DNA of 64,000 bases from Clostridia bacterium. Lineage in GTDB: Bacteria > Bacillota > Clostridia > TANB77 > CAG-465. The DNA lies in the NCBI GenBank assembly GCA_045536565.1, contig JAZSNU010000011.1, forward strand, positions 57,732 through 121,731, in the 5' to 3' direction. Shown in pieces: positions 1 to 64,000 of this stretch. Made by a program: the position numbers and the translations under genes. The notes under the pieces are model-generated. The model saw only the letters and a program-made list of their open reading frames with translations, ran no database searches and was not told the DNA's origin. Numbering within the stretch: position 1 is the stretch's first letter; the number at the start of each line of letters is the position of its first letter.

Positions 1-1024
1 TAGAAGGCATCCAAGCCTCAATATCATGTTTCCTTATTTGTCCTATACCAATATCACCAGTACAAACTTGAACAACTCTATATGGTATTTTTAAATCTTG
101 AAGAACTTCTTCTGAGTTGTTTAATAAGAAGTCGTGTATTTTGTATTGTTCATCACTATCAGCAGCACAAATAGCTACTTGTTCTATTTTAGTGAATTGA
201 TGCACTCTATAAAGACCTCTTGTATCCTTACCATATGTACCTGCTTCTCTTCTAAAACAGTTAGAGTAACCAGCATAAAGGATAGGTAAGTCTTTTTTAT
301 CCAATGTTTCACCGTTATGATAAGAAACAAGAGATACTTCTGATGTACCAACTAAGTATAACTCGTCTTCTGTTATTGCATAGGCTTGTTCTCTTCCAAG
401 AGGGAAGTAACCTGTTCCTCTCATTGCAATATCTTTTACCATAACAGGTACAGTCATAGGGCAGAATCCTTTTGATACTAATTTATCTAGAACATATCTA
501 CAAACAGCCATTTCTAAAAGTACAGCATCATTTTTTAAATAATATGTACGAGAACCAGCAATTTTTGAAGCATGTGCAAAATCCATTAAATCTAACATTT
601 GACCTAATTCTACATGGTCACGAGGTTCAAAATCAAATTTTCTAATTTCACCCCATGTTCTAAGTTCTACATTATCGTTTTCGTCTTTTCCGATTGGAAC
701 TTCTGGTAGAGTAGGATTTGGTACAGTAAGCATAATGCTATCAAACTCATCTTTTAGAGGTGCAACTTCTACTTCCATATTTGTTATTTGTTCTTTTAAA
801 CTTTTAACATAAGCAATTTTTTCTTGTTTTTCTTCGCTCGATAAGGATGGTATTAAGCTAGATAGCTTGTTCCTTTCTTCTTTTAATTCGTCTAGTTTTT
901 GATTAAGTAATTTTAACTGATTATCAACTTCAAGTAATCTGTCGATATCTACATTAAATAATTTGTCTTGTGCAGCTTTTTTTACAACATCTGCATTTTC
1001 TCTAATAAATTTTATATCTAACAT
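1..1024 (-). CDS. serS: Seryl-tRNA synthetase (3' part runs off the window)
   Basis: Manual translation from ATG at 1024 (GGAGG RBS): MLDIKFIRENADVVKKAAQ..., later GTSEV, CFRREAGTYGKDTRGLYRVHQFTK and DIEAWMP class II SerRS motifs; not in the ORF track. Confidence 0.95.
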   Translation of the reverse strand, partial: MLDIKFIRENADVVKKAAQDKLFNVDIDRLLEVDNQLKLLNQKLDELKEERNKLSSLIPSLSSEEKQEKIAYVKSLKEQITNMEVEVAPLKDEFDSIMLTVPNPTLPEVPIGKDENDNVELRTWGEIRKFDFEPRDHVELGQMLDLMDFAHASKIAGSRTYYLKNDAVLLEMAVCRYVLDKLVSKGFCPMTVPVMVKDIAMRGTGYFPLGREQAYAITEDELYLVGTSEVSLVSYHNGETLDKKDLPILYAGYSNCFRREAGTYGKDTRGLYRVHQFTKIEQVAICAADSDEQYKIHDFLLNNSEEVLQDLKIPYRVVQVCTGDIGIGQIRKHDIEAWMPS

Positions 1025-1167
1025 AATATTCCTCCTTAAATATACTACTTATTATATTATAATTATCCCAATATTTCAATTGTTTTATTAATTTAAAGAT
1101 GAAAAAATAATGAATTTGAATAAAAAAATAATAATTACAAAAACTATTTATATATAATAGTGAAAGG

Positions 1168-1401
1168 ATGATAAAAATGAAAAGAAGAAAAGATAACGAA
1201 TATGATGGGAATTTAAAAATAAATTGTAATGTATCTACTTGTGCTCATAACTGTGTAGAGGATAGTACTTGTTTATTAAAAGAAATAAAAGTGGCTAGAA
1301 TAAAGGCAGATGAAAGTGGAGATGCAGATAAAGACACAGCATGTCATAGTTACAAATACTTAGGACATGAAAATTCTAGTTTGGGTAATTTTAGAATGTA
1401 A
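1168..1401 (+). CDS. Small Cys-rich DUF1540-like protein
   Basis: I-x-C-x-V-x-x-C-x-H-N...C...I-x-V...T-x-C-x-S-Y pattern. Confidence 0.7.
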   Translation: MIKMKRRKDNEYDGNLKINCNVSTCAHNCVEDSTCLLKEIKVARIKADESGDADKDTACHSYKYLGHENSSLGNFRM

Positions 1402-1472
1402 AAACTGAAAGAAAAGTGTAAAAAAATAGTGTAAGGATGTTAAAATTCCTTACACTTTTATATATTCATTTA

Positions 1473-3791
1473 TTATTTACTGTTTAGCACTATATTGTTA
1501 TTATTTAACTCTAAAACATATTTCTTGTTTTCTTCTAGTTCATTTTTTATATATTTAAGAGCGATTAAATCTTCAATATATTTAGTAATAGTTCTTTTTA
1601 ATGGTCTTGCACCAAACTTATTGCTAAATCCTTTATTTAGAATAAACTCAGCAACTTCATCAGTATATGAGATATTCAAGTTTTTCTTTTTTAATTCTTC
1701 TATAAATTCATCTAAAAGTAGTTTGGTTATATTTAAAGAATCTTTCTTGTTTAATTTATTAAATACAACTATATCATCAATTCTATTTAAGAATTCAGGT
1801 GAGAAGAACTCTTTTAAAGCATGACTTACTTTTGTTTTTAACATGTCGTCTTCAATATTGTTATTTGCAAAACCATAACCTTCGTTTTTAAAGTTTGTTC
1901 CAAGATTAGATGTAAGAACAATTATAGTATGCTTAAATGAAACGGTTTTACCTTGTGAATCAGTAAGTCTACCATCATCTAAAACTTGAAGTAGCATATT
2001 GAATATACTTGGATGAGCTTTTTCTATTTCATCAAATAATACAATACTATATGGATTTCTTCTAACTTTTTCAGTTAAATATCCAGCCTCATCATATCCA
2101 ACATATCCAGGAGGAGAACCAATAAGTTTTGAAATGCTATGTTGCTCCATATATTCTGACATATCTAATCTAATTATTGCATCTTCACGGTCAAATAATT
2201 CATAAGCAAGAGCCTTTACAAGTGCTGTTTTACCAACACCAGTAGGTCCTACAAAAATGAAAGATGGTGGGTTATCGCTGTTTTTAATATTAGCCCTTTT
2301 CCTTAAAATAGAGTTATATAGTGTAGTTATTGCGATTTGTTGTCCTATTATTTTTTTACTTAAATTATTTTCTAAGTTAAGAAGTTTTTCTGTTTCTTTT
2401 TGAGATAATCTAGATGCTGGAATATTTGTCCAAAGTTCAACAACTCTTGCTAGATTATCAAAAGACAAAACAGGTTTTTTAGCCTTTTTATTTAAGTCAG
2501 ATAAACTAGCCTCTAAGTTACATTGCATTGTCTTTAAGTTTGCTGCTTTTTCATATGTTTCAGGGCTTTCTGTGTCATTTATATTTGCAAGCTCAAATTC
2601 AGCATCTTCTATTTGACTAGAAATTTCTTCTAATTGTTTTTCAATGCTTTCTATTTTATTTAGTGTTTTGTTATCTAAGTATACACGAGAACAAGCCTCA
2701 TCTATTAAATCTATGGCCTTATCAGGCAAAAATCTATCGTGAATATATTTTTTAGATAAGTTTATACTTTGAATAAGTGCATCATCTGGTATTATAACCT
2801 TATGGTGTTTTTCGTAGTATGGTCTGATACCTTTTAATATTTCTAGTGTATCGCTAAAATTAGGCTCTTCTAAAATTATAGGTTGGAATCTTCTTTCTAG
2901 TGCAGCATCTTTTTCAATAGTTTTTCTGTATTCTTTTAAAGTTGTAGCACCAATAATTTGGATATCACCAGTAGCTAGGGCAGGTTTTAGCATATTTGCT
3001 GCATTCATTGAATTGTCATGGTCGATAGAACCCATTATAGTATGCATTTCGTCTATTGCTAGTATTACATTAGAGAAAGATTTACACTCATCTATAATTC
3101 CTTTCATTCTTGCTTCAAATTGCCCTCTAAATTGAGTACCTGCAACAACAGCAGCCATATCAAGTAGGTAGATTTGTTTATCTTGTAATCTTTGTGGAAC
3201 TTGTTTATTTGCTATCTTTATTGCAAGGCCATTCATAACAGCTGTTTTACCAACACCAGGTTCGCCAATTAGTGCAGCGTTATTTTTAGAACGACGGTTT
3301 AGAATTTGTATTAATCTTTCTAACTCTTTGTCTCTACCAACTACATTATCTAATTTACCTTCTTTTGCAAGTTTTGTTAAATTAGTACCATAAACATCCA
3401 AGTATTTAGCCTTTTTATTTTCCTTTTTTTCTTTCTTTTTAGTTTTAACAGTTTGTCCACTATTTTCTTCTATATCATCATCCATTGCCATATTTTCTGG
3501 ATCAAAGCTACTAAAAGGATCAAATCCTAAATTATCAAAAGAGCCGAATATATTTGGCATAGAATCAGGATCAAATTTTCCAAGTAGTCCTTCAAACTGT
3601 TTTGTGATATTTTCCATTTGCTCAGGAGTTAAATTATCTACTGAATCTACAACTGATTTTATAGGGTCGATTCCTCTTTTTTTAGCACAATCTATACATA
3701 GTCCTTCACTAAATGTAGGTTTATTGTTTTCTTTATCAAATTTATTTACAAATATGACTGCCATATTTTTTTTACAAACAGAACATAACAT
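1473..3791 (-). CDS. clpC: ATP-dependent Clp protease ATPase (ClpC/ClpE type, N-terminal Zn-finger)
   Basis: Two AAA+ modules (GEPGVGKT, GPTGVGKT), DMSEYME, GSPPGYVGY; CxxC...CxxC N-terminus; start moved to ATG 3791 behind GGAGG. Confidence 0.92.
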   Translation of the reverse strand: MLCSVCKKNMAVIFVNKFDKENNKPTFSEGLCIDCAKKRGIDPIKSVVDSVDNLTPEQMENITKQFEGLLGKFDPDSMPNIFGSFDNLGFDPFSSFDPENMAMDDDIEENSGQTVKTKKKEKKENKKAKYLDVYGTNLTKLAKEGKLDNVVGRDKELERLIQILNRRSKNNAALIGEPGVGKTAVMNGLAIKIANKQVPQRLQDKQIYLLDMAAVVAGTQFRGQFEARMKGIIDECKSFSNVILAIDEMHTIMGSIDHDNSMNAANMLKPALATGDIQIIGATTLKEYRKTIEKDAALERRFQPIILEEPNFSDTLEILKGIRPYYEKHHKVIIPDDALIQSINLSKKYIHDRFLPDKAIDLIDEACSRVYLDNKTLNKIESIEKQLEEISSQIEDAEFELANINDTESPETYEKAANLKTMQCNLEASLSDLNKKAKKPVLSFDNLARVVELWTNIPASRLSQKETEKLLNLENNLSKKIIGQQIAITTLYNSILRKRANIKNSDNPPSFIFVGPTGVGKTALVKALAYELFDREDAIIRLDMSEYMEQHSISKLIGSPPGYVGYDEAGYLTEKVRRNPYSIVLFDEIEKAHPSIFNMLLQVLDDGRLTDSQGKTVSFKHTIIVLTSNLGTNFKNEGYGFANNNIEDDMLKTKVSHALKEFFSPEFLNRIDDIVVFNKLNKKDSLNITKLLLDEFIEELKKKNLNISYTDEVAEFILNKGFSNKFGARPLKRTITKYIEDLIALKYIKNELEENKKYVLELNNNNIVLNSK

Positions 3792-4009
3792 TTTTATATT
3801 ACCTCCAATTAATTTACAAAGTATATCATAAAACGAGGATAAATACAAGCTTAATGGCATGTCTAAAAATGTAAAAAGTGTTTGTGAAACTATTTAAAGA
3901 AACGAATATAATTAAATGTAATTTACATAATAATAAAAATGTGATATAATCATATAAGATCAACAAAACTATGTATTAATTTATAATTAAGTTATGGGAG
4001 GAAAAAAGA

Positions 4010-4297
4010 ATGAGTAATAGAAGTAAAACAAGAAAATATGATGAAAGAGTTAATGATGTCAAAATTATGGGAAAGTATATTGTTGAAAATAGCGCAACTA
4101 TACGGCAAGCAGCAGATTACGGTGGAATAAGTAAAACAGTATTACATAAAGATATAGAAAATATCCTTTCAAAAGAGGATTCAAAACTGTATGATAAAGT
4201 AAGAAAAGTTCTTGACAAAAACAAAGCAGAAAGACATAGTCGGGGAGGATTAGCAACAAAAATAAAATTTGCTAAGGATAAAAATAACAGAGATTAA
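4010..4297 (+). CDS. spoIIID: SpoIIID-family sporulation transcription regulator (divergent)
   Basis: YIVENSATIRQAA..GISK..HKD and NKAERHSRGGLATK match SpoIIID. Confidence 0.8.
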   Translation: MSNRSKTRKYDERVNDVKIMGKYIVENSATIRQAADYGGISKTVLHKDIENILSKEDSKLYDKVRKVLDKNKAERHSRGGLATKIKFAKDKNNRD

Positions 4298-4305
4298 AAT
4301 CTCTG

Positions 4306-5574
4306 TTATTTTGTTAATTTATAATTTATATCTTTTTCCGCATATTGTTCTGGTTTTAAACCCAATCTAGGACGCATATAATCTAAGATAAGTAGTATAG
4401 TCATAATGAAGATTACACCAAATATAACATATGCAATTCCTATGTTTGTAATTTCTAGAAGTTTACTTGCTAAAAATAATAGTGAAAATGTACCAAGCAT
4501 TTCGGATAAATAATATACAGACATTATTTTAGGTCTTATAGCACTAGTAGTGAAGTTGTTTAAATATTTTTTCATTATAACTCTATAACTTCCTTTGAAA
4601 AAGTTTTGCAAAGCAAAAACTATAAATCCTATAAATAATAATATATTTGTATTAAATCCTATCAGATGAGGTATACCTACAAACAAGAAAACAGAAATAT
4701 ATATAATAGATATATATGCTAATGTTTTTTTCTTTTTCTTATCTTGGAATTTATCTTGGTATGAAGAACCTATTGCGGATATTATGCTAAGCGCTGATGT
4801 TATAAGTCCAAACATAACAGATGATACTTCTATGTCTGTCATGAAAGCCTTTGAAAAGTTGTTTGCAACAGAAACTACTCCTGCAAAAACACAAGCAAAG
4901 ACAAGTAACGCTTTCATTCTTTCACTTTTAAATATAAATTTAAATCCAAGTTTCATATCTTCTATATATTCAGTATGACTTAATTCTTTATTGTTTTTTG
5001 TCATTATTGTACTTTCGTCAAATTTAAATGATAATATTGTAGATGTAAGCATTGATAGAGCGCATAGTACAATAGGTATATATGGGTTTATTACATATAA
5101 ATAACCTGATATTATAGAGGCAACAGCTTCTGTATAAAAATAGTATGAAGAACCTTTCGCTTCAACTTTTGCTGAATCATTCTCTATATGTTCTTTTTTC
5201 ATAATTGTAAATAGGAAAGGGGATTCGGATACACTTTTTAGAGCAAATCCAAATGCCATTTGGATGTCTCCTAGCATTACAGTTGAAAAAGAATTTGCTA
5301 TTATATATGTAAGTACGCCAGTTGTACAAAATATGTTTCCTAAAACAATACATTTTTTATATCCTATTTTATCAACAACAAATGTTACGGGTATTTGAAA
5401 TATCATTTGAAAAGCACTATACAAAGAACTAAGTAAAACAATATTAGCAACTGATATTCCTTTTACATTGTGCAAAAAAAGCATTTGTATTGCATAATAG
5501 AATAATAAATCGTACGCAAATAATTTATATATTGGAAATAATTTAATGTTTTTAAAATTTATTTTAGATTCCAC
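4306..5574 (-). CDS. MFS transporter
   Basis: About 12 hydrophobic segments; DKIGYKK motif-A-like loop. Confidence 0.85.
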   Translation of the reverse strand: MESKINFKNIKLFPIYKLFAYDLLFYYAIQMLFLHNVKGISVANIVLLSSLYSAFQMIFQIPVTFVVDKIGYKKCIVLGNIFCTTGVLTYIIANSFSTVMLGDIQMAFGFALKSVSESPFLFTIMKKEHIENDSAKVEAKGSSYYFYTEAVASIISGYLYVINPYIPIVLCALSMLTSTILSFKFDESTIMTKNNKELSHTEYIEDMKLGFKFIFKSERMKALLVFACVFAGVVSVANNFSKAFMTDIEVSSVMFGLITSALSIISAIGSSYQDKFQDKKKKKTLAYISIIYISVFLFVGIPHLIGFNTNILLFIGFIVFALQNFFKGSYRVIMKKYLNNFTTSAIRPKIMSVYYLSEMLGTFSLLFLASKLLEITNIGIAYVIFGVIFIMTILLILDYMRPRLGLKPEQYAEKDINYKLTK

Positions 5575-5719
5575 TTTTATAACCTCTCATATGTATATAT
5601 AAAAATTATATTAAAAGTAAAAAGATAATTCAATATAAAGCACAAAAAAATAGGAGAAATCTCAAAAAAATGTAAGAAAAAACTACTGAAATAAAAGTAT
5701 TATTCCAATAGATAAATAG

Positions 5720-5920
5720 TTATATAGTCCAGCTTTTAATATCTTTTAATGCAAAACCTCTTTCAGCACCTTTTTCTATATCAATAGCATTTAAAATCCA
5801 TTGTTCTTCTTTATGCCAATCAGTAGATTTAAATTCAATATTAATAGGCAATATTTTTCTAGTTCTAGTTTCATCTTTCCAGTTAGTATAAAGTATTTTA
5901 ACAATTTTATCTTTATCCAT
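5720..5920 (-). CDS. Small stand-alone WYL-domain protein
   Basis: ILYTNWKDET.TRKILP...QWILNAIDIEKGAERGFALKDI; GAGGTG RBS before ATG 5920. Confidence 0.7.
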   Translation of the reverse strand: MDKDKIVKILYTNWKDETRTRKILPINIEFKSTDWHKEEQWILNAIDIEKGAERGFALKDIKSWTI

Positions 5921-5953
5921 AAAATCACCTCTTATACATATAAAATACAAAAA

Positions 5954-6084
5954 TTAATCAATAGTTTCATAATAATACGATGTTTCAATACCTTTGAATA
6001 TTGTATATAAATCAAAATTATAAATATCATTACTTGAAAATAATTTTTTGCATTTTCTAAATATTTTATATCAATTTTATTCAT
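5954..6084 (-). pseudogene. Remnant of a class III Fic (AMPylase) gene, central part deleted plus one frameshift
   Basis: Adding one A to an A6 run gives MNKIDIKYLENAKKLFSSNDIYNF fused to DLYTIFKGIETSYYYETID, resembling the N- and C-termini of NmFic-type proteins (IFKGIEQSYYYE). Confidence 0.7.
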
Positions 6085-6107
6085 ATAAAACATTTCATAT
6101 ATACAAT

Positions 6108-6131
6108 AAGCCCATCCGTATGGTTGGGCTC
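6108..6131 (-). terminator. Hairpin downstream of tRNA-Trp
   Basis: AGCCCA..CC...GG.TGGGCT inverted repeat. Confidence 0.6.
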
Positions 6132-6139
6132 AATAAATT

Positions 6140-6213
6140 TGGCAGGGGTAGAGAGATTCGAACTCCCATGAACGGTTTTGGAGACCGGCATGCTACCATT
6201 GCATCATACCCCT
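6140..6213 (-). tRNA. tRNA-Trp (CCA)
   Basis: Reverse complement AGGGGTA...CTCCAAAA...GTTCGAATC...TACCCCTGCCA folds as a cloverleaf with CCA anticodon and encoded CCA end. Confidence 0.96.
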
Positions 6214-6408
6214 TTATTTAATACTTGTATAGTATAACATATAAATGATAAAAATATCAATACTAAAATGTATATTTTATGAAATTTGTAATTAATACTA
6301 AATATTGAATGTACTTAAAATGTTTACATAATATAAGAGATGTGGTATAATATAAGTATATGAAGTGATATATTAAAAAATGATTATTTATTTTAAGGAG
6401 GAAAATAT

Positions 6409-6825
6409 ATGAATTTGGGTCAGCTATTGCACGAACTTGAACGGTCGTTCAAGGAAATGATAAGCGAAACCAAGGATTATCTCCATAATCCTGTTATAAA
6501 AGATTTTGTAAGTCAAAAGGAAGCAGATTACCGGGAATTTAGAGAATTAGTATCTGAATATGATAGACAACTTATAGTTCCTAAAATTATTGAAAGATTT
6601 CAAAAACGGAATGTTGAATCAAAATTTTACGGTATGTGTGTAAGATATGATAAATATTTTGATTATAACAAACAAGTAAAAGCGGAGTTAGAAAACGAAA
6701 TGTTTAGAACTGCTTTTAAGAAAGAAACAGCTAATGACATTCAGTTCGATGCCGATTATGCGATTCCTGATGAACTTGACAAAAAAACTTTTGACAAATT
6801 ATATGGAGAAGAAGTTGCTAGTTAA
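6409..6825 (+). CDS. Hypothetical protein
   Basis: 138-aa ORF, AAGGAGG RBS, TG-TATAAA promoter, own terminator at about 6812-6843. Confidence 0.7.
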   Translation: MNLGQLLHELERSFKEMISETKDYLHNPVIKDFVSQKEADYREFRELVSEYDRQLIVPKIIERFQKRNVESKFYGMCVRYDKYFDYNKQVKAELENEMFRTAFKKETANDIQFDADYAIPDELDKKTFDKLYGEEVAS

Positions 6826-6926
6826 ATACTAGCAATTTTTTTCTGTAAAATGTAATTAGTATTTATTGGATTAAGAATAATTGAATATTGAACTTAAAAA
6901 TGATAAAATATACACATGGTGATTAG

Positions 6927-7655
6927 ATGTATTATGAAATAAAAGATAATAACAAAAAAGAATGGATAGTTTTATTACATTGTATATGTGCAAATATGCA
7001 TATTTTTGATGCATATTTAGATAAATTAAGTGAGAGATATAACATATTAAGTATAGATTTACCTGGGCATGGTGAAAGTAGAGAATATAGTGATAAAATT
7101 GGGTTTAAAGAGGTTGCAGAAAAAATAATTAAAATTACGGAGGAAAACAATATAGATAAATTTGCAATTTGGGGGATATCTTTGGGAAGTGTTGTTGCAA
7201 AATACATTTTACAAATGGTACCTCAAAAAATAGATAAAATAGTATTTGAGAGTCCTGCTTTTTATATTGAAAATAAAGTGTATTTATCTATGTTTAGATT
7301 ATTTAATAAAGTTAAATATATAATACCAAAAACCATATATCTTAAATCTTTTATATATGCTGTTATTCCAGGAAAAAACAGAAAATATATGAGAAAAGAT
7401 ATGTATGATATGTTAAGAAAATCAAATTATAACATATTGAGTATTTGGTTAGGACTTTTAAATAATGAATATAAATGTAAGAATTTTGATACTTTAAATA
7501 ATTCTAATATTGATAAATATTATATATTGGGTGATAAAGATTATATATTCAAAAATGGAACAATTAATAATATAAAAGAAAATGAATATAACAAAGTAAT
7601 TATTGAGAAAAACTGTGGACATTTATGTCATTTAGAAACGACTATTTCAATTTAG
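6927..7655 (+). CDS. Alpha/beta hydrolase
   Basis: DLPGHG, GISLG nucleophile elbow, G.KD, GHLC. Confidence 0.85.
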   Translation: MYYEIKDNNKKEWIVLLHCICANMHIFDAYLDKLSERYNILSIDLPGHGESREYSDKIGFKEVAEKIIKITEENNIDKFAIWGISLGSVVAKYILQMVPQKIDKIVFESPAFYIENKVYLSMFRLFNKVKYIIPKTIYLKSFIYAVIPGKNRKYMRKDMYDMLRKSNYNILSIWLGLLNNEYKCKNFDTLNNSNIDKYYILGDKDYIFKNGTINNIKENEYNKVIIEKNCGHLCHLETTISI

Positions 7656-7762
7656 AGATAGTTGTTTTTATAATTCGCCAACTTGACATAAATATAGGAG
7701 GGTGATATAATAAAGGGCGTATTAAATGGTAAAAAACGATTCTAATTAGGAGGTTTGGAAAT

Positions 7763-8542
7763 ATGATATATAAAGAAATAGATAATAAGAAGAATAAGTG
7801 GATAGTATTAATACACTGTGTTTGTGGAAATGAAAAAATATTTAATGAGCAATTATCATTATTAAAACAGTATTATAACATAGCAATCGTACGGCTGGCA
7901 GGACATGAAATTGATTCTAAAATTAACGAAGCAACATTTAGCTATGTTGTAGAGAAAATTCGTGATTTTGTTTTGAAAAAAAGGACAAAGATTGATTTGT
8001 TAGGTGTATCAATAGGTGCAATGATTGCTACAAAGTATTTAACAATATACCCTGATGATGTAAACAAGGCATATTTAATAGGTAATATATATGGGTTTTC
8101 ATTACCATTGTTTAAAACTGGTTATATGCTCTTAACAAGAGTTAATAAACTATTACCAAGAAGTGTTTATATGTATTTTATTACAAAGCTTATATTGCCA
8201 GGAAAAAAAGAACATTCTCAGAGAAAGAAATTATATAAATATTCATTGAAAATGAAACCAGAATTTTTATATTTATGGATGTCTGAAATGGGAAAGTTTA
8301 TACTACAAGGCGAAGGCTACTTGAATGTGACTTTATCTAATAACAATAACAATAACATTAAACTTATATATGGTGAGCATGATAATATGTTTTTGAATTG
8401 GGTTAAAAAAAGATTAAAAGGTAGAGATAAATCTATATTACATATTATGAAAGATTCAGGACACTTGTGTAATATTGATAATCCTAATAGCATTAATACA
8501 ATTATAAAGGAGGATAACGATGAAGAATTTGGCTATAATTGA
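7763..8542 (+). CDS. Alpha/beta hydrolase (paralog of the upstream gene)
   Basis: GVSIG, GEHD, SGHLCN; N-terminus closely similar to 6927..7655. Confidence 0.85.
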   Translation: MIYKEIDNKKNKWIVLIHCVCGNEKIFNEQLSLLKQYYNIAIVRLAGHEIDSKINEATFSYVVEKIRDFVLKKRTKIDLLGVSIGAMIATKYLTIYPDDVNKAYLIGNIYGFSLPLFKTGYMLLTRVNKLLPRSVYMYFITKLILPGKKEHSQRKKLYKYSLKMKPEFLYLWMSEMGKFILQGEGYLNVTLSNNNNNNIKLIYGEHDNMFLNWVKKRLKGRDKSILHIMKDSGHLCNIDNPNSINTIIKEDNDEEFGYN

Positions 8543-9140
8543 TATTGATGGAACTATTACAGATTTTTATAAAGTTGACCGCGAAATTATTTCTGAGTTG
8601 TATGGGAATAATAAAGTTATAAAATTATTAGATAAAATTCTATGGAAAATAAATTCTATGGATATTATAACTAATAGATTTTTTATTTTTAAACTAAGAA
8701 TTATGCTGTATAGTTTTCTTAATAAATCTAGTTTCGATAAGGATTTTGAAACATATAAAGAAAAATATATAGCTTACGCAAAACATTATTTTAAGACTTT
8801 TATGAAGAACGAATATGTAACTATAAAAGAAAAAGGATTAAAAGTTCTTTTGCTTACATGTGACCCGTTTGACGGTTTTTGTGATAATAGAGTTACAGTT
8901 GTTCAAAATAAAATTGGATATGTACTCGATAATGTTTTAGGTAAATACGATAAAATCTATGTAATAGGTAATAATTATATGGATGATATAAAAATAGGAT
9001 TAAGACTTAGAAAAAAAATAAAAGAATCTGGCAGCGTAAGTGTTTTTTATATTGGTAATAGCTCAGTGCTCAAAAGATACTTGAAAAATAAAGATGTTTT
9101 TACTTTTCAATATCTAAAAGATGCAGTTAAGAAAATATAA
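8520..9140 (+). CDS. HAD-superfamily hydrolase-like protein
   Basis: DIDGTITD motif I, GNNYMDD motif IV-like. Confidence 0.7.
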   Translation: MKNLAIIDIDGTITDFYKVDREIISELYGNNKVIKLLDKILWKINSMDIITNRFFIFKLRIMLYSFLNKSSFDKDFETYKEKYIAYAKHYFKTFMKNEYVTIKEKGLKVLLLTCDPFDGFCDNRVTVVQNKIGYVLDNVLGKYDKIYVIGNNYMDDIKIGLRLRKKIKESGSVSVFYIGNSSVLKRYLKNKDVFTFQYLKDAVKKI

Positions 9141-9260
9141 ACCATCAATTATTTTATTAATTTGGTGGTTTATATTATGCATATTTTTAATACTACATTA
9201 ATATAATATAAATAGGGCGAATGAGTAAAAATATAATAATTTATTTAAGGAGGTTTCAAT

Positions 9261-9662
9261 ATGAATAATTTTGTTATTGAAAAGAAAAGGTTAAAATGTA
9301 AAAATCAGGAACCAATTATCAAACATTATGTGTTAGGGTATATTTTAGAGTGTATTGTTCGAAAAGATTATAACATTAAACTTAATATTGAAAGATTTTT
9401 AGTATACGAACTAAAAATTATATCTTTAAGTACATTTTTAAATTGTATTCAAAAGATAAGATTAAGTAGAACGCTTGAGGGTGATGAAAATATCATAAAA
9501 TGTGCTGATTTATTAGACATGATTGAAATTATTAAATATGATTATTTTGCACAAACAAGAATAGTAGAAAAATTACAAACTTATGCAGAAAATTATGATG
9601 ACGGAATATACATAAATTCAAAAATGGCAGTAACTAATTTCTCTATTGTTAAGAATTTCTGA
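9261..9662 (+). CDS. Hypothetical protein
   Basis: AAGGAGG RBS; terminator at about 9668-9702. Confidence 0.65.
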   Translation: MNNFVIEKKRLKCKNQEPIIKHYVLGYILECIVRKDYNIKLNIERFLVYELKIISLSTFLNCIQKIRLSRTLEGDENIIKCADLLDMIEIIKYDYFAQTRIVEKLQTYAENYDDGIYINSKMAVTNFSIVKNF

Positions 9663-9776
9663 TTTTTAAGAGATATCAAGGATGATATCTCTTCTTTTTT
9701 TTGTAAAAAAGGTTTACAAAATTTGTTAAATAGTTTACAATAATAGTTGTAATTTTATTTAATAAAGGAGAAAAAG

Positions 9777-11387
9777 ATGATAGCAGCAAATAATGTAACA
9801 TTAAGATTTGGAAAAAGAGTATTGTTTGAAGATGTAAATATTAAATTTACAGCAGGAAATTGTTATGGATTAATAGGTGCAAATGGTGCAGGAAAATCTA
9901 CATTTTTGAAAATATTATCAGGAGAAATAGAACCAAGTAATGGTGAAATAAATATAACTACTGGTGAGAGAATGTCAGTACTTAAACAAAACCATTATGA
10001 ATACGATGATTTTGATGTTCTTACCACTGTTATAATGGGAAATCAAAAGTTATATAGCGTAATGAAAGAAAGAGAAGCTATATACATGAAAGAAGATTTT
10101 TCAGATGAAGATGGAATAAGAGCAGGAGTATTAGAGGCGGAATTTGCAGAAATGAATGGCTGGGATGCAGAGTCAGATGCAGCGATACTTTTAAATGGTT
10201 TAGGAATAGAAACAGAATTGCATCAAAAATACATGAGAGAATTAACAGGTGCTGAAAAGGTAAAAGTACTTCTTGCACAGGCTTTGTTTGGAAACCCAGA
10301 TATATTACTTCTAGATGAGCCAACAAACCATTTAGACATTGAGGCTATAAGATGGCTTGAAGAGTTTTTAATTAATTTTGAAAATACAGTTATAGTAGTA
10401 TCTCACGATAGATATTTCTTGAATAAAGTATGTACTCATATAGCAGATATTGATTATGGAAAAATACAATTATTTGTTGGTAACTATGATTTCTGGTATG
10501 AATCAAGTCAGTTAATACAAAGACAAATGAGAGAGGCAAACAAGAAAAAAGAAGATAAAATTAAAGAACTTCAAGAATTTATAGCAAGATTTAGTGCTAA
10601 TGCTTCTAAATCTAAACAAGCAACTTCAAGAAAGAAAATGTTAGAAAAAATCGAACTAGATGATATAAAACCATCTAGTAGAAGATATCCATATATAGAT
10701 TTTAAACCAGATAGAGAAATAGGAAATGATGTACTTGTTGTAAAAAATGTTTCTAAAACTATTGATGGTGAAAAAGTATTAGATAATGTAAGTTTTACAC
10801 TTACAAAAGATGATAAGGTAGCTTTTGTTGGGGATAATGTTATTGGAATAACAGCTTTGCTAGGTATTTTAGCCGGAGATATAGAGCCAGATTCGGGTGA
10901 GATTAAGTATGGTCAAACAATTACTACATCATATTTCCCAAAAGATAATACTAAATATTTTAGTAATGAAGTGAGCCTTCTTGATTGGCTTAGAGAATAT
11001 TCAAAAGAAAAAGATGACACATTTGTAAGAAGTTTCTTAGGTAGAATGCTATTTTCAGGTGAAGAAGGATTGAAGAAAACAAATGTAATATCGGGAGGAG
11101 AGAGAGTAAGATGTATGCTTGCTAAAATGATGTTATCAGGTGCAAATCTTCTTATTCTTGATCAACCAACAAACCATTTGGATATGGAATCTATTACTGC
11201 ATTAAACAATGGAATGATATCATTTAAAGGTGTATTATTATTTGCATCATATGATCATCAATTTGTTCAAACAACAGCAAATAGAATTATAGAGGTAAAA
11301 AAGGACGGAATAGTAGATAGAAGAACTACATATGATGAATATTTAGATTATAGTGAGTCGGCGAGAAAATCAGTAAATGAAGTATAA
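9777..11387 (+). CDS. ABC-F family ATPase (YkpA/YbiT-like)
   Basis: Tandem ABC domains (GANGAGKST, LLDEPTNHLD, SGGE), no membrane segments. Confidence 0.92.
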   Translation: MIAANNVTLRFGKRVLFEDVNIKFTAGNCYGLIGANGAGKSTFLKILSGEIEPSNGEINITTGERMSVLKQNHYEYDDFDVLTTVIMGNQKLYSVMKEREAIYMKEDFSDEDGIRAGVLEAEFAEMNGWDAESDAAILLNGLGIETELHQKYMRELTGAEKVKVLLAQALFGNPDILLLDEPTNHLDIEAIRWLEEFLINFENTVIVVSHDRYFLNKVCTHIADIDYGKIQLFVGNYDFWYESSQLIQRQMREANKKKEDKIKELQEFIARFSANASKSKQATSRKKMLEKIELDDIKPSSRRYPYIDFKPDREIGNDVLVVKNVSKTIDGEKVLDNVSFTLTKDDKVAFVGDNVIGITALLGILAGDIEPDSGEIKYGQTITTSYFPKDNTKYFSNEVSLLDWLREYSKEKDDTFVRSFLGRMLFSGEEGLKKTNVISGGERVRCMLAKMMLSGANLLILDQPTNHLDMESITALNNGMISFKGVLLFASYDHQFVQTTANRIIEVKKDGIVDRRTTYDEYLDYSESARKSVNEV

Positions 11388-11486
11388 ATTATATAAGGTG
11401 TATATAGAAATATATATGCCTTTTTCTTTGTCTTGTAACCTTTTCTTGCAAAATATCATAGCATATATCATATGGAGGTATTGTAT

Positions 11487-12509
11487 ATGGATATAATTGT
11501 ACAAAAATATGGTGGTACATCGGTTGCAGATAAAGAAAAATTGGAACAAGTTTGTAATAAAATAATAAATACATATAACAAGGGGATAGGTGTAGTGGTT
11601 GTTGTATCAGCACAGGGAAAGACAACTGATAATTTAATATCCAAAGCAAAAGAATATACACAAGAAACATATGAAAGGGAAATGGATTTACTTTTATCTA
11701 CTGGTGAAATTCAAACAGTAGCACTTTTATCCATGATGTTAAAAGATAAGGGATATAATGTAATGTCAATGACAGGTGAACAAGCAGGTATAATTACAAA
11801 TGGTGATTATGGAAGTGCAAAAATAGTAAAAATTATAAAAGAAAATATAGAAAAATATGTTTATGATGGAAACATTGTGGTAGTTGCAGGTTTTCAAGGT
11901 GTAGATAAATTTGGAAATATTAATACATTAGGTAGAGGTGGAAGTGATTTATCTGCTGTTGCAATTAGTGTAGCACTTGGTGCAAAAGAATGTCAAATTT
12001 ATACAGATGTAGATGGCATATATACGGCAGACCCAAGAATTGTAAAAAATGCAAAATTGTTAAAGTCATTATCGTATGAAGAAATATTAGAGGCGGCAAC
12101 AGCAGGAGCAAAAGTATTACATAATAGGTCGGTTGGTGTTGGGCGTATATATGATATGCCAATTAGGGTAAAAAATACTTGTAATGAAACAAGGGGTACA
12201 GAAGTTATTAATATAAAATATGATGATAAAGGTGAAATTTTAGAAAATTATGGTGCAAAGATAATTACTAAAAATGATGATGTATCTAAAATAACAATAG
12301 TAGGTGATAGTCTAATTTCTTATCCAGAACATTTTAATAAGATATTTACATTAGCAGCAGATAATAAAATACAATTAATTATGATATCATTTAGTGAAAC
12401 AGCTATTAATATTATAGTAAAAAAAGATGTAGCTGAAAGATTTACTAATATATTGCATGATGAGATAATTGATGGAAGAGCAAAAGATAATAATATAGAT
12501 GAAAATTGA
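11487..12509 (+). CDS. Aspartate kinase
   Basis: VQKYGGTSV, TLGRGGSD, YTDVDGIYTADPR, C-terminal ACT-like domain. Confidence 0.92.
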   Translation: MDIIVQKYGGTSVADKEKLEQVCNKIINTYNKGIGVVVVVSAQGKTTDNLISKAKEYTQETYEREMDLLLSTGEIQTVALLSMMLKDKGYNVMSMTGEQAGIITNGDYGSAKIVKIIKENIEKYVYDGNIVVVAGFQGVDKFGNINTLGRGGSDLSAVAISVALGAKECQIYTDVDGIYTADPRIVKNAKLLKSLSYEEILEAATAGAKVLHNRSVGVGRIYDMPIRVKNTCNETRGTEVINIKYDDKGEILENYGAKIITKNDDVSKITIVGDSLISYPEHFNKIFTLAADNKIQLIMISFSETAINIIVKKDVAERFTNILHDEIIDGRAKDNNIDEN

Positions 12510-12714
12510 TATTAAATGTTTAGAGCGTTAAATCAATATAAAATAGTGTGTAAAATGATGTGAAATAAGTATACTTCACATCATTTGCTTATTAATAATA
12601 TGTGAAAGATTGCTTGTTTGGAAAAAATTGACAAAGTTCCCCTTTGTGTTGTATAATATTTCTATCAATAAATTTGCATAATTATTTAATAATATTATGA
12701 AAGGGGAATTTACT

Positions 12715-14046
12715 ATGCAATTATCAAAGTTTTTTCACGCGATACCTATAAACAATGAAATCTATGCTCTATATAACTCTTTGTTAATGGATATTATTTT
12801 TGTTAACAAAGAAGAATATACGGATATAGTGTTACTTAGATCCGCGGATATAGATACATTAAAAGAATATGGTATATATGTAGAAGATGAATCTAGGGAC
12901 GAAGATGCACTTCTAGTTATGCAAGAGGAATATGAAAAACTTAATCGGAAAATTGAAATAATGTATTTTATTGTTTCTACTGGGTGTAATCTTAAATGTA
13001 AGTATTGTTTTGAGGAAGAAAGTAAGCATAATAATCATAGTGAGATTAATATGAGTTATGAAATCGCTATGACAGCTGCTAAAAAGTATGTTGAATATTT
13101 GGAAAGGCATGATATTGAAAAACCACAGGTTATATTTTATGGTGGGGAGCCATTAGTAAATTGGGATATTGTAAAAAGTGTTATAAATTACATATCTTCA
13201 TGTAATTCTAAGGTTAAATTTAATATTGTTACTAACGGAACATTGATTGATGATGAAAAAGCTAAATACATTTCTGAACATGATGTAGAAGTTGGTATTT
13301 CGCTCGATGGCCCTAAATGTATTAATGATTATAACAGGATATTTAGAGTTGAAAATAATAGTGTTTATGATACTGTTATGAAGAAAATAGATATACTAAA
13401 AAATTACAAATGCAAATATGGTTTATCAATTACAATATCTCAAGCATTAATTGATTCTAAAGACAAGGTTTTAGAGTGGTTAAAGACATCAGGTCTTCAG
13501 AGTGTTTTTTATAATTTATATCATTATGGAGAGGTTTCGGATACTTGGGAAGATTTTTATAATGAAATGAGTAATTATCTAATAGAGTCATATAATAATC
13601 TTTCAACTATTGGAATTGCTGATGGTAGACTTAATAGAAAAATCGATAGTTTATTGGACAACAAAATAAAATTCTCTGATTGTGCTGCTGTTGGTGTGAA
13701 TCAATTGACAATAAAGCCAAATGGTGATGTTATAGTTTGTCATGGATATGTAAAAACAGACAAGTATGTTTTAGGAAATATTAAAGACAAAGCTATTGAA
13801 GAACTAGCATATTCTGAAGGTACAAATATCTGGAAAAGCCTGGCTCCAATATATAATGAAGAATGCTTGAAATGTGATTCATTATATATATGCGGTGGTG
13901 GCTGTTCTATGCAATCGGAAGCTTTATTTGGAGGAGTGCAAAATATCGACAGAGCTTTTTGTATTCATTCTAAAAAAAGTTTGTATTGGTTGCTTGAAAG
14001 GCTGTATGAAGCCTCTATAGAACAAATAAATAAGAAAGGAGAATAA
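12715..14046 (+). CDS. Radical SAM/SPASM peptide maturase
   Basis: CNLKCKYC, FYGGEPL, SLDG; SPASM cysteines C...C...CxxCxxxxxCxGGC...C; N-terminal extension. Confidence 0.92.
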   Translation: MQLSKFFHAIPINNEIYALYNSLLMDIIFVNKEEYTDIVLLRSADIDTLKEYGIYVEDESRDEDALLVMQEEYEKLNRKIEIMYFIVSTGCNLKCKYCFEEESKHNNHSEINMSYEIAMTAAKKYVEYLERHDIEKPQVIFYGGEPLVNWDIVKSVINYISSCNSKVKFNIVTNGTLIDDEKAKYISEHDVEVGISLDGPKCINDYNRIFRVENNSVYDTVMKKIDILKNYKCKYGLSITISQALIDSKDKVLEWLKTSGLQSVFYNLYHYGEVSDTWEDFYNEMSNYLIESYNNLSTIGIADGRLNRKIDSLLDNKIKFSDCAAVGVNQLTIKPNGDVIVCHGYVKTDKYVLGNIKDKAIEELAYSEGTNIWKSLAPIYNEECLKCDSLYICGGGCSMQSEALFGGVQNIDRAFCIHSKKSLYWLLERLYEASIEQINKKGE

Positions 14047-14051
14047 GCAAC

Positions 14052-14219
14052 ATGTTGAAGTCTTCGAAGAAATCCTTGAAAAAGGTACTTCCAAAAGAAG
14101 CAAAAACATTCGCATCTACATGCGCATGCGGAATTTGCAGTGGTGGAAGTGGAAACTGCAAAGGTTGCCAGGATAAAAATGTAGACACGAAAACTGTCAA
14201 ACAGATTTATTCTAAGTAA
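14052..14219 (+). CDS. Cys-rich RiPP precursor peptide, 55 aa (FibroRumin-like)
   Basis: MLKSSKKSLKKVLPKEAKTFASTCACGICSGGSGNCKGCQDKNVDTKTVKQIYSK; AAGGAG RBS inside the rSAM 3' end; starts 5 bp after the rSAM stop. Confidence 0.85.
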   Translation: MLKSSKKSLKKVLPKEAKTFASTCACGICSGGSGNCKGCQDKNVDTKTVKQIYSK

Positions 14220-14223
14220 CCTA

Positions 14224-14267
14224 AAAAATGTACTAGGTAAGTGATAGTTCACTTACCTAGTATTTTT
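14224..14267. terminator. Bidirectional terminator
   Basis: TACTAGGTAAGTGA-tagt-TCACTTACCTAGTA flanked by A and T tracts. Confidence 0.85.
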
Positions 14268-14798
14268 ACACCAATTTTGAAATTCAATAGAACTTATATG
14301 ATAAGAGGGTTTGATATATTTATTACATATATAAAACTCATCTGACAAGACTTCATTAAATGTATTTTTTATATATTCTTTAAAGTAAAATGATATAGTA
14401 TTTATCGCATCAATTTCAGAGTTGTATTCAAATATTCCGTTTTCATTATTAGAAGAGTTATCTTCTATATTGTACCATTTGCCATTTAATGAATATAATA
14501 TAAATGTATGGGTTTGATGTATATCTAAATCATCGTTTTTATATTCTAGATAATATGTGTTATTTGGAATATTGTTTGAATTAAAATAATATCTATATAA
14601 CTCTACAACATCCCAACACCATGCACATTTATTTTTTAAAGTATCGTGTGGAGATTGAAGTATATATAATTTATCAATATCTACATGTTCAAAATCATTG
14701 GGATAATACTTATTGCCAAAAGTATCTACAAATCCATATTTAATTTCTTGTTTAACATATTTATATAATTCAGAAGGGTTCATTTCTAAAAAATTCAT
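14253..14798 (-). CDS. Transglutaminase-like (Cys-His-acid triad) protein
   Basis: SP..TL...AWCWD, THTF, WYNIED spacing. Confidence 0.55.
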   Translation of the reverse strand: MNFLEMNPSELYKYVKQEIKYGFVDTFGNKYYPNDFEHVDIDKLYILQSPHDTLKNKCAWCWDVVELYRYYFNSNNIPNNTYYLEYKNDDLDIHQTHTFILYSLNGKWYNIEDNSSNNENGIFEYNSEIDAINTISFYFKEYIKNTFNEVLSDEFYICNKYIKPSYHISSIEFQNWCKNTR

Positions 14799-14915
14799 TA
14801 TAATCACCAAGCAAATAATAGCATAATATTTAGAAAAATTCAAGTTTTGTATGAGTTAAACAATATTGATTATCCTCTCGCATTATGATATATTACAGTT
14901 ATGGAGAGTTAGTTT

Positions 14916-15666
14916 ATGAATAGTAAATTTGATGAATATTATTCTGCTTTTTTGGATATAGATAATGCAGTTAAAATAAATAACATATGGTATATTCGGA
15001 ACAGACAATAGAGATATTCCCTTAAATAAAGAGTTCTTTTATCCAGTTATATTAACAAAATATAATGGGAAAATATATTTGTCTGTTTCTAATAAATACT
15101 ATGATGTTATATTAAACACTATAAAAGATATTGATTTTACATTGCTTAGTAACAATGAAATTATTTCTATATTCCAAAATATATTTTCAAACATGATAGA
15201 TAATTTTGAAGTAAAAGAAATGTATAGAATGTGTAAAGATACAATAATAAGTATATTAGATAGTAAGGCCGTACTTTTAAATAATGATACAAAACAGTAT
15301 TTTATGAATACTGGAAATAGAGCAAGTGATGTTAGTTTTAAAGAAAAGAAATGGGAACAGCTTAAATATATATTAGATAGTGAAATGATATATATTGTTC
15401 CAAGTGATAATAAGATTTCATCAATTGCATTTACATCAGATATTTATTATAGAGGGGCTAATATTGTTGTAAATACTAATGAAAAATATAGAAGAAAAGG
15501 GTATGGTAAGATGGCAGTAGCAGCTCTTACAAATTCAATATTGGAAAAGAAGTTATTACCTATATATTTTGTAAATGTAAATAATGAGTCATCTATAAAT
15601 CTTGCAAAATCATTAGGATATAAAAGTATGGCTTTGGAAATAGTTTTATGCGTAAAAAATAGATGA
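14916..15666 (+). pseudogene. GNAT acetyltransferase split by a +1 frameshift near 14997
   Basis: RBS-ATG 14916 frame stops at TAG 15009; the +1 frame is open from 14980 and carries YRRKGYG and NESSINLAKSLGY. Confidence 0.65.
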
Positions 15667-15769
15667 AACATTAATAATTATGTAATATATACTTTTCACT
15701 TTGTGGGTTGACATAAAATTGAAAACGCGGTATAATTATATTATAAAAAAATATTAAGGAGGATTTCTA

Positions 15770-16342
15770 ATGAAATGCTGTTTTTTGTTTAGAAGTAAAA
15801 TACCCGCTGAAAATTTGTTTAAATTTCTCAAAAATGAATTAAAAGGTGAAGTAAGGCTAACAAGTTATATTGGTTATCCAATAATTTATGTTCAAGAAGA
15901 TGAATATGAGACTGCAATTATAAAAGGTTCTCAGTACGCTAAAAGATATACACTTGACTGTTGGTGGCTTGATATAAGTCAAAGAAGAGTGATTATTCCA
16001 TATGTTCCTGTTGCATATGCTGAAATCTATAAAGAAGGTAAGTTTGAAGATGGTTCTTGGAAAAAATCTACAACTGATAAAATAAGGGCACTTACAAAAC
16101 TTGCAAGTAAAGCACTGAAAAGAGAGGTAATATTTGAAGAGACACCATGTAAAGATGTTCGATTTTACATTAAGAGAACAGACGATATGCATGAAATTCA
16201 TCAGACACAAAGAGTAATGTTTTCAAAAGTTTTTGCTACTTCCGTTCAAAATGTTATATTTAAAAGAGCCGTTTTATGTGATTATTTTGGAAAACATATA
16301 ATTCAAATGAAAGATGTCGAAGAAATAGGAGAAGATAATTAA
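15770..16342 (+). CDS. Hypothetical protein
   Basis: Consensus TTGACA-17-TATAAT promoter and AAGGAGG RBS. Confidence 0.7.
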   Translation: MKCCFLFRSKIPAENLFKFLKNELKGEVRLTSYIGYPIIYVQEDEYETAIIKGSQYAKRYTLDCWWLDISQRRVIIPYVPVAYAEIYKEGKFEDGSWKKSTTDKIRALTKLASKALKREVIFEETPCKDVRFYIKRTDDMHEIHQTQRVMFSKVFATSVQNVIFKRAVLCDYFGKHIIQMKDVEEIGEDN

Positions 16343-16413
16343 TGGTATTAACTAAGTATTGCTGTTAGTATGTGTTTACTGTTAACACTATATAATTATT
16401 AGGAGGATTTTTT

Positions 16414-16605
16414 ATGAAATTATTTTTACGGGTAATAGGATTTTTGCTTATTGCAATGGGTATAATTACAATAGGATACATATCAATAACCAATTGGAAA
16501 GATTCTGAATTAATCATATACATGAATCATTGGAAAATAGTGATACCATCAATCATTTCGGTATTTGTTGGTTATTTCATGTTGTATATTTCAGAAAAAC
16601 ATTAA
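16414..16605 (+). CDS. Small two-helix membrane protein
   Basis: AGGAGG RBS, two hydrophobic segments, terminator at about 16611-16637. Confidence 0.65.
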   Translation: MKLFLRVIGFLLIAMGIITIGYISITNWKDSELIIYMNHWKIVIPSIISVFVGYFMLYISEKH

Positions 16606-16777
16606 CTTTTAAAGCTGCATTAATATTGCAGCTTTTTCATTTATAAAAAGTAACTTGTTGTTATTTTTTTATAAAATTATTTGCATAATATTATAATAGT
16701 TCTTTATAATATTATTACCATATATTTGATTGACAACAAATAGCATAAATGATAAAATACCAAACAGGTGATGATAT

Positions 16778-17425
16778 ATGAGTAAGGATAGAAAAGCATT
16801 GATAATAGTACTTGTTTGTATAATTTTGTTATTATCATTTGCTTTAATATATTTAAATACAGATTTGTTTAAGAAAACAGAAGTTGGAACGGTTATTGAT
16901 AATAATGTATCACAAAATATTAGATTTTATAGAGATTATCCAGGTGTGAATGAGGAAAATGTATACTATTATGCTACATATGATGAAATTATAGAAGTTC
17001 TAACAACTGGAACAGGTATCGTTTTCTTTGGTTTTCCTGCTTGTCCTTGGTGTCAGGCATACGCACCAGTTTTAGATGAAGTTGCAAGAGAAAGAGATGT
17101 AGAAAAAATTTATTACCTAGATATAAAGGAAATGAGAGAAAAAGATACCGATGAGTATAAAAAATTAGTTGAATTAACAGATGGATATCTAGAAAAAGAT
17201 GAAAAAGGTAATAAAAGGATATATGTTCCGGATTCGTATTTTGTTAAAGAGGGTAAAATAGTTGGACATAATAATAGCATGAGCATGTTATCAGGAGATA
17301 ATGTAACAGAATACTTTGACGAGGAAAAAAGAAAAGAATTAAAAAATGAGCTTATAGAGTTAACAGAAAAAGTGTATGAACCTGTGTGCGATGATACTAC
17401 TGTAAATGTATATGGTGGATGTTAA
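16778..17425 (+). CDS. Membrane-anchored thioredoxin-fold protein
   Basis: N-terminal TM helix, CPWC motif, cis-Pro loop YVP. Confidence 0.8.
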   Translation: MSKDRKALIIVLVCIILLLSFALIYLNTDLFKKTEVGTVIDNNVSQNIRFYRDYPGVNEENVYYYATYDEIIEVLTTGTGIVFFGFPACPWCQAYAPVLDEVARERDVEKIYYLDIKEMREKDTDEYKKLVELTDGYLEKDEKGNKRIYVPDSYFVKEGKIVGHNNSMSMLSGDNVTEYFDEEKRKELKNELIELTEKVYEPVCDDTTVNVYGGC

Positions 17426-17532
17426 TATTGTTTATTAAATAGTACAAATTTATTTAAGTTTGTACTATTTTTTGCATATTTAATTAAATTTGAGAATATA
17501 TATTAAGTATATAAAACGAGGAGGATAAATAA

Positions 17533-17826
17533 ATGGAAGATAAAAAAATAACACAAACAAATAAAATATTAAATCATAATATCGTAATGGAGAATAGAGA
17601 AAAAGTTATAATAACAGGAATTATAGATATTCATAGTTTTGATGATGAATTAGTTTTAACTGAAACTGAAATGGGCATACTAACAATCAAGGGAAGAGAT
17701 TTAAAGATGAATAAACTAAATTTAGATAATACTGAATTAGTAGTAGAAGGTCAGATAGGAATGCTGCAATATAACGATGTGGATAGTATGAAAAAAGGCG
17801 GAATGTTTAATAAAATATTTAAATAG
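17533..17826 (+). CDS. yabP: Sporulation protein YabP
   Basis: H.I.MENRE...ITG..D..SFD...L.T.MG.L.IKG..L; yabP-yabQ-divIC synteny. Confidence 0.9.
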   Translation: MEDKKITQTNKILNHNIVMENREKVIITGIIDIHSFDDELVLTETEMGILTIKGRDLKMNKLNLDNTELVVEGQIGMLQYNDVDSMKKGGMFNKIFK

Positions 17827-17841
17827 TAAGGGCGAAATAAA

Positions 17842-18321
17842 ATGGAGTTAAAGGAAGAAACGGTAACTTTTTTTACATTTATAATAGTGGGAATAATTAT
17901 TGGTATAGTATTTGATTTTTTTAGAGCGTTAAGGAGAGTAAAAAAATATAACGAAAAATATATATGTGTTCAAGACATATTGTTTTTTATAATAATAAGT
18001 ATAGTTTTGATGAGTACTTTAATATATAAATTAGAGTATAGTTTAAGACTATATTTATTTTTCTCTCTGTTTTTGGGAATAGTAATATATATTTCTACGA
18101 TAAGTTCATATGTAATGAAGATATATATATCGTTTATAAAAATATTTAGTAGTATAATTTGTTTTGTATTAATGCCAATTAATATGTATAAACAATGTTT
18201 TATGACAATATATAACTTTTTAGTAAAAAAATCAAAAAAATGTTGCAATAAATTTCATAATATGATATCTTATTTGTATAAACAGTATAAATATAAATTA
18301 CATAAGATAAAAATAAAATAA
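17842..18321 (+). CDS. yabQ: Spore cortex protein YabQ
   Basis: G..IG..FD.FR..R and QDILF pattern; synteny. Confidence 0.85.
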   Translation: MELKEETVTFFTFIIVGIIIGIVFDFFRALRRVKKYNEKYICVQDILFFIIISIVLMSTLIYKLEYSLRLYLFFSLFLGIVIYISTISSYVMKIYISFIKIFSSIICFVLMPINMYKQCFMTIYNFLVKKSKKCCNKFHNMISYLYKQYKYKLHKIKIK

Positions 18322-18331
18322 GAGGGAAGAA

Positions 18332-18628
18332 ATGTATAAAGGAAAAAGTAAAAAATGTAAAAGAAAACTAAACTTTACAAGAATATTACTAATTGGTGGT
18401 TTGGCATATTTTACATCTATATTTTGTGTTCAACAGTTTAAAATAAATGAATATAAAGTTCAAGAAGAATATTACAGTGAGGCTATATCAGAAATAGAAC
18501 AAGAAAAAGCAGAATACCAAAATTTGGCTAGTCAGTCTGATACAGTAGAATATATAGAAAAAGTGGCAAGAGAAGAATTAGGACTAGTAAAACCATATGA
18601 AAAAATATTCATTGATGTGAATAAATAA
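18332..18628 (+). CDS. divIC: Septum formation initiator DivIC/FtsB
   Basis: TM helix, coiled coil, YIEKVAREELGLVKPYE. Confidence 0.85.
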   Translation: MYKGKSKKCKRKLNFTRILLIGGLAYFTSIFCVQQFKINEYKVQEEYYSEAISEIEQEKAEYQNLASQSDTVEYIEKVAREELGLVKPYEKIFIDVNK

Positions 18629-18679
18629 ATTATACTTAATAATTACCGTAATTAAAGGAGAAAGTTTTCACTTTCTCCT

Positions 18680-19402
18680 TTATTCTATTTCTATAAGTTT
18701 TACAGTTACTTCATGACCGTCTGTACTTGCAGATATTTTTATATCATTTTCTCTATTATTTATAAATTTAAGGTTTGCACCACCATATAATACACTTGCA
18801 TCTTTATCTTGCGGAACATAATATACGCGCCTGCTATGTGCATGCCTTTCTGTAATTTCTAGTCCTGCTATGAGAGCTGAATTATATAGTGTACTGCTTA
18901 TTTGACAAATTCCTCCGCCATATATTTTTATTTTCTTTCCATTTCCGTTAAATCCTGTTGCTTCTTCATATCCTTGCTCTTTCCCCATAGGTCCTATTGT
19001 ATCATTAAAAGAAAACTCTTGTCCTTTTTCTACAATTGCTCCATCTAATTTATCAATTGCTAATGTTATATTGTGTATCCTAGATTCTTCTGTATCATAT
19101 ATTGTAGTTGTATAAGTAGCAATTTCTACTTCTTTCTGAGCATTTTGTATATTTATGTTTTCTGCGTTTTGATCAATAGTTATATCAATATCTCCTAAAA
19201 TGTTTGTACTTTCATTTTCTTTATCATCACTAGCATTTTCATTATCCGCAACATTTATATATGAACTAGATTCTTTTACTTTGTTATCTCTTAAAGTTTT
19301 TATCGGTGAATATGTGATTGAAATTATACCCCAAATTGTGCCACCAAGGATGGCTGTGATAAATAGAATTAAAAGAATATTTTTTATTTTTTCTTCGTTC
19401 AT
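18680..19402 (-). CDS. VanW-family membrane-anchored protein
   Basis: FSFN..IG, GGGICQISSTLYN, ERHAHS. Confidence 0.88.
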   Translation of the reverse strand: MNEEKIKNILLILFITAILGGTIWGIISITYSPIKTLRDNKVKESSSYINVADNENASDDKENESTNILGDIDITIDQNAENINIQNAQKEVEIATYTTTIYDTEESRIHNITLAIDKLDGAIVEKGQEFSFNDTIGPMGKEQGYEEATGFNGNGKKIKIYGGGICQISSTLYNSALIAGLEITERHAHSRRVYYVPQDKDASVLYGGANLKFINNRENDIKISASTDGHEVTVKLIEIE

Positions 19403-19516
19403 GATTTTCCTCCAAAATATATAAATATTCTGTGAATATATTTAATATATATACAAAGAAAAATAATAAAAAGACATTAATTGTTTTTTTAATTAATGTC
19501 TTATACATTTTTAAAA

Positions 19517-19747
19517 TTAACACTCATTCTTATTATTGCAAAAAAACAAAATAAAAATAATTATAACTATTATAATAGGTAATATTCCAGAAAAATTAAA
19601 GCCAGTATGGCAATTATTGTTATTACCATAGTTGTTGCAAGAATTATTATTGTTATTACAATTATTTGTATTCATGTAATCATTAAAATTTGAACAATTT
19701 TTGTTTTCATCTATTACACAATTATTTGAATTATTGTCATTAAACAT
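19517..19747 (-). CDS. Small Asn/Cys-rich protein with a C-terminal TM helix (probably spore-associated)
   Basis: Low-complexity N/C tract then ILPIIIVIIIFILFF; AGGAG RBS. Confidence 0.6.
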   Translation of the reverse strand: MFNDNNSNNCVIDENKNCSNFNDYMNTNNCNNNNNSCNNYGNNNNCHTGFNFSGILPIIIVIIIFILFFCNNKNEC

Positions 19748-19777
19748 ATTATCAACTCCTACTATCATATATTAAAT

Positions 19778-20494
19778 TTATTTAATTTGTTTTTTATTAA
19801 AACAAAGATACCAATCCATACAATCATATTCCTTCATATGTTCTGCTTTTTCTAACATTTCAGCTTGATTTTTTGGAGCAGGTGATATTGTAGGCATTCC
19901 AGGAATCCAATTGGCTGGTGTTGCTACCTTATTCACATCAGATTCTTGAAGTGCTTCAACCATTCTTAGTATTTCACCAATGTTTCTACCAAGGGATGCA
20001 GGGTATTGTAAAATTGCTCTGATTTTACCTTCTGGACAAATTATATATACACTTCTTACAGTTGATTCGTTGTTATTGTTCATCATGCCATATAATTTAG
20101 CAATTTTTGAATGTTTATCGTCTATTATTGGGAAAGGTACTTTTATACCGGTATTTTTGTAAATGTCATATACCCAAGAAAGATGTGAAGTCATATTATC
20201 AACTGAAAGTCCAAGTAATTCACAATTTCTTTTTTTAAATTCTGGATAATATTTACTAAATGATATAAATTCGGTTGTGCATACAGGTGTGAAGTCTCCT
20301 GGATGACAAAAAAATACAAGCCATTTCCCTTTATAATCACTTAACTTACATTCACCAAATGTTGTATTTGCACTAAAATCTGGTGCTTTATTTTCGATCA
20401 TTAAGCATTTTGAGTTACATTCGTTATATGTATAATTTTTATTATCTAGCATATTTGAGCAATATCTTGCGTTTTCATCGTTAATATAATCCAT
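19778..20494 (-). CDS. Peroxiredoxin (Prx6 type)
   Basis: HPGDFTPVCTTEF, GRNIGEILR, TPANW, DWYLC. Confidence 0.92.
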   Translation of the reverse strand: MDYINDENARYCSNMLDNKNYTYNECNSKCLMIENKAPDFSANTTFGECKLSDYKGKWLVFFCHPGDFTPVCTTEFISFSKYYPEFKKRNCELLGLSVDNMTSHLSWVYDIYKNTGIKVPFPIIDDKHSKIAKLYGMMNNNNESTVRSVYIICPEGKIRAILQYPASLGRNIGEILRMVEALQESDVNKVATPANWIPGMPTISPAPKNQAEMLEKAEHMKEYDCMDWYLCFNKKQIK

Positions 20495-20615
20495 ATATTT
20501 ACCTCCTAATATATGGTATACATTGGACAAAAAACATGTTACAAAAAAATAAAATATGGGAAAAAATTTGGCAACCAAATACATATTGATTGTTAGATGT
20601 ATTTAAGAGTCAAAA

Positions 20616-20678
20616 TGGTGAAAATTGTTTAATATGTTGTGAAAATACATAAAACTATTCTGAATAATAAATTATAAT
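20616..20678 (+). promoter_or_regulatory. Putative LytTR (AgrA) direct repeat plus -10 for agrBD
   Basis: TGGTGAAAAT at 20616 and TTGTGAAAAT at 20637 (21-bp period), TATAAT at 20673, poor -35. Confidence 0.5.
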
Positions 20679-20764
20679 TTTAAAATAACATTTTTAATTG
20701 TTACAAACAATATAAAAAAATATTTCCTCTTTTTAATATACAATAATTTCAGGGAGAGGATAGT

Positions 20765-21391
20765 ATGGTAGAAAAAATTAGTAATAGTATTCTTAACATA
20801 TTATCTGATAAAGATGATTCAGAGGAACAAAAAGAAATATTACTTTTTGGAATAACTAGGATAGTAGAAGATATACCTAAGTATATAGGTATGATTATAA
20901 TTTGCTTGTTATTAGGAGTAATAAAAGAATTTGCCATTGTTATGGGTGTAACTATAATATATAAAACTTTTACTGGTGGGGTACACTTACATACAAATAT
21001 TGGGTGCTTTATAGGGTCTCTTCTATCAGTTCTGTGTTGTATTTACTTACCAATTTTATTAATAGAATTTACCAATTTGATAATACCGTTTTATGTATTT
21101 GTATATATCTTCTCGATATATGTAATATTGGTTTATGTACCAGCGGATGTTCCTGAAATTCCTATAATAAATAAGGGAAGAAGAAAAAGGGATAAGATTA
21201 TGTCTTTTATTATACTAAACTTATTATACATATTATGTTTGTTTGTTATAAAAAATCCAGTATATGTAGGTATAGTTTTGGTAACGATTTTAAATATAGA
21301 CATAATGACAACTAGAACAATATATAAATTATTTAAAAATGAATATGGGTATGAAACATATGTCCCAGATGAGCTATTAATGACAGAGTAA
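20765..21391 (+). CDS. agrB: Accessory gene regulator B (AIP-processing peptidase)
   Basis: KTFTGGVHLHTNIGC (His/Cys catalytic pair), YVPAD..PI, multiple TMs. Confidence 0.9.
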   Translation: MVEKISNSILNILSDKDDSEEQKEILLFGITRIVEDIPKYIGMIIICLLLGVIKEFAIVMGVTIIYKTFTGGVHLHTNIGCFIGSLLSVLCCIYLPILLIEFTNLIIPFYVFVYIFSIYVILVYVPADVPEIPIINKGRRKRDKIMSFIILNLLYILCLFVIKNPVYVGIVLVTILNIDIMTTRTIYKLFKNEYGYETYVPDELLMTE

Positions 21392-21459
21392 TTTTACTAA
21401 CCATGGGGTAAGATTATCTGTTTTTAATATATATAAATGATTTTTAGGAGGTATTTTAT

Positions 21460-21573
21460 ATGAAATCATTATTAAGAAAAATAGCAAAAACATATGCTAA
21501 ATCAACAACTAATACTTGCTTAGCATGGATGTTCCACGCAAACAAAGCTCCAAGAACTTTAATAAAAAAATAA
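21460..21573 (+). CDS. agrD: AgrD cyclic (thio)lactone autoinducer precursor, 37 aa
   Basis: MKSLLRKIAKTYAKSTTNTCLAWMFHANKAPRTLIKK; AGGAGG RBS; directly after agrB. Confidence 0.88.
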   Translation: MKSLLRKIAKTYAKSTTNTCLAWMFHANKAPRTLIKK

Positions 21574-21596
21574 CAAGAATATATATTTAAAATATT

Positions 21597-21631
21597 AGCA
21601 AGCCTCTAAATTACACAAAGAGGCTTGCTTA
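21597..21631. terminator. Bidirectional terminator between agrD and agrC
   Basis: AGCAAGCCTCT...AGAGGCTTGCT. Confidence 0.85.
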
Positions 21632-21634
21632 ATG

Positions 21635-22981
21635 TTATTTATCGAATGTTAATGTTTGTGTAAAGAACTTGGTATCATAGTCAACATTTGGAACAATATC
21701 ACCTTTGTTGTTTTTCTTGAAGAATTTAAGAACTTCATATAGCCCAAAACCAGAAGGGTTTTCTTTTGTAGAATAGTCTTTTTCAAACATTTTAATTACA
21801 TCTATTTTACTAGGATTTTTAACAGAATTACCTATTATGATAACATCTTGTTTTCTATTTTCATCATAATACATTTCTAATTTTAGTTTTCTATCTTTGG
21901 ATTCTAATGCTGCTTCAATTGCATTATCAAGCAATATACCAATTATTCTTGATAACTCGAAACTTGGAAAATTAATTTTTGCTACATCGCATGCTATATC
22001 AAGAGAAAGTGTTAGATTATTATCTCTTGCATAAAGCATTTTACTAACTACTACACCATATATAGCAGGGTCGTTAATTACCTTTGGTGATAATATTGAT
22101 AGTAGGTTAATATCATTAAAACCATGTAATAGATTTTTACAATATGATTTTACACCATCAATATTTCCAACAGCTAGGTAACCGTTTATCGATTGAACCA
22201 TATTACCCATATCATGCTTAAAACCACGAATATTTTCATTTATTGTTGCTAATGCTTTATTATGGAGTTTTGTATTTTCTAATTCCAGTTCTGTATCTTT
22301 AAAAAGAGTCCTTTTTTCCATATACCAAAAAGAAAAAATAGAAACAACTAATAATTGAATTGTATTTATAATTACAAAAGTAGCAGGATAATTATAATCA
22401 TTTGAAAACATGAAGAACATTGTAGGCATTAATGTTAAAATAATTATAAGTCCTTCATATAATATAAATTTATAGTTGATTTTTCTTGTTTTAACAAAAA
22501 TTTTATTTAACTTATACCTAATTGCTTTATCTATGCAAAGAATAAAGATTCCATAAATTAGGCTAGTTATAATGCTAATAGTATAATATATAAATTTATT
22601 ATTAATAATACTATCCATAGAATCAACAAATACTGATAATATTATAACTGTTATCATATCAAATATAAATGGTATAAAAACACCAATTACAGAGATTATT
22701 ATGGATTTAATTATATTTGCATGAAATACAAAATGTGCTATAAGACAAGAGGTTATAATTATTATAGTAGGTTTTATAAAAGATACATCTATCAAATATG
22801 TATGTAGAAATGTTGCAAACAATGCAATTGGAAGCATATATAAAAAACTTACAAACAGTTTTTTATAACGGTAAACTTCTTTACATATAATGTTTGCTAA
22901 TACATAAATAGTATAAACTTGTGTAAATGATACTATAATTGTAGATATGATATACAATAAAATTTCTAATAATTTTTCCAT
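21635..22981 (-). CDS. agrC: AgrC-like GHKL sensor histidine kinase
   Basis: 6-7 TMs, FKHD, ILLDNAIEA, YSTK..GFGL. Confidence 0.88.
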   Translation of the reverse strand: MEKLLEILLYIISTIIVSFTQVYTIYVLANIICKEVYRYKKLFVSFLYMLPIALFATFLHTYLIDVSFIKPTIIIITSCLIAHFVFHANIIKSIIISVIGVFIPFIFDMITVIILSVFVDSMDSIINNKFIYYTISIITSLIYGIFILCIDKAIRYKLNKIFVKTRKINYKFILYEGLIIILTLMPTMFFMFSNDYNYPATFVIINTIQLLVVSIFSFWYMEKRTLFKDTELELENTKLHNKALATINENIRGFKHDMGNMVQSINGYLAVGNIDGVKSYCKNLLHGFNDINLLSILSPKVINDPAIYGVVVSKMLYARDNNLTLSLDIACDVAKINFPSFELSRIIGILLDNAIEAALESKDRKLKLEMYYDENRKQDVIIIGNSVKNPSKIDVIKMFEKDYSTKENPSGFGLYEVLKFFKKNNKGDIVPNVDYDTKFFTQTLTFDK

Positions 22982-23002
22982 AATTTATAATTCCTTTCTA
23001 TA

Positions 23003-23677
23003 TTAAGTTATATTTCCCATTGGACAAGAGATAGATTCGGTGAAAAACACTTTACTATCTAGTTTGTTAACTTCTGTTATTGCTTCGGTATTAATAATAT
23101 ATGATCTATGATTTCTAATAAAAATATCATTAGGTAGTGTTTTATAAATATTATTAAGTGACATAGAGGATTCATAAACACAGTTCCTAGCATGTATATA
23201 GGTTTTATTAAATTTTCTTTCAATAAAGAAAATATCATTTGCCCTAATAGATAGACCTCTTTTTATGTTTATAAATACTTTGTTTTCAGAAGATGAAAAT
23301 TCTTCTTTAAACCTATTAAATATAGCTGTAAGTGCAGAAGTTGAAATAGGTTTAAGTAAATAATCAAAAGTTTTACATTTGAAAGATAATAATGAATATT
23401 CGTAATGTGCAGTAAGAAATACTAAATAGAAATTCTTGTTTATTTTTCTTAAATCTGTTGCAAATTCAACACCATTTTTACCACCATTTTGAAAATCCAC
23501 ATCTAAAAATAATATATCTATATTGTTATTTTTAATTTCATCATAAATTATATTTTGGTTATCCGTTACAGTTGTAATTTCAGCATCTATATCTAGTTCA
23601 ATTATTATTGATTCCATAAGTTTTGCAATGTTTTCGATACTCTTTAAGTTATCATCACATAAAGCAATTTTTAACAT
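23003..23677 (-). CDS. agrA: AgrA-like LytTR response regulator
   Basis: CDD, FLDV, FLTAH, YLLKP receiver; FIRNHRSYIIN LytTR motif. Confidence 0.9.
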   Translation of the reverse strand: MLKIALCDDNLKSIENIAKLMESIIIELDIDAEITTVTDNQNIIYDEIKNNNIDILFLDVDFQNGGKNGVEFATDLRKINKNFYLVFLTAHYEYSLLSFKCKTFDYLLKPISTSALTAIFNRFKEEFSSSENKVFINIKRGLSIRANDIFFIERKFNKTYIHARNCVYESSMSLNNIYKTLPNDIFIRNHRSYIINTEAITEVNKLDSKVFFTESISCPMGNIT

Positions 23678-23848
23678 TAATTTTTACCTCTTTTTTCCAA
23701 TTTTATATATTATATAATAATACAAAATTCTAGAAAAATCAACAATAAAATAGTAAACTGACAGTTGCTAAAATAACGCTGGGAGTAACAAAAAAACTTT
23801 CATAAAATTTAAAAAACAATAATAATATGTATATAGGAGGAATAGTAT

Positions 23849-24145
23849 ATGGCGTGGCTTAGAAACAATATAAAAGAGGTAAATGAGAAGATTAGAGATA
23901 AAATAAATAAGGTGTTAGAATTACCAACTGAAATGGTAGGTGATACGCTTAGAGTTATAACAATAAATAATGAATATGTGCTAATCGAGGGAAAAAGTAA
24001 AGTAGCAGATTATTTTGATAATTATATAAAAATAAAAACAGAAAAATATACCATTGGTATTGATGGTAGTAATTTAATCATAAAAGAAATAAGTGATATT
24101 GATTTAATAATAAGTGGGGAAATAAACAACATTTCTTATGTGTAA
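23849..24145 (+). CDS. yqfC: Sporulation protein YqfC (YabP family)
   Basis: LELP.E, I.I.G.NL.I; upstream of yqfD. Confidence 0.8.
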   Translation: MAWLRNNIKEVNEKIRDKINKVLELPTEMVGDTLRVITINNEYVLIEGKSKVADYFDNYIKIKTEKYTIGIDGSNLIIKEISDIDLIISGEINNISYV

Positions 24146-24159
24146 TATGAGGAGATAAT

Positions 24160-25338
24160 ATGAAAATAAGTAAATTAACAGATAAATTTAAAAAAGGAAC
24201 AATAATTGTAGAGGTAGAAGGATTTTTTGTTGAAAGGTTTTTAAATCTATGTAAGAATAACAATATAGAAATACATGATGTAAAATACATAACAGCAGGA
24301 ATTATAACTTTTAGAATAAGCTCAAATAAGTTTACTCATATTAGAAAAATTGCAAATAAAACTAAATGTAAAGCAAAAATAAAAAAGAAAAAAGGTATAT
24401 ACTTTGTGCTATTTAGGTATAAAAAAAGAAGAATGTTTTTCTTTTTATTTTTACTAGTGATACTTGCTTTAATTACTTTATCTACATTTGTTTTAAAGAT
24501 AAATATAACTGGAAATAGTAATGTAAGTAATAAAGAAATTTTAGACATCTTAAAAGAAGCAGATGTGTATGTTGGTAAAAACCGTCTGTTTATAGATGAA
24601 AGAAAAGCAGGTAATATGTTAAGAACTAAACTTTATGACATAGCATGGGTAGGTATAGATATAAAAGGAACAAATGTGAATGTTGAAATTGTCGAAAAAA
24701 CACTAATAGAAGATGATGAAAATAAAAATGCGGTAGGTAATATAGTAGCAAATAAATCTGGTATTATAACAAAAATAATTGCAGAAAATGGTACTCCTAG
24801 ACTTCTTACTGGTAGTTATATTGAAAAGGGAATGACAGCAATTGAAGGTGTTATAGAAAGTGAATTGATAGGAAATGTAAATGTAAAAGCAAGTGGAATA
24901 CTAAGAGTGAAAAGTTCTCATACATTTGAAACTTATGAAAAATATGTTATAGAAGAAAAAGTATATACAAAGAAGAAAAAATATGGTGTAGGAATTAGTA
25001 TTAATGATAAACAATTTACATTAAAATATTTGCCAAAAGAATATATTTATGATATAAATAAAAAAGAGAAAGAATTTAAAATATTTGGCACTTCTATTAA
25101 GATTATGCTATTTAAATATCCACAATATAATTTAGTGAAGAAAACTAGAACAATTGAGGGGTTACAAGAGATATGTAAAAATAAATATATAGAATATATT
25201 AATAGTATAATTGATATCGATATGTCTTTACTAAATGAAAAAGTTGAGGTTGTAAAACAAGACGATGGAATAAAATATATAGTTACATATGATTTAGAGG
25301 AAGATGCAGGTAAATTTCAAAAAACAGGAGAAAAATAG
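24160..25338 (+). CDS. yqfD: Sporulation protein YqfD (SpoIV)
   Basis: EG...ERFLN, KKG..F, I.GN, AWVGI.IKGT, NIVA.KSGII. Confidence 0.88.
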   Translation: MKISKLTDKFKKGTIIVEVEGFFVERFLNLCKNNNIEIHDVKYITAGIITFRISSNKFTHIRKIANKTKCKAKIKKKKGIYFVLFRYKKRRMFFFLFLLVILALITLSTFVLKINITGNSNVSNKEILDILKEADVYVGKNRLFIDERKAGNMLRTKLYDIAWVGIDIKGTNVNVEIVEKTLIEDDENKNAVGNIVANKSGIITKIIAENGTPRLLTGSYIEKGMTAIEGVIESELIGNVNVKASGILRVKSSHTFETYEKYVIEEKVYTKKKKYGVGISINDKQFTLKYLPKEYIYDINKKEKEFKIFGTSIKIMLFKYPQYNLVKKTRTIEGLQEICKNKYIEYINSIIDIDMSLLNEKVEVVKQDDGIKYIVTYDLEEDAGKFQKTGEK

Positions 25339-25835
25339 TGAATATAAACATTGATTTTTATACAGATTATGAGGACGAAAATAAAGTAAAAGAGTATAAT
25401 AAATTTTTAGAAGAATATAAAAATAAAATTGAAAAGATAGTAATAAGGGCATTTGAGTTAAACGGCATATCATTAAACAATATATATATAGGTATAGGAA
25501 TAGTAAAAAAAGAAACTATTCATGACATGAATAAAGAACATAGAAATGTAGATAGGGAGACAGATGTACTATCTTTTCCAATGTATGAAAAGGAAGAACT
25601 AAATAAATTAAATAAAATACCAGAAAATGAAGAAATATCAATAGGTGACATAGTGTTATGTATGGATGTTATAGAAAAGCAAGCAGTAGAATATGAAACT
25701 GGTTTTAACAGAGAAATGTTATACATGATAACTCATGGTATATGTCATCTTTTAGGATATGATCATATTATTGAAGAAGAAAAAAATGATATGAGAAAAA
25801 TGGAAGAAATGATATTATTAGAAATAGGAGAATAA
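25338..25835 (+). CDS. ybeY: rRNA maturation endoribonuclease YbeY
   Basis: TDVLSFP, HGICHLLGYDH. Confidence 0.95.
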   Translation: MNINIDFYTDYEDENKVKEYNKFLEEYKNKIEKIVIRAFELNGISLNNIYIGIGIVKKETIHDMNKEHRNVDRETDVLSFPMYEKEELNKLNKIPENEEISIGDIVLCMDVIEKQAVEYETGFNREMLYMITHGICHLLGYDHIIEEEKNDMRKMEEMILLEIGE

Positions 25836-25839
25836 GAAA

Positions 25840-26619
25840 ATGAGTGAAGATTTAAAAGGAAATAATCTTGATGAAAATGTGGACAAGGTTACTAAAAATA
25901 AAACATGGTTTTCAGCGACTAAAAATGCTTTAAATGGAATTATACAAGCATTTAAAACAGAGAGAAATTTAAGAATTGACTATATACTAGGTGTACTAGT
26001 ATTTTGTGCAAGTTTCTTCTTTGATTTTACAAAAACAGAGTTTGCAGCGCTTTGTCTTACAATCGGATTTGTAATATTTGCAGAAATGATAAATTCGACA
26101 GTTGAATATATGGTAGATTTAATTACAGAAAAATATGATGAAAGAGCAAAAGCTGCAAAAGATATTGCAGCAGGTGGTGTACTTATAGCAGCTACAGTTG
26201 CGGTACTTAATGCATATTTCTTATTCATTGACAAGATTAAGGATGCATCAACAATAATGCTTGAAAGAATATTAAGTTCAAATACTCATACATTAGTTGC
26301 TATATTATTTGTAGTGGTACTTTTTGTAGTTATATTAAAAGGAATTTTTAGTAAGGATAGAAATCATGTAAAAAGTTTTCCAAGTGCAAGGATAGTAATA
26401 AGTTATGGACTAGCAACATATCTATTAATAATAACACAGAATTTAATTGTAGGAGCAGTATCATTTGTATTATGCTTTATGATAAGTCAGTTAAAAAGAG
26501 AAAATGATAAAATTACAACCTCATATGTAATACTTAGCGCACTTCTTGGAATACTATTAGTACTAATTGTATATCAAATAACATTAATAAATCCTGTGCT
26601 TACAGAGGTGATGAAGTAA
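25840..26619 (+). CDS. dgkA: Diacylglycerol/undecaprenol kinase with PAP2-like C-terminal extension
   Basis: ERN, AEMINSTVE, AKDIAAGGVL. Confidence 0.88.
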   Translation: MSEDLKGNNLDENVDKVTKNKTWFSATKNALNGIIQAFKTERNLRIDYILGVLVFCASFFFDFTKTEFAALCLTIGFVIFAEMINSTVEYMVDLITEKYDERAKAAKDIAAGGVLIAATVAVLNAYFLFIDKIKDASTIMLERILSSNTHTLVAILFVVVLFVVILKGIFSKDRNHVKSFPSARIVISYGLATYLLIITQNLIVGAVSFVLCFMISQLKRENDKITTSYVILSALLGILLVLIVYQITLINPVLTEVMK

Positions 26620-26673
26620 AATAAAGTGTACGAAATAATCGTACAGTTGAGATAATTAAATTGGAGGTAACAA

Positions 26674-27111
26674 ATGACAAATGAAGAGTTAATAAAAATA
26701 GCGGAAGATACAAGGAAATATTCAAGGTGTAAGTATACTAAATATTCAGTAGGTGCAGCACTTGTTGGAAAATCTGGAAAGATATATACAGGTTGCAATA
26801 TTGAGCATAGTATTAGTGGCCTTGCATCATGTGCAGAAAGAGTTGCATTCATGAAGGCTATATCAGAAGGAGAGTCTGAATTTGAGAAAATAGCTGTTGT
26901 TGGAGGTTACCATGGCAAAGACTGTGAACCAATGTTAATTCCGTGTATGGTGTGTGTTCAGTATATGCTTGATTTTGTAGATGATATTAAAGTTGTTTGT
27001 TACATAGACTCAAAAATAGAAGAAATGCATTTAACAGATCCAAGATTACTTAGCTTAAATGTTAATAGAAAAGTAAAAATGAAAAAGTTTGATAAAAAGG
27101 AAAATGAGTAA
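26674..27111 (+). CDS. cdd: Cytidine deaminase (divergent)
   Basis: VGAAL, GCNIE, CAER, PCxxC; ybeY-dgkA-cdd synteny. Confidence 0.85.
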   Translation: MTNEELIKIAEDTRKYSRCKYTKYSVGAALVGKSGKIYTGCNIEHSISGLASCAERVAFMKAISEGESEFEKIAVVGGYHGKDCEPMLIPCMVCVQYMLDFVDDIKVVCYIDSKIEEMHLTDPRLLSLNVNRKVKMKKFDKKENE

Positions 27112-27147
27112 ATAGACAAAATATATATCACTCAGTACATTCATAAA

Positions 27148-27948
27148 ATGTATTGGGTGATTTTTTTGAAGATTATAGATAAAATATTAAAAGATAGTAA
27201 AACAAGAAATTTTGTAATAGCGGTAATATTACTATTATTAACATATCTAATAATAATATTTTTAACTGAAAATGATAAGAGTTTTAGTAAGGAGTTACCA
27301 GTTAGTAATATGCAAAATACACAAAGTAATAACATGAAAGATATATTAGAAGATGAACTATATGTCATACAAAATATATCCGAAACAGATGAGGCATATG
27401 AAATAAATATATATTATCCACATACAACAGATAAAGCGTTAAATTCATATATAAATAATAAATTAGATTTATATATTAAAGATATAAAGTATCAAGCGAG
27501 TAATTATGAAAAAGAAGTAAATAGTGGCAAATATAAATTAAATATTTTATTTAATGTAACAAAAAGTAATAACTACATTTCGTTTATATTCTATGTGACA
27601 CAAGATGTGAAGTACTTGCATCCTAATGAATATATTTTTGTAATAAATTATGATAAGTCATTAAAGAAGGTAATAATGCAAGAGGAGATAGAAAATATGT
27701 ATCCAAATCTTTACTATAATTTATCAGAATACACATATAAAGAATTGTTAAAAAATGAAAACATAAAAAATATGGGAGCATTAAATATGCTTGAAAAAGG
27801 AACTCATGCAAATAAATTTAATTTTATGGACATTGCATTTAAGGGAAATAGTCTACTTGTGTTATTTGAAAAATACCAAGTAGCACCGTATGTTTTAGGC
27901 TCATTTGAGGTTGAAGTGCCACTAGAATATTTAGAAGAAAAAAGATAA
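27148..27948 (+). CDS. DUF3298/RsiV/PdaC-like membrane-anchored protein
   Basis: TM helix, I.YP, HPN, F.KYQVAPY..G..EV.VP. Confidence 0.75.
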   Translation: MYWVIFLKIIDKILKDSKTRNFVIAVILLLLTYLIIIFLTENDKSFSKELPVSNMQNTQSNNMKDILEDELYVIQNISETDEAYEINIYYPHTTDKALNSYINNKLDLYIKDIKYQASNYEKEVNSGKYKLNILFNVTKSNNYISFIFYVTQDVKYLHPNEYIFVINYDKSLKKVIMQEEIENMYPNLYYNLSEYTYKELLKNENIKNMGALNMLEKGTHANKFNFMDIAFKGNSLLVLFEKYQVAPYVLGSFEVEVPLEYLEEKR

Positions 27949-28013
27949 ATATTTTTGTAATTATTGATAAATTATATTGTTATGGTAAAATATCATATAT
28001 AAAGAGGTAACAT

Positions 28014-28568
28014 ATGAAAGATTATTATGAACTATTAGAAGTAAATAAAAATGCATCAGATGAAACTATAAAAAAGGTTTTTCGAATGCTAATTAAGAAA
28101 AACCATCCTGACCTATTTGATGGTGAAGAAAAAATAAAAGCAGAAGAAAAAGTAAAAGAGTTAAACGAGGCATATGAGGTTGTTATAGATAAGGAAAAAA
28201 GAAAAGAATATGATTTGAGGCTTGAAGAGTATAACAAAAAAAGTGAAGAAAAAATAAATATTTTACTAGAAGAAAATGAATATCTAAAAACTGTAATTAA
28301 TGAAAAAAATCAACTAATAAAAGAGTTTCTTGCTCAGATGGGTATAAACGAAGATGGTTATGCTGAAACATATGAAAACGATAATATTGCTGAAAATGTT
28401 AACGATGTGAATATGGAAGATGCATATAATTTATATAACAAAAAAGTATTTATAAAAAAGATAATATCATCAGCAATTATTATAGTTGCAGGTGCAATAA
28501 TACTGTGGGGTGTTACTGGCATAAATTTATTTAAAATATTTATTGATGTGTTTAAAACTATGTTTTAG
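28014..28568 (+). CDS. DnaJ-domain protein with C-terminal TM
   Basis: DYYELLEV, HPD, LNEAYEV. Confidence 0.9.
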   Translation: MKDYYELLEVNKNASDETIKKVFRMLIKKNHPDLFDGEEKIKAEEKVKELNEAYEVVIDKEKRKEYDLRLEEYNKKSEEKINILLEENEYLKTVINEKNQLIKEFLAQMGINEDGYAETYENDNIAENVNDVNMEDAYNLYNKKVFIKKIISSAIIIVAGAIILWGVTGINLFKIFIDVFKTMF

Positions 28569-28577
28569 GAGTGTTAT

Positions 28578-28994
28578 ATGGAAAAGAGAATAAGAGCGGC
28601 AGCTATAATATTTGTGGGCCATCAACTAATTACAATATATAGGGAAAAATTTATAAAGGGAATATTAAAGAAATACTATGTTATTCCAGGTGGTGGAGTG
28701 GAAGATGGCGAAGAAATAATAGAAGCAGTAAAAAGAGAAGTATTAGAAGAACTTGGAATAGAAATTGAAGTTACAGATAAATATTTTTATCTTGAAAAAG
28801 AAAATGCAAAAGAGTATTTTTATTTAGCAAACTATATATCTGGAAAAATCGGAACAGGAACGGGACCAGAATTTACAAGTAGAGATATACAAAAATATGG
28901 TAGTTACGAAGTGAAATTAGTTGATAAGGATAATATACCAAATATTAATTTATTACCACCAGAGGTTAAAGCGTATATATTGCAAAATATGTAA
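28578..28994 (+). CDS. NUDIX hydrolase
   Basis: GGGVEDGEEIIEAVKREVLEELG Nudix box. Confidence 0.92.
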   Translation: MEKRIRAAAIIFVGHQLITIYREKFIKGILKKYYVIPGGGVEDGEEIIEAVKREVLEELGIEIEVTDKYFYLEKENAKEYFYLANYISGKIGTGTGPEFTSRDIQKYGSYEVKLVDKDNIPNINLLPPEVKAYILQNM

Positions 28995-29087
28995 TATATT
29001 GTCGAATAATATCAGAAAAGATTGAAATTTGAATATTTATTGTATAATTTATTATATAAATATTTAAATGAGGGTGGTGTTTGAAAT

Positions 29088-29933
29088 ATGTGTAAAGATC
29101 AAAATAAATATAAACTAAGTGATGAAGAACATGAAAAAAGGTATAAGACGATTGAGAAACGTGTATTTAGGAAAAAAATTAATGTTGATTTTCCAATTGC
29201 AGTTGTGGTAGGTGGTCAACCTGGTTCTGGAAAATCAGTTTTAATAGAACAAGGAATGCTAGAAATTGGAGAAGATAATACCGTTGTTATAAACGGAGAT
29301 GAATATAGGAAGTATCATACTAAATCAAAAGAAATATTACAAAATGATGAATTAGATTATGCGTTTTATACAGATGCAGATGTTAGGGATTGGACTAAAT
29401 CATTGTTTGACAAAGCAATTGATGAAAAATTCAACTTGGTTTTTGAAGGTACAATGCGTACAAAAACGATTTGTGATACATTGAAACGATTAAAGGAAAA
29501 AGGATTTGAGGTTAGAGTTAAAGCAATGTCAGTTAATGGATTAGAAAGCTATTTATCTACACTTATTAGATATGAAGAACAAAAAAATGCTGACGGACAT
29601 GGAAGAATTACTCCTTCAAAATCTCATTCTGATGCATATACAGGAATGCTAGACACATTAGAAGAAATTGAAAAACAAGGATATTTTGATAGTTTAGAGA
29701 TAATTACTCGTGCAGGAGAATGTGTTTATTCTCATACTTCAAACGGAGAAGTAAAGAGTAAGTATAATATGGGGATAAAAGAAACATTAACAAAAAGCAG
29801 AGAGGAACAATTACCAACACTTGAAAAGGTTAAAGAACAATTAGAATGGCTTACTAAATCTAAGGTGAATAGAGGTGAAGAACCTTATGATATAGGTGAA
29901 ATATTAAATATATTAGACGAAAAACAAAAATAG
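29088..29933 (+). CDS. Zeta/PezT-family toxin kinase
   Basis: GGQPGSGKS, INGDEYRKYH, FEGTMR, RYE...GR. Confidence 0.88.
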   Translation: MCKDQNKYKLSDEEHEKRYKTIEKRVFRKKINVDFPIAVVVGGQPGSGKSVLIEQGMLEIGEDNTVVINGDEYRKYHTKSKEILQNDELDYAFYTDADVRDWTKSLFDKAIDEKFNLVFEGTMRTKTICDTLKRLKEKGFEVRVKAMSVNGLESYLSTLIRYEEQKNADGHGRITPSKSHSDAYTGMLDTLEEIEKQGYFDSLEIITRAGECVYSHTSNGEVKSKYNMGIKETLTKSREEQLPTLEKVKEQLEWLTKSKVNRGEEPYDIGEILNILDEKQK

Positions 29934-29994
29934 TATGTACAAATTATGTAAATTATGGTATAATATATTAGGAATAATAAATATGGAGGTAATT

Positions 29995-30225
29995 ATGAGT
30001 AATAACGAATTAATGAGAAGGGATGTTGCAATTGAAATAATTGCAGAAATGATAGCAGATAATTCAATAAAGCTTGAAACTGAAAAAGATGAAAATCACA
30101 TTAAAGAATTGGAAAGTAAAATTGAAAAATTTGAGAGTGAAAGAAAAAAAATATATTTAGGTGACAAAGAAACGATAAACTATGTAATTGATGTTTATGG
30201 TTCATACCTAAAAGAGCAAAGATAA
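29995..30225 (+). CDS. Small helical protein, candidate zeta antitoxin
   Basis: GGAGG RBS, 76 aa, shares the terminator at 30227-30264 with the zeta gene. Confidence 0.55.
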   Translation: MSNNELMRRDVAIEIIAEMIADNSIKLETEKDENHIKELESKIEKFESERKKIYLGDKETINYVIDVYGSYLKEQR

Positions 30226-30465
30226 CAAAAATAGAGCTACTATTAATTTAGTGGCTCTATTTTTATACAACAAACTCCATATTGTTTTTGCTTGTCTTGT
30301 AGATAGAAGGTGTTCAAGGTTTTTAATAAATTATATTTATTTAATTGTTGTATAAATTATATAATAAAATAAATTTTACATAAAAATCTAGAAAATATGA
30401 ATAATGTGTAGAAAAAAATATTTTTTATGATATAATAATATGTATTGAAAAGAAGGGAGCATACA

Positions 30466-31905
30466 ATGAAAAATAATGAATTTGTTAAAGAAATTACAAA
30501 TATAGAAGATGATTTTGCAAAATGGTATACAGACATTGTTATAAAAGCAGATTTAGCAGACTATACAGATGTAAAAGGATTTGTTGCAATTAAACCGTAT
30601 GGTTATGCTATTTGGGAAAATATTCAAAAGTACACTGATGAAAAATTCAAAAAAACAGGTGTTAAAAATGTATATTTTCCAGTATTAATACCAGAAAATT
30701 TATTAAATAAAGAAAAAGAACATGTAGAGGGATTTGCTCCCGAAGTTGCTTGGGTAACAACTGGTGGACAGGAAACTCTTGAAGAGAGATTGTGTATTAG
30801 ACCAACATCTGAAACAGTATTTTCTACATTGTATTCAAAATGGCTTAAATCTTGGAGAGATTTACCATTCGTATATAACCAATGGTGTAATGTACTAAGA
30901 TGGGAAAAAGAAACAAGACCATTTTTAAGATCAAGAGAATTTTTATGGCAAGAAGGTCATACAATACATGAAACAGCAAAAGAAGCAGAAGATAGGACAA
31001 TGCAAATGCTTGATGTATATGCAGATGTTATAGAAAATGTACTTGCAATACCAGTACTTAAAGGTAGAAAAACAGAAAGTGAAAAATTTGCAGGAGCAGT
31101 TGATACATATACAGTAGAAACATTAATGCATGATGGAAGAGCACTTCAAGCTGGTACATCACATTACTTTGGGCAAAACTTTACAAAACCATTTGATGTT
31201 AAATTCCAAGGTAGAGAAGGAAAAATGGAATATCCATACCAAACTTCTTGGGGAGTTAGTACTAGATTAATTGGTGCCGTTATAATGGCACATGGAGATA
31301 ACAGAGGACTAAAACTTCCACCTAAAATAGCACCAACTCAAATAGTAATAGTACCTATTGCTATGAATAAAGAGGGCGTTTTAGAGAAAGCAACAGAAAT
31401 ATATAATGAACTTTTAGAAAAAGATTATAGAGTAGAATTAGATTCAAGAGAACAAGTATCACCAGGATATAAATTTAATGACTGGGAAATGAGAGGAGTA
31501 CCAGTAAGAATTGAAATAGGACCAAAAGATATAGAAAATGGTAAATGTGTAGTTGTAAGAAGAGATACAGCAGAAAAAATACCAGTTGAACTAACAGAGT
31601 TAAAAGATAAAATAGGAAGTATACTTGATGATATACAATCAAATATGTTTAATGAATGCAAAATAAGAGTAGAAGAAAAAACAACAGTTGCAACTGATTT
31701 AGATGAATTTAAAAAGAACTTAGACGAAAACCAAGGTTATGTAAAAACTATGTGGTGTGGAAGCGCTGAATGTGAAGATAAAATTCATGAACTTACAGGT
31801 GCAAAATCTAGATGTATTCCATTTAATCAAGAACATATTTCAGATAAATGTGTTTGTTGCGGTAAAGATGCAGATACAATGATTGTATGGGGTAGACAAT
31901 ATTAG
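30466..31905 (+). CDS. proS: Prolyl-tRNA synthetase (archaeal/eukaryotic type)
   Basis: HVEGFAPE, RPTSET, RPFLRSREFLWQEGHT, C-terminal GRQY. Confidence 0.97.
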   Translation: MKNNEFVKEITNIEDDFAKWYTDIVIKADLADYTDVKGFVAIKPYGYAIWENIQKYTDEKFKKTGVKNVYFPVLIPENLLNKEKEHVEGFAPEVAWVTTGGQETLEERLCIRPTSETVFSTLYSKWLKSWRDLPFVYNQWCNVLRWEKETRPFLRSREFLWQEGHTIHETAKEAEDRTMQMLDVYADVIENVLAIPVLKGRKTESEKFAGAVDTYTVETLMHDGRALQAGTSHYFGQNFTKPFDVKFQGREGKMEYPYQTSWGVSTRLIGAVIMAHGDNRGLKLPPKIAPTQIVIVPIAMNKEGVLEKATEIYNELLEKDYRVELDSREQVSPGYKFNDWEMRGVPVRIEIGPKDIENGKCVVVRRDTAEKIPVELTELKDKIGSILDDIQSNMFNECKIRVEEKTTVATDLDEFKKNLDENQGYVKTMWCGSAECEDKIHELTGAKSRCIPFNQEHISDKCVCCGKDADTMIVWGRQY

Positions 31906-31972
31906 AAATATTTAAAATATAGCAGTAATTATTATTGCTATATTTTTTTTACTTTTAATTTAGTTTTAATGT

Positions 31973-32043
31973 TGTCAAAATATGTCGAAACTTGCTTAAA
32001 TATCTGTTAAATACTTGCAGTATTTTGTGTGTTTTGATATACT
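31973..32043 (+). promoter_or_regulatory. Tandem Spo0A-box-like sites and sigmaA promoter of the NRPS operon
   Basis: TGTCAAA 31973 and TGTCGAA 31983 (10-bp period); TTGCAG(32015)-17-TATACT(32038) with TG extension. Confidence 0.55.
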
Positions 32044-32081
32044 TTAAGTATTAGATTAGGAGCGGAATTGGGGGAAATATA

Positions 32082-35000
32082 ATGGAGAATAAATATGGTT
32101 TAACATTTCCACAAAAAAACATATTACTTGTTGAAGAGTTTTTTGGTAAATCACCAATAAATACCATAGTTGGTATATTTGAAATAAACAAAGAATTTGA
32201 CAAAGAAGTATGCGAAAAAGCTGTAAATAAAATGGTAGAAGTAAACGATGCGTTAAGAATAAAAGTATTCAAAGAAAATGATAATACATTTCAATATATA
32301 GAAAAGTATAATTATTTTAATGTTGATTATTTTGATTTAGAAAATGAGAATGCGGAAAAAAGAAAAGAATTAGAAAATGAACTTACTACAAAACCATTTG
32401 AAATATTAAATAGTCCGTTATATTATTTTGCAATTGTAAAAACAGAAAAAGATAAAGGACATATTTTTGTTAAACTACATCACCTAGTATCTGATGCATG
32501 GACATTTGGTAATGTAGCAACTCAGCTTGCTGAATATGTAGATATGTATACAAAAGGTGAAGATAATGAGATACAAAAGCCATCATATCTTGAATTTATA
32601 TCAACAGAAAATGAATATATATCTTCTGAAAAATTTACAAAAGATAAAATGTTTTGGGAAGAATATTTAGAAGGCTTTGAAGAACCAGTAGGTATAAAAG
32701 AAAACAACAATAAAACATTAATAGATGCTAAAAGATATACTGTAAGATTAGAAGAAAAACTAAATAATGATATAAAAGAATTTTGCAGGAGAAATAGAGT
32801 ATCTCCATATACTGTATTTATGAATGCACTAGCTATATATTTACATAGAGTAACTGAAAAATATGATTTTGTAATAGGTACACCAGTACTTAACCGTTCT
32901 AATTTTAAAGAAAAGAAAATGATGGGAATGTTTGTAAGTACAATGCCTGTTAGATTTAAAATAGACGAAAAAGAAACATTTTTAGAAATGTGTAAAAAAT
33001 CAAGCAGCGAAACGATGTCACTTTTCAGACATCAAAAATATCCTTATTCTATAATGCTGCAAGATTTTAGAGAGAAAAATAATGTAAGCAATAATTTATA
33101 TGAAGTAATGATATCTTATCAAAATGCTAGAGCAGAGTATTCTGATAATGAAAAATATTCTAGCGATTGGATATTTAGTACCAAGGTACAAGACCAATTT
33201 GCAATACACATAATGGATATGGATGAAACGGGAGTACTAGAAGTACATTTTGATTATCTAGTAGATTTGTTTGAAGATATAGAAATAGAGTATATTGCAA
33301 AAAGACTGTTTACTATAATTGACGATGGAATAAACAACAACAAAACAATAGAAACAATAGAAATAATGCCAGAAGAAGAAAAAAACAAAATATTATATGA
33401 ATTTAATGATACAAAAGTAGATTATCCAAAAGATAAAACTGTTATAGACCTTTTTGAAGAACAAGTACAAAAAACACCAGAAAATATAGCAATAGTGTTT
33501 GAGGGAAAAGAGTTAACATATAGGGAATTAAGTAATTTTATAGATAAAATTGCATATACACTCAAAAAAAATAATATAAATATAGGTGATAATGTTGCAC
33601 TTGTTTTAAAAAGAGGTTTTGAGATGATAGCATCTATGTTTGCTATTATGAAAATAGGAGCATGTTATATACCGATTGATGTAGAATTTCCAAAAGATAG
33701 GATAAAATACATATTAAATGATTGTAATGCTAAATTAATAGTTACAAATATAGATAATAACGAATACGATTTAAAAGTTTTAAACTTAAATTCTGTACAG
33801 GATGAAATTCAAGAAAAAGTAGAAAATGAATGTGCATTAGAAAATAATATATACATGATATATACATCGGGGTCTACTGGTAATCCGAAAGGGGTAATTA
33901 TAAAACAAAAGAATGTCGTGAATTTGTTATATTCAGCGATAGATGCAGTTGAATTGTATGATAATAGGAATACATATTGTGCATTATCAACATATTCTTT
34001 TGATATTTCTGTGCTAGAAATATTTTTATCTTTATGTTTTGGACATAAATTAATTATTGCTAATGAAAAACAACAAAAAGAACCATTAGAATTACGAAAA
34101 TTAATAAAAGATAATAAATGTGAAATATTTTTTATGACACCAACAAGAATGCAGATATTATTGAGTGGCGAGGATAGTATATATTGTTTAGAATATGCTA
34201 AATGTATTATGCTAGGAGGGGAAGCATTTCCTAAAAATATATTTGATAGATTAAGTAAAAATCATAAAATAAGAATATATGATGGATATGGACCAACTGA
34301 AATAACAGTATGGTCATCTGTAAAAAGAATAACAAATGGTGATGATATTAATATAGGAAAACCACTTAATAATACAACTGCATATGTATTAGATAAAAAT
34401 AATAGATTATTACCTATGTATGTAGAAGGTGAATTGTGCATAGGTGGTTTAGGTGTTGCTGAGGGATATTATAACAAAGATACCTTAACAAGCCAAAAGT
34501 TCATTATGTTCAATGGAAACAAGATATACAAATCTGGTGATTTGGTTAAAATGAATAGTTTGGGAGAATGTGAATTTTTAGGGAGAATTGATTCACAAAT
34601 TAAACTACATGGATTGAGAATAGAATTAGAAGAAATTGAAAAGGAAATAAATTCGTTTGATAATATAATTCATACAGCAGTTATTGTTGATGAGAAGGAG
34701 CGATTGGTAGCATATTATACATCAGATGAACAAATAAATGAAAAAAAATTAAAAGAATGTATATCAAAAAAATTACCTAAATATATGGTACCAAATTATT
34801 TTGTGAAAGTGGACAGATTTGAAACTAATTCAGTGGGTAAGATAAACAAGAAAATTTTACCAAAATTGGAAATAAAGAGAAATGTATCAGAAAAACCTAC
34901 TAGTAAAGTTGAGAAAACAATAGCAAAAGCAATATGTGAAATATTAGACTTGTCTGAAATAGGCATAGATGAAGATTTTTTTGAATTAGGATTAGATTCA

Positions 35001-36362
35001 TTGAAAGCTATCGAATTTATAAGTAAATTATCAGTTAAAAATATATCAGTAGCATATATTGATATTTTTAAAAATAGTAGTGTAAAACAATTAGCAAGTT
35101 TAGTAGAAAGTAAAAAAATAGAATACAAAATATTAGATAAAGATGTTGAAATAGAAAAAGTATTAGAAAATAATAAAAAAACAGAAAGTAAATTAAAAAC
35201 AAAAGAATTAGGAAATGTTTTATTAACGGGTGCAACTGGATTTTTAGGTTCTCATTTATTAGCAAACATAATAGATACAACAAACAGTATTGTATACTGT
35301 TTGGTTAGAGGAAAAAAAGAAGTTCCACCTGAATTAAGATTGAAATTAGTTTTACAGGAGTATTTTGGAGAAAAATATTCTGATTGTTTAGGAAAAAGAA
35401 TTATAGTAGTAGAAGGTGATATAGAATTACAAAATCTTACTAAGAAACCAGAAAATAGAATAATTTTATTAAATAATATTGACACAGTAATTCATTCTGC
35501 TGCTAATGTTAAACATTTTGGTGATGATGAAGCATTTTATAAGGCTAACATACAAGGTACTAAAAATATAACTGATTTTTGTGTTGAATATAATAAAAAA
35601 CTTATACATATTTCTACATTGAGTGTGTCAGGAAATATTTTAGAGGGTGGACATATTACTCAAAAATATATTAATGAGGAAATAGAATATGATGAAACGA
35701 AATTAAATGTTGGACAAAATCTAGAAAATATTTATGCTTTCTCTAAATTTAAAGCAGAAGAATATGTAATAAGAAAAATAAAAAATGGATTGAATGCAAA
35801 AATAATGAGAATAGGAAACATTACAGGAAGAATGAAAGATGGGAAATTCCAAATAAACGCAAATGAAAATGCATTTGTTGGAAGAATAAAATCTATTATT
35901 GATATGAGAATGGTACCAAATAATTTATATGATTTTGATATTGAATTTACACCAGTTGATAAATTGTCAGAAGCTATTATTTTGCTAAGTAAAATAGAAA
36001 ACAGTAATAATGTATTTCATGTATATAATATAAACCATGTGAAGTTAAATAGATTTATTGAGATATTAAATAGTATTGGATATCATGTAAGTATAGTTGA
36101 CAAAGAAAAGTTTGCCGAAAGAATATTAGAAATAAAAAAAATGAATGAATTTAAAACTATAAGTGGTATCGCAATAGATTTGGATGAAAATAACAACTTA
36201 CAATATGAAACAAATATAAAAATAAAATCAGAAAGTACATTAAATATATTGAAGAAGTTAGGATTTAAGTGGCCAGAAATATATGAAGAATATATTTGTA
36301 AGTTTATACATGAATTATGTGTTAGAAATATAATTGATAAGGGGGATAAAGATGAAATTTAA
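32082..36362 (+). CDS. Monomodular NRPS, C-A-T-R (terminal thioester reductase)
   Basis: C: HHLVSDA; A: YTSGSTGNPKG, YGPTE, GEL.IGG.GVA.GY, YKSGD; T: FFELGLDSL; R: LLTGATGFLG, YAFSK. Confidence 0.93.
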   Translation: MENKYGLTFPQKNILLVEEFFGKSPINTIVGIFEINKEFDKEVCEKAVNKMVEVNDALRIKVFKENDNTFQYIEKYNYFNVDYFDLENENAEKRKELENELTTKPFEILNSPLYYFAIVKTEKDKGHIFVKLHHLVSDAWTFGNVATQLAEYVDMYTKGEDNEIQKPSYLEFISTENEYISSEKFTKDKMFWEEYLEGFEEPVGIKENNNKTLIDAKRYTVRLEEKLNNDIKEFCRRNRVSPYTVFMNALAIYLHRVTEKYDFVIGTPVLNRSNFKEKKMMGMFVSTMPVRFKIDEKETFLEMCKKSSSETMSLFRHQKYPYSIMLQDFREKNNVSNNLYEVMISYQNARAEYSDNEKYSSDWIFSTKVQDQFAIHIMDMDETGVLEVHFDYLVDLFEDIEIEYIAKRLFTIIDDGINNNKTIETIEIMPEEEKNKILYEFNDTKVDYPKDKTVIDLFEEQVQKTPENIAIVFEGKELTYRELSNFIDKIAYTLKKNNINIGDNVALVLKRGFEMIASMFAIMKIGACYIPIDVEFPKDRIKYILNDCNAKLIVTNIDNNEYDLKVLNLNSVQDEIQEKVENECALENNIYMIYTSGSTGNPKGVIIKQKNVVNLLYSAIDAVELYDNRNTYCALSTYSFDISVLEIFLSLCFGHKLIIANEKQQKEPLELRKLIKDNKCEIFFMTPTRMQILLSGEDSIYCLEYAKCIMLGGEAFPKNIFDRLSKNHKIRIYDGYGPTEITVWSSVKRITNGDDINIGKPLNNTTAYVLDKNNRLLPMYVEGELCIGGLGVAEGYYNKDTLTSQKFIMFNGNKIYKSGDLVKMNSLGECEFLGRIDSQIKLHGLRIELEEIEKEINSFDNIIHTAVIVDEKERLVAYYTSDEQINEKKLKECISKKLPKYMVPNYFVKVDRFETNSVGKINKKILPKLEIKRNVSEKPTSKVEKTIAKAICEILDLSEIGIDEDFFELGLDSLKAIEFISKLSVKNISVAYIDIFKNSSVKQLASLVESKKIEYKILDKDVEIEKVLENNKKTESKLKTKELGNVLLTGATGFLGSHLLANIIDTTNSIVYCLVRGKKEVPPELRLKLVLQEYFGEKYSDCLGKRIIVVEGDIELQNLTKKPENRIILLNNIDTVIHSAANVKHFGDDEAFYKANIQGTKNITDFCVEYNKKLIHISTLSVSGNILEGGHITQKYINEEIEYDETKLNVGQNLENIYAFSKFKAEEYVIRKIKNGLNAKIMRIGNITGRMKDGKFQINANENAFVGRIKSIIDMRMVPNNLYDFDIEFTPVDKLSEAIILLSKIENSNNVFHVYNINHVKLNRFIEILNSIGYHVSIVDKEKFAERILEIKKMNEFKTISGIAIDLDENNNLQYETNIKIKSESTLNILKKLGFKWPEIYEEYICKFIHELCVRNIIDKGDKDEI

Positions 36363-38076
36363 TCTAATGGCAGGGATTTTATTATCAATATTAACAGTAA
36401 TATTATTGGTAATTATTAGTATGAAAAAAATAAAGGGGAAAAATGAGATACATTATAGATTTAATAGATTTTTACTTTTATTAGCAATTCCATTTATATC
36501 TTTACCTTTGCAAATAATTTTTGAGGATATTATAAATCCAATATATTTTGATTATGTTACATATATATTTACATTTTATGGACCAATAGAATTATTATTT
36601 GCAACAAGATTATATAAAGATAGTAAAGCGGATAATAAAAAACTTAAATTTTTATATATAATTTCAACCGTACTACTAATATTGTTATGGACTAATGATT
36701 TACATTATAGTTTTTATGAAGTATATTCTACAAAATTTAGTGAAACAATATACGGCCCTATATTTTATATTGCAACTATATATTGCTATATAATTATCAT
36801 ACTATCTATGATAATAACATTAATATCTTCAATAAGGCGTTCGGGATTTTTCTCAGCACAATCACTTATAATTATTTTTGGGGTATTAGTACCGGTAGTA
36901 GGTAACATATTGGGAGTTACAAAAATTATAAATATGACAATTTATATAACACCTATTTTACTAGCAACAACTGCAATTTGTTTTTATATTGCGATAGTAA
37001 AAATGAAAGCACTAAATGTTATACCAGTTGCTGTAAAAACAATAATGGATACAATGACAGATTCGTTTATTGTAATAAGTAAAGATGGAACAATAGCAGA
37101 TATAAATAGAACATGTATAGAAAAGTTTGCACCTTTAATGGAACTTAAACAAAATGATAATTTATATGAAAAGTTAGAAGGAAGAAAAACAGTAAAACTT
37201 GCTGATATAAAAGCGTTAGTTAAAGAGGCAAACGATAAAAAAGGAACTGTAACATCTGAATTTCATGTTGTAAAAGGTGATTATGATAAGTATTTTGAAA
37301 TAGATGTTCAACCTATAAAAGCAAAGTCTGGTAACGAATATGTAGCATCATTACTATTAATTAGAGATATAACACAAGCAAAAAGAGATATGGAAATAAT
37401 GACTAAAAATGAAAATCTAGTAATACTTGGAGAGCTTGCAGGAGGGGTGGCACATGATATAAATACACCTATTGCGGCAATCAAAAATGGAATAATGATG
37501 CTTAAAGATACCGTCGCTACTGATAATGAAAAGATGTTACTTACTAGAATGGATAGCTGTGCGGATAAGATAATTAATCTTGTAAACAGTATGAGAAATC
37601 AAATAAGAAACATTGGTAGTGATGAAAAAACAGAAGTTAATATTTCTTCTGTTATAAACGATACATTGATGATTGTTCATAATGAAACGATGAAGAAAGG
37701 TGTTAAAATTAACCTTAATATAAAAGATGAATTAAAGGTAATGGGAAATGCTACTAAACTAGGACAAGTAATAACTAATTTAATCATGAATGCTATACAA
37801 GCATATGAAAATAATCCTGGTATGATAGATGTAGATGTGTATAAATCTGATAAAAACCAAGCTATGATTATTGTAGAGGATTATGCAGGTGGTATACCAG
37901 AACATATAAGACCACACATATTTAAAAATATATTAACAACAAAAGGTGTATCAGGTACTGGTTTTGGTCTATATCTAGCATATTCAGTAATAAAAGGTGC
38001 ATTTGGTGGAGATATGCATTTTGAAACCGAAACTGGAAAAGGTACAAAGTTTGTTATAAGTATACCGCTTAAGTAG
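36352..38076 (+). CDS. Sensor histidine kinase with N-terminal 7TM region and PAS-like domain, no adjacent response regulator
   Basis: About 7 TMs with WTNDLH, AGGVAHDINTP H-box, NLIMNAIQA, D.AGGIP, TTKG..GTGFGL; start overlaps the NRPS stop by 11 bp. Confidence 0.9.
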   Translation: MKFNLMAGILLSILTVILLVIISMKKIKGKNEIHYRFNRFLLLLAIPFISLPLQIIFEDIINPIYFDYVTYIFTFYGPIELLFATRLYKDSKADNKKLKFLYIISTVLLILLWTNDLHYSFYEVYSTKFSETIYGPIFYIATIYCYIIIILSMIITLISSIRRSGFFSAQSLIIIFGVLVPVVGNILGVTKIINMTIYITPILLATTAICFYIAIVKMKALNVIPVAVKTIMDTMTDSFIVISKDGTIADINRTCIEKFAPLMELKQNDNLYEKLEGRKTVKLADIKALVKEANDKKGTVTSEFHVVKGDYDKYFEIDVQPIKAKSGNEYVASLLLIRDITQAKRDMEIMTKNENLVILGELAGGVAHDINTPIAAIKNGIMMLKDTVATDNEKMLLTRMDSCADKIINLVNSMRNQIRNIGSDEKTEVNISSVINDTLMIVHNETMKKGVKINLNIKDELKVMGNATKLGQVITNLIMNAIQAYENNPGMIDVDVYKSDKNQAMIIVEDYAGGIPEHIRPHIFKNILTTKGVSGTGFGLYLAYSVIKGAFGGDMHFETETGKGTKFVISIPLK

Positions 38077-38104
38077 TAGTACATAAAGTTGGAAGGATAT
38101 AAAA

Positions 38105-38851
38105 ATGAAACTTTTTTTAACTAGCTCCATAGGAGCAACAAAACATGAGAATGGAAAAAGAGTTCCTGCAAGAATGGATAATAGAAATTTATTTGTGGAT
38201 AATTTAAAAAAGGCAATTCAGGGAACAAATAAATTAGTATATATATCGGGTAATCCTGACTATAACACAAATGAAAAAGTAAAAATATGGTTTAATAATA
38301 CAATTAAATCATTAGAATACGAGAATATAAGATTTAAAGAAAATATATTTGTGGATTATAAAAATTCTAATAATATTTCTGATATTATAAAAGGGGCAGA
38401 TATAATTTTCTTATCGGGAGGAGCGCTACCAGTTCAAAATAATTTTTTTAATGAAATTAATTTAAAAGAATATATAAAAGATTATGATGGTATAATTGTA
38501 GCACAAAGCGCCGGTTCAATGAATTGTGCTGAAAATGTTTATATTTGCCCAGAAACCTTAGAAGAAGTAAATAATATAAATTTCATTAGGGAAGCAAAAG
38601 GTTTAGGGCTTACCAATATAAATATAATTCCACATTATAATAGCAATAAAGAATTTATGTTTGGCGCAAAGAGGTTTTATCAAGATATTATATATCCAGA
38701 TACTTTCAAGTTTTGTATATATATATTAACGGACGGTTCATATATATATATAAACGAAAGAGAAACTGTTGTATATGGTGAGTGTTATGTTTTTTATAGA
38801 GGTACTATTAAAAATATATGTTCAAATGGTAACGATATAATATTAGATTAG
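38105..38851 (+). CDS. Peptidase S51/dipeptidase E-like (class I glutamine amidotransferase fold)
   Basis: LSGG, QSAGS, GLGL...IPHY. Confidence 0.85.
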   Translation: MKLFLTSSIGATKHENGKRVPARMDNRNLFVDNLKKAIQGTNKLVYISGNPDYNTNEKVKIWFNNTIKSLEYENIRFKENIFVDYKNSNNISDIIKGADIIFLSGGALPVQNNFFNEINLKEYIKDYDGIIVAQSAGSMNCAENVYICPETLEEVNNINFIREAKGLGLTNINIIPHYNSNKEFMFGAKRFYQDIIYPDTFKFCIYILTDGSYIYINERETVVYGECYVFYRGTIKNICSNGNDIILD

Positions 38852-38920
38852 TAAATAAGAAATTCATGTATAAAACATGAATTCTTGTTTTTATATAGTA
38901 AATAATATCAAGGTGAGAAT

Positions 38921-39508
38921 ATGAAAGAAGTAGAAATAACATTAAAAGTAAAGGATAGTTTGGATGAATGTATTAAAAAATTAAAAAATCAAAATTTTAA
39001 AGTTATAAGAAATAGTGTTGTTGATGATTTGTATATGACACAAAATAAAAATATGTTAAATAAAGATAATATTGATGATATATTAAAAACCTGTGTGCTT
39101 ATTAGATACCTAAACGCAAACGGTAAAGAATTTAAAAAGATAACATATAAAAATAAAGTATATAATAATGGTAATATAGTTTCTGAGAAAAAAATAAATG
39201 TAGATTGTTTAGATTTAATAAAGGCAAGGGAATTGTTTGAAGCATTAGGTTTTGAAGAATTAGTTAGAGTAAAATATATAGTAACAGTTCTTTCTGATGG
39301 TAATAAAGAATTCGCTTTTCAAGAGGTTGAAAATTTAGGCCTTTTAGTAGAATATGAAAGCACTAAAAATATGGATAATTGTACCGATGAAGAAATGCTT
39401 AAGGAAAAAGATAATATGATAGAAGAAATTATAAAAACTGGCATATATGTTGATGAAAAGTCGGATGTAAAGAAAGCATATGAGTTAATAAAAGACAGTA
39501 TGTTATAG
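38921..39508 (+). CDS. CYTH-domain protein
   Basis: EVE..LKV, D.Y, ITYK, LFEALGF, VENLGLLVEYE. Confidence 0.8.
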   Translation: MKEVEITLKVKDSLDECIKKLKNQNFKVIRNSVVDDLYMTQNKNMLNKDNIDDILKTCVLIRYLNANGKEFKKITYKNKVYNNGNIVSEKKINVDCLDLIKARELFEALGFEELVRVKYIVTVLSDGNKEFAFQEVENLGLLVEYESTKNMDNCTDEEMLKEKDNMIEEIIKTGIYVDEKSDVKKAYELIKDSML

Positions 39509-39689
39509 TAAAGATAATGCTAATTAAATATTAAAATATATTTACATAACATTTGACATTTTAACATAATAGTAGTATAATTAACTTCCATTAAAAAAAA
39601 CATCTTATACAAATTTGTAAAGGAGGATAGTAAAAAGCAGAGGTGAGTAAGACTCGCTTTAAAATATATAATTATTAAGGAGGAAGATT

Positions 39690-40151
39690 ATGCAATACTT
39701 ATTAACACGCGAGGAGTATGAAAGATTAGAAAAAAAAGAAATGGATTTATTAGACGAGAAAACTTCAATTAGAATTAGGTTAAAAGAAATTGCTTTGTCG
39801 ACATCTGAATTTGAGGAAGATCAAGAATATAAATTGTTGATGAAAAAGTTGGATTATATTATTCCTGTAAAACTAAAACAGATTAGAGAAAAAAAGAGAC
39901 TAGCAAAAATAATTGAGCAGGATAAAATTGAGTTTGATGGGGAAACCGTTACCATAGGAACAAAGGTATTACTAGATTATGGAGATGAACAGATTGAGTT
40001 TTCACTCATGGCTATTGATGAAATTGATTCGGATAATGGTATAATTTCATGTAATTCTCCAATTGCGAAAGTAATATTAGGTAGGAAAAAAGGGGATACC
40101 GTTAAGTTCTTAGACGGAACGGTAAAAATAGTTGAGGTTTCTTCTATTTAA
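39690..40151 (+). CDS. GreA/GreB-family protein (divergent)
   Basis: LT.E.Y..L, coiled coil, V.IGT.V, IS.NSPIA...LG...GD. Confidence 0.8.
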   Translation: MQYLLTREEYERLEKKEMDLLDEKTSIRIRLKEIALSTSEFEEDQEYKLLMKKLDYIIPVKLKQIREKKRLAKIIEQDKIEFDGETVTIGTKVLLDYGDEQIEFSLMAIDEIDSDNGIISCNSPIAKVILGRKKGDTVKFLDGTVKIVEVSSI

Positions 40152-40283
40152 TAATTAACATATAGATATACTTTAATTCACAGTAATTAAGGTATATCTT
40201 TTTTTATACAAATATTTAGTATTAGCTAGCTTTTTTTACATAAATATTGTAAAATATATGTATATAAATAAGGAGAGATAAAT

Positions 40284-41600
40284 ATGGCAGATGTAAGAAA
40301 AGTAAAAGCAAGAACATTACCAGGTTTTATGGAGCTTATGCCTGATGAACAAATATTATTTAATAAAATGTATGATAGTATAAGAAAATCATATGAAAAA
40401 TTTGGGTTTATTCCACTTGATACACCAATTTTGGAATCATCAGAAGTTCTTCTTGTCAAAGCAGGAGGGGAAACTGAAAAACAAATATATAGATTTACAA
40501 AAGGTGATACAGACATGTCAATGAGATTTGATTTAACTGTACCACTAGCAAAATATGTTGCAATGCATGCAGGTGAACTTACTTTTCCTTTTAGAAGATA
40601 TCAGATGAGTAAAGTTTTCAGAGGAGAAAGACCACAAAAAGGAAGATATAGAGAATTTTATCAATGTGATATAGATATAATTGGAGACACAGAGTTAAAC
40701 ATATTAAATGATGCTGAGATACCTTCAATAATATATACAACTTTTAAAGATTTAGGATTTGAAAGATTTGTAATAAGAATAAATAATAGAAGAGTATTAA
40801 ATGGATTTTTTGCAAGTTTAGAACTTGGAGATAATGTAGCAGATATATTAAGAATAATTGATAAACTTGAAAAAATAGGTGAAGAAGCGGTAGTAGAATG
40901 TTTAAAAGAATTAAATATAGATGAACAAAAAATATTAAGTATAATGTCTTTTATGCAAATAGACGGAACACCTGAGAATGTAATATCATCATTAAGAAAG
41001 TTAAATATATCTAATGAGGATTTTGCACAAGGCGTAGATGAATTAGAACAAGTAGCAGCAGGCGTTGTTGCATTTGGAATACCAGAAAGTAACTTTAAAA
41101 TAGATCTAAAAATAGCAAGAGGATTAGATTATTATACTGGCACAGTATATGAAACTATGCTTACAGATTACCCAGGACTTGGAAGTGTATGCTCTGGTGG
41201 TAGATACGATAACTTAGCAGAATATTATACAAATAAAAAACTACCAGGTGTTGGAATATCAATTGGGCTTTCTAGACTATATGCATATTTGACAAGTGAA
41301 AAAGTAATTGCACCAGAAGAAGGAAGTACTGCAAAAGTATTAGTTGTTCCTATGGTAGAAGATATGTCAGAAGTATTTAAAATAGCAAATGAAATAAGAA
41401 AGAAAGATATTAATACTGAGGTTTGCTATAATAGAAAAAATATGAAGAGCATGTTAAATTATGCTAATAAGCTAAAAATACCTTATGTTGTATTTGTAGG
41501 TGAAGATGAAATAACTAACAATGTATTAACACTTAAAAATATGAATACAGGAAATCAAGAACAAATAAAAATATATGAAATACAAAAATATATAATATAA
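40284..41600 (+). CDS. hisS: Histidyl-tRNA synthetase
   Basis: RFDLTVP, RGERPQKGRYREFYQCD, RGLDYYTG, GGRYD. Confidence 0.97.
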   Translation: MADVRKVKARTLPGFMELMPDEQILFNKMYDSIRKSYEKFGFIPLDTPILESSEVLLVKAGGETEKQIYRFTKGDTDMSMRFDLTVPLAKYVAMHAGELTFPFRRYQMSKVFRGERPQKGRYREFYQCDIDIIGDTELNILNDAEIPSIIYTTFKDLGFERFVIRINNRRVLNGFFASLELGDNVADILRIIDKLEKIGEEAVVECLKELNIDEQKILSIMSFMQIDGTPENVISSLRKLNISNEDFAQGVDELEQVAAGVVAFGIPESNFKIDLKIARGLDYYTGTVYETMLTDYPGLGSVCSGGRYDNLAEYYTNKKLPGVGISIGLSRLYAYLTSEKVIAPEEGSTAKVLVVPMVEDMSEVFKIANEIRKKDINTEVCYNRKNMKSMLNYANKLKIPYVVFVGEDEITNNVLTLKNMNTGNQEQIKIYEIQKYII

Positions 41601-41643
41601 TAGTAAAAGAGCCAGACAGTTAGTCTGGTTCTTTTGTCATTGT

Positions 41644-41928
41644 TTAGTCAAGTGATACTTTTGATAGAACATCTGATAGTAATTGACTTTCGTTTAATAT
41701 TTCCCAGTAGCCATTTACCTTAGTAACATTTATTTGGTTTGGAAACGCATAGCATATTTTGTCTAATATTTTCCGTGAAAGATTAGATATCCCTAATGTT
41801 TCACATAGTGAATCGTGTACATCAATTTTAACAGAAGTGTTTATATCCATGATATTAAGTTTTAATGTACATCTACCATCAATGCTTTTTAAGTATTTAA
41901 CAGTTGCTTTGTAAATATCTGATCTCAT
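41644..41928 (-). CDS. Hypothetical protein
   Basis: AAGGAGG RBS; bidirectional terminator at about 41607-41635. Confidence 0.65.
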   Translation of the reverse strand: MRSDIYKATVKYLKSIDGRCTLKLNIMDINTSVKIDVHDSLCETLGISNLSRKILDKICYAFPNQINVTKVNGYWEILNESQLLSDVLSKVSLD

Positions 41929-42131
41929 TTGAAATTCCTCCTTATACTAATATATATTAATAATTTGTATGATAAAATAATTTGTAGGTATATTATAGCA
42001 TAAAATATATAATATTCAATATAACTAAATTAGTATTTACATATATATTAGTGTAAAGTAAGGTTTTAGGACTTGTAATTAATATGGTTTTGTATTAAAA
42101 TATTATATGTTAAAAAGGAGAGCGAGTATAA

Positions 42132-43520
42132 ATGAAAGAAGTAACAATGCAAGATTTAGTAGCACTATGTAAAAATAGAGGATATATATTCCCAGGTTCA
42201 GAAATATATGGAGGATTATCTAATACTTGGGATTATGGACCACTAGGAGTAGAATTTAAAAATAATATAAAAAGAGCTTGGTGGAAAAAGTTTGTAGATG
42301 AATCAAGACACAATGTAGGACTTGATGCAGCTATTCTTATGAATCCACAAACTTGGGTAGCATCAGGACACGTAGGAGGATTCTCTGATCCACTTATGGA
42401 TTGTAAAGCATGTAAAACAAGACATAGAGCAGACAAATTAATTGAAGATTATTTACAAGAAAAAGGTACACCAGAGGTTGTTGATGGTTGGTCAGATGAA
42501 CAAATGGTGAACTTCATAAAAGAAAATGGTGTAGTTTGTCCAGATTGCGGAAAACAAGATTTTACAGATATTAGAAAATTTAATCTAATGTTTAAAACAT
42601 TCCAAGGAGTAACAGAAGATTCAAAATCTGAAATATATTTAAGACCAGAAACAGCACAAGGTATATTTGTTAACTACAAAAATGTATTAAGAACTACAAG
42701 AAGTAAAATGCCTATGGGTATAGCTCAAATAGGTAAATCATTCAGAAATGAGATAACACCTGGTAACTTTATATTCCGTGTTCGTGAATTTGAACAAATG
42801 GAACTTGAATTTTTCTGTGAACCAGGAACAGATATAGAATGGTTTAATCATTGGAAAGAATATTGTAAAAACTTCTTAGTAAGTTTAGGTATGGATGAAG
42901 AAAAACTAAGAATGAGAGATCATTCACCAGAAGAACTTTCTTTTTACAGTAAATGTACAACTGATATAGAATTTAAATTCCCATTTGGCTTTGGTGAATT
43001 ATGGGGAATCGCGGATAGAACAGATTATGATTTAAGTCAACATATGAAACATTCAGGAGAAGATTTTACATACACAGATCCAATGGATCCTTCTAAAAAA
43101 TATATACCATACTGTATAGAGCCTTCTGTTGGTGTTGAAAGACTTGTTTTAGCGTTCTTATCTAGTGCATATAAAGAAGAGGAAGTATCAGAAGGAGATA
43201 CAAGGGTTGTATTAAAATTACATCCTTTCTTAGCACCAATAAAAGTAGCAGTACTTCCACTTTCTAAAAAATTATCTGATAAGGCAAACGAAGTTTATGA
43301 AAAACTAGTTAAAAAATATAGATGTGAATATGATGAAGCTGGAAGCATCGGTAAAAGATATAGAAGACAAGATGAAATAGGAACACCATATTGTGTAACA
43401 GTAGATTTTGATACACTAGAAGATGAATGTGTAACAGTAAGAGATAGAGATACAATGGAGCAAGTTAGAATTAAAATTGATGAACTTGAAAAATTCATTG
43501 ATGATAAAATACAGTTCTAA
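42132..43520 (+). CDS. glyQS: Glycyl-tRNA synthetase, alpha2 type
   Basis: [41 protein letters not shown]. Confidence 0.97.
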
Positions 43521-43682
43521 TTTATAAAGTATATTTAATAAAAGGATATATGTCATTTATGTGTGGCATATATCCTTTTGCTTTGTCGGAAATAATAGAC
43601 CAGGGGCGTTGTAATTGACATAATAATCAAAATGTGTTACAATAAGAGAGTAAATATTATAAAAACTAATCAAATTTGAAAG

Positions 43683-44417
43683 GTGGAAAATAAGATGGAT
43701 AATAAAAAAAATATGACGGAAATGGATGTTGCAAAAAGAGAATACAATCTGGTTAAATGGTTTATGTGTAGTGGTATGAAAAATTGTATTACGGATAGAT
43801 GGTGCGATGAGATAGATAAAATACTTATAGATACAGATTACCAAAAAAGAGCTATAAAGCTTGTAACAAATGATATAGGAATAACAACCCTAGCTGGAAT
43901 TATAACTCCTAGTATTTTAATTACAAATTCGCATGTTGTGGATTCAGAAATATTAGACGAGCTTTTGAACAATATAATGTTAGGGTATATTGACGAAGAA
44001 AAGAGCGAGCGAATTTTAAATTTTGTGGATTTATTTGGTCTTTCATATCTAGAACAGATACTTATGTATGATGATATTAAGCTGAAAAGAGAGTATCAAA
44101 AAATAATATCTGATGAAGTTATATCCAAATATAAGAGTGGTATTGACCTTGATCTACTAAAACTTTTCTTTATGTGTTATTCGATAGATAATGAATATAA
44201 AGAAAAAGTAGTAGAAATTATGTTAGAAGATGATTTGTATATGTTACAAGAAAGTCTTGAAAATGATACTATAAATGCATTATCTTATGTTATAAAAGAA
44301 ACAAATGATGTAGTTGGTATTATTGATGAAGAAGATGAATGTGACGAGCTAGAAGAAGAAAAAATCTCTGTATTTGAAGATGTTATGAAACTCATTGATA
44401 AAAGATTAAACTCATAG
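43683..44417 (+). CDS. Hypothetical acidic protein
   Basis: 244-aa ORF with own TTGACA promoter and terminator. Confidence 0.65.
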   Translation: MENKMDNKKNMTEMDVAKREYNLVKWFMCSGMKNCITDRWCDEIDKILIDTDYQKRAIKLVTNDIGITTLAGIITPSILITNSHVVDSEILDELLNNIMLGYIDEEKSERILNFVDLFGLSYLEQILMYDDIKLKREYQKIISDEVISKYKSGIDLDLLKLFFMCYSIDNEYKEKVVEIMLEDDLYMLQESLENDTINALSYVIKETNDVVGIIDEEDECDELEEEKISVFEDVMKLIDKRLNS

Positions 44418-44518
44418 TTTATTTTAGTGTTCTAAATTTAATTATTTAGAACACTTTTTCTATTTAAAAAATATAAATTATAGTGTATAATATGTATATA
44501 TAAATATGGAGGCAAGTT

Positions 44519-45436
44519 ATGTATAAAACAGGATATGTAGGAATAGTTGGTAAGCCAAATGCCGGTAAATCTAGTTTAGTAAATAAAATGGTAGGATTTA
44601 AGGTTGCAATAACAACACCTAAACCACAAACAACTAGATTTAATATTAGAGGAATAAGAACAAGTGAAACTTCTCAAATTATATTTATAGATACACCAGG
44701 TGTTCATACGCCTAAACATAAATTGGGTGAATATATGATGAAAGGTGTTAGCATGGCAGTATTAGATACTGATTGTATTATATATCTAGTAGATGCTACA
44801 AAACCGGTACTAGACGAAGCGAATAAAAAGATAATGAATGATATTGTTAAGGCTAAGAAAAAAATAATATTAGTAATTAACAAGATAGATAGTATAAAAA
44901 AAGAGAATATATTAAGAATTATAGAAGAGTACAATAAGTATATAACAAGTATAGATGGTAAGTTCATAGATATAATTCCAATTTCTGTGTATAAAAATGA
45001 TGGACTAGACATTTTGGTAGAAGCAATAGAAAAAATATTACCAGAAGGTGAAGCTATATTTGAAGAAGATGAAATAACAGATATTTCCGAAAGAGATATA
45101 GCAGAAGAAATTATTAGAGAAAAAGCATTATCGTATTTAGATGAAGAAATACCACATGGAATTAATGTTAAAATAGAAAAAATGAAATTAAGAACAACTG
45201 AAAATGGTAATGAAGTTTATGATATTGATGCTGAAATAATATGTAAAAAGGATTCACATAAACCAATTATAATAGGTAGAAATGGGGATATGCTTAAAAA
45301 GATACAAAGTAATTCTAGAAAAGAAATAGCTGCCATGACAAATACGAGAGTTAATCTTAAAATTTGGGTGAAAGTTAGGAAAGATTGGGAAAATGTTGAT
45401 AACTTCTTGGGAAATATAAAGGACAAGATTCGCTAA
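44519..45436 (+). CDS. era: GTPase Era
   Basis: GKPNAGKS, QTTR, DTPG, NKID, KH domain. Confidence 0.96.
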   Translation: MYKTGYVGIVGKPNAGKSSLVNKMVGFKVAITTPKPQTTRFNIRGIRTSETSQIIFIDTPGVHTPKHKLGEYMMKGVSMAVLDTDCIIYLVDATKPVLDEANKKIMNDIVKAKKKIILVINKIDSIKKENILRIIEEYNKYITSIDGKFIDIIPISVYKNDGLDILVEAIEKILPEGEAIFEEDEITDISERDIAEEIIREKALSYLDEEIPHGINVKIEKMKLRTTENGNEVYDIDAEIICKKDSHKPIIIGRNGDMLKKIQSNSRKEIAAMTNTRVNLKIWVKVRKDWENVDNFLGNIKDKIR

Positions 45437-45511
45437 AATTAGGTATAATAAGACAAGATAAACTGTATAGAATGTAAAAAAACACATACAATATTACTAG
45501 GTGATATGTGT

Positions 45512-45676
45512 ATGAGTGAAGATATTGCTTGGGAAGAATTTGAAAAAACAGGAAAAATAGAAAGCTATTTAAAATATGCAAAAATAAGAAGTATAAATAA
45601 TAGATTTAAAGAAGAAATAGGTATTATTAAAGGAGATATTAGTGAGGTTAATAAAGGTAAAAGGGATAGTAATTAA
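45512..45676 (+). CDS. yqzL: YqzL-family small protein, 54 aa
   Basis: MSEDIAWEEFEKTGKIESYLKY...; era-yqzL-recO synteny; not in the ORF track. Confidence 0.8.
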   Translation: MSEDIAWEEFEKTGKIESYLKYAKIRSINNRFKEEIGIIKGDISEVNKGKRDSN

Positions 45677-46391
45677 AGAAGTTCAATATAAAGAAAATGA
45701 TAAAATAATCACTATTATGACAGATAAATTAGGTAAGATTTCTTGTATGGCAAAAGGGGCAAAAAAGAATAATAGTCCCCTTTTGTCTTCCTCTCAATTT
45801 TTAGTGTATAGTGAATTTTTGTTGTATAAAGGGACAAACTTTTATCATATAAATTCTGCTGAAATGATAGAATCTTTTTATGATTTAAGGATAGATTATG
45901 ATAAACTGGAAAAGGCATTTGATGTAGCAAAACTTCTTAATAAACTCGCATATGAAGAGGATGAAGAAACAGGAATATTATCTTTGTTTCTTAACACGCT
46001 GTATATTATAGCAAATAAGGACAAGCAATTTGATTTAGTTAGAAATACATTTTTATTAAAACTACTTTGTCTTTTAGGTTATACACCTCATTTATATAAA
46101 TGTTCAAAATGTAATGAGAAAATGTTTGGGGATAACAATAGCGAACAGACAAAATACTATTACGATAGAACAACAAATTCTGCTGTTTGTGATACTTGTT
46201 ATAACAATATAATAGGAAATGATAAAATGGAAATAAGAAAGTATAAAGAAATATCAGAAGGAGCACTATATGCAATGCTTTATGTTATTTCTAGTGAAAT
46301 AAAAAAAGTGTTTAGTTTTGATATAAAGGGAAAAACATTAAATGAGTTTTCTGACTTTGTAAATGAATATTATTTATCACAAATAATGTAA
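45642..46391 (+). CDS. recO: DNA repair protein RecO
   Basis: GIV.K...YKENDKI..I.T..LGK...AKGA, GY.P.L..CxxC...CxxC. Confidence 0.93.
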   Translation: MRLIKVKGIVIKEVQYKENDKIITIMTDKLGKISCMAKGAKKNNSPLLSSSQFLVYSEFLLYKGTNFYHINSAEMIESFYDLRIDYDKLEKAFDVAKLLNKLAYEEDEETGILSLFLNTLYIIANKDKQFDLVRNTFLLKLLCLLGYTPHLYKCSKCNEKMFGDNNSEQTKYYYDRTTNSAVCDTCYNNIIGNDKMEIRKYKEISEGALYAMLYVISSEIKKVFSFDIKGKTLNEFSDFVNEYYLSQIM

Positions 46392-46526
46392 AATGTTTGT
46401 GCATAGGTGTAATTTTGAAAGAGATTATATAATGAGAAAATTTCAAAGCGTAATTTTTGCACTTTGAAAAAAGTATAGATAAGAGAAATAGTTGACAAAT
46501 ATTTTTAAATATGTTATTATGAATAT

Positions 46527-46640
46527 ATAATATAAATATTACATAAAATATTAGGGAACATTCAGTTTGGTTCGTTGAATGTCTACCTTGTGAAAGTTAT
46601 TTTAAGTCACTTATTCATTACGAATGAGTGTCATTTTTTT
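46527..46640 (+). ncRNA. Putative type I antitoxin antisense RNA (ends approximate)
   Basis: TTGACA(46492)-17-TATTAT(46515) promoter; terminator 46608-46640 with a plus-strand G-U pair; overlaps the toxin stop and 3' UTR. Confidence 0.6.
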
Positions 46641-46723
46641 ATTTCTACTACTAACAAAGTTAGGAGAGATAATATGATGCAAAGATAGCGTAGAAATTTA
46701 AGTATAAATAATCTCTTTTGCAT
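46631..46723 (-). CDS. Putative type I toxin, 30-aa hydrophobic peptide
   Basis: MQKRLFILKFLRYLCIILSLLTLLVVEIKK; AAGGAGGT RBS in a hairpin; TTGCAA(46818)-17-TATAAT promoter. Confidence 0.72.
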   Translation of the reverse strand: MQKRLFILKFLRYLCIILSLLTLLVVEIKK

Positions 46724-46954
46724 TTATCAAACCTCCTTTCTATTTCAAGAATGGAGGTAGACACTCAACAACTGATATTCCCTAAGTGTATTATATAACG
46801 CTGATAGCGTTTTTGCAATAATAAATATAAAATTTATATAATTTGTTAAAAACTAAGTGTTAGCAGTTTGAAAAGGAAAAACTCAACTGGGTAAGTGCGA
46901 TTTTGGAAAACAATACAACTGGTAACAATTTGCTACTAGTTGTATATAATTTTA

Positions 46955-47213
46955 CTAATTTTTAGGTAATTTTTTGTTGTTATCTAAATATTTATCCATT
47001 AGCCCTAAAAGATCATTCATATAAAAGAATTTGTTTTTAGCATTAATCATATCATTTTTTATTAAGTTTTGTTTTTTTAGATTCTATAGATTTTCTGCTT
47101 TGAGGTCTCATTCGCGCTAACATCTGATTATATTGAGATACAACCATTTTCAATCCTTTTTAGTAAGCTTTACTTTAACACAGTTGTTGATGTTAAATAT
47201 TTTTTTCTTTCAT
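46955..47213 (-). pseudogene. Decayed small gene with three poly-A frameshifts
   Basis: Reconstructs as MKEKIFNINNCVKVKLTKKGLKMVVSQYNQ...FYMNDLLGLMDKYL; followed by hairpin 46914-46946. Confidence 0.35.
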
Positions 47214-47308
47214 TAACTGAAAAATATATTATGAATTATTAGTAAAATATGTTGATATTTTGTATAATTTGGTATATATAATAAATATTAATAGTAGGAG
47301 TTGATTAT

Positions 47309-47845
47309 ATGGAAAATTTATTTAAAAAAATGATGTTACCCTCAATAATTTCATCAATTGTTTTTATGATTTCAGGTATTGTAATATTTATGAATCCAGA
47401 GGAAACTCTTAAAATAATAGCACAAATAATTGGTTGGATGACAGTAGGGTTTGGGGTAATAGGAATATTTCAATATATACAAAATAAAGAGGAAGCCTCA
47501 TTTAAACTTAATTTGCTATACATTATAACTACTATAATATTAGGAGCAATAATTATATATAATTATAAGTTTGTAAGTTCTATAATACCGGTTGTTTTAG
47601 GTATATGGATTTGTTTTGATAGCTTTATAAAACTAAGACTAGCAATAGGTATAAAAAATATGGGAATAGATAATTGGAAATATCCTTGTGTTATGAGTAT
47701 ATTATCATTAATAATCGGAGTTTTCTTGCTATTTAATCCTTTTGGTGGTGCTGTTATAATGATGAAAATAGCAGCAGCGTGTATAGTAATATATTCAGTA
47801 TTTGATATTATACAAGACTATACAATCTTCAAGTATTTGAAATAA
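47309..47845 (+). CDS. HdeD/DUF308 membrane protein
   Basis: Six TMs with repeated G...NP motifs. Confidence 0.8.
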   Translation: MENLFKKMMLPSIISSIVFMISGIVIFMNPEETLKIIAQIIGWMTVGFGVIGIFQYIQNKEEASFKLNLLYIITTIILGAIIIYNYKFVSSIIPVVLGIWICFDSFIKLRLAIGIKNMGIDNWKYPCVMSILSLIIGVFLLFNPFGGAVIMMKIAAACIVIYSVFDIIQDYTIFKYLK

Positions 47846-48005
47846 ATATAAAAGTTAGTTTATATTATATAAATAATATAGATTAACTTTTTTGTATAAT
47901 ATATATTTAAAATTTAAATTTCTCTAAAAAAACAATAAATTTAATTGCTATTGAATTGGTAATGAAGTATAATGAATAATATAGATAGCAAAGGGGTGAG
48001 CATGA

Positions 48006-49100
48006 GTGTATAGCATGGGTCTAGGTCAAGAAGAAGTAGTAAGTAGAAAAGAATATTTAAAGAAGAAAAAAAGACAAAAAAGAAAGACTATATTTGATAA
48101 AATGGGCAAAAGAACTTGGCTTATGCTTGCATTTATACTTGCTATTTCTTGTTATGTTATATATCAATTTGGTATATATAACAAAAAACATAGATTAGTT
48201 CAAACCCTTCCAGATGAAATATCTAGTATGAAAGAATATAAAATATATTATGTTAGTGAGTCTTATACATATGATGGTAAAAATCAATTAAAAAGTATGT
48301 CTACAACCTCTAATGAAAAAGAAACAATAGATGAAGGACTTGGTATTACTCAAATTACAATAAAAGATAACCATATATATGGAATTATAGATGGAAGTTT
48401 AGTAAAAATAATAAAAGATGGCAGAAAGAATAAAGTAGAAAAATTAGTAGAAAATAATGTAAAAGGCTATTGTATATATGGTGAAAATGTATATGCATAT
48501 ATGGAGGGCGAAGGTGTCGAAACTGGTATATATAAACTAGGTAAAAAGAATAAAACGGAAAAAATAATATCAGTATATGTAAATCAATTACTAATAGATA
48601 AGAATAATATATATGTAGTAAATGGTGATAAAAATATAATTAAATATGATAAAGATGGAAAAAATGAAACGATAGTTGTAAATAATGGTTCTGCTGTGGG
48701 AGTGATACAGGATTTAGATAATATATATTTTGTAAATGCTGCTGATAATAACAAGTTGTATAGAGTAGTTAAAGAAACAGGAGAAATATCTCATGTAACT
48801 AATGAAGGAACAACTTGTGGATGGTATACAGGTATGAATGGATATGCATTTATGGGAGTATATGATAATACTTTGTATTACATTAATACAAAAGATGGTA
48901 ATAAATTATATAAAACTGTTGTAGGAAGCAGTGAAGATATAAAAATATTAGAAGATAATATTCAGATATTAGATGTTATTAACAGCACTATTTTCTATAA
49001 AGTAGTAGGCGATATAGGGGTATATAGATATGATACTGTAAATGAAATTTCATCACAAGTAACAAGTGCAAGAGTTGTTGAATTTGCAGCAGAAGAATAA
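48006..49100 (+). CDS. DUF5050-like beta-propeller membrane-anchored protein
   Basis: Basic N-terminus, TM helix, repeated IYF.N..D.NKLY. Confidence 0.7.
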   Translation: MYSMGLGQEEVVSRKEYLKKKKRQKRKTIFDKMGKRTWLMLAFILAISCYVIYQFGIYNKKHRLVQTLPDEISSMKEYKIYYVSESYTYDGKNQLKSMSTTSNEKETIDEGLGITQITIKDNHIYGIIDGSLVKIIKDGRKNKVEKLVENNVKGYCIYGENVYAYMEGEGVETGIYKLGKKNKTEKIISVYVNQLLIDKNNIYVVNGDKNIIKYDKDGKNETIVVNNGSAVGVIQDLDNIYFVNAADNNKLYRVVKETGEISHVTNEGTTCGWYTGMNGYAFMGVYDNTLYYINTKDGNKLYKTVVGSSEDIKILEDNIQILDVINSTIFYKVVGDIGVYRYDTVNEISSQVTSARVVEFAAEE

Positions 49101-49163
49101 AAAATACAATGAATTAAGAATAGATTAAATATAAATTCTCATAATATTACAGATGGTGATGTT

Positions 49164-49628
49164 ATGAGAATTCGTTTATTTAATAAAAAAGATTTAGAAG
49201 AAGCTACACAGCTTATATTAATTTCATATAAAAAAGAAGATAAGAAAAATAAATGGACAAAAGAGATGGCGGAAAAATATATTCTTATGCATTTTAGAAT
49301 GAATAAAGATTTGTGCTTTGTTGCAACAGAAAATAATAAAATTATCGGAATAGGACTATGTATAGTTAAACCTAGTTATAATAAAGAGATAATAGATTCA
49401 CATATATTAATAGTCCATCCCGATTATAGGAGGAAAAAGATCGCTACCAAACTGTTAAAAAAGATAATTGACAAAGCAAGTAATAAGTATGGTATTGATG
49501 AAATTGAAAGTAGTGTAACATCTTTAACGAATTTTCCAATAGCATGGTATGAGAGCATTGGATTTAAAGAGAAAAAACATTACACACTTATTAAGGCAAA
49601 TATTCAACATGTTTTAAAGTCTATATAA
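49164..49628 (+). CDS. GNAT acetyltransferase
   Basis: VHPDYRRKKIA, WYESIGF. Confidence 0.88.
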   Translation: MRIRLFNKKDLEEATQLILISYKKEDKKNKWTKEMAEKYILMHFRMNKDLCFVATENNKIIGIGLCIVKPSYNKEIIDSHILIVHPDYRRKKIATKLLKKIIDKASNKYGIDEIESSVTSLTNFPIAWYESIGFKEKKHYTLIKANIQHVLKSI

Positions 49629-49635
49629 TATATAG

Positions 49636-50601
49636 TTATACTCCTGCAAACATTGCTACAACAACATAACCGTATATAGAACTTTTTGATATTCCTATAC
49701 CAACATAGTTGTATGATGTGGATAAAAGATTTTCTCTATGAGTAGAAGAATTTATCCACGAATTTACAGCGGCTTCTAGACTTGGATTTCCAGCAATATT
49801 TTCTCCTGCCGTTTTATAACTTAGTCCATAATTTTTCATCATTTCAAATGGAGAGCCATAAGTAGGAGATGTATGTGAAAAATATTCTTTTGTTGTCATA
49901 TCTTGTGCTTTTAGTCTTGATATTTTTAATAATTTTGAGCCCATACTAAGTTTAGATACGCCATTTTTTGCTCTGTAATCATTAATTAGATTAAGAACAT
50001 ATTGTTCGTCCTCTGTTCCAACTATTCCTGTATTTGAATTTGTGCTTGTGTTAGTATTTGCAGAGCTTCCTGATACGGTAACATAGTCTTTACTAATCAT
50101 ACCAACAGTATTATCTGATGTTATAGTTAAATAGAAGTTATTAATAGTTCCAATTATTTTTATACTTGTTCCTTTGGTAAGTTTTGTTATTTTTGCAAAG
50201 TTAGTTCCAGGACCTCTTCTTAAATTAACACTATCACCAGATACAGTTGCAAGTTTTGAACCGATGTTAGTATATGTGGATGCACCTTTGGGAGCAGCAG
50301 AACTAGATTTTACATAATCTTTGCTAACATAACCTACTTGATTATTACCTAGTTGGACAATATAGAAATTACCAGATTCGCCAACCATTTTAACACTAGT
50401 TCCTTTTGAAAGAACTGTAATTACAGATGAACTAGTAGTAGGTTTTGTTCTAAAATTAGTTCTATCTGTTAATGTACCATATTTGGGATTTAAACTTTTA
50501 ACTGTTGTATATGCAAAAACATTGGAACACAAAAATATGCATATAACAAGAAATATAAATGTTATTTTGCTATATTTCATCTTTTTAAATATTTTGTTCA
50601 T
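49636..50601 (-). CDS. Secreted 2xSH3b plus CAP (SCP) domain protein
   Basis: Signal peptide, VNLRRGPGT, GYVSKDYV repeats, YFSHTSPTYGSP, GENIA, HR.N.L. Confidence 0.9.
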   Translation of the reverse strand: MNKIFKKMKYSKITFIFLVICIFLCSNVFAYTTVKSLNPKYGTLTDRTNFRTKPTTSSSVITVLSKGTSVKMVGESGNFYIVQLGNNQVGYVSKDYVKSSSAAPKGASTYTNIGSKLATVSGDSVNLRRGPGTNFAKITKLTKGTSIKIIGTINNFYLTITSDNTVGMISKDYVTVSGSSANTNTSTNSNTGIVGTEDEQYVLNLINDYRAKNGVSKLSMGSKLLKISRLKAQDMTTKEYFSHTSPTYGSPFEMMKNYGLSYKTAGENIAGNPSLEAAVNSWINSSTHRENLLSTSYNYVGIGISKSSIYGYVVVAMFAGV

Positions 50602-50674
50602 TATATATCACCTCATTTGATTATTAATAATATATATGTATAACTTGTACAATTTATTCCATTAATTTTAAAAT

Positions 50675-51940
50675 ATGTATAAAATTTCCAAATATATAAA
50701 TAATAAATATAAAGAGGTGAATAATTTGAAGTTAATAGATGGAAATTTATATTTTAAGAAAATAAGTAAAAACAACATGCAATATCAGTATCTAAATCAA
50801 AACATATCATGTGATGTACTTATAATAGGTGCAGGTGTAAGTGGAGCAATAACAGCATATTATATGGCAGAAGAAGGATATGATGTTGTTTTAATAGATA
50901 AAAATATAGTTGGATATGGAAGTACTAGTTCTAATGTTGGAATACTAGACACACAATTAGGAATAGAAGTAAGTAAACTAGTAAAAAGTATTGGTGAAAA
51001 GAAAACTAAAAAGTGTAGTACATTAATGTTAGATAGTATAGAAGAATTAAAGAAGATAGTATCAAAACTAGGAAATAAAAATAGTATTAATTTTAAGAAG
51101 TTAAATTCGTTATATTACACAGATAAATTTATGAACAAAAATGGAATTATAAAAGAATATAACACAAAAATAAATTTGGGAATATGTACAAATTTTATAA
51201 CAGAAAATAGTATTATAGATTTAAAATATGGTATAGAGCAAAAAAACGCTAGTGCTACTATGAATGTGTATGAATTTACAAAAGAAATTGTAAATTATAT
51301 ATCTAAAAAAGAAAATGTTAGAGTATATGAAAATACAGAGGCTTGTGATATAAAAAGTAAGGATGATTATATAAAGATAACAACTAGTAATGATTTTAAA
51401 ATAAAAGCAAATAAGGTTATAATTACAGAGGGTGCAGAAGTAGTTAAATATTTTCCGGAAATATCTATTGATTTGTATAAAACATATAATATAGTTACAG
51501 AACCTATTGAAAACCTTAATAATTATGCTCTTGATTTTACAGCGAGAAATATGGATGTCCCTTTTAATTATCTAAGATTTACAGATGATAATAGAATAAT
51601 ATTTGGAGGACAGATAACAAAAGTTACAGATAAAGAATTAAATGAAGAAACTTCAAAGCAAATAGCAAATGTAAGATATAGAAAGTTGTTTAAAACACTT
51701 CAAGAAACTTTCTATAACCTAAAAGATATAACGGTTAAGTATTGTTTTAGTGGTATATTTGCAGAAACAAAAGATTCACTTCCAATTATTGACGAATTAC
51801 CTGGTTTGCCTAATGTATATTGCAATTTATCTTATGGAATAAATGGAATACTTTTTTCTGTAATAGGTGCAAAAATGTTAAAAGAAATAAACAGAGAATA
51901 TTATGCAAGAGATATGCATATGTTTGGAATAAAGAGATAG
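50675..51940 (+). CDS. FAD-dependent oxidoreductase (DAO family); true start may be TTG near 50726
   Basis: IIGAGVSG, G.GSTS, TKDSLPII, YG.NG. Confidence 0.85.
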   Translation: MYKISKYINNKYKEVNNLKLIDGNLYFKKISKNNMQYQYLNQNISCDVLIIGAGVSGAITAYYMAEEGYDVVLIDKNIVGYGSTSSNVGILDTQLGIEVSKLVKSIGEKKTKKCSTLMLDSIEELKKIVSKLGNKNSINFKKLNSLYYTDKFMNKNGIIKEYNTKINLGICTNFITENSIIDLKYGIEQKNASATMNVYEFTKEIVNYISKKENVRVYENTEACDIKSKDDYIKITTSNDFKIKANKVIITEGAEVVKYFPEISIDLYKTYNIVTEPIENLNNYALDFTARNMDVPFNYLRFTDDNRIIFGGQITKVTDKELNEETSKQIANVRYRKLFKTLQETFYNLKDITVKYCFSGIFAETKDSLPIIDELPGLPNVYCNLSYGINGILFSVIGAKMLKEINREYYARDMHMFGIKR

Positions 51941-52063
51941 AAGGATAAGTGGTAGGAATATAAAAAGTAATATTCTTGCCTTTTTATTTTTTATAAGTAT
52001 ATTACCTTGAATATTTTTTTCTAATATAGTAGTATATAGGTATAAGTTTGAGGGGGATGTAGC

Positions 52064-52678
52064 ATGTCAAATCCAGGTAAGTTATATAGCATTTCGTCAG
52101 TATTTTTTGGAGTGGTTTCTGTTTTAACTTCGTTCATATTTTTTATAGGTTTTCCAGCAGCAGTTTTAGGAATAACTTTTGGTTTTTTTGCAGTTAGAAG
52201 ATATTACAGAAAATCTGGTACAACTGCAATTATACTAGGAATTATAGGTATAATAATTACAATAATTGTCTTTGTAAATATAGTAAGTGCTTTAAATGTA
52301 GATAGTTTAATTGCAGGTAAATGGAATGCTGAAACAGGAGAAAGAATGGAGTTCTCAGATAGAGGTGCATATGTTTGGTATCCAGATAATTCAAATTTAA
52401 ATGAATATTCAAATGGATATTATGAATTATCGTCAGGGATATATAAAAATGGGAGAAAATATACAATGGGATATACAGTAACATTAAAACAAGCTAAATA
52501 TACAACTATAAGTGGAACTGATGAATTACAACTTACCCAAAAATGGCTTATATATACACCAGATGAAGAAGTTTTAGAAAGCGGAAGTGATAACTACGAA
52601 ATGATGAATTTAGATACTGGTAGAGTAGTAAAGATAACAAAAGAAAAAACCAAATTGTTTGGAATATTTAGTATATAA
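52064..52678 (+). CDS. Membrane protein (DUF4190-like N-terminus)
   Basis: S.V.G.VS...G.P.AVLGI.FG...A.ILGIIG. Confidence 0.6.
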   Translation: MSNPGKLYSISSVFFGVVSVLTSFIFFIGFPAAVLGITFGFFAVRRYYRKSGTTAIILGIIGIIITIIVFVNIVSALNVDSLIAGKWNAETGERMEFSDRGAYVWYPDNSNLNEYSNGYYELSSGIYKNGRKYTMGYTVTLKQAKYTTISGTDELQLTQKWLIYTPDEEVLESGSDNYEMMNLDTGRVVKITKEKTKLFGIFSI

Positions 52679-52691
52679 TGGGGTGTTTTAT

Positions 52692-53906
52692 ATGGGAAGA
52701 AGGAAAAAATATAAAGTAAATTACAGCAAACTAATATTTTCATTATTGATAATTGCTGCTTTGACCATAGGTATAGTATTTGCAATAAAAGCTATTGCAA
52801 ATACTGATAATGTAGATATATATTTATATGAAGAAAATGATAGTGAAGAGCCAGAAGTACCAAAAGAACCAGAAGAGTATACATTAAAAATTAGTGCGGG
52901 TGGAGATTTGCTAATACATGATACAGTTTTTAAATCAGTAAAAAATTCCGATGGTACATATAATTTTGACCCTATATTTGCAGATATAAAATATATATTT
53001 GAAGAAGCTGATTTATCATTAATAAATTTAGAAGTACCTGTTGCAGGGAATATATATGCACCTTCTAATTATCCTAATTTTAATAGTCCAGTAGAACTTT
53101 TAGATGGTGTTAAAAACATGGGAGTAGATATAGTATCTACTGCAAATAACCACGCATTAGATAAAGGCCTTAATGGTCTTAACGAGACTATAAAAAATGC
53201 TCAGGAAAGAGAAATTGGGGTTGTAGGAACATATCTTACAGAAGATACAAAACCTTTAATAATCGAAAGAAACAATATAAAAGTTGGTGTTGCAGCATAT
53301 ACATATGGAACAAATGGTATACCTATTCCAAGTTCGGCTCCATATTGTGTAAATATAATTAACAAAGATGCAATGAAAAGTGATATAGACTATATGAATG
53401 AGCAAGGTGTAGATTTTAAAATATTCTTAATGCATTTTGGACAGGAATATCAAACTACTCAAAATAGCAGTCAAGAAGATTTGGCTAATTTCCTTGTAAA
53501 CAATGGAGTAGATATAGTGTTCGGTTCACATCCACATGTTCCTCAGCCATATGAAATAAAAAATGTAACATTAGAAGATGGAACAGAAAAACAAGCCTTT
53601 GTTATATATTCACTTGGTAATTTTGTATCACATCAAGCTGATTATTATACAAAACTAGGTGCAGTTGCGTCAGTTACTGTATCTAAAAAAGGTGAAGAAA
53701 AGAAATTAGTTGAACATAAAGTAACACCTATATATACATATATAAAAACAATAAGTGGAAGAAAACAATTTAAAGTTGTCCCACTAGAAAAAGCTATATA
53801 CGAATATGATAATGGGGTTACAACTTATTCTGCTAGCGAGTATAATAGTTTTAAAAAAATGCTAACAGACACAAGTTCTATATATGATAAATTAAATAAT
53901 AATTAA
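52692..53906 (+). CDS. CapA/PGA_cap metallophosphatase-family protein
   Basis: GGD, NLE, ANNHALD, H.G.EY, GSHPHV, YSLGNF. Confidence 0.92.
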   Translation: MGRRKKYKVNYSKLIFSLLIIAALTIGIVFAIKAIANTDNVDIYLYEENDSEEPEVPKEPEEYTLKISAGGDLLIHDTVFKSVKNSDGTYNFDPIFADIKYIFEEADLSLINLEVPVAGNIYAPSNYPNFNSPVELLDGVKNMGVDIVSTANNHALDKGLNGLNETIKNAQEREIGVVGTYLTEDTKPLIIERNNIKVGVAAYTYGTNGIPIPSSAPYCVNIINKDAMKSDIDYMNEQGVDFKIFLMHFGQEYQTTQNSSQEDLANFLVNNGVDIVFGSHPHVPQPYEIKNVTLEDGTEKQAFVIYSLGNFVSHQADYYTKLGAVASVTVSKKGEEKKLVEHKVTPIYTYIKTISGRKQFKVVPLEKAIYEYDNGVTTYSASEYNSFKKMLTDTSSIYDKLNNN

Positions 53907-53907
53907 T

Positions 53908-55209
53908 ATGGAGGAAAGTGTGAATAACAAAATACATAGTAATGAAATAGATAAATTAATAGATGATGTATCACAAAAATTTGGTTATGAGGAAGAGTTA
54001 AATTCTGCTCTAAAAAGAATAGTTCCATATATGATAGATGGAAAAAGTGAAGAAGTTAAGAGTATGTTGTTTGATACTTTAAATAGAGTGAAAATTTTTG
54101 TTTTACCATATGGAGCAAACAGAGAAGATATAGAAAAATGTCAAAATGAAATATTTGTAAAGCAGAATGTAACTTTTGTAGAACCGGATAGAGGAGAATA
54201 TGATAACGGTGATGCAAAAGGTGGCTATGTAGATGAAGCTATTTTTGATGAAAATATGAATATAGTAGGTAGGCAAAGTTATATTGCTATAACAAAATTA
54301 TCAAAATATTCAGATATAGCTAAAATTTATGATACAGATATTAATCTGAGCCATTTAATACACGAACTAGGACATGCTTGGGCTGCTGAAAAAGATGAGT
54401 TTGTGCAAAAAGAAAATGGTGATTATGTCTGTAATATTGGCACATATACACCTGAGTATAAAGTGGATAAACAAAACAGAATTTCCACTAGGATAAGCAA
54501 TGATGGAATGATGATAGAGGATGCATTAAATACTATCCAAGAGGAAGATGTATTGTGTAGGGTGCTTAACATAAACAGCATTGATCAAATTAAGTTTAAA
54601 GGATATATACCTTCTAGTTATCATGGACTTATAGCAGATTTAATGAAAAGTTATGTAGTAAAATATGGAGAAGAAAGTTTTGAAGAATATAGATATTTTA
54701 AAAATAAAGAAACTATAAAAAGTATAGAACAATCACTTGAAGAAACAGAAGCATGGTCATATATGCAGACAGATGATTATAAAAAATACAAAAAAGGAAA
54801 AATTAATAAGGTAAATGAACTAGATATAACAGATGGAGCTAAGCGATTAATAAATAATTTGTTCGAAAAATATGAAGAAGAATATTTCCCTGATAATTCA
54901 AAATTTACTCCTATGCAAAAATTAGAAAATGTTTTTATGCAAATTATAAATTTTGGAAGTGTAAAATATAATATTGATATCAAAAATTTAAAGAATAGTG
55001 AAATATATAATCAAGTAGTATATTCAATGATAAATGAAGGATATGTGATGAAAAATCAAGCAAAAGAAATAATTAAAGAAGATAATACAAAAGAGGAAAG
55101 TGCTTTTATAAATGAACTAAAATCAAGTGTGAAGACAGCCGGAAAAGCAGATCTAGAAAATAAAAAGGTAGGAAATATGGTTGAAAATAAACAATATGAA
55201 AGCAGATAG
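53908..55209 (+). CDS. Hypothetical protein with HEXXH zinc-binding motif
   Basis: HLIHELGHA plus downstream IEDALN. Confidence 0.6.
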   Translation: MEESVNNKIHSNEIDKLIDDVSQKFGYEEELNSALKRIVPYMIDGKSEEVKSMLFDTLNRVKIFVLPYGANREDIEKCQNEIFVKQNVTFVEPDRGEYDNGDAKGGYVDEAIFDENMNIVGRQSYIAITKLSKYSDIAKIYDTDINLSHLIHELGHAWAAEKDEFVQKENGDYVCNIGTYTPEYKVDKQNRISTRISNDGMMIEDALNTIQEEDVLCRVLNINSIDQIKFKGYIPSSYHGLIADLMKSYVVKYGEESFEEYRYFKNKETIKSIEQSLEETEAWSYMQTDDYKKYKKGKINKVNELDITDGAKRLINNLFEKYEEEYFPDNSKFTPMQKLENVFMQIINFGSVKYNIDIKNLKNSEIYNQVVYSMINEGYVMKNQAKEIIKEDNTKEESAFINELKSSVKTAGKADLENKKVGNMVENKQYESR

Positions 55210-55230
55210 AGTAGTATTTTAAAAAATTAG

Positions 55231-55290
55231 TTGACAAAATATATAACAGAGTGTATAATAGTGTAAAGCAAAAACGCTTTACACTATTTT
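55231..55290 (+). promoter_or_regulatory. sigmaA promoter of the ylxM-ffh operon overlapped by an 11-bp inverted repeat
   Basis: TTGACA(55231)-17-TATAAT(55254); TAGTGTAAAGC-N6-GCTTTACACTA. Confidence 0.7.
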
Positions 55291-55314
55291 CTTGGTAATT
55301 GAGGTAGAAATATT

Positions 55315-55611
55315 ATGGAGAAAAATTTAGAGTTTACTCAGTTATATGAAATATATGGACAAATGTTAACTGCTCGTATGCAAGATATATTTGAGCAATA
55401 TTATTATTCTGATTTATCTCTAAGAGAGATAGCAGCAAATAATAATATATCATATCAAGCAGTAAACGATTCTATAAAAAAATCTGAAAAGCAATTACTA
55501 GAATATGAAAAAAATATAAAGGCATTGGAAATGAAACAAGATGTATTGTATTTAATAGAAAATAGTAACAATTCAAAAGAGATTGATAAAATAGCTAGGA
55601 AATATAGGTGA
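55315..55611 (+). CDS. ylxM: YlxM, SRP-associated HTH protein
   Basis: LY..YG.MLT..., YY.DLSL.EIA...IS.QAV.D; upstream of ffh. Confidence 0.9.
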   Translation: MEKNLEFTQLYEIYGQMLTARMQDIFEQYYYSDLSLREIAANNNISYQAVNDSIKKSEKQLLEYEKNIKALEMKQDVLYLIENSNNSKEIDKIARKYR

Positions 55612-55617
55612 TAAATA

Positions 55618-56949
55618 ATGTTTGATAATTTATCTGATAAATTGCAGAAAATTGTTAAGAAAATGAAAGGTGAAACAAGAATAAATGAATCTTCACTTAA
55701 AGAAATGATGAGAGAAGTTAAACTTGCACTTTTAGAAGCCGATGTTAACTACAAAGTTGTAAAAGAATTTATAGCAAATGTCGAAACAAAAGCGCTAGGC
55801 GCTGATGTAATGGATAGTTTGACACCTGGGCAACAAGTAGTAAAAATAGTAAGAGATGAACTTACTGAAATGCTAGGAGGCTCAGAGTCAAAATTAAACA
55901 TATCATCAAGACCACCAACAGTAATAATGTTAGTTGGACTTCAAGGTAGTGGTAAAACAACACTAAGCGGTAAACTTGCAAATTATTTAAGAAAACAAGG
56001 TAAAAAACCACTTCTTGTTGCATGTGATGTGTATAGACCAGCGGCTATTGCACAACTTAAAACATTAGGAAGTTCTTTAAATATTCCTGTATATAGTGAA
56101 GATGATAACAAAAATGTAGTAGAGATTGCAAAACATTCATTAAGAGAAGCAAATAGTAAATTATGTGATGTTGTAATATTAGATACAGCAGGTAGACTTC
56201 AAATAGATACAGAGCTTATGGATGAACTTGTTAATGTAAAAAGAGAAATTAAACCACACGAAATTATGCTTGTAGTAGACAGTATGACAGGTCAGGAAGC
56301 AGTAAATGTAGCATCAACTTTTAATGAAACTCTTGGAATTGATTCATTATCTCTTACGAAATTAGATTCTGATACTCGTGGTGGTGCAGCATTATCTGTA
56401 AAATATATAACAGGTAAACCAATAAAATTTGCGTCAGTTGGTGAAAAACTAAATGAACTTGAAATTTTCCATCCGGACAGAATTGCAAGTAGAATACTTG
56501 GTATGGGTGATGTACTTAGCATTATAGATAAGGCAGAAGAAGCATTTGATGAAAAAGAAGCAGAAGAACTAGAAAAGAGAATTAGAAAAAATGAATTTAC
56601 ATTGGATGATTATTTGAAACAAATGCAAAAAATTAGAAAAATGGGCTCATTTAAACAGATTCTTGGTATGCTGCCTGGTATTCCAAAAGAGATTAGAGAT
56701 GCAGAAATTGATGAAAAACAATTTCTAAAAATAGAAGCAATAATTCAATCAATGACTGCAAAAGAAAGAAAAAATCCTAAAATATTAGATGGAAGCAGAA
56801 GAAAAAGAATTGCAAAAGGTAGTGGCAACAAGGTAGAAGATATAAATAGATTTATGAATCAATATGAACAAATGAGAAAAATGATGAAGCAAATGTTAAG
56901 TGGTAAAAATCCTTTAGGTAATATGAAATTACCAAAGAATTTTAGATAA
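55618..56949 (+). CDS. ffh: Signal recognition particle protein Ffh
   Basis: ALLEADV, GLQGSGKTT, DTAGR, TKLD, M domain. Confidence 0.97.
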   Translation: MFDNLSDKLQKIVKKMKGETRINESSLKEMMREVKLALLEADVNYKVVKEFIANVETKALGADVMDSLTPGQQVVKIVRDELTEMLGGSESKLNISSRPPTVIMLVGLQGSGKTTLSGKLANYLRKQGKKPLLVACDVYRPAAIAQLKTLGSSLNIPVYSEDDNKNVVEIAKHSLREANSKLCDVVILDTAGRLQIDTELMDELVNVKREIKPHEIMLVVDSMTGQEAVNVASTFNETLGIDSLSLTKLDSDTRGGAALSVKYITGKPIKFASVGEKLNELEIFHPDRIASRILGMGDVLSIIDKAEEAFDEKEAEELEKRIRKNEFTLDDYLKQMQKIRKMGSFKQILGMLPGIPKEIRDAEIDEKQFLKIEAIIQSMTAKERKNPKILDGSRRKRIAKGSGNKVEDINRFMNQYEQMRKMMKQMLSGKNPLGNMKLPKNFR

Positions 56950-56991
56950 ATAGTAAATAAAGATATGTAACTTTTAAGGGGGTGAACATAC

Positions 56992-57243
56992 ATGGTAAAA
57001 ATCAGATTAAGAAGAGATGGTTCTAAAAAGAGCCCATACTACACAATGGTAGTAGCAGATTCAAGATATCCTATGGATGGAAGATTTATAGAGAAAGTTG
57101 GAACATATAATCCAATGACTGAACCAAAACAAATAAACATAGATGCAGAAAAAGTTAAAAAATGGATTAAAAATGGTGCAAAACCAACTGATACAGCTAA
57201 GGCTCTTATAGAGAAAGCTGGTATCAATCTAAAGGAGGACTAA
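56992..57243 (+). CDS. rpsP: 30S ribosomal protein S16
   Basis: MVKIRL.R.G.KK.P.Y..VVADSR...DGRFIE. Confidence 0.97.
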
Positions 57244-57246
57244 TTT

Positions 57247-57480
57247 ATGTATAGAGAATTAGTAGAATATTTAGTAGGATATTTAGTTGAAGCAAAAGAT
57301 AAAGTTTCTGTAACAGAATTTCAAGATGGTGAGAAATTAGTTGTAAGACTGGAAGTAGCACCAGAAGATATGGGCAGAGTTATAGGAAAAGACGGAAGAA
57401 TAGTTAAAGCATTAAGAGAATTAATTCGTGCTTATTCTGGAAAAGAAAACAAAAAAGTAGTATTGCAAATAGTTGAATAG
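57247..57480 (+). CDS. khpA: KH-domain RNA-binding protein KhpA
   Basis: DMGRVIGKDGR; between rpsP and rimM. Confidence 0.92.
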   Translation: MYRELVEYLVGYLVEAKDKVSVTEFQDGEKLVVRLEVAPEDMGRVIGKDGRIVKALRELIRAYSGKENKKVVLQIVE

Positions 57481-57494
57481 TAGAGGTCTTAAAA

Positions 57495-57986
57495 ATGCAA
57501 TATATTGAATTTGGTAAAATAACAAGTACACATGGTATAAAAGGTGAAATGAAGATTTATCCTTATACAGATGATGTAGATAATATTTTAAAACTCAAAA
57601 AAGTTTACATTAATTCTAAGGAATTTACAGTAAGCAGTATTAAATTTCATAAAAATATGTTTATAACAAAACTAAAAGGAATTGATACGATAGAACAAGC
57701 TGAAAAGTTTAGAAACTGTATAATCCAAAGAGAATTAGATGAAAATGAAGTTTTAGAAGATGATACATATTATATTAAGGATCTTGTAAATTGCACTGTT
57801 TTATTAGAAGATGGAACAAAGTTTGGGAAACTTATTGATGTGTTCCAAACAGGTGCAAATGATGTATATGTAATTAAAACAAATGATAATAATGAAGTTT
57901 TAATTCCTGCCATAAAAGATGTTGTAAAAGATATCGATATAAAGACTAAAAAGATAGTAATAAAGCTTATGGAGGGACTTGTATGA
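57495..57986 (+). CDS. rimM: Ribosome maturation factor RimM
   Basis: GKI..THGIKGE, TGANDVY, LIPA. Confidence 0.95.
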   Translation: MQYIEFGKITSTHGIKGEMKIYPYTDDVDNILKLKKVYINSKEFTVSSIKFHKNMFITKLKGIDTIEQAEKFRNCIIQRELDENEVLEDDTYYIKDLVNCTVLLEDGTKFGKLIDVFQTGANDVYVIKTNDNNEVLIPAIKDVVKDIDIKTKKIVIKLMEGLV

Positions 57987-58684
57987 TTAAATTTACAGTA
58001 ATTACACTTTTTCCTGGACTTTTAAATGAATTTAAAAATACTAGTATTATTAAGAAAGCTATAGAAAAGGATAAAGTTATTATTGATGTACTAGACCTTA
58101 AAGAATTTGGAAAAGGTAAAAGAAAAAATGTAGATGATACTGTATATGGTGGTGGAACAGGTATGGTAATAGCCGTTCCAGTACTAGATAAAGCAATAGA
58201 ATATGTTTTAAATAGCCATCAAGACTACCAAAACAAAATAATATATATGTCTCCAAAAGGGAAAGTATTTAGCCAAACTATGGCAAAAGAATATGCATCA
58301 GATAATAATGAGTCTATCCATTATATTGTTCTATGTGGGCATTATGAGGGAATAGATAGTAGAATATTTGAACTTTATGATATTACTGAAATATCAATTG
58401 GCGATTATGTTCTAACAGGTGGAGAAATACCAGCGATGGTATTTATAGATTCAGTTACAAGACTAGTAGATGGAGTATTAAAAAAAGAGGCAACTCTTTT
58501 AGAATCTCATACAAATAACCTTTTAGAAGAACCACAGTACACAAAGCCATTTGAATATAAAGGGATAAAGGTTCCAGAGGTGCTTATCAGTGGTCATCAT
58601 CAAAAGATTGATGAATTTAGACAAGAGGAAGCACTAAAAGAAACTTTAAATAAAAGACCAGATTTATTAGAAAAAAGAAAGTAA
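57983..58684 (+). CDS. trmD: tRNA m1G37 methyltransferase
   Basis: VDD..YGGG.GM, CGHYEGID, SIGDYVLTGGE. Confidence 0.97.
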   Translation: MIKFTVITLFPGLLNEFKNTSIIKKAIEKDKVIIDVLDLKEFGKGKRKNVDDTVYGGGTGMVIAVPVLDKAIEYVLNSHQDYQNKIIYMSPKGKVFSQTMAKEYASDNNESIHYIVLCGHYEGIDSRIFELYDITEISIGDYVLTGGEIPAMVFIDSVTRLVDGVLKKEATLLESHTNNLLEEPQYTKPFEYKGIKVPEVLISGHHQKIDEFRQEEALKETLNKRPDLLEKRK

Positions 58685-58705
58685 TAAAAAGGAGGGAATT
58701 ATATA

Positions 58706-59053
58706 ATGGATATAATCAGAGCTATTGAAAATGAACAAATAAAAGAAAATGCTCCTAAATTTAATATAGGTGATACAGTTAAAGTACACGTTAAAATTAA
58801 AGAAGGAAACAGAGAAAGAATCCAAGTTTTCGAAGGAGTAGTTATTAAAAGACAAAATGCTGGATTAAACGAAACTTTTACAGTAAGAAAAATATCTTAT
58901 GCAGTTGGAGTTGAAAGAACTTTTGCAGTTCATTCACCAAAAATTGAAAAGATTGAAGTTGTAAGAGAAGGTAAAGTAAGAAGAGCTAAATTATATTATC
59001 TAAGAGATAGAGTTGGTAAAGCTGCTAAACCAAAAGAAAAAGCTAGCAAATAA
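58706..59053 (+). CDS. rplS: 50S ribosomal protein L19
   Basis: [31 protein letters not shown]. Confidence 0.97.
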
Positions 59054-59217
59054 TATATTAAAAAATATGTATAAAAGAGAATTTAGACAAGAACATTGTC
59101 TAAGTTCTTTTTTTGCACATAAGTTATGATTTTCATATGTTGAAATTTACATAATGCTATGATATAATGTGTGCATTAAAAATTAATATCCATAAATAAT
59201 TTTAAGGAGGAAAGAAA

Positions 59218-59652
59218 ATGAAGGAAAAAATAAAAAAATACATTGATTTGATACCAAAAGATGAACTTCCAAAATGGGAAAAAGTATTACAGGATGAGAG
59301 TGGTAAAGTAACGCTTAAAAATGTTTTATCTTGTCTTGTAGAAAAAGAAATAGTTTTAGATAATTATGACCAAATGAGACATATTTTATGGGGACTAGAT
59401 GATTCTTTAACAGCAAGACAAATAATGCTTTATATAGAACCTAAAATAAATCGTGTTTGTTGGAGTTATATAAGAGGTGCACTTACACGAGGCGTGCCAG
59501 TTGAGGTTATAGAACCTATTATAAATGAAGATTTTAAGATTGAAAAGTTAAATAAGGTAGAAAATAAGTATTTTGAAGAAAAACATGAGAAAGACAAAAA
59601 AGCATTTATAGATTCTTTATTTTTAGATGGTGAATCTTCAAAGGAGGAATAG
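59218..59652 (+). CDS. Hypothetical protein (paralog of the next gene)
   Basis: KNVLSCL.EK.I.LD..DQM..I..G....LT..QIM.Y. Confidence 0.7.
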   Translation: MKEKIKKYIDLIPKDELPKWEKVLQDESGKVTLKNVLSCLVEKEIVLDNYDQMRHILWGLDDSLTARQIMLYIEPKINRVCWSYIRGALTRGVPVEVIEPIINEDFKIEKLNKVENKYFEEKHEKDKKAFIDSLFLDGESSKEE

Positions 59653-59655
59653 GTA

Positions 59656-60051
59656 ATGCAAAACAAATTTTTGAAATATATAAAGTATTGTCGGAATATT
59701 GATGAATGGTATGAGTTATTAAAAACTAAAAAAGAAGTAATCAAAAATGTATTTTCATGTATGGATGAAAAAAATATAGAACTTAATGATTGTTGGCAAA
59801 TGCAAGAAATATATTTCGGTATATATAATGGACTAACACCTGAACAAATTATGGTATATGTTCAGTACTGGTTACCAGTAACTGAATGGAAAAAAATAAG
59901 AGTGGCTATTGAATTAGGTGTTCCTATAGAAAGAATTAAGCCGTTTGTTAAAAGTTCTGATGATTATTCTTATTGTGCTATAACAGAGTTAAAACAAAAA
60001 TATTTTGCAGAATTATTATGTTCAGAAGAAAAAGATAAAACTGAGGTGTAA
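59656..60051 (+). CDS. Hypothetical protein (paralog of the previous gene)
   Basis: KNVFSCM.EK.I.LN..WQM..I..G....LT..QIM.Y. Confidence 0.7.
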   Translation: MQNKFLKYIKYCRNIDEWYELLKTKKEVIKNVFSCMDEKNIELNDCWQMQEIYFGIYNGLTPEQIMVYVQYWLPVTEWKKIRVAIELGVPIERIKPFVKSSDDYSYCAITELKQKYFAELLCSEEKDKTEV

Positions 60052-60201
60052 TATACATCTCGGTTTTTGTATAAATATATATACTTATTTGCATGAAATG
60101 TTGTAACCTTTTGTAAGGTTTTGCTAATTTATATACAAATATATATAACTATGTTAAAATGTGTGCACCAACTTCTTTGTAGGAAGGAGGTGCGCTACTA
60201 A

Positions 60202-60276
60202 GTGGATTTTCTAGTTTTGGTTTTATTTCTTATGATTATATTACTAAAAGAATTAAATTCAAACAATAAGAAATAA
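60202..60276 (+). CDS. Putative type I toxin, 24 aa (copy 1)
   Basis: GTG start, MDFLVLVLFLMIILLKELNSNNKK; GGAAGGAGGTGC RBS can pair with upstream GCACCAACTTCT. Confidence 0.72.
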   Translation: MDFLVLVLFLMIILLKELNSNNKK

Positions 60277-60343
60277 ACAGATAACAGGATAGGGCGATAA
60301 CTCTATCTTGTTATATTTTATGTTTAAATTTTTAAACATATAC

Positions 60344-60415
60344 AAAAAATGCTGAGATATCGATAACTATCTCAGCAACTACTAGTGGATTTACTAATAT
60401 TACAACTTCGTTGCA
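60344..60415 (-). ncRNA. Putative antitoxin sRNA, copy 1 (about 70 nt)
   Basis: TTGACA(60449)-17-TACAAT promoter; terminator hairpin 60350-60377 plus U tract; complementary to the toxin start region. Confidence 0.65.
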
Positions 60416-60573
60416 CTAATATTGTAGCATATATGGAAATAGTTGTCAAATTAAATGAATGATATATGGGATGTATGACAAAAGTAGACAAATGATTTTA
60501 AAAGAATATGGTGTATTATAGATATAACAAAGTCTGAGATGTATATTTACATTTCAGACTTTTGTATATATTG

Positions 60574-64000: not shown

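What the first reader, a model, noticed from the sequence alone, without database searches (positions are those of the whole stretch)
31973..38890. NRPS (C-A-T-R), orphan 7TM histidine kinase and peptidase operon: candidate signal synthase-receptor-quencher system
Seen: a single-module NRPS with a starter C domain and terminal reductase. Its stop overlaps by 11 bp the start of a 7TM/PAS histidine kinase; a PepE-like hydrolase follows after 28 bp, then a terminator. No response regulator, exporter or PPTase lies in the unit. Tandem 0A-like boxes precede the promoter. Known: gut clostridial reductase-terminated NRPSs release peptide aldehydes, starter C domains add acyl chains, and clostridia use orphan kinases to control Spo0A. 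Inference: the NRPS makes a diffusible N-acyl amino aldehyde or alcohol sensed by the co-translated kinase and removed by the hydrolase, a synthase-receptor signalling circuit that may feed back on sporulation.
Basis: partly seen in the sequence, partly recalled or inferred. Interest (0 to 1): 0.85.

Follow-up and report, generated by a model that had tools for sequence, protein, structure and literature searches.

The report
Peptide-synthetase and sensor-kinase signalling pair
A tiny-genome gut bacterium encodes a peptide-making enzyme and a membrane sensor kinase in one operon, and in related genomes the enzyme's substrate-choosing part and the sensor's membrane part change together, as expected of a private chemical signal and its receptor.

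Summary
Window 32082-38851 is one bounded operon: a C-A-T-R NRPS, a 7TM/PAS histidine kinase (HK) whose start overlaps the NRPS stop by 11 bp, and an S51 peptidase 28 bp further on.

The NRPS-HK pairing is strongly conserved. In a sampled order of small-genome uncultured Clostridia, 54 of 60 HK-centred loci and 20 of 20 NRPS-centred loci show NRPS directly followed by an HK.

The new result is a mosaic. The NRPS C domain and the kinase core follow the species tree. The contiguous A-T-R plus 7TM block follows the A-domain specificity code across genera. A near-conspecific kinase has a 99% identical core and a 39% identical sensor. This is the layout of the agr hypervariable region, and it supports a cognate signal synthase-receptor pair.

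- The S51 "quencher" occurs only in this genome and one congener.
- Spo0A is kept whether or not the cassette is present.

In sister families the kinase's partner is an adjacent REC-HD-GYP regulator. In this family that regulator has lost its phospho-acceptor Asp. A REC-pseudokinase protein co-occurs with the kinase instead.

I found no publication on such cassettes. All evidence is computational.

The parts
31914..31953 (+). terminator hairpin plus U-run ending the upstream proS gene; left boundary of the unit
   Evidence: -13.4 kcal/mol, z -4.7; proS Pfam
31973..31989 (+). two 0A-like boxes: TGTCAAA (one mismatch) and TGTCGAA (perfect)
   Evidence: one of 42 perfect boxes and one of 3 tandem sites in the genome
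32015..32043 (+). sigma-A-type promoter candidate TTGCAG-17-TATACT with TG extension
   Evidence: read; such matches are common in this A+T-rich DNA, so inferred
32082..36362 (+). NRPS, C-A-T-R, 1426 aa; motifs HHLVSD (C), YTSGSTGNPKG (A), LGLDS (T), GATGFLG and YAFSK (R) intact
32085..33395 (+). N-terminal condensation domain; follows the species tree (70-75% identical to congeners)
33520..36979 (+). hypervariable block: A, T and R domains plus the 7TM sensor of the kinase
   Evidence: contig break points
36352..38076 (+). histidine kinase, 574 aa: 7TM sensor (about 36379-37026), PAS-like linker, HisKA (37426-37596), HATPase_c (37747-38070)
38105..38851 (+). S51-family peptidase-like gene, co-transcribed by position but not a conserved part of the cassette
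38853..38890 (+). terminator hairpin with T-rich tail; right boundary of the unit

Best explanation
The NRPS and the kinase are a cognate signal synthase and receptor.

Shown:
- They form one operon with translationally coupled genes.
- The pairing is conserved across an order of small-genome Clostridia.
- The A-T-R part of the NRPS and the 7TM sensor form one hypervariable block. It segregates as discrete types across genera and within near-conspecifics. The C domain and the kinase core track the species.

Inferred:
- The C domain acylates the T-bound amino acid from acyl-ACP or acyl-CoA.
- The R domain releases a small lipophilic N-acyl amino aldehyde or alcohol that needs no exporter.
- The membrane-embedded 7TM bundle binds this product, and its type-specific residues read the amino-acid part.
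- The kinase core then phosphorylates a regulator.

The ancestral partner is a REC-HD-GYP regulator (c-di-GMP output), encoded next to the kinase in sister families. In this family that protein carries Asn at the acceptor site. The best candidate partner is therefore the REC-pseudokinase protein at G000 C17:9336-10373. Spo0A probably acts upstream through the 0A boxes rather than being the demonstrated target.
For: Adjacency:
- All 4 loci from genome contigs have the kinase downstream.
- 74 of 84 HK ORFs in 80 fetched loci have an NRPS directly upstream on the same strand. The median ORF gap is 5 bp.
- By locus, 54 of 60 HK-centred and 20 of 20 NRPS-centred loci show the pairing.
- The 20 NRPS-centred loci carry a second sensor type: a polytopic N-terminus plus HAMP.

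Phyletic pattern in family f1: 54 genomes have both genes, 4 have HK only, 3 have NRPS only (2 of them weak matches), and 17 have neither.

Mosaic:
- Identity of the HK to congeners is 0.37-0.43 in the TM part and 0.86-0.94 in the kinase core.
- NRPS identity to congeners is 0.70-0.75 for C, but 0.32-0.36 for A, 0.31-0.35 for T and 0.37-0.43 for R.
- HK pairs whose NRPSs share a code have higher TM identity in every cytoplasmic-identity bin. The regression effect is +0.23, reached by 0 of 2000 label permutations.
- The TM data reject a genus clade (p-AU 9e-52). The core data give that clade support of 100 and reject the same-code clades (p 1.7e-9 and 8e-6).
- The C1 tree follows genus and the R tree follows the code.
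- 15 database kinases have a core at least 85% identical to this one. Their sensors fall into 8 types, and one has core 0.99 with TM 0.39.
- Contigs of run X1 match at about 95% up to 33520 and again from 36979, and run on unlike the window between those points.

Acyl donor: the only carriers in the genome are ACP and the NRPS T domain.

Partner:
- A REC-HD-GYP gene lies adjacent in 12 of 17 f2 class-A loci and 12 of 20 class-B loci.
- It is the only full-length match to the G000 orphan regulator in 4 of 4 genomes tested.
- The acceptor is Asp in 22 of 22 linked copies, and Asn (29) or Ser (1) in 30 of 30 f1 copies.
- The REC-pseudokinase is present in 49 of 49 HK-positive and 1 of 12 HK-negative f1 genomes. 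It lies next to the kinase in L084-L086 and L100.
Against: - There is no chemistry, binding or expression evidence.
- The co-varying parts are physically contiguous, so inheritance as one recombination block could produce the pattern without ligand recognition.
- Tree groups were named after I had seen a first tree. Genomes are related, so permutation and AU p-values overstate the support.
- Specificity codes use PheA numbering that I recalled. The G000 code DILFMGGVW matches no code I know.
- PDB comparison does not tell a starter C domain from an elongation one.
- The only PPTase is AcpS-type.
- No regulator in the pathway has a DNA-binding output, so an autoinduction loop is not evident.
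- Five loci have the kinase without an NRPS.
- The HK-negative genomes are mostly one genus, so they represent few independent losses.
Confidence: 0.6

Rival explanations
1. Linkage without recognition. The kinase senses an unrelated membrane or metabolic cue and is merely co-transcribed with the NRPS. The A-T-R-7TM block co-varies only because homologous recombination in the conserved C domain and kinase core moves everything between them.
For: The variable parts are one contiguous stretch. TM similarity follows the module nearest the kinase gene. Kinases without an NRPS exist in 5 loci, plus 3 second copies.
Against: Sensor and A-T-R types are about as divergent between congeners as between families, while the flanks are 70-94% identical. 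Types recur across genera. Such old alleles need selection to persist. Both break points fall at domain junctions. The pairing is kept in streamlined 1.1-2 Mb genomes.
Confidence: 0.18
2. The product is an outward-acting metabolite, for example a protease-inhibiting peptide aldehyde aimed at the host or at competitors. The kinase monitors the cell's own product for feedback or self-protection rather than for cell-cell communication.
For: Reductase-terminated NRPSs of gut commensals give dipeptide aldehydes that inhibit host proteases (Guo et al. 2017, seen only as cited in a passage of PMC8210680; the paper itself is not held). Bimodular C-A-T-C-A-T-R forms are common in the family.
Against: Discrete co-varying synthase and sensor types within near-conspecifics are typical of private signals. 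Kinases without an NRPS carry sensor types close to NRPS-linked ones of other species, which suits sensing of signals made by others.
Confidence: 0.14
3. One reading: NRPS signal, kinase receptor phosphorylating Spo0A, and the S51 hydrolase as quencher.
For: This is the only histidine kinase without an adjacent regulator in a genome scored 100% complete, and the genome has Spo0A. 0A boxes lie at the promoter and are enriched upstream of NRPS genes: 11 of 71, against about 0.8 expected from the G000 genome-wide density. The spoIIAA promoter also has a box. S51 is co-transcribed by position.
Against: S51 occurs in 1 of 80 related loci, and there it is split into two ORFs. Spo0A is present in 391 of 401 genomes, including cassette-free ones. 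Other regulators are linked to the kinase by adjacency and co-occurrence. Intergenic 0A boxes also precede unrelated genes.
Confidence: 0.08

Closest known systems
Staphylococcal agr system (description recalled, not from a call)
   Same: Signal-producing and signal-sensing genes sit in one operon. A contiguous hypervariable block covers the specificity part of the synthase side and the membrane sensor of the kinase. It is flanked by conserved sequence, and discrete types occur within a species.
   Different: The agr signal is a ribosomal peptide processed by AgrB, not an NRPS product. The agr regulator AgrA is a LytTR DNA-binding protein that closes an autoinduction loop. No DNA-binding regulator is linked here.
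Rpf/DSF system of Xanthomonas: RpfF, RpfC, RpfG (recalled; DSF papers seen only as listings)
   Same: A lipid-like diffusible signal, a polytopic membrane kinase, and a REC-HD-GYP regulator. That regulator lies next to the kinase in 24 of 37 cassettes of sister families.
   Different: The synthase is an NRPS, not a crotonase-type enzyme. The kinase is not a hybrid kinase. In the window's family the HD-GYP regulator is unlinked and lacks the acceptor Asp.
CqsA/CqsS and LuxM/LuxN of Vibrio (recalled)
   Same: A dedicated synthase is paired with a membrane-embedded kinase that binds a hydrophobic autoinducer inside its transmembrane bundle.
   Different: Different synthase chemistry, no reported pherotype block, and hybrid kinases feeding a phosphorelay.
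Reductase-terminated NRPSs of gut Clostridia (Guo et al. 2017, seen only through PMC8210680), and MxcG and AusA
   Same: C-A-T-R or C-A-T-C-A-T-R with reductive release. NCBIfam best matches are AusA module 2 (782 bits) and MxcG (510 bits, full length), both far below their cut-offs.
   Different: I recall no linked sensor kinase or pherotype structure for those clusters. Their products were studied as host protease inhibitors or as a siderophore, not as signals.
Clostridial orphan sporulation kinases acting on Spo0A (recalled)
   Same: A kinase without an adjacent regulator, in a spore-former-like genome with Spo0A and no other unpaired kinase.
   Different: The presence of this kinase does not track Spo0A. 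It tracks a REC-pseudokinase and, in sister families, a REC-HD-GYP regulator.

Membership tests
Modular NRPS with reductive release (C-A-T-R) | Condensation, adenylation, carrier and thioester-reductase domains in order, with catalytic motifs | tested here: met
   Pfam calls; motifs HHLVSD, YTSGSTGNPKG, LGLDS, GATGFLG and YAFSK read
Lipo-initiating starter C domain | N-terminal C domain of the first module with no upstream carrier; the donor is acyl-CoA or acyl-ACP | tested here: met
   Position; the genome has only ACP and the NRPS T domain as carriers
Lipo-initiating starter C domain | Sequence closer to starter C domains than to elongation C domains | tested here: inconclusive
   PDB best hits are BacC (121 bits) and TycC (95 bits), both elongation C domains; the RzmA starter C domain scores about 72 bits
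HisKA-type histidine kinase with HisKA_7TM sensor | PF16927, HisKA with H-box His, and HATPase_c with N, G1 and G2 boxes | tested here: met
   (90, 37 and 70 bits); AHDINTP, NLIMNAIQA, DYAGGI and GTGFGL read
Signal synthase-receptor pair of the agr kind | Synthase specificity part and receptor sensor co-vary as discrete types while the flanks follow the species | tested here: met
Signal synthase-receptor pair of the agr kind | The product activates its own receptor; autoinduction of the operon | not testable with these tools
   Needs chemistry and kinase assays; no DNA-binding regulator is linked
Rpf-like kinase plus REC-HD-GYP two-component system | A phosphorylatable REC-HD-GYP regulator partnered with the kinase | tested here: not met
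   Met in sister families (adjacent, Asp in 22 of 22). In G000 and 30 of 30 f1 copies the acceptor is Asn or Ser and the gene is unlinked
Orphan sporulation kinase acting on Spo0A | Phosphotransfer to Spo0A | not testable with these tools
   Only indirect evidence: it is the sole unpaired kinase. Spo0A is present in 391 of 401 genomes regardless of the cassette
Peptidase family S51 | Pfam PF03575 above its cut-off; Ser-His-Glu triad | tested here: inconclusive
   31 bits against a cut-off of 23.9. No NCBIfam or PDB sequence match. A SAGS motif is seen, but the triad was not aligned

The most novel reading that the evidence does not exclude
This would be a previously undescribed class of quorum sensing. 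Non-ribosomally made N-acyl amino (or dipeptide) aldehydes or alcohols would serve as strain-private signals, each read by a co-inherited polytopic kinase sensor. The types would be maintained as ancient pherotypes across a whole order of uncultured, genome-reduced gut Clostridia. The system would have been wired ancestrally to c-di-GMP through an HD-GYP regulator. In this family it would be rewired to a REC-pseudokinase that may gate entry into sporulation.
Probability: 0.4. Interest if true: 0.9.

Novelty: new variant of a known kind. Interest (0 to 1): 0.82.

Why it matters
Communication in the uncultured majority of gut Clostridia is essentially unknown. The function of the very common reductase-terminated NRPSs of gut anaerobes is still debated.

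- Prevalence: the NRPS query matched 332 of 401 sampled genomes of 1.1-2 Mb (10 of these matches are weaker than E 1e-60). Every fetched NRPS locus has a kinase behind it. Such streamlined organisms keep very few regulators: this genome has three kinases.
- Testable prediction: if the A-T-R-7TM block encodes matched signal and receptor, it gives ligand-receptor pairs straight from sequence.
- Wider use: it would offer a natural library of orthogonal small-molecule sensors and a handle on strain-level social structure in the gut.
- Open domain: it would also assign a first ligand class to the HisKA_7TM sensor domain. The two papers that mention this domain list it only in a census.

Tried and rejected
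- **Hit-table bug.** My first hit table kept the weakest BLAST segment per protein and wrongly showed L055, L085 and L086 as kinase-only. It was redone, and all tallies given are the corrected ones. The TM and core trees still label L055 as solo.
- **Spo0A phyletic test.** Spo0A is present in 391 of 401 genomes, so the test cannot discriminate.
- **Starter versus elongation C domain.** Comparison with solved structures was not decisive.
- **S51 peptidase.** No match to solved structures.
- **Rfam on the window.** Only one tRNA, and no riboswitch near the operon.
- **Terminator scan.** The consensus scan found no + strand site, so the hairpins were folded instead.
- **0A-box sanity check.** 21 of 42 boxes are intergenic. 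One precedes spoIIAA, but the others precede unrelated genes such as nrdD, a cation-efflux gene and a traX-like gene. The motif alone is therefore weak evidence.
- **Expression.** No RNA holder was listed among public runs, so nothing can be said about expression. Parts of the window without contig cover are not used as evidence.
- **Unexplained joint.** A joint in run X1 links 32377 to 38932 with 36 other letters between (table 5c). It was not followed up.
- **Literature.** Guo et al. 2017 is not held. Searches for NRPS-kinase or HD-GYP cassettes found nothing relevant. Supplements are closed and might list such clusters.
- **Not run.** Structure prediction, fold search and complex prediction. 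A kinase-regulator complex would pass by likeness to textbook pairs and would not tell regulators apart.
Full report
**What is in the window.**
The stretch 31973-38890 is a single, well-bounded transcription unit. Upstream, proS ends in a hairpin with a U-run. A promoter candidate follows: TTGCAG-17-TGaTATACT at 32015-43, read. It is preceded by TGTCAAA and a perfect 0A box TGTCGAA at 31973-31989.

Three genes follow:
- An NRPS of 1426 aa with domains C-A-T-R.
- A histidine kinase (HK) of 574 aa. It starts at ATG 36352, which overlaps the NRPS stop by 11 bp. Its domains are HisKA_7TM, HisKA and HATPase_c.
- An S51-type peptidase-like gene 28 bp further on.

A hairpin ends the unit: -13.4 kcal/mol, z -4.8. 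All catalytic motifs of the NRPS and the kinase are intact, as read.

**The organism.**
The window lies in a genome of 1,129,409 bp in 22 contigs, scored 100% complete and 0.93% contaminated. The related records are MAGs titled "Clostridia bacterium".

The genome has Spo0A and only three histidine kinases:
- a classical kinase next to an OmpR-type regulator;
- an AgrC-like kinase next to a LytTR regulator, at window 21635-23677;
- the NRPS-linked kinase.

Regulators with no adjacent kinase are Spo0A, a REC-HD-GYP protein, a REC protein with a degenerate kinase-like C-terminus, and a small REC protein.

Carrier proteins are ACP and the NRPS T domain only. The sole PPTase is AcpS-type. The N-terminal C domain can therefore only take an acyl group from acyl-ACP or acyl-CoA.

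**Is the pairing conserved?**
In 401 sampled genomes of the order:
- the kinase matched in 186 at E<=1e-40;
- the NRPS matched in 332 at E<=1e-30, with 10 of these weaker than 1e-60.

I fetched 60 loci around kinase matches and 20 loci around NRPS matches that had no listed kinase. A bug in my first table was corrected. The corrected tallies are:
- 74 of 84 kinase ORFs have an NRPS directly upstream on the same strand. The median gap is 5 bp, and 68 of 74 gaps are at most 40 bp.
- 54 of 60 kinase-centred loci show the pairing. L084 has too little upstream DNA to judge.
- 20 of 20 NRPS-centred loci have a kinase downstream.

The kinase in those 20 loci is a second sensor type of 635-681 aa. It has a polytopic N-terminus with no Pfam family, and most copies have a HAMP domain.

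In family f1 the two genes are present together in 54 genomes and absent together in 17. Four genomes have the kinase only and three the NRPS only.

The S51 gene occurs in just one of the 80 loci, in congener G136, where it is split into two ORFs. The CYTH-like gene has one distant homologue.

**The mosaic.**
Against its three closest congeners, the kinase is 37-43% identical over the 7TM part. It is 81-92% identical over the PAS-like linker and 86-94% over the DHp-CA core. The switch falls at about residue 220. Syntenic housekeeping genes are 60-92% identical.

Within the NRPS the C domain is 70-75% identical to congeners. A, T and R are only 31-43% identical.

I extracted nine specificity-pocket residues of every A domain, using PheA numbering recalled from memory.
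- The congeners all differ: G000 DILFMGGVW, G057 DALFMGLVV, G130 DVFWFGCAF, and G136 and G180 are bimodular.
- Across the family many codes look like textbook ones, by recall. Examples are DFWNIGMVH (Thr), DILQLGVIW (Gly), DVQFIAHVV (Pro) and DALWLGGTF (Val).

Kinase pairs whose NRPSs share a code have much more similar sensors at any level of core identity. Two bins illustrate this:
- core identity 0.6-0.7: TM identity 0.62 (n=9) against 0.45 (n=187);
- core identity 0.9-1.0: TM identity 0.92 (n=6) against 0.50 (n=3).

The regression effect is +0.23, and none of 2000 label permutations reaches it.

Trees of the kinase core and of the C domain follow the genera. Trees of the 7TM part and of the R domain follow the code across genera. 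AU tests give:
- the 7TM data reject the genus clade (p 9e-52);
- the core data contain that clade with support 100;
- the core data reject two same-code clades (p 1.7e-9 and 8e-6).

I named these groups after seeing the first tree, and related genomes are not independent. The p-values are therefore generous.

In the large protein collection, 15 kinases have a core at least 85% identical to this one, the query included. They carry 8 sensor types. One has a 99% identical core and a 39% identical sensor.

Contigs of one public run match the window at about 95% up to 33520 and again from 36979. Beyond those points they run on for 1.7-1.8 kb unlike the window. One of them may be the same contig that gave the 99%/39% protein.

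The variable unit is thus one contiguous block, A-T-(C-A-T)-R plus 7TM. Its break points lie at the C/A and 7TM/PAS junctions. As I recall it, this is the layout of the agr hypervariable region.

**What it most likely does.**
I read the pair as a signal synthase and its receptor (probability about 0.6).
- The species-constant C domain would add the same acyl chain.
- The type-specific A domain chooses the amino acid.
- The R domain releases an aldehyde or alcohol that crosses membranes unaided.
- The type-specific 7TM bundle recognises it.

The main rival is hitch-hiking of a contiguous block between two conserved recombination anchors. Three things argue against it:
- the alleles are old, as divergent between congeners as between families;
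- they recur across genera;
- both junctions sit at domain boundaries.

Only ligand assays can settle the matter.

**Downstream partner.**
Outside family f1, a REC-HD-GYP regulator lies just downstream of the kinase. This holds in 12 of 17 class-A loci and 12 of 20 class-B loci. In 4 of 4 genomes tested it is the only full-length match to the G000 orphan REC-HD-GYP.

All 22 linked copies have the acceptor Asp. In f1 the gene is unlinked and is present in 61 of 61 genomes, even those without the cassette. It has Asn (29) or Ser (1) at the acceptor site in 30 of 30 copies. G000 still has two GGDEF proteins and a second HD-GYP protein.

The REC-pseudokinase behaves differently:
- It has no H-box His and no ATP lid, and kinase-like features by language model.
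- It keeps its acceptor Asp.
- It lies next to the kinase in L084-L086 and L100.
- It is present in 49 of 49 kinase-positive but only 1 of 12 kinase-negative f1 genomes.

The kinase-negative genomes are mostly one genus, so they represent few independent losses.

Spo0A does not track the cassette. Its link is more likely upstream. 0A boxes lie within 300 bp of 11 of 71 NRPS starts, against about 0.8 expected from the G000 genome-wide density. The motif also precedes unrelated genes.

**Novelty.**
Five full-text searches found no description of NRPS-kinase cassettes. HisKA_7TM appears in two papers, only as a census entry. Guo et al. 2017 could not be read.

I rate this a new variant of a known kind: a synthase-receptor quorum-sensing pair with pherotypes. 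The synthase class, the receptor domain and the output are all unusual.

Noticed in passing
window 21635-23677 (- strand): An AgrC/ComD-like kinase (GHKL HATPase_c_5, SPOB_a) next to a LytTR response regulator. This is a second, peptide-type quorum-sensing-like pair only 8 kb from the NRPS operon. I did not look for an AgrB/AgrD-like gene.
   Followed up: partly
window 29088-30225: A zeta-toxin-family gene (281 aa, Pfam 144 bits) followed by a 96-aa ORF of no family. A perfect 0A box lies 88 bp upstream. These genes, together with proS, are absent from the syntenic place in congener G130.
   Followed up: no
window 38921-39508: A CYTH/class IV adenylate-cyclase-like gene (NCBIfam cyaB 42.6 bits, below its 57.95 cut-off; no Pfam hit) directly after the operon terminator. 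Among the 80 related loci there is only one distant homologue, of 33% identity.
   Followed up: partly
G000 C17:9336-10373 (L007:2337-3374, - strand); L084-L086, L100: A family of response regulators whose output is a degenerate kinase-like domain. It lacks the H-box His (Glu or Gly instead) and the ATP lid, and Pfam recognises only the REC domain. In shape it recalls a Spo0F-Spo0B fusion but has no conserved His.
   Followed up: partly
G000 C12:90937-91962 (L008:2938-3963, - strand) and L124-L153: The family-wide REC-HD-GYP protein has Asn (29 of 30) or Ser (1 of 30) in place of the phospho-acceptor Asp. The HD and GYP motifs are kept. It is a pseudo-receiver c-di-GMP phosphodiesterase candidate.
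   Followed up: yes
L104-L123: A second class of NRPS-linked kinases (635-681 aa) has an N-terminal polytopic region of about 360 residues with no Pfam family, and most copies have a HAMP domain. In f1 copies (L122, L123) the kinase core is 53-56% identical to the class-A core of G000. This suggests that sensor modules were exchanged on lineage-specific cores.
   Followed up: partly
L049, L055, L077, L083; L076, L080-L082: Extra or solitary copies of the 7TM kinase occur without an NRPS. Several have sensor types close to NRPS-linked ones of other species. They are possible eavesdropping receptors.
   Followed up: partly
window 32377 and 38932, run X1: One contig joint links 32377 to 38932 with 36 other letters between them. 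It could be a variant lacking most of the operon, or a chimeric short match (table 5c).
   Followed up: no
G146:C47, G186:C11; L044:10497-11244: Some relatives carry in-frame stops or splits in cassette genes: the kinase in G146 (TAG) and in G186 (TAA), and the S51 gene in G136 (two ORFs). These are either decay or MAG assembly errors.
   Followed up: no
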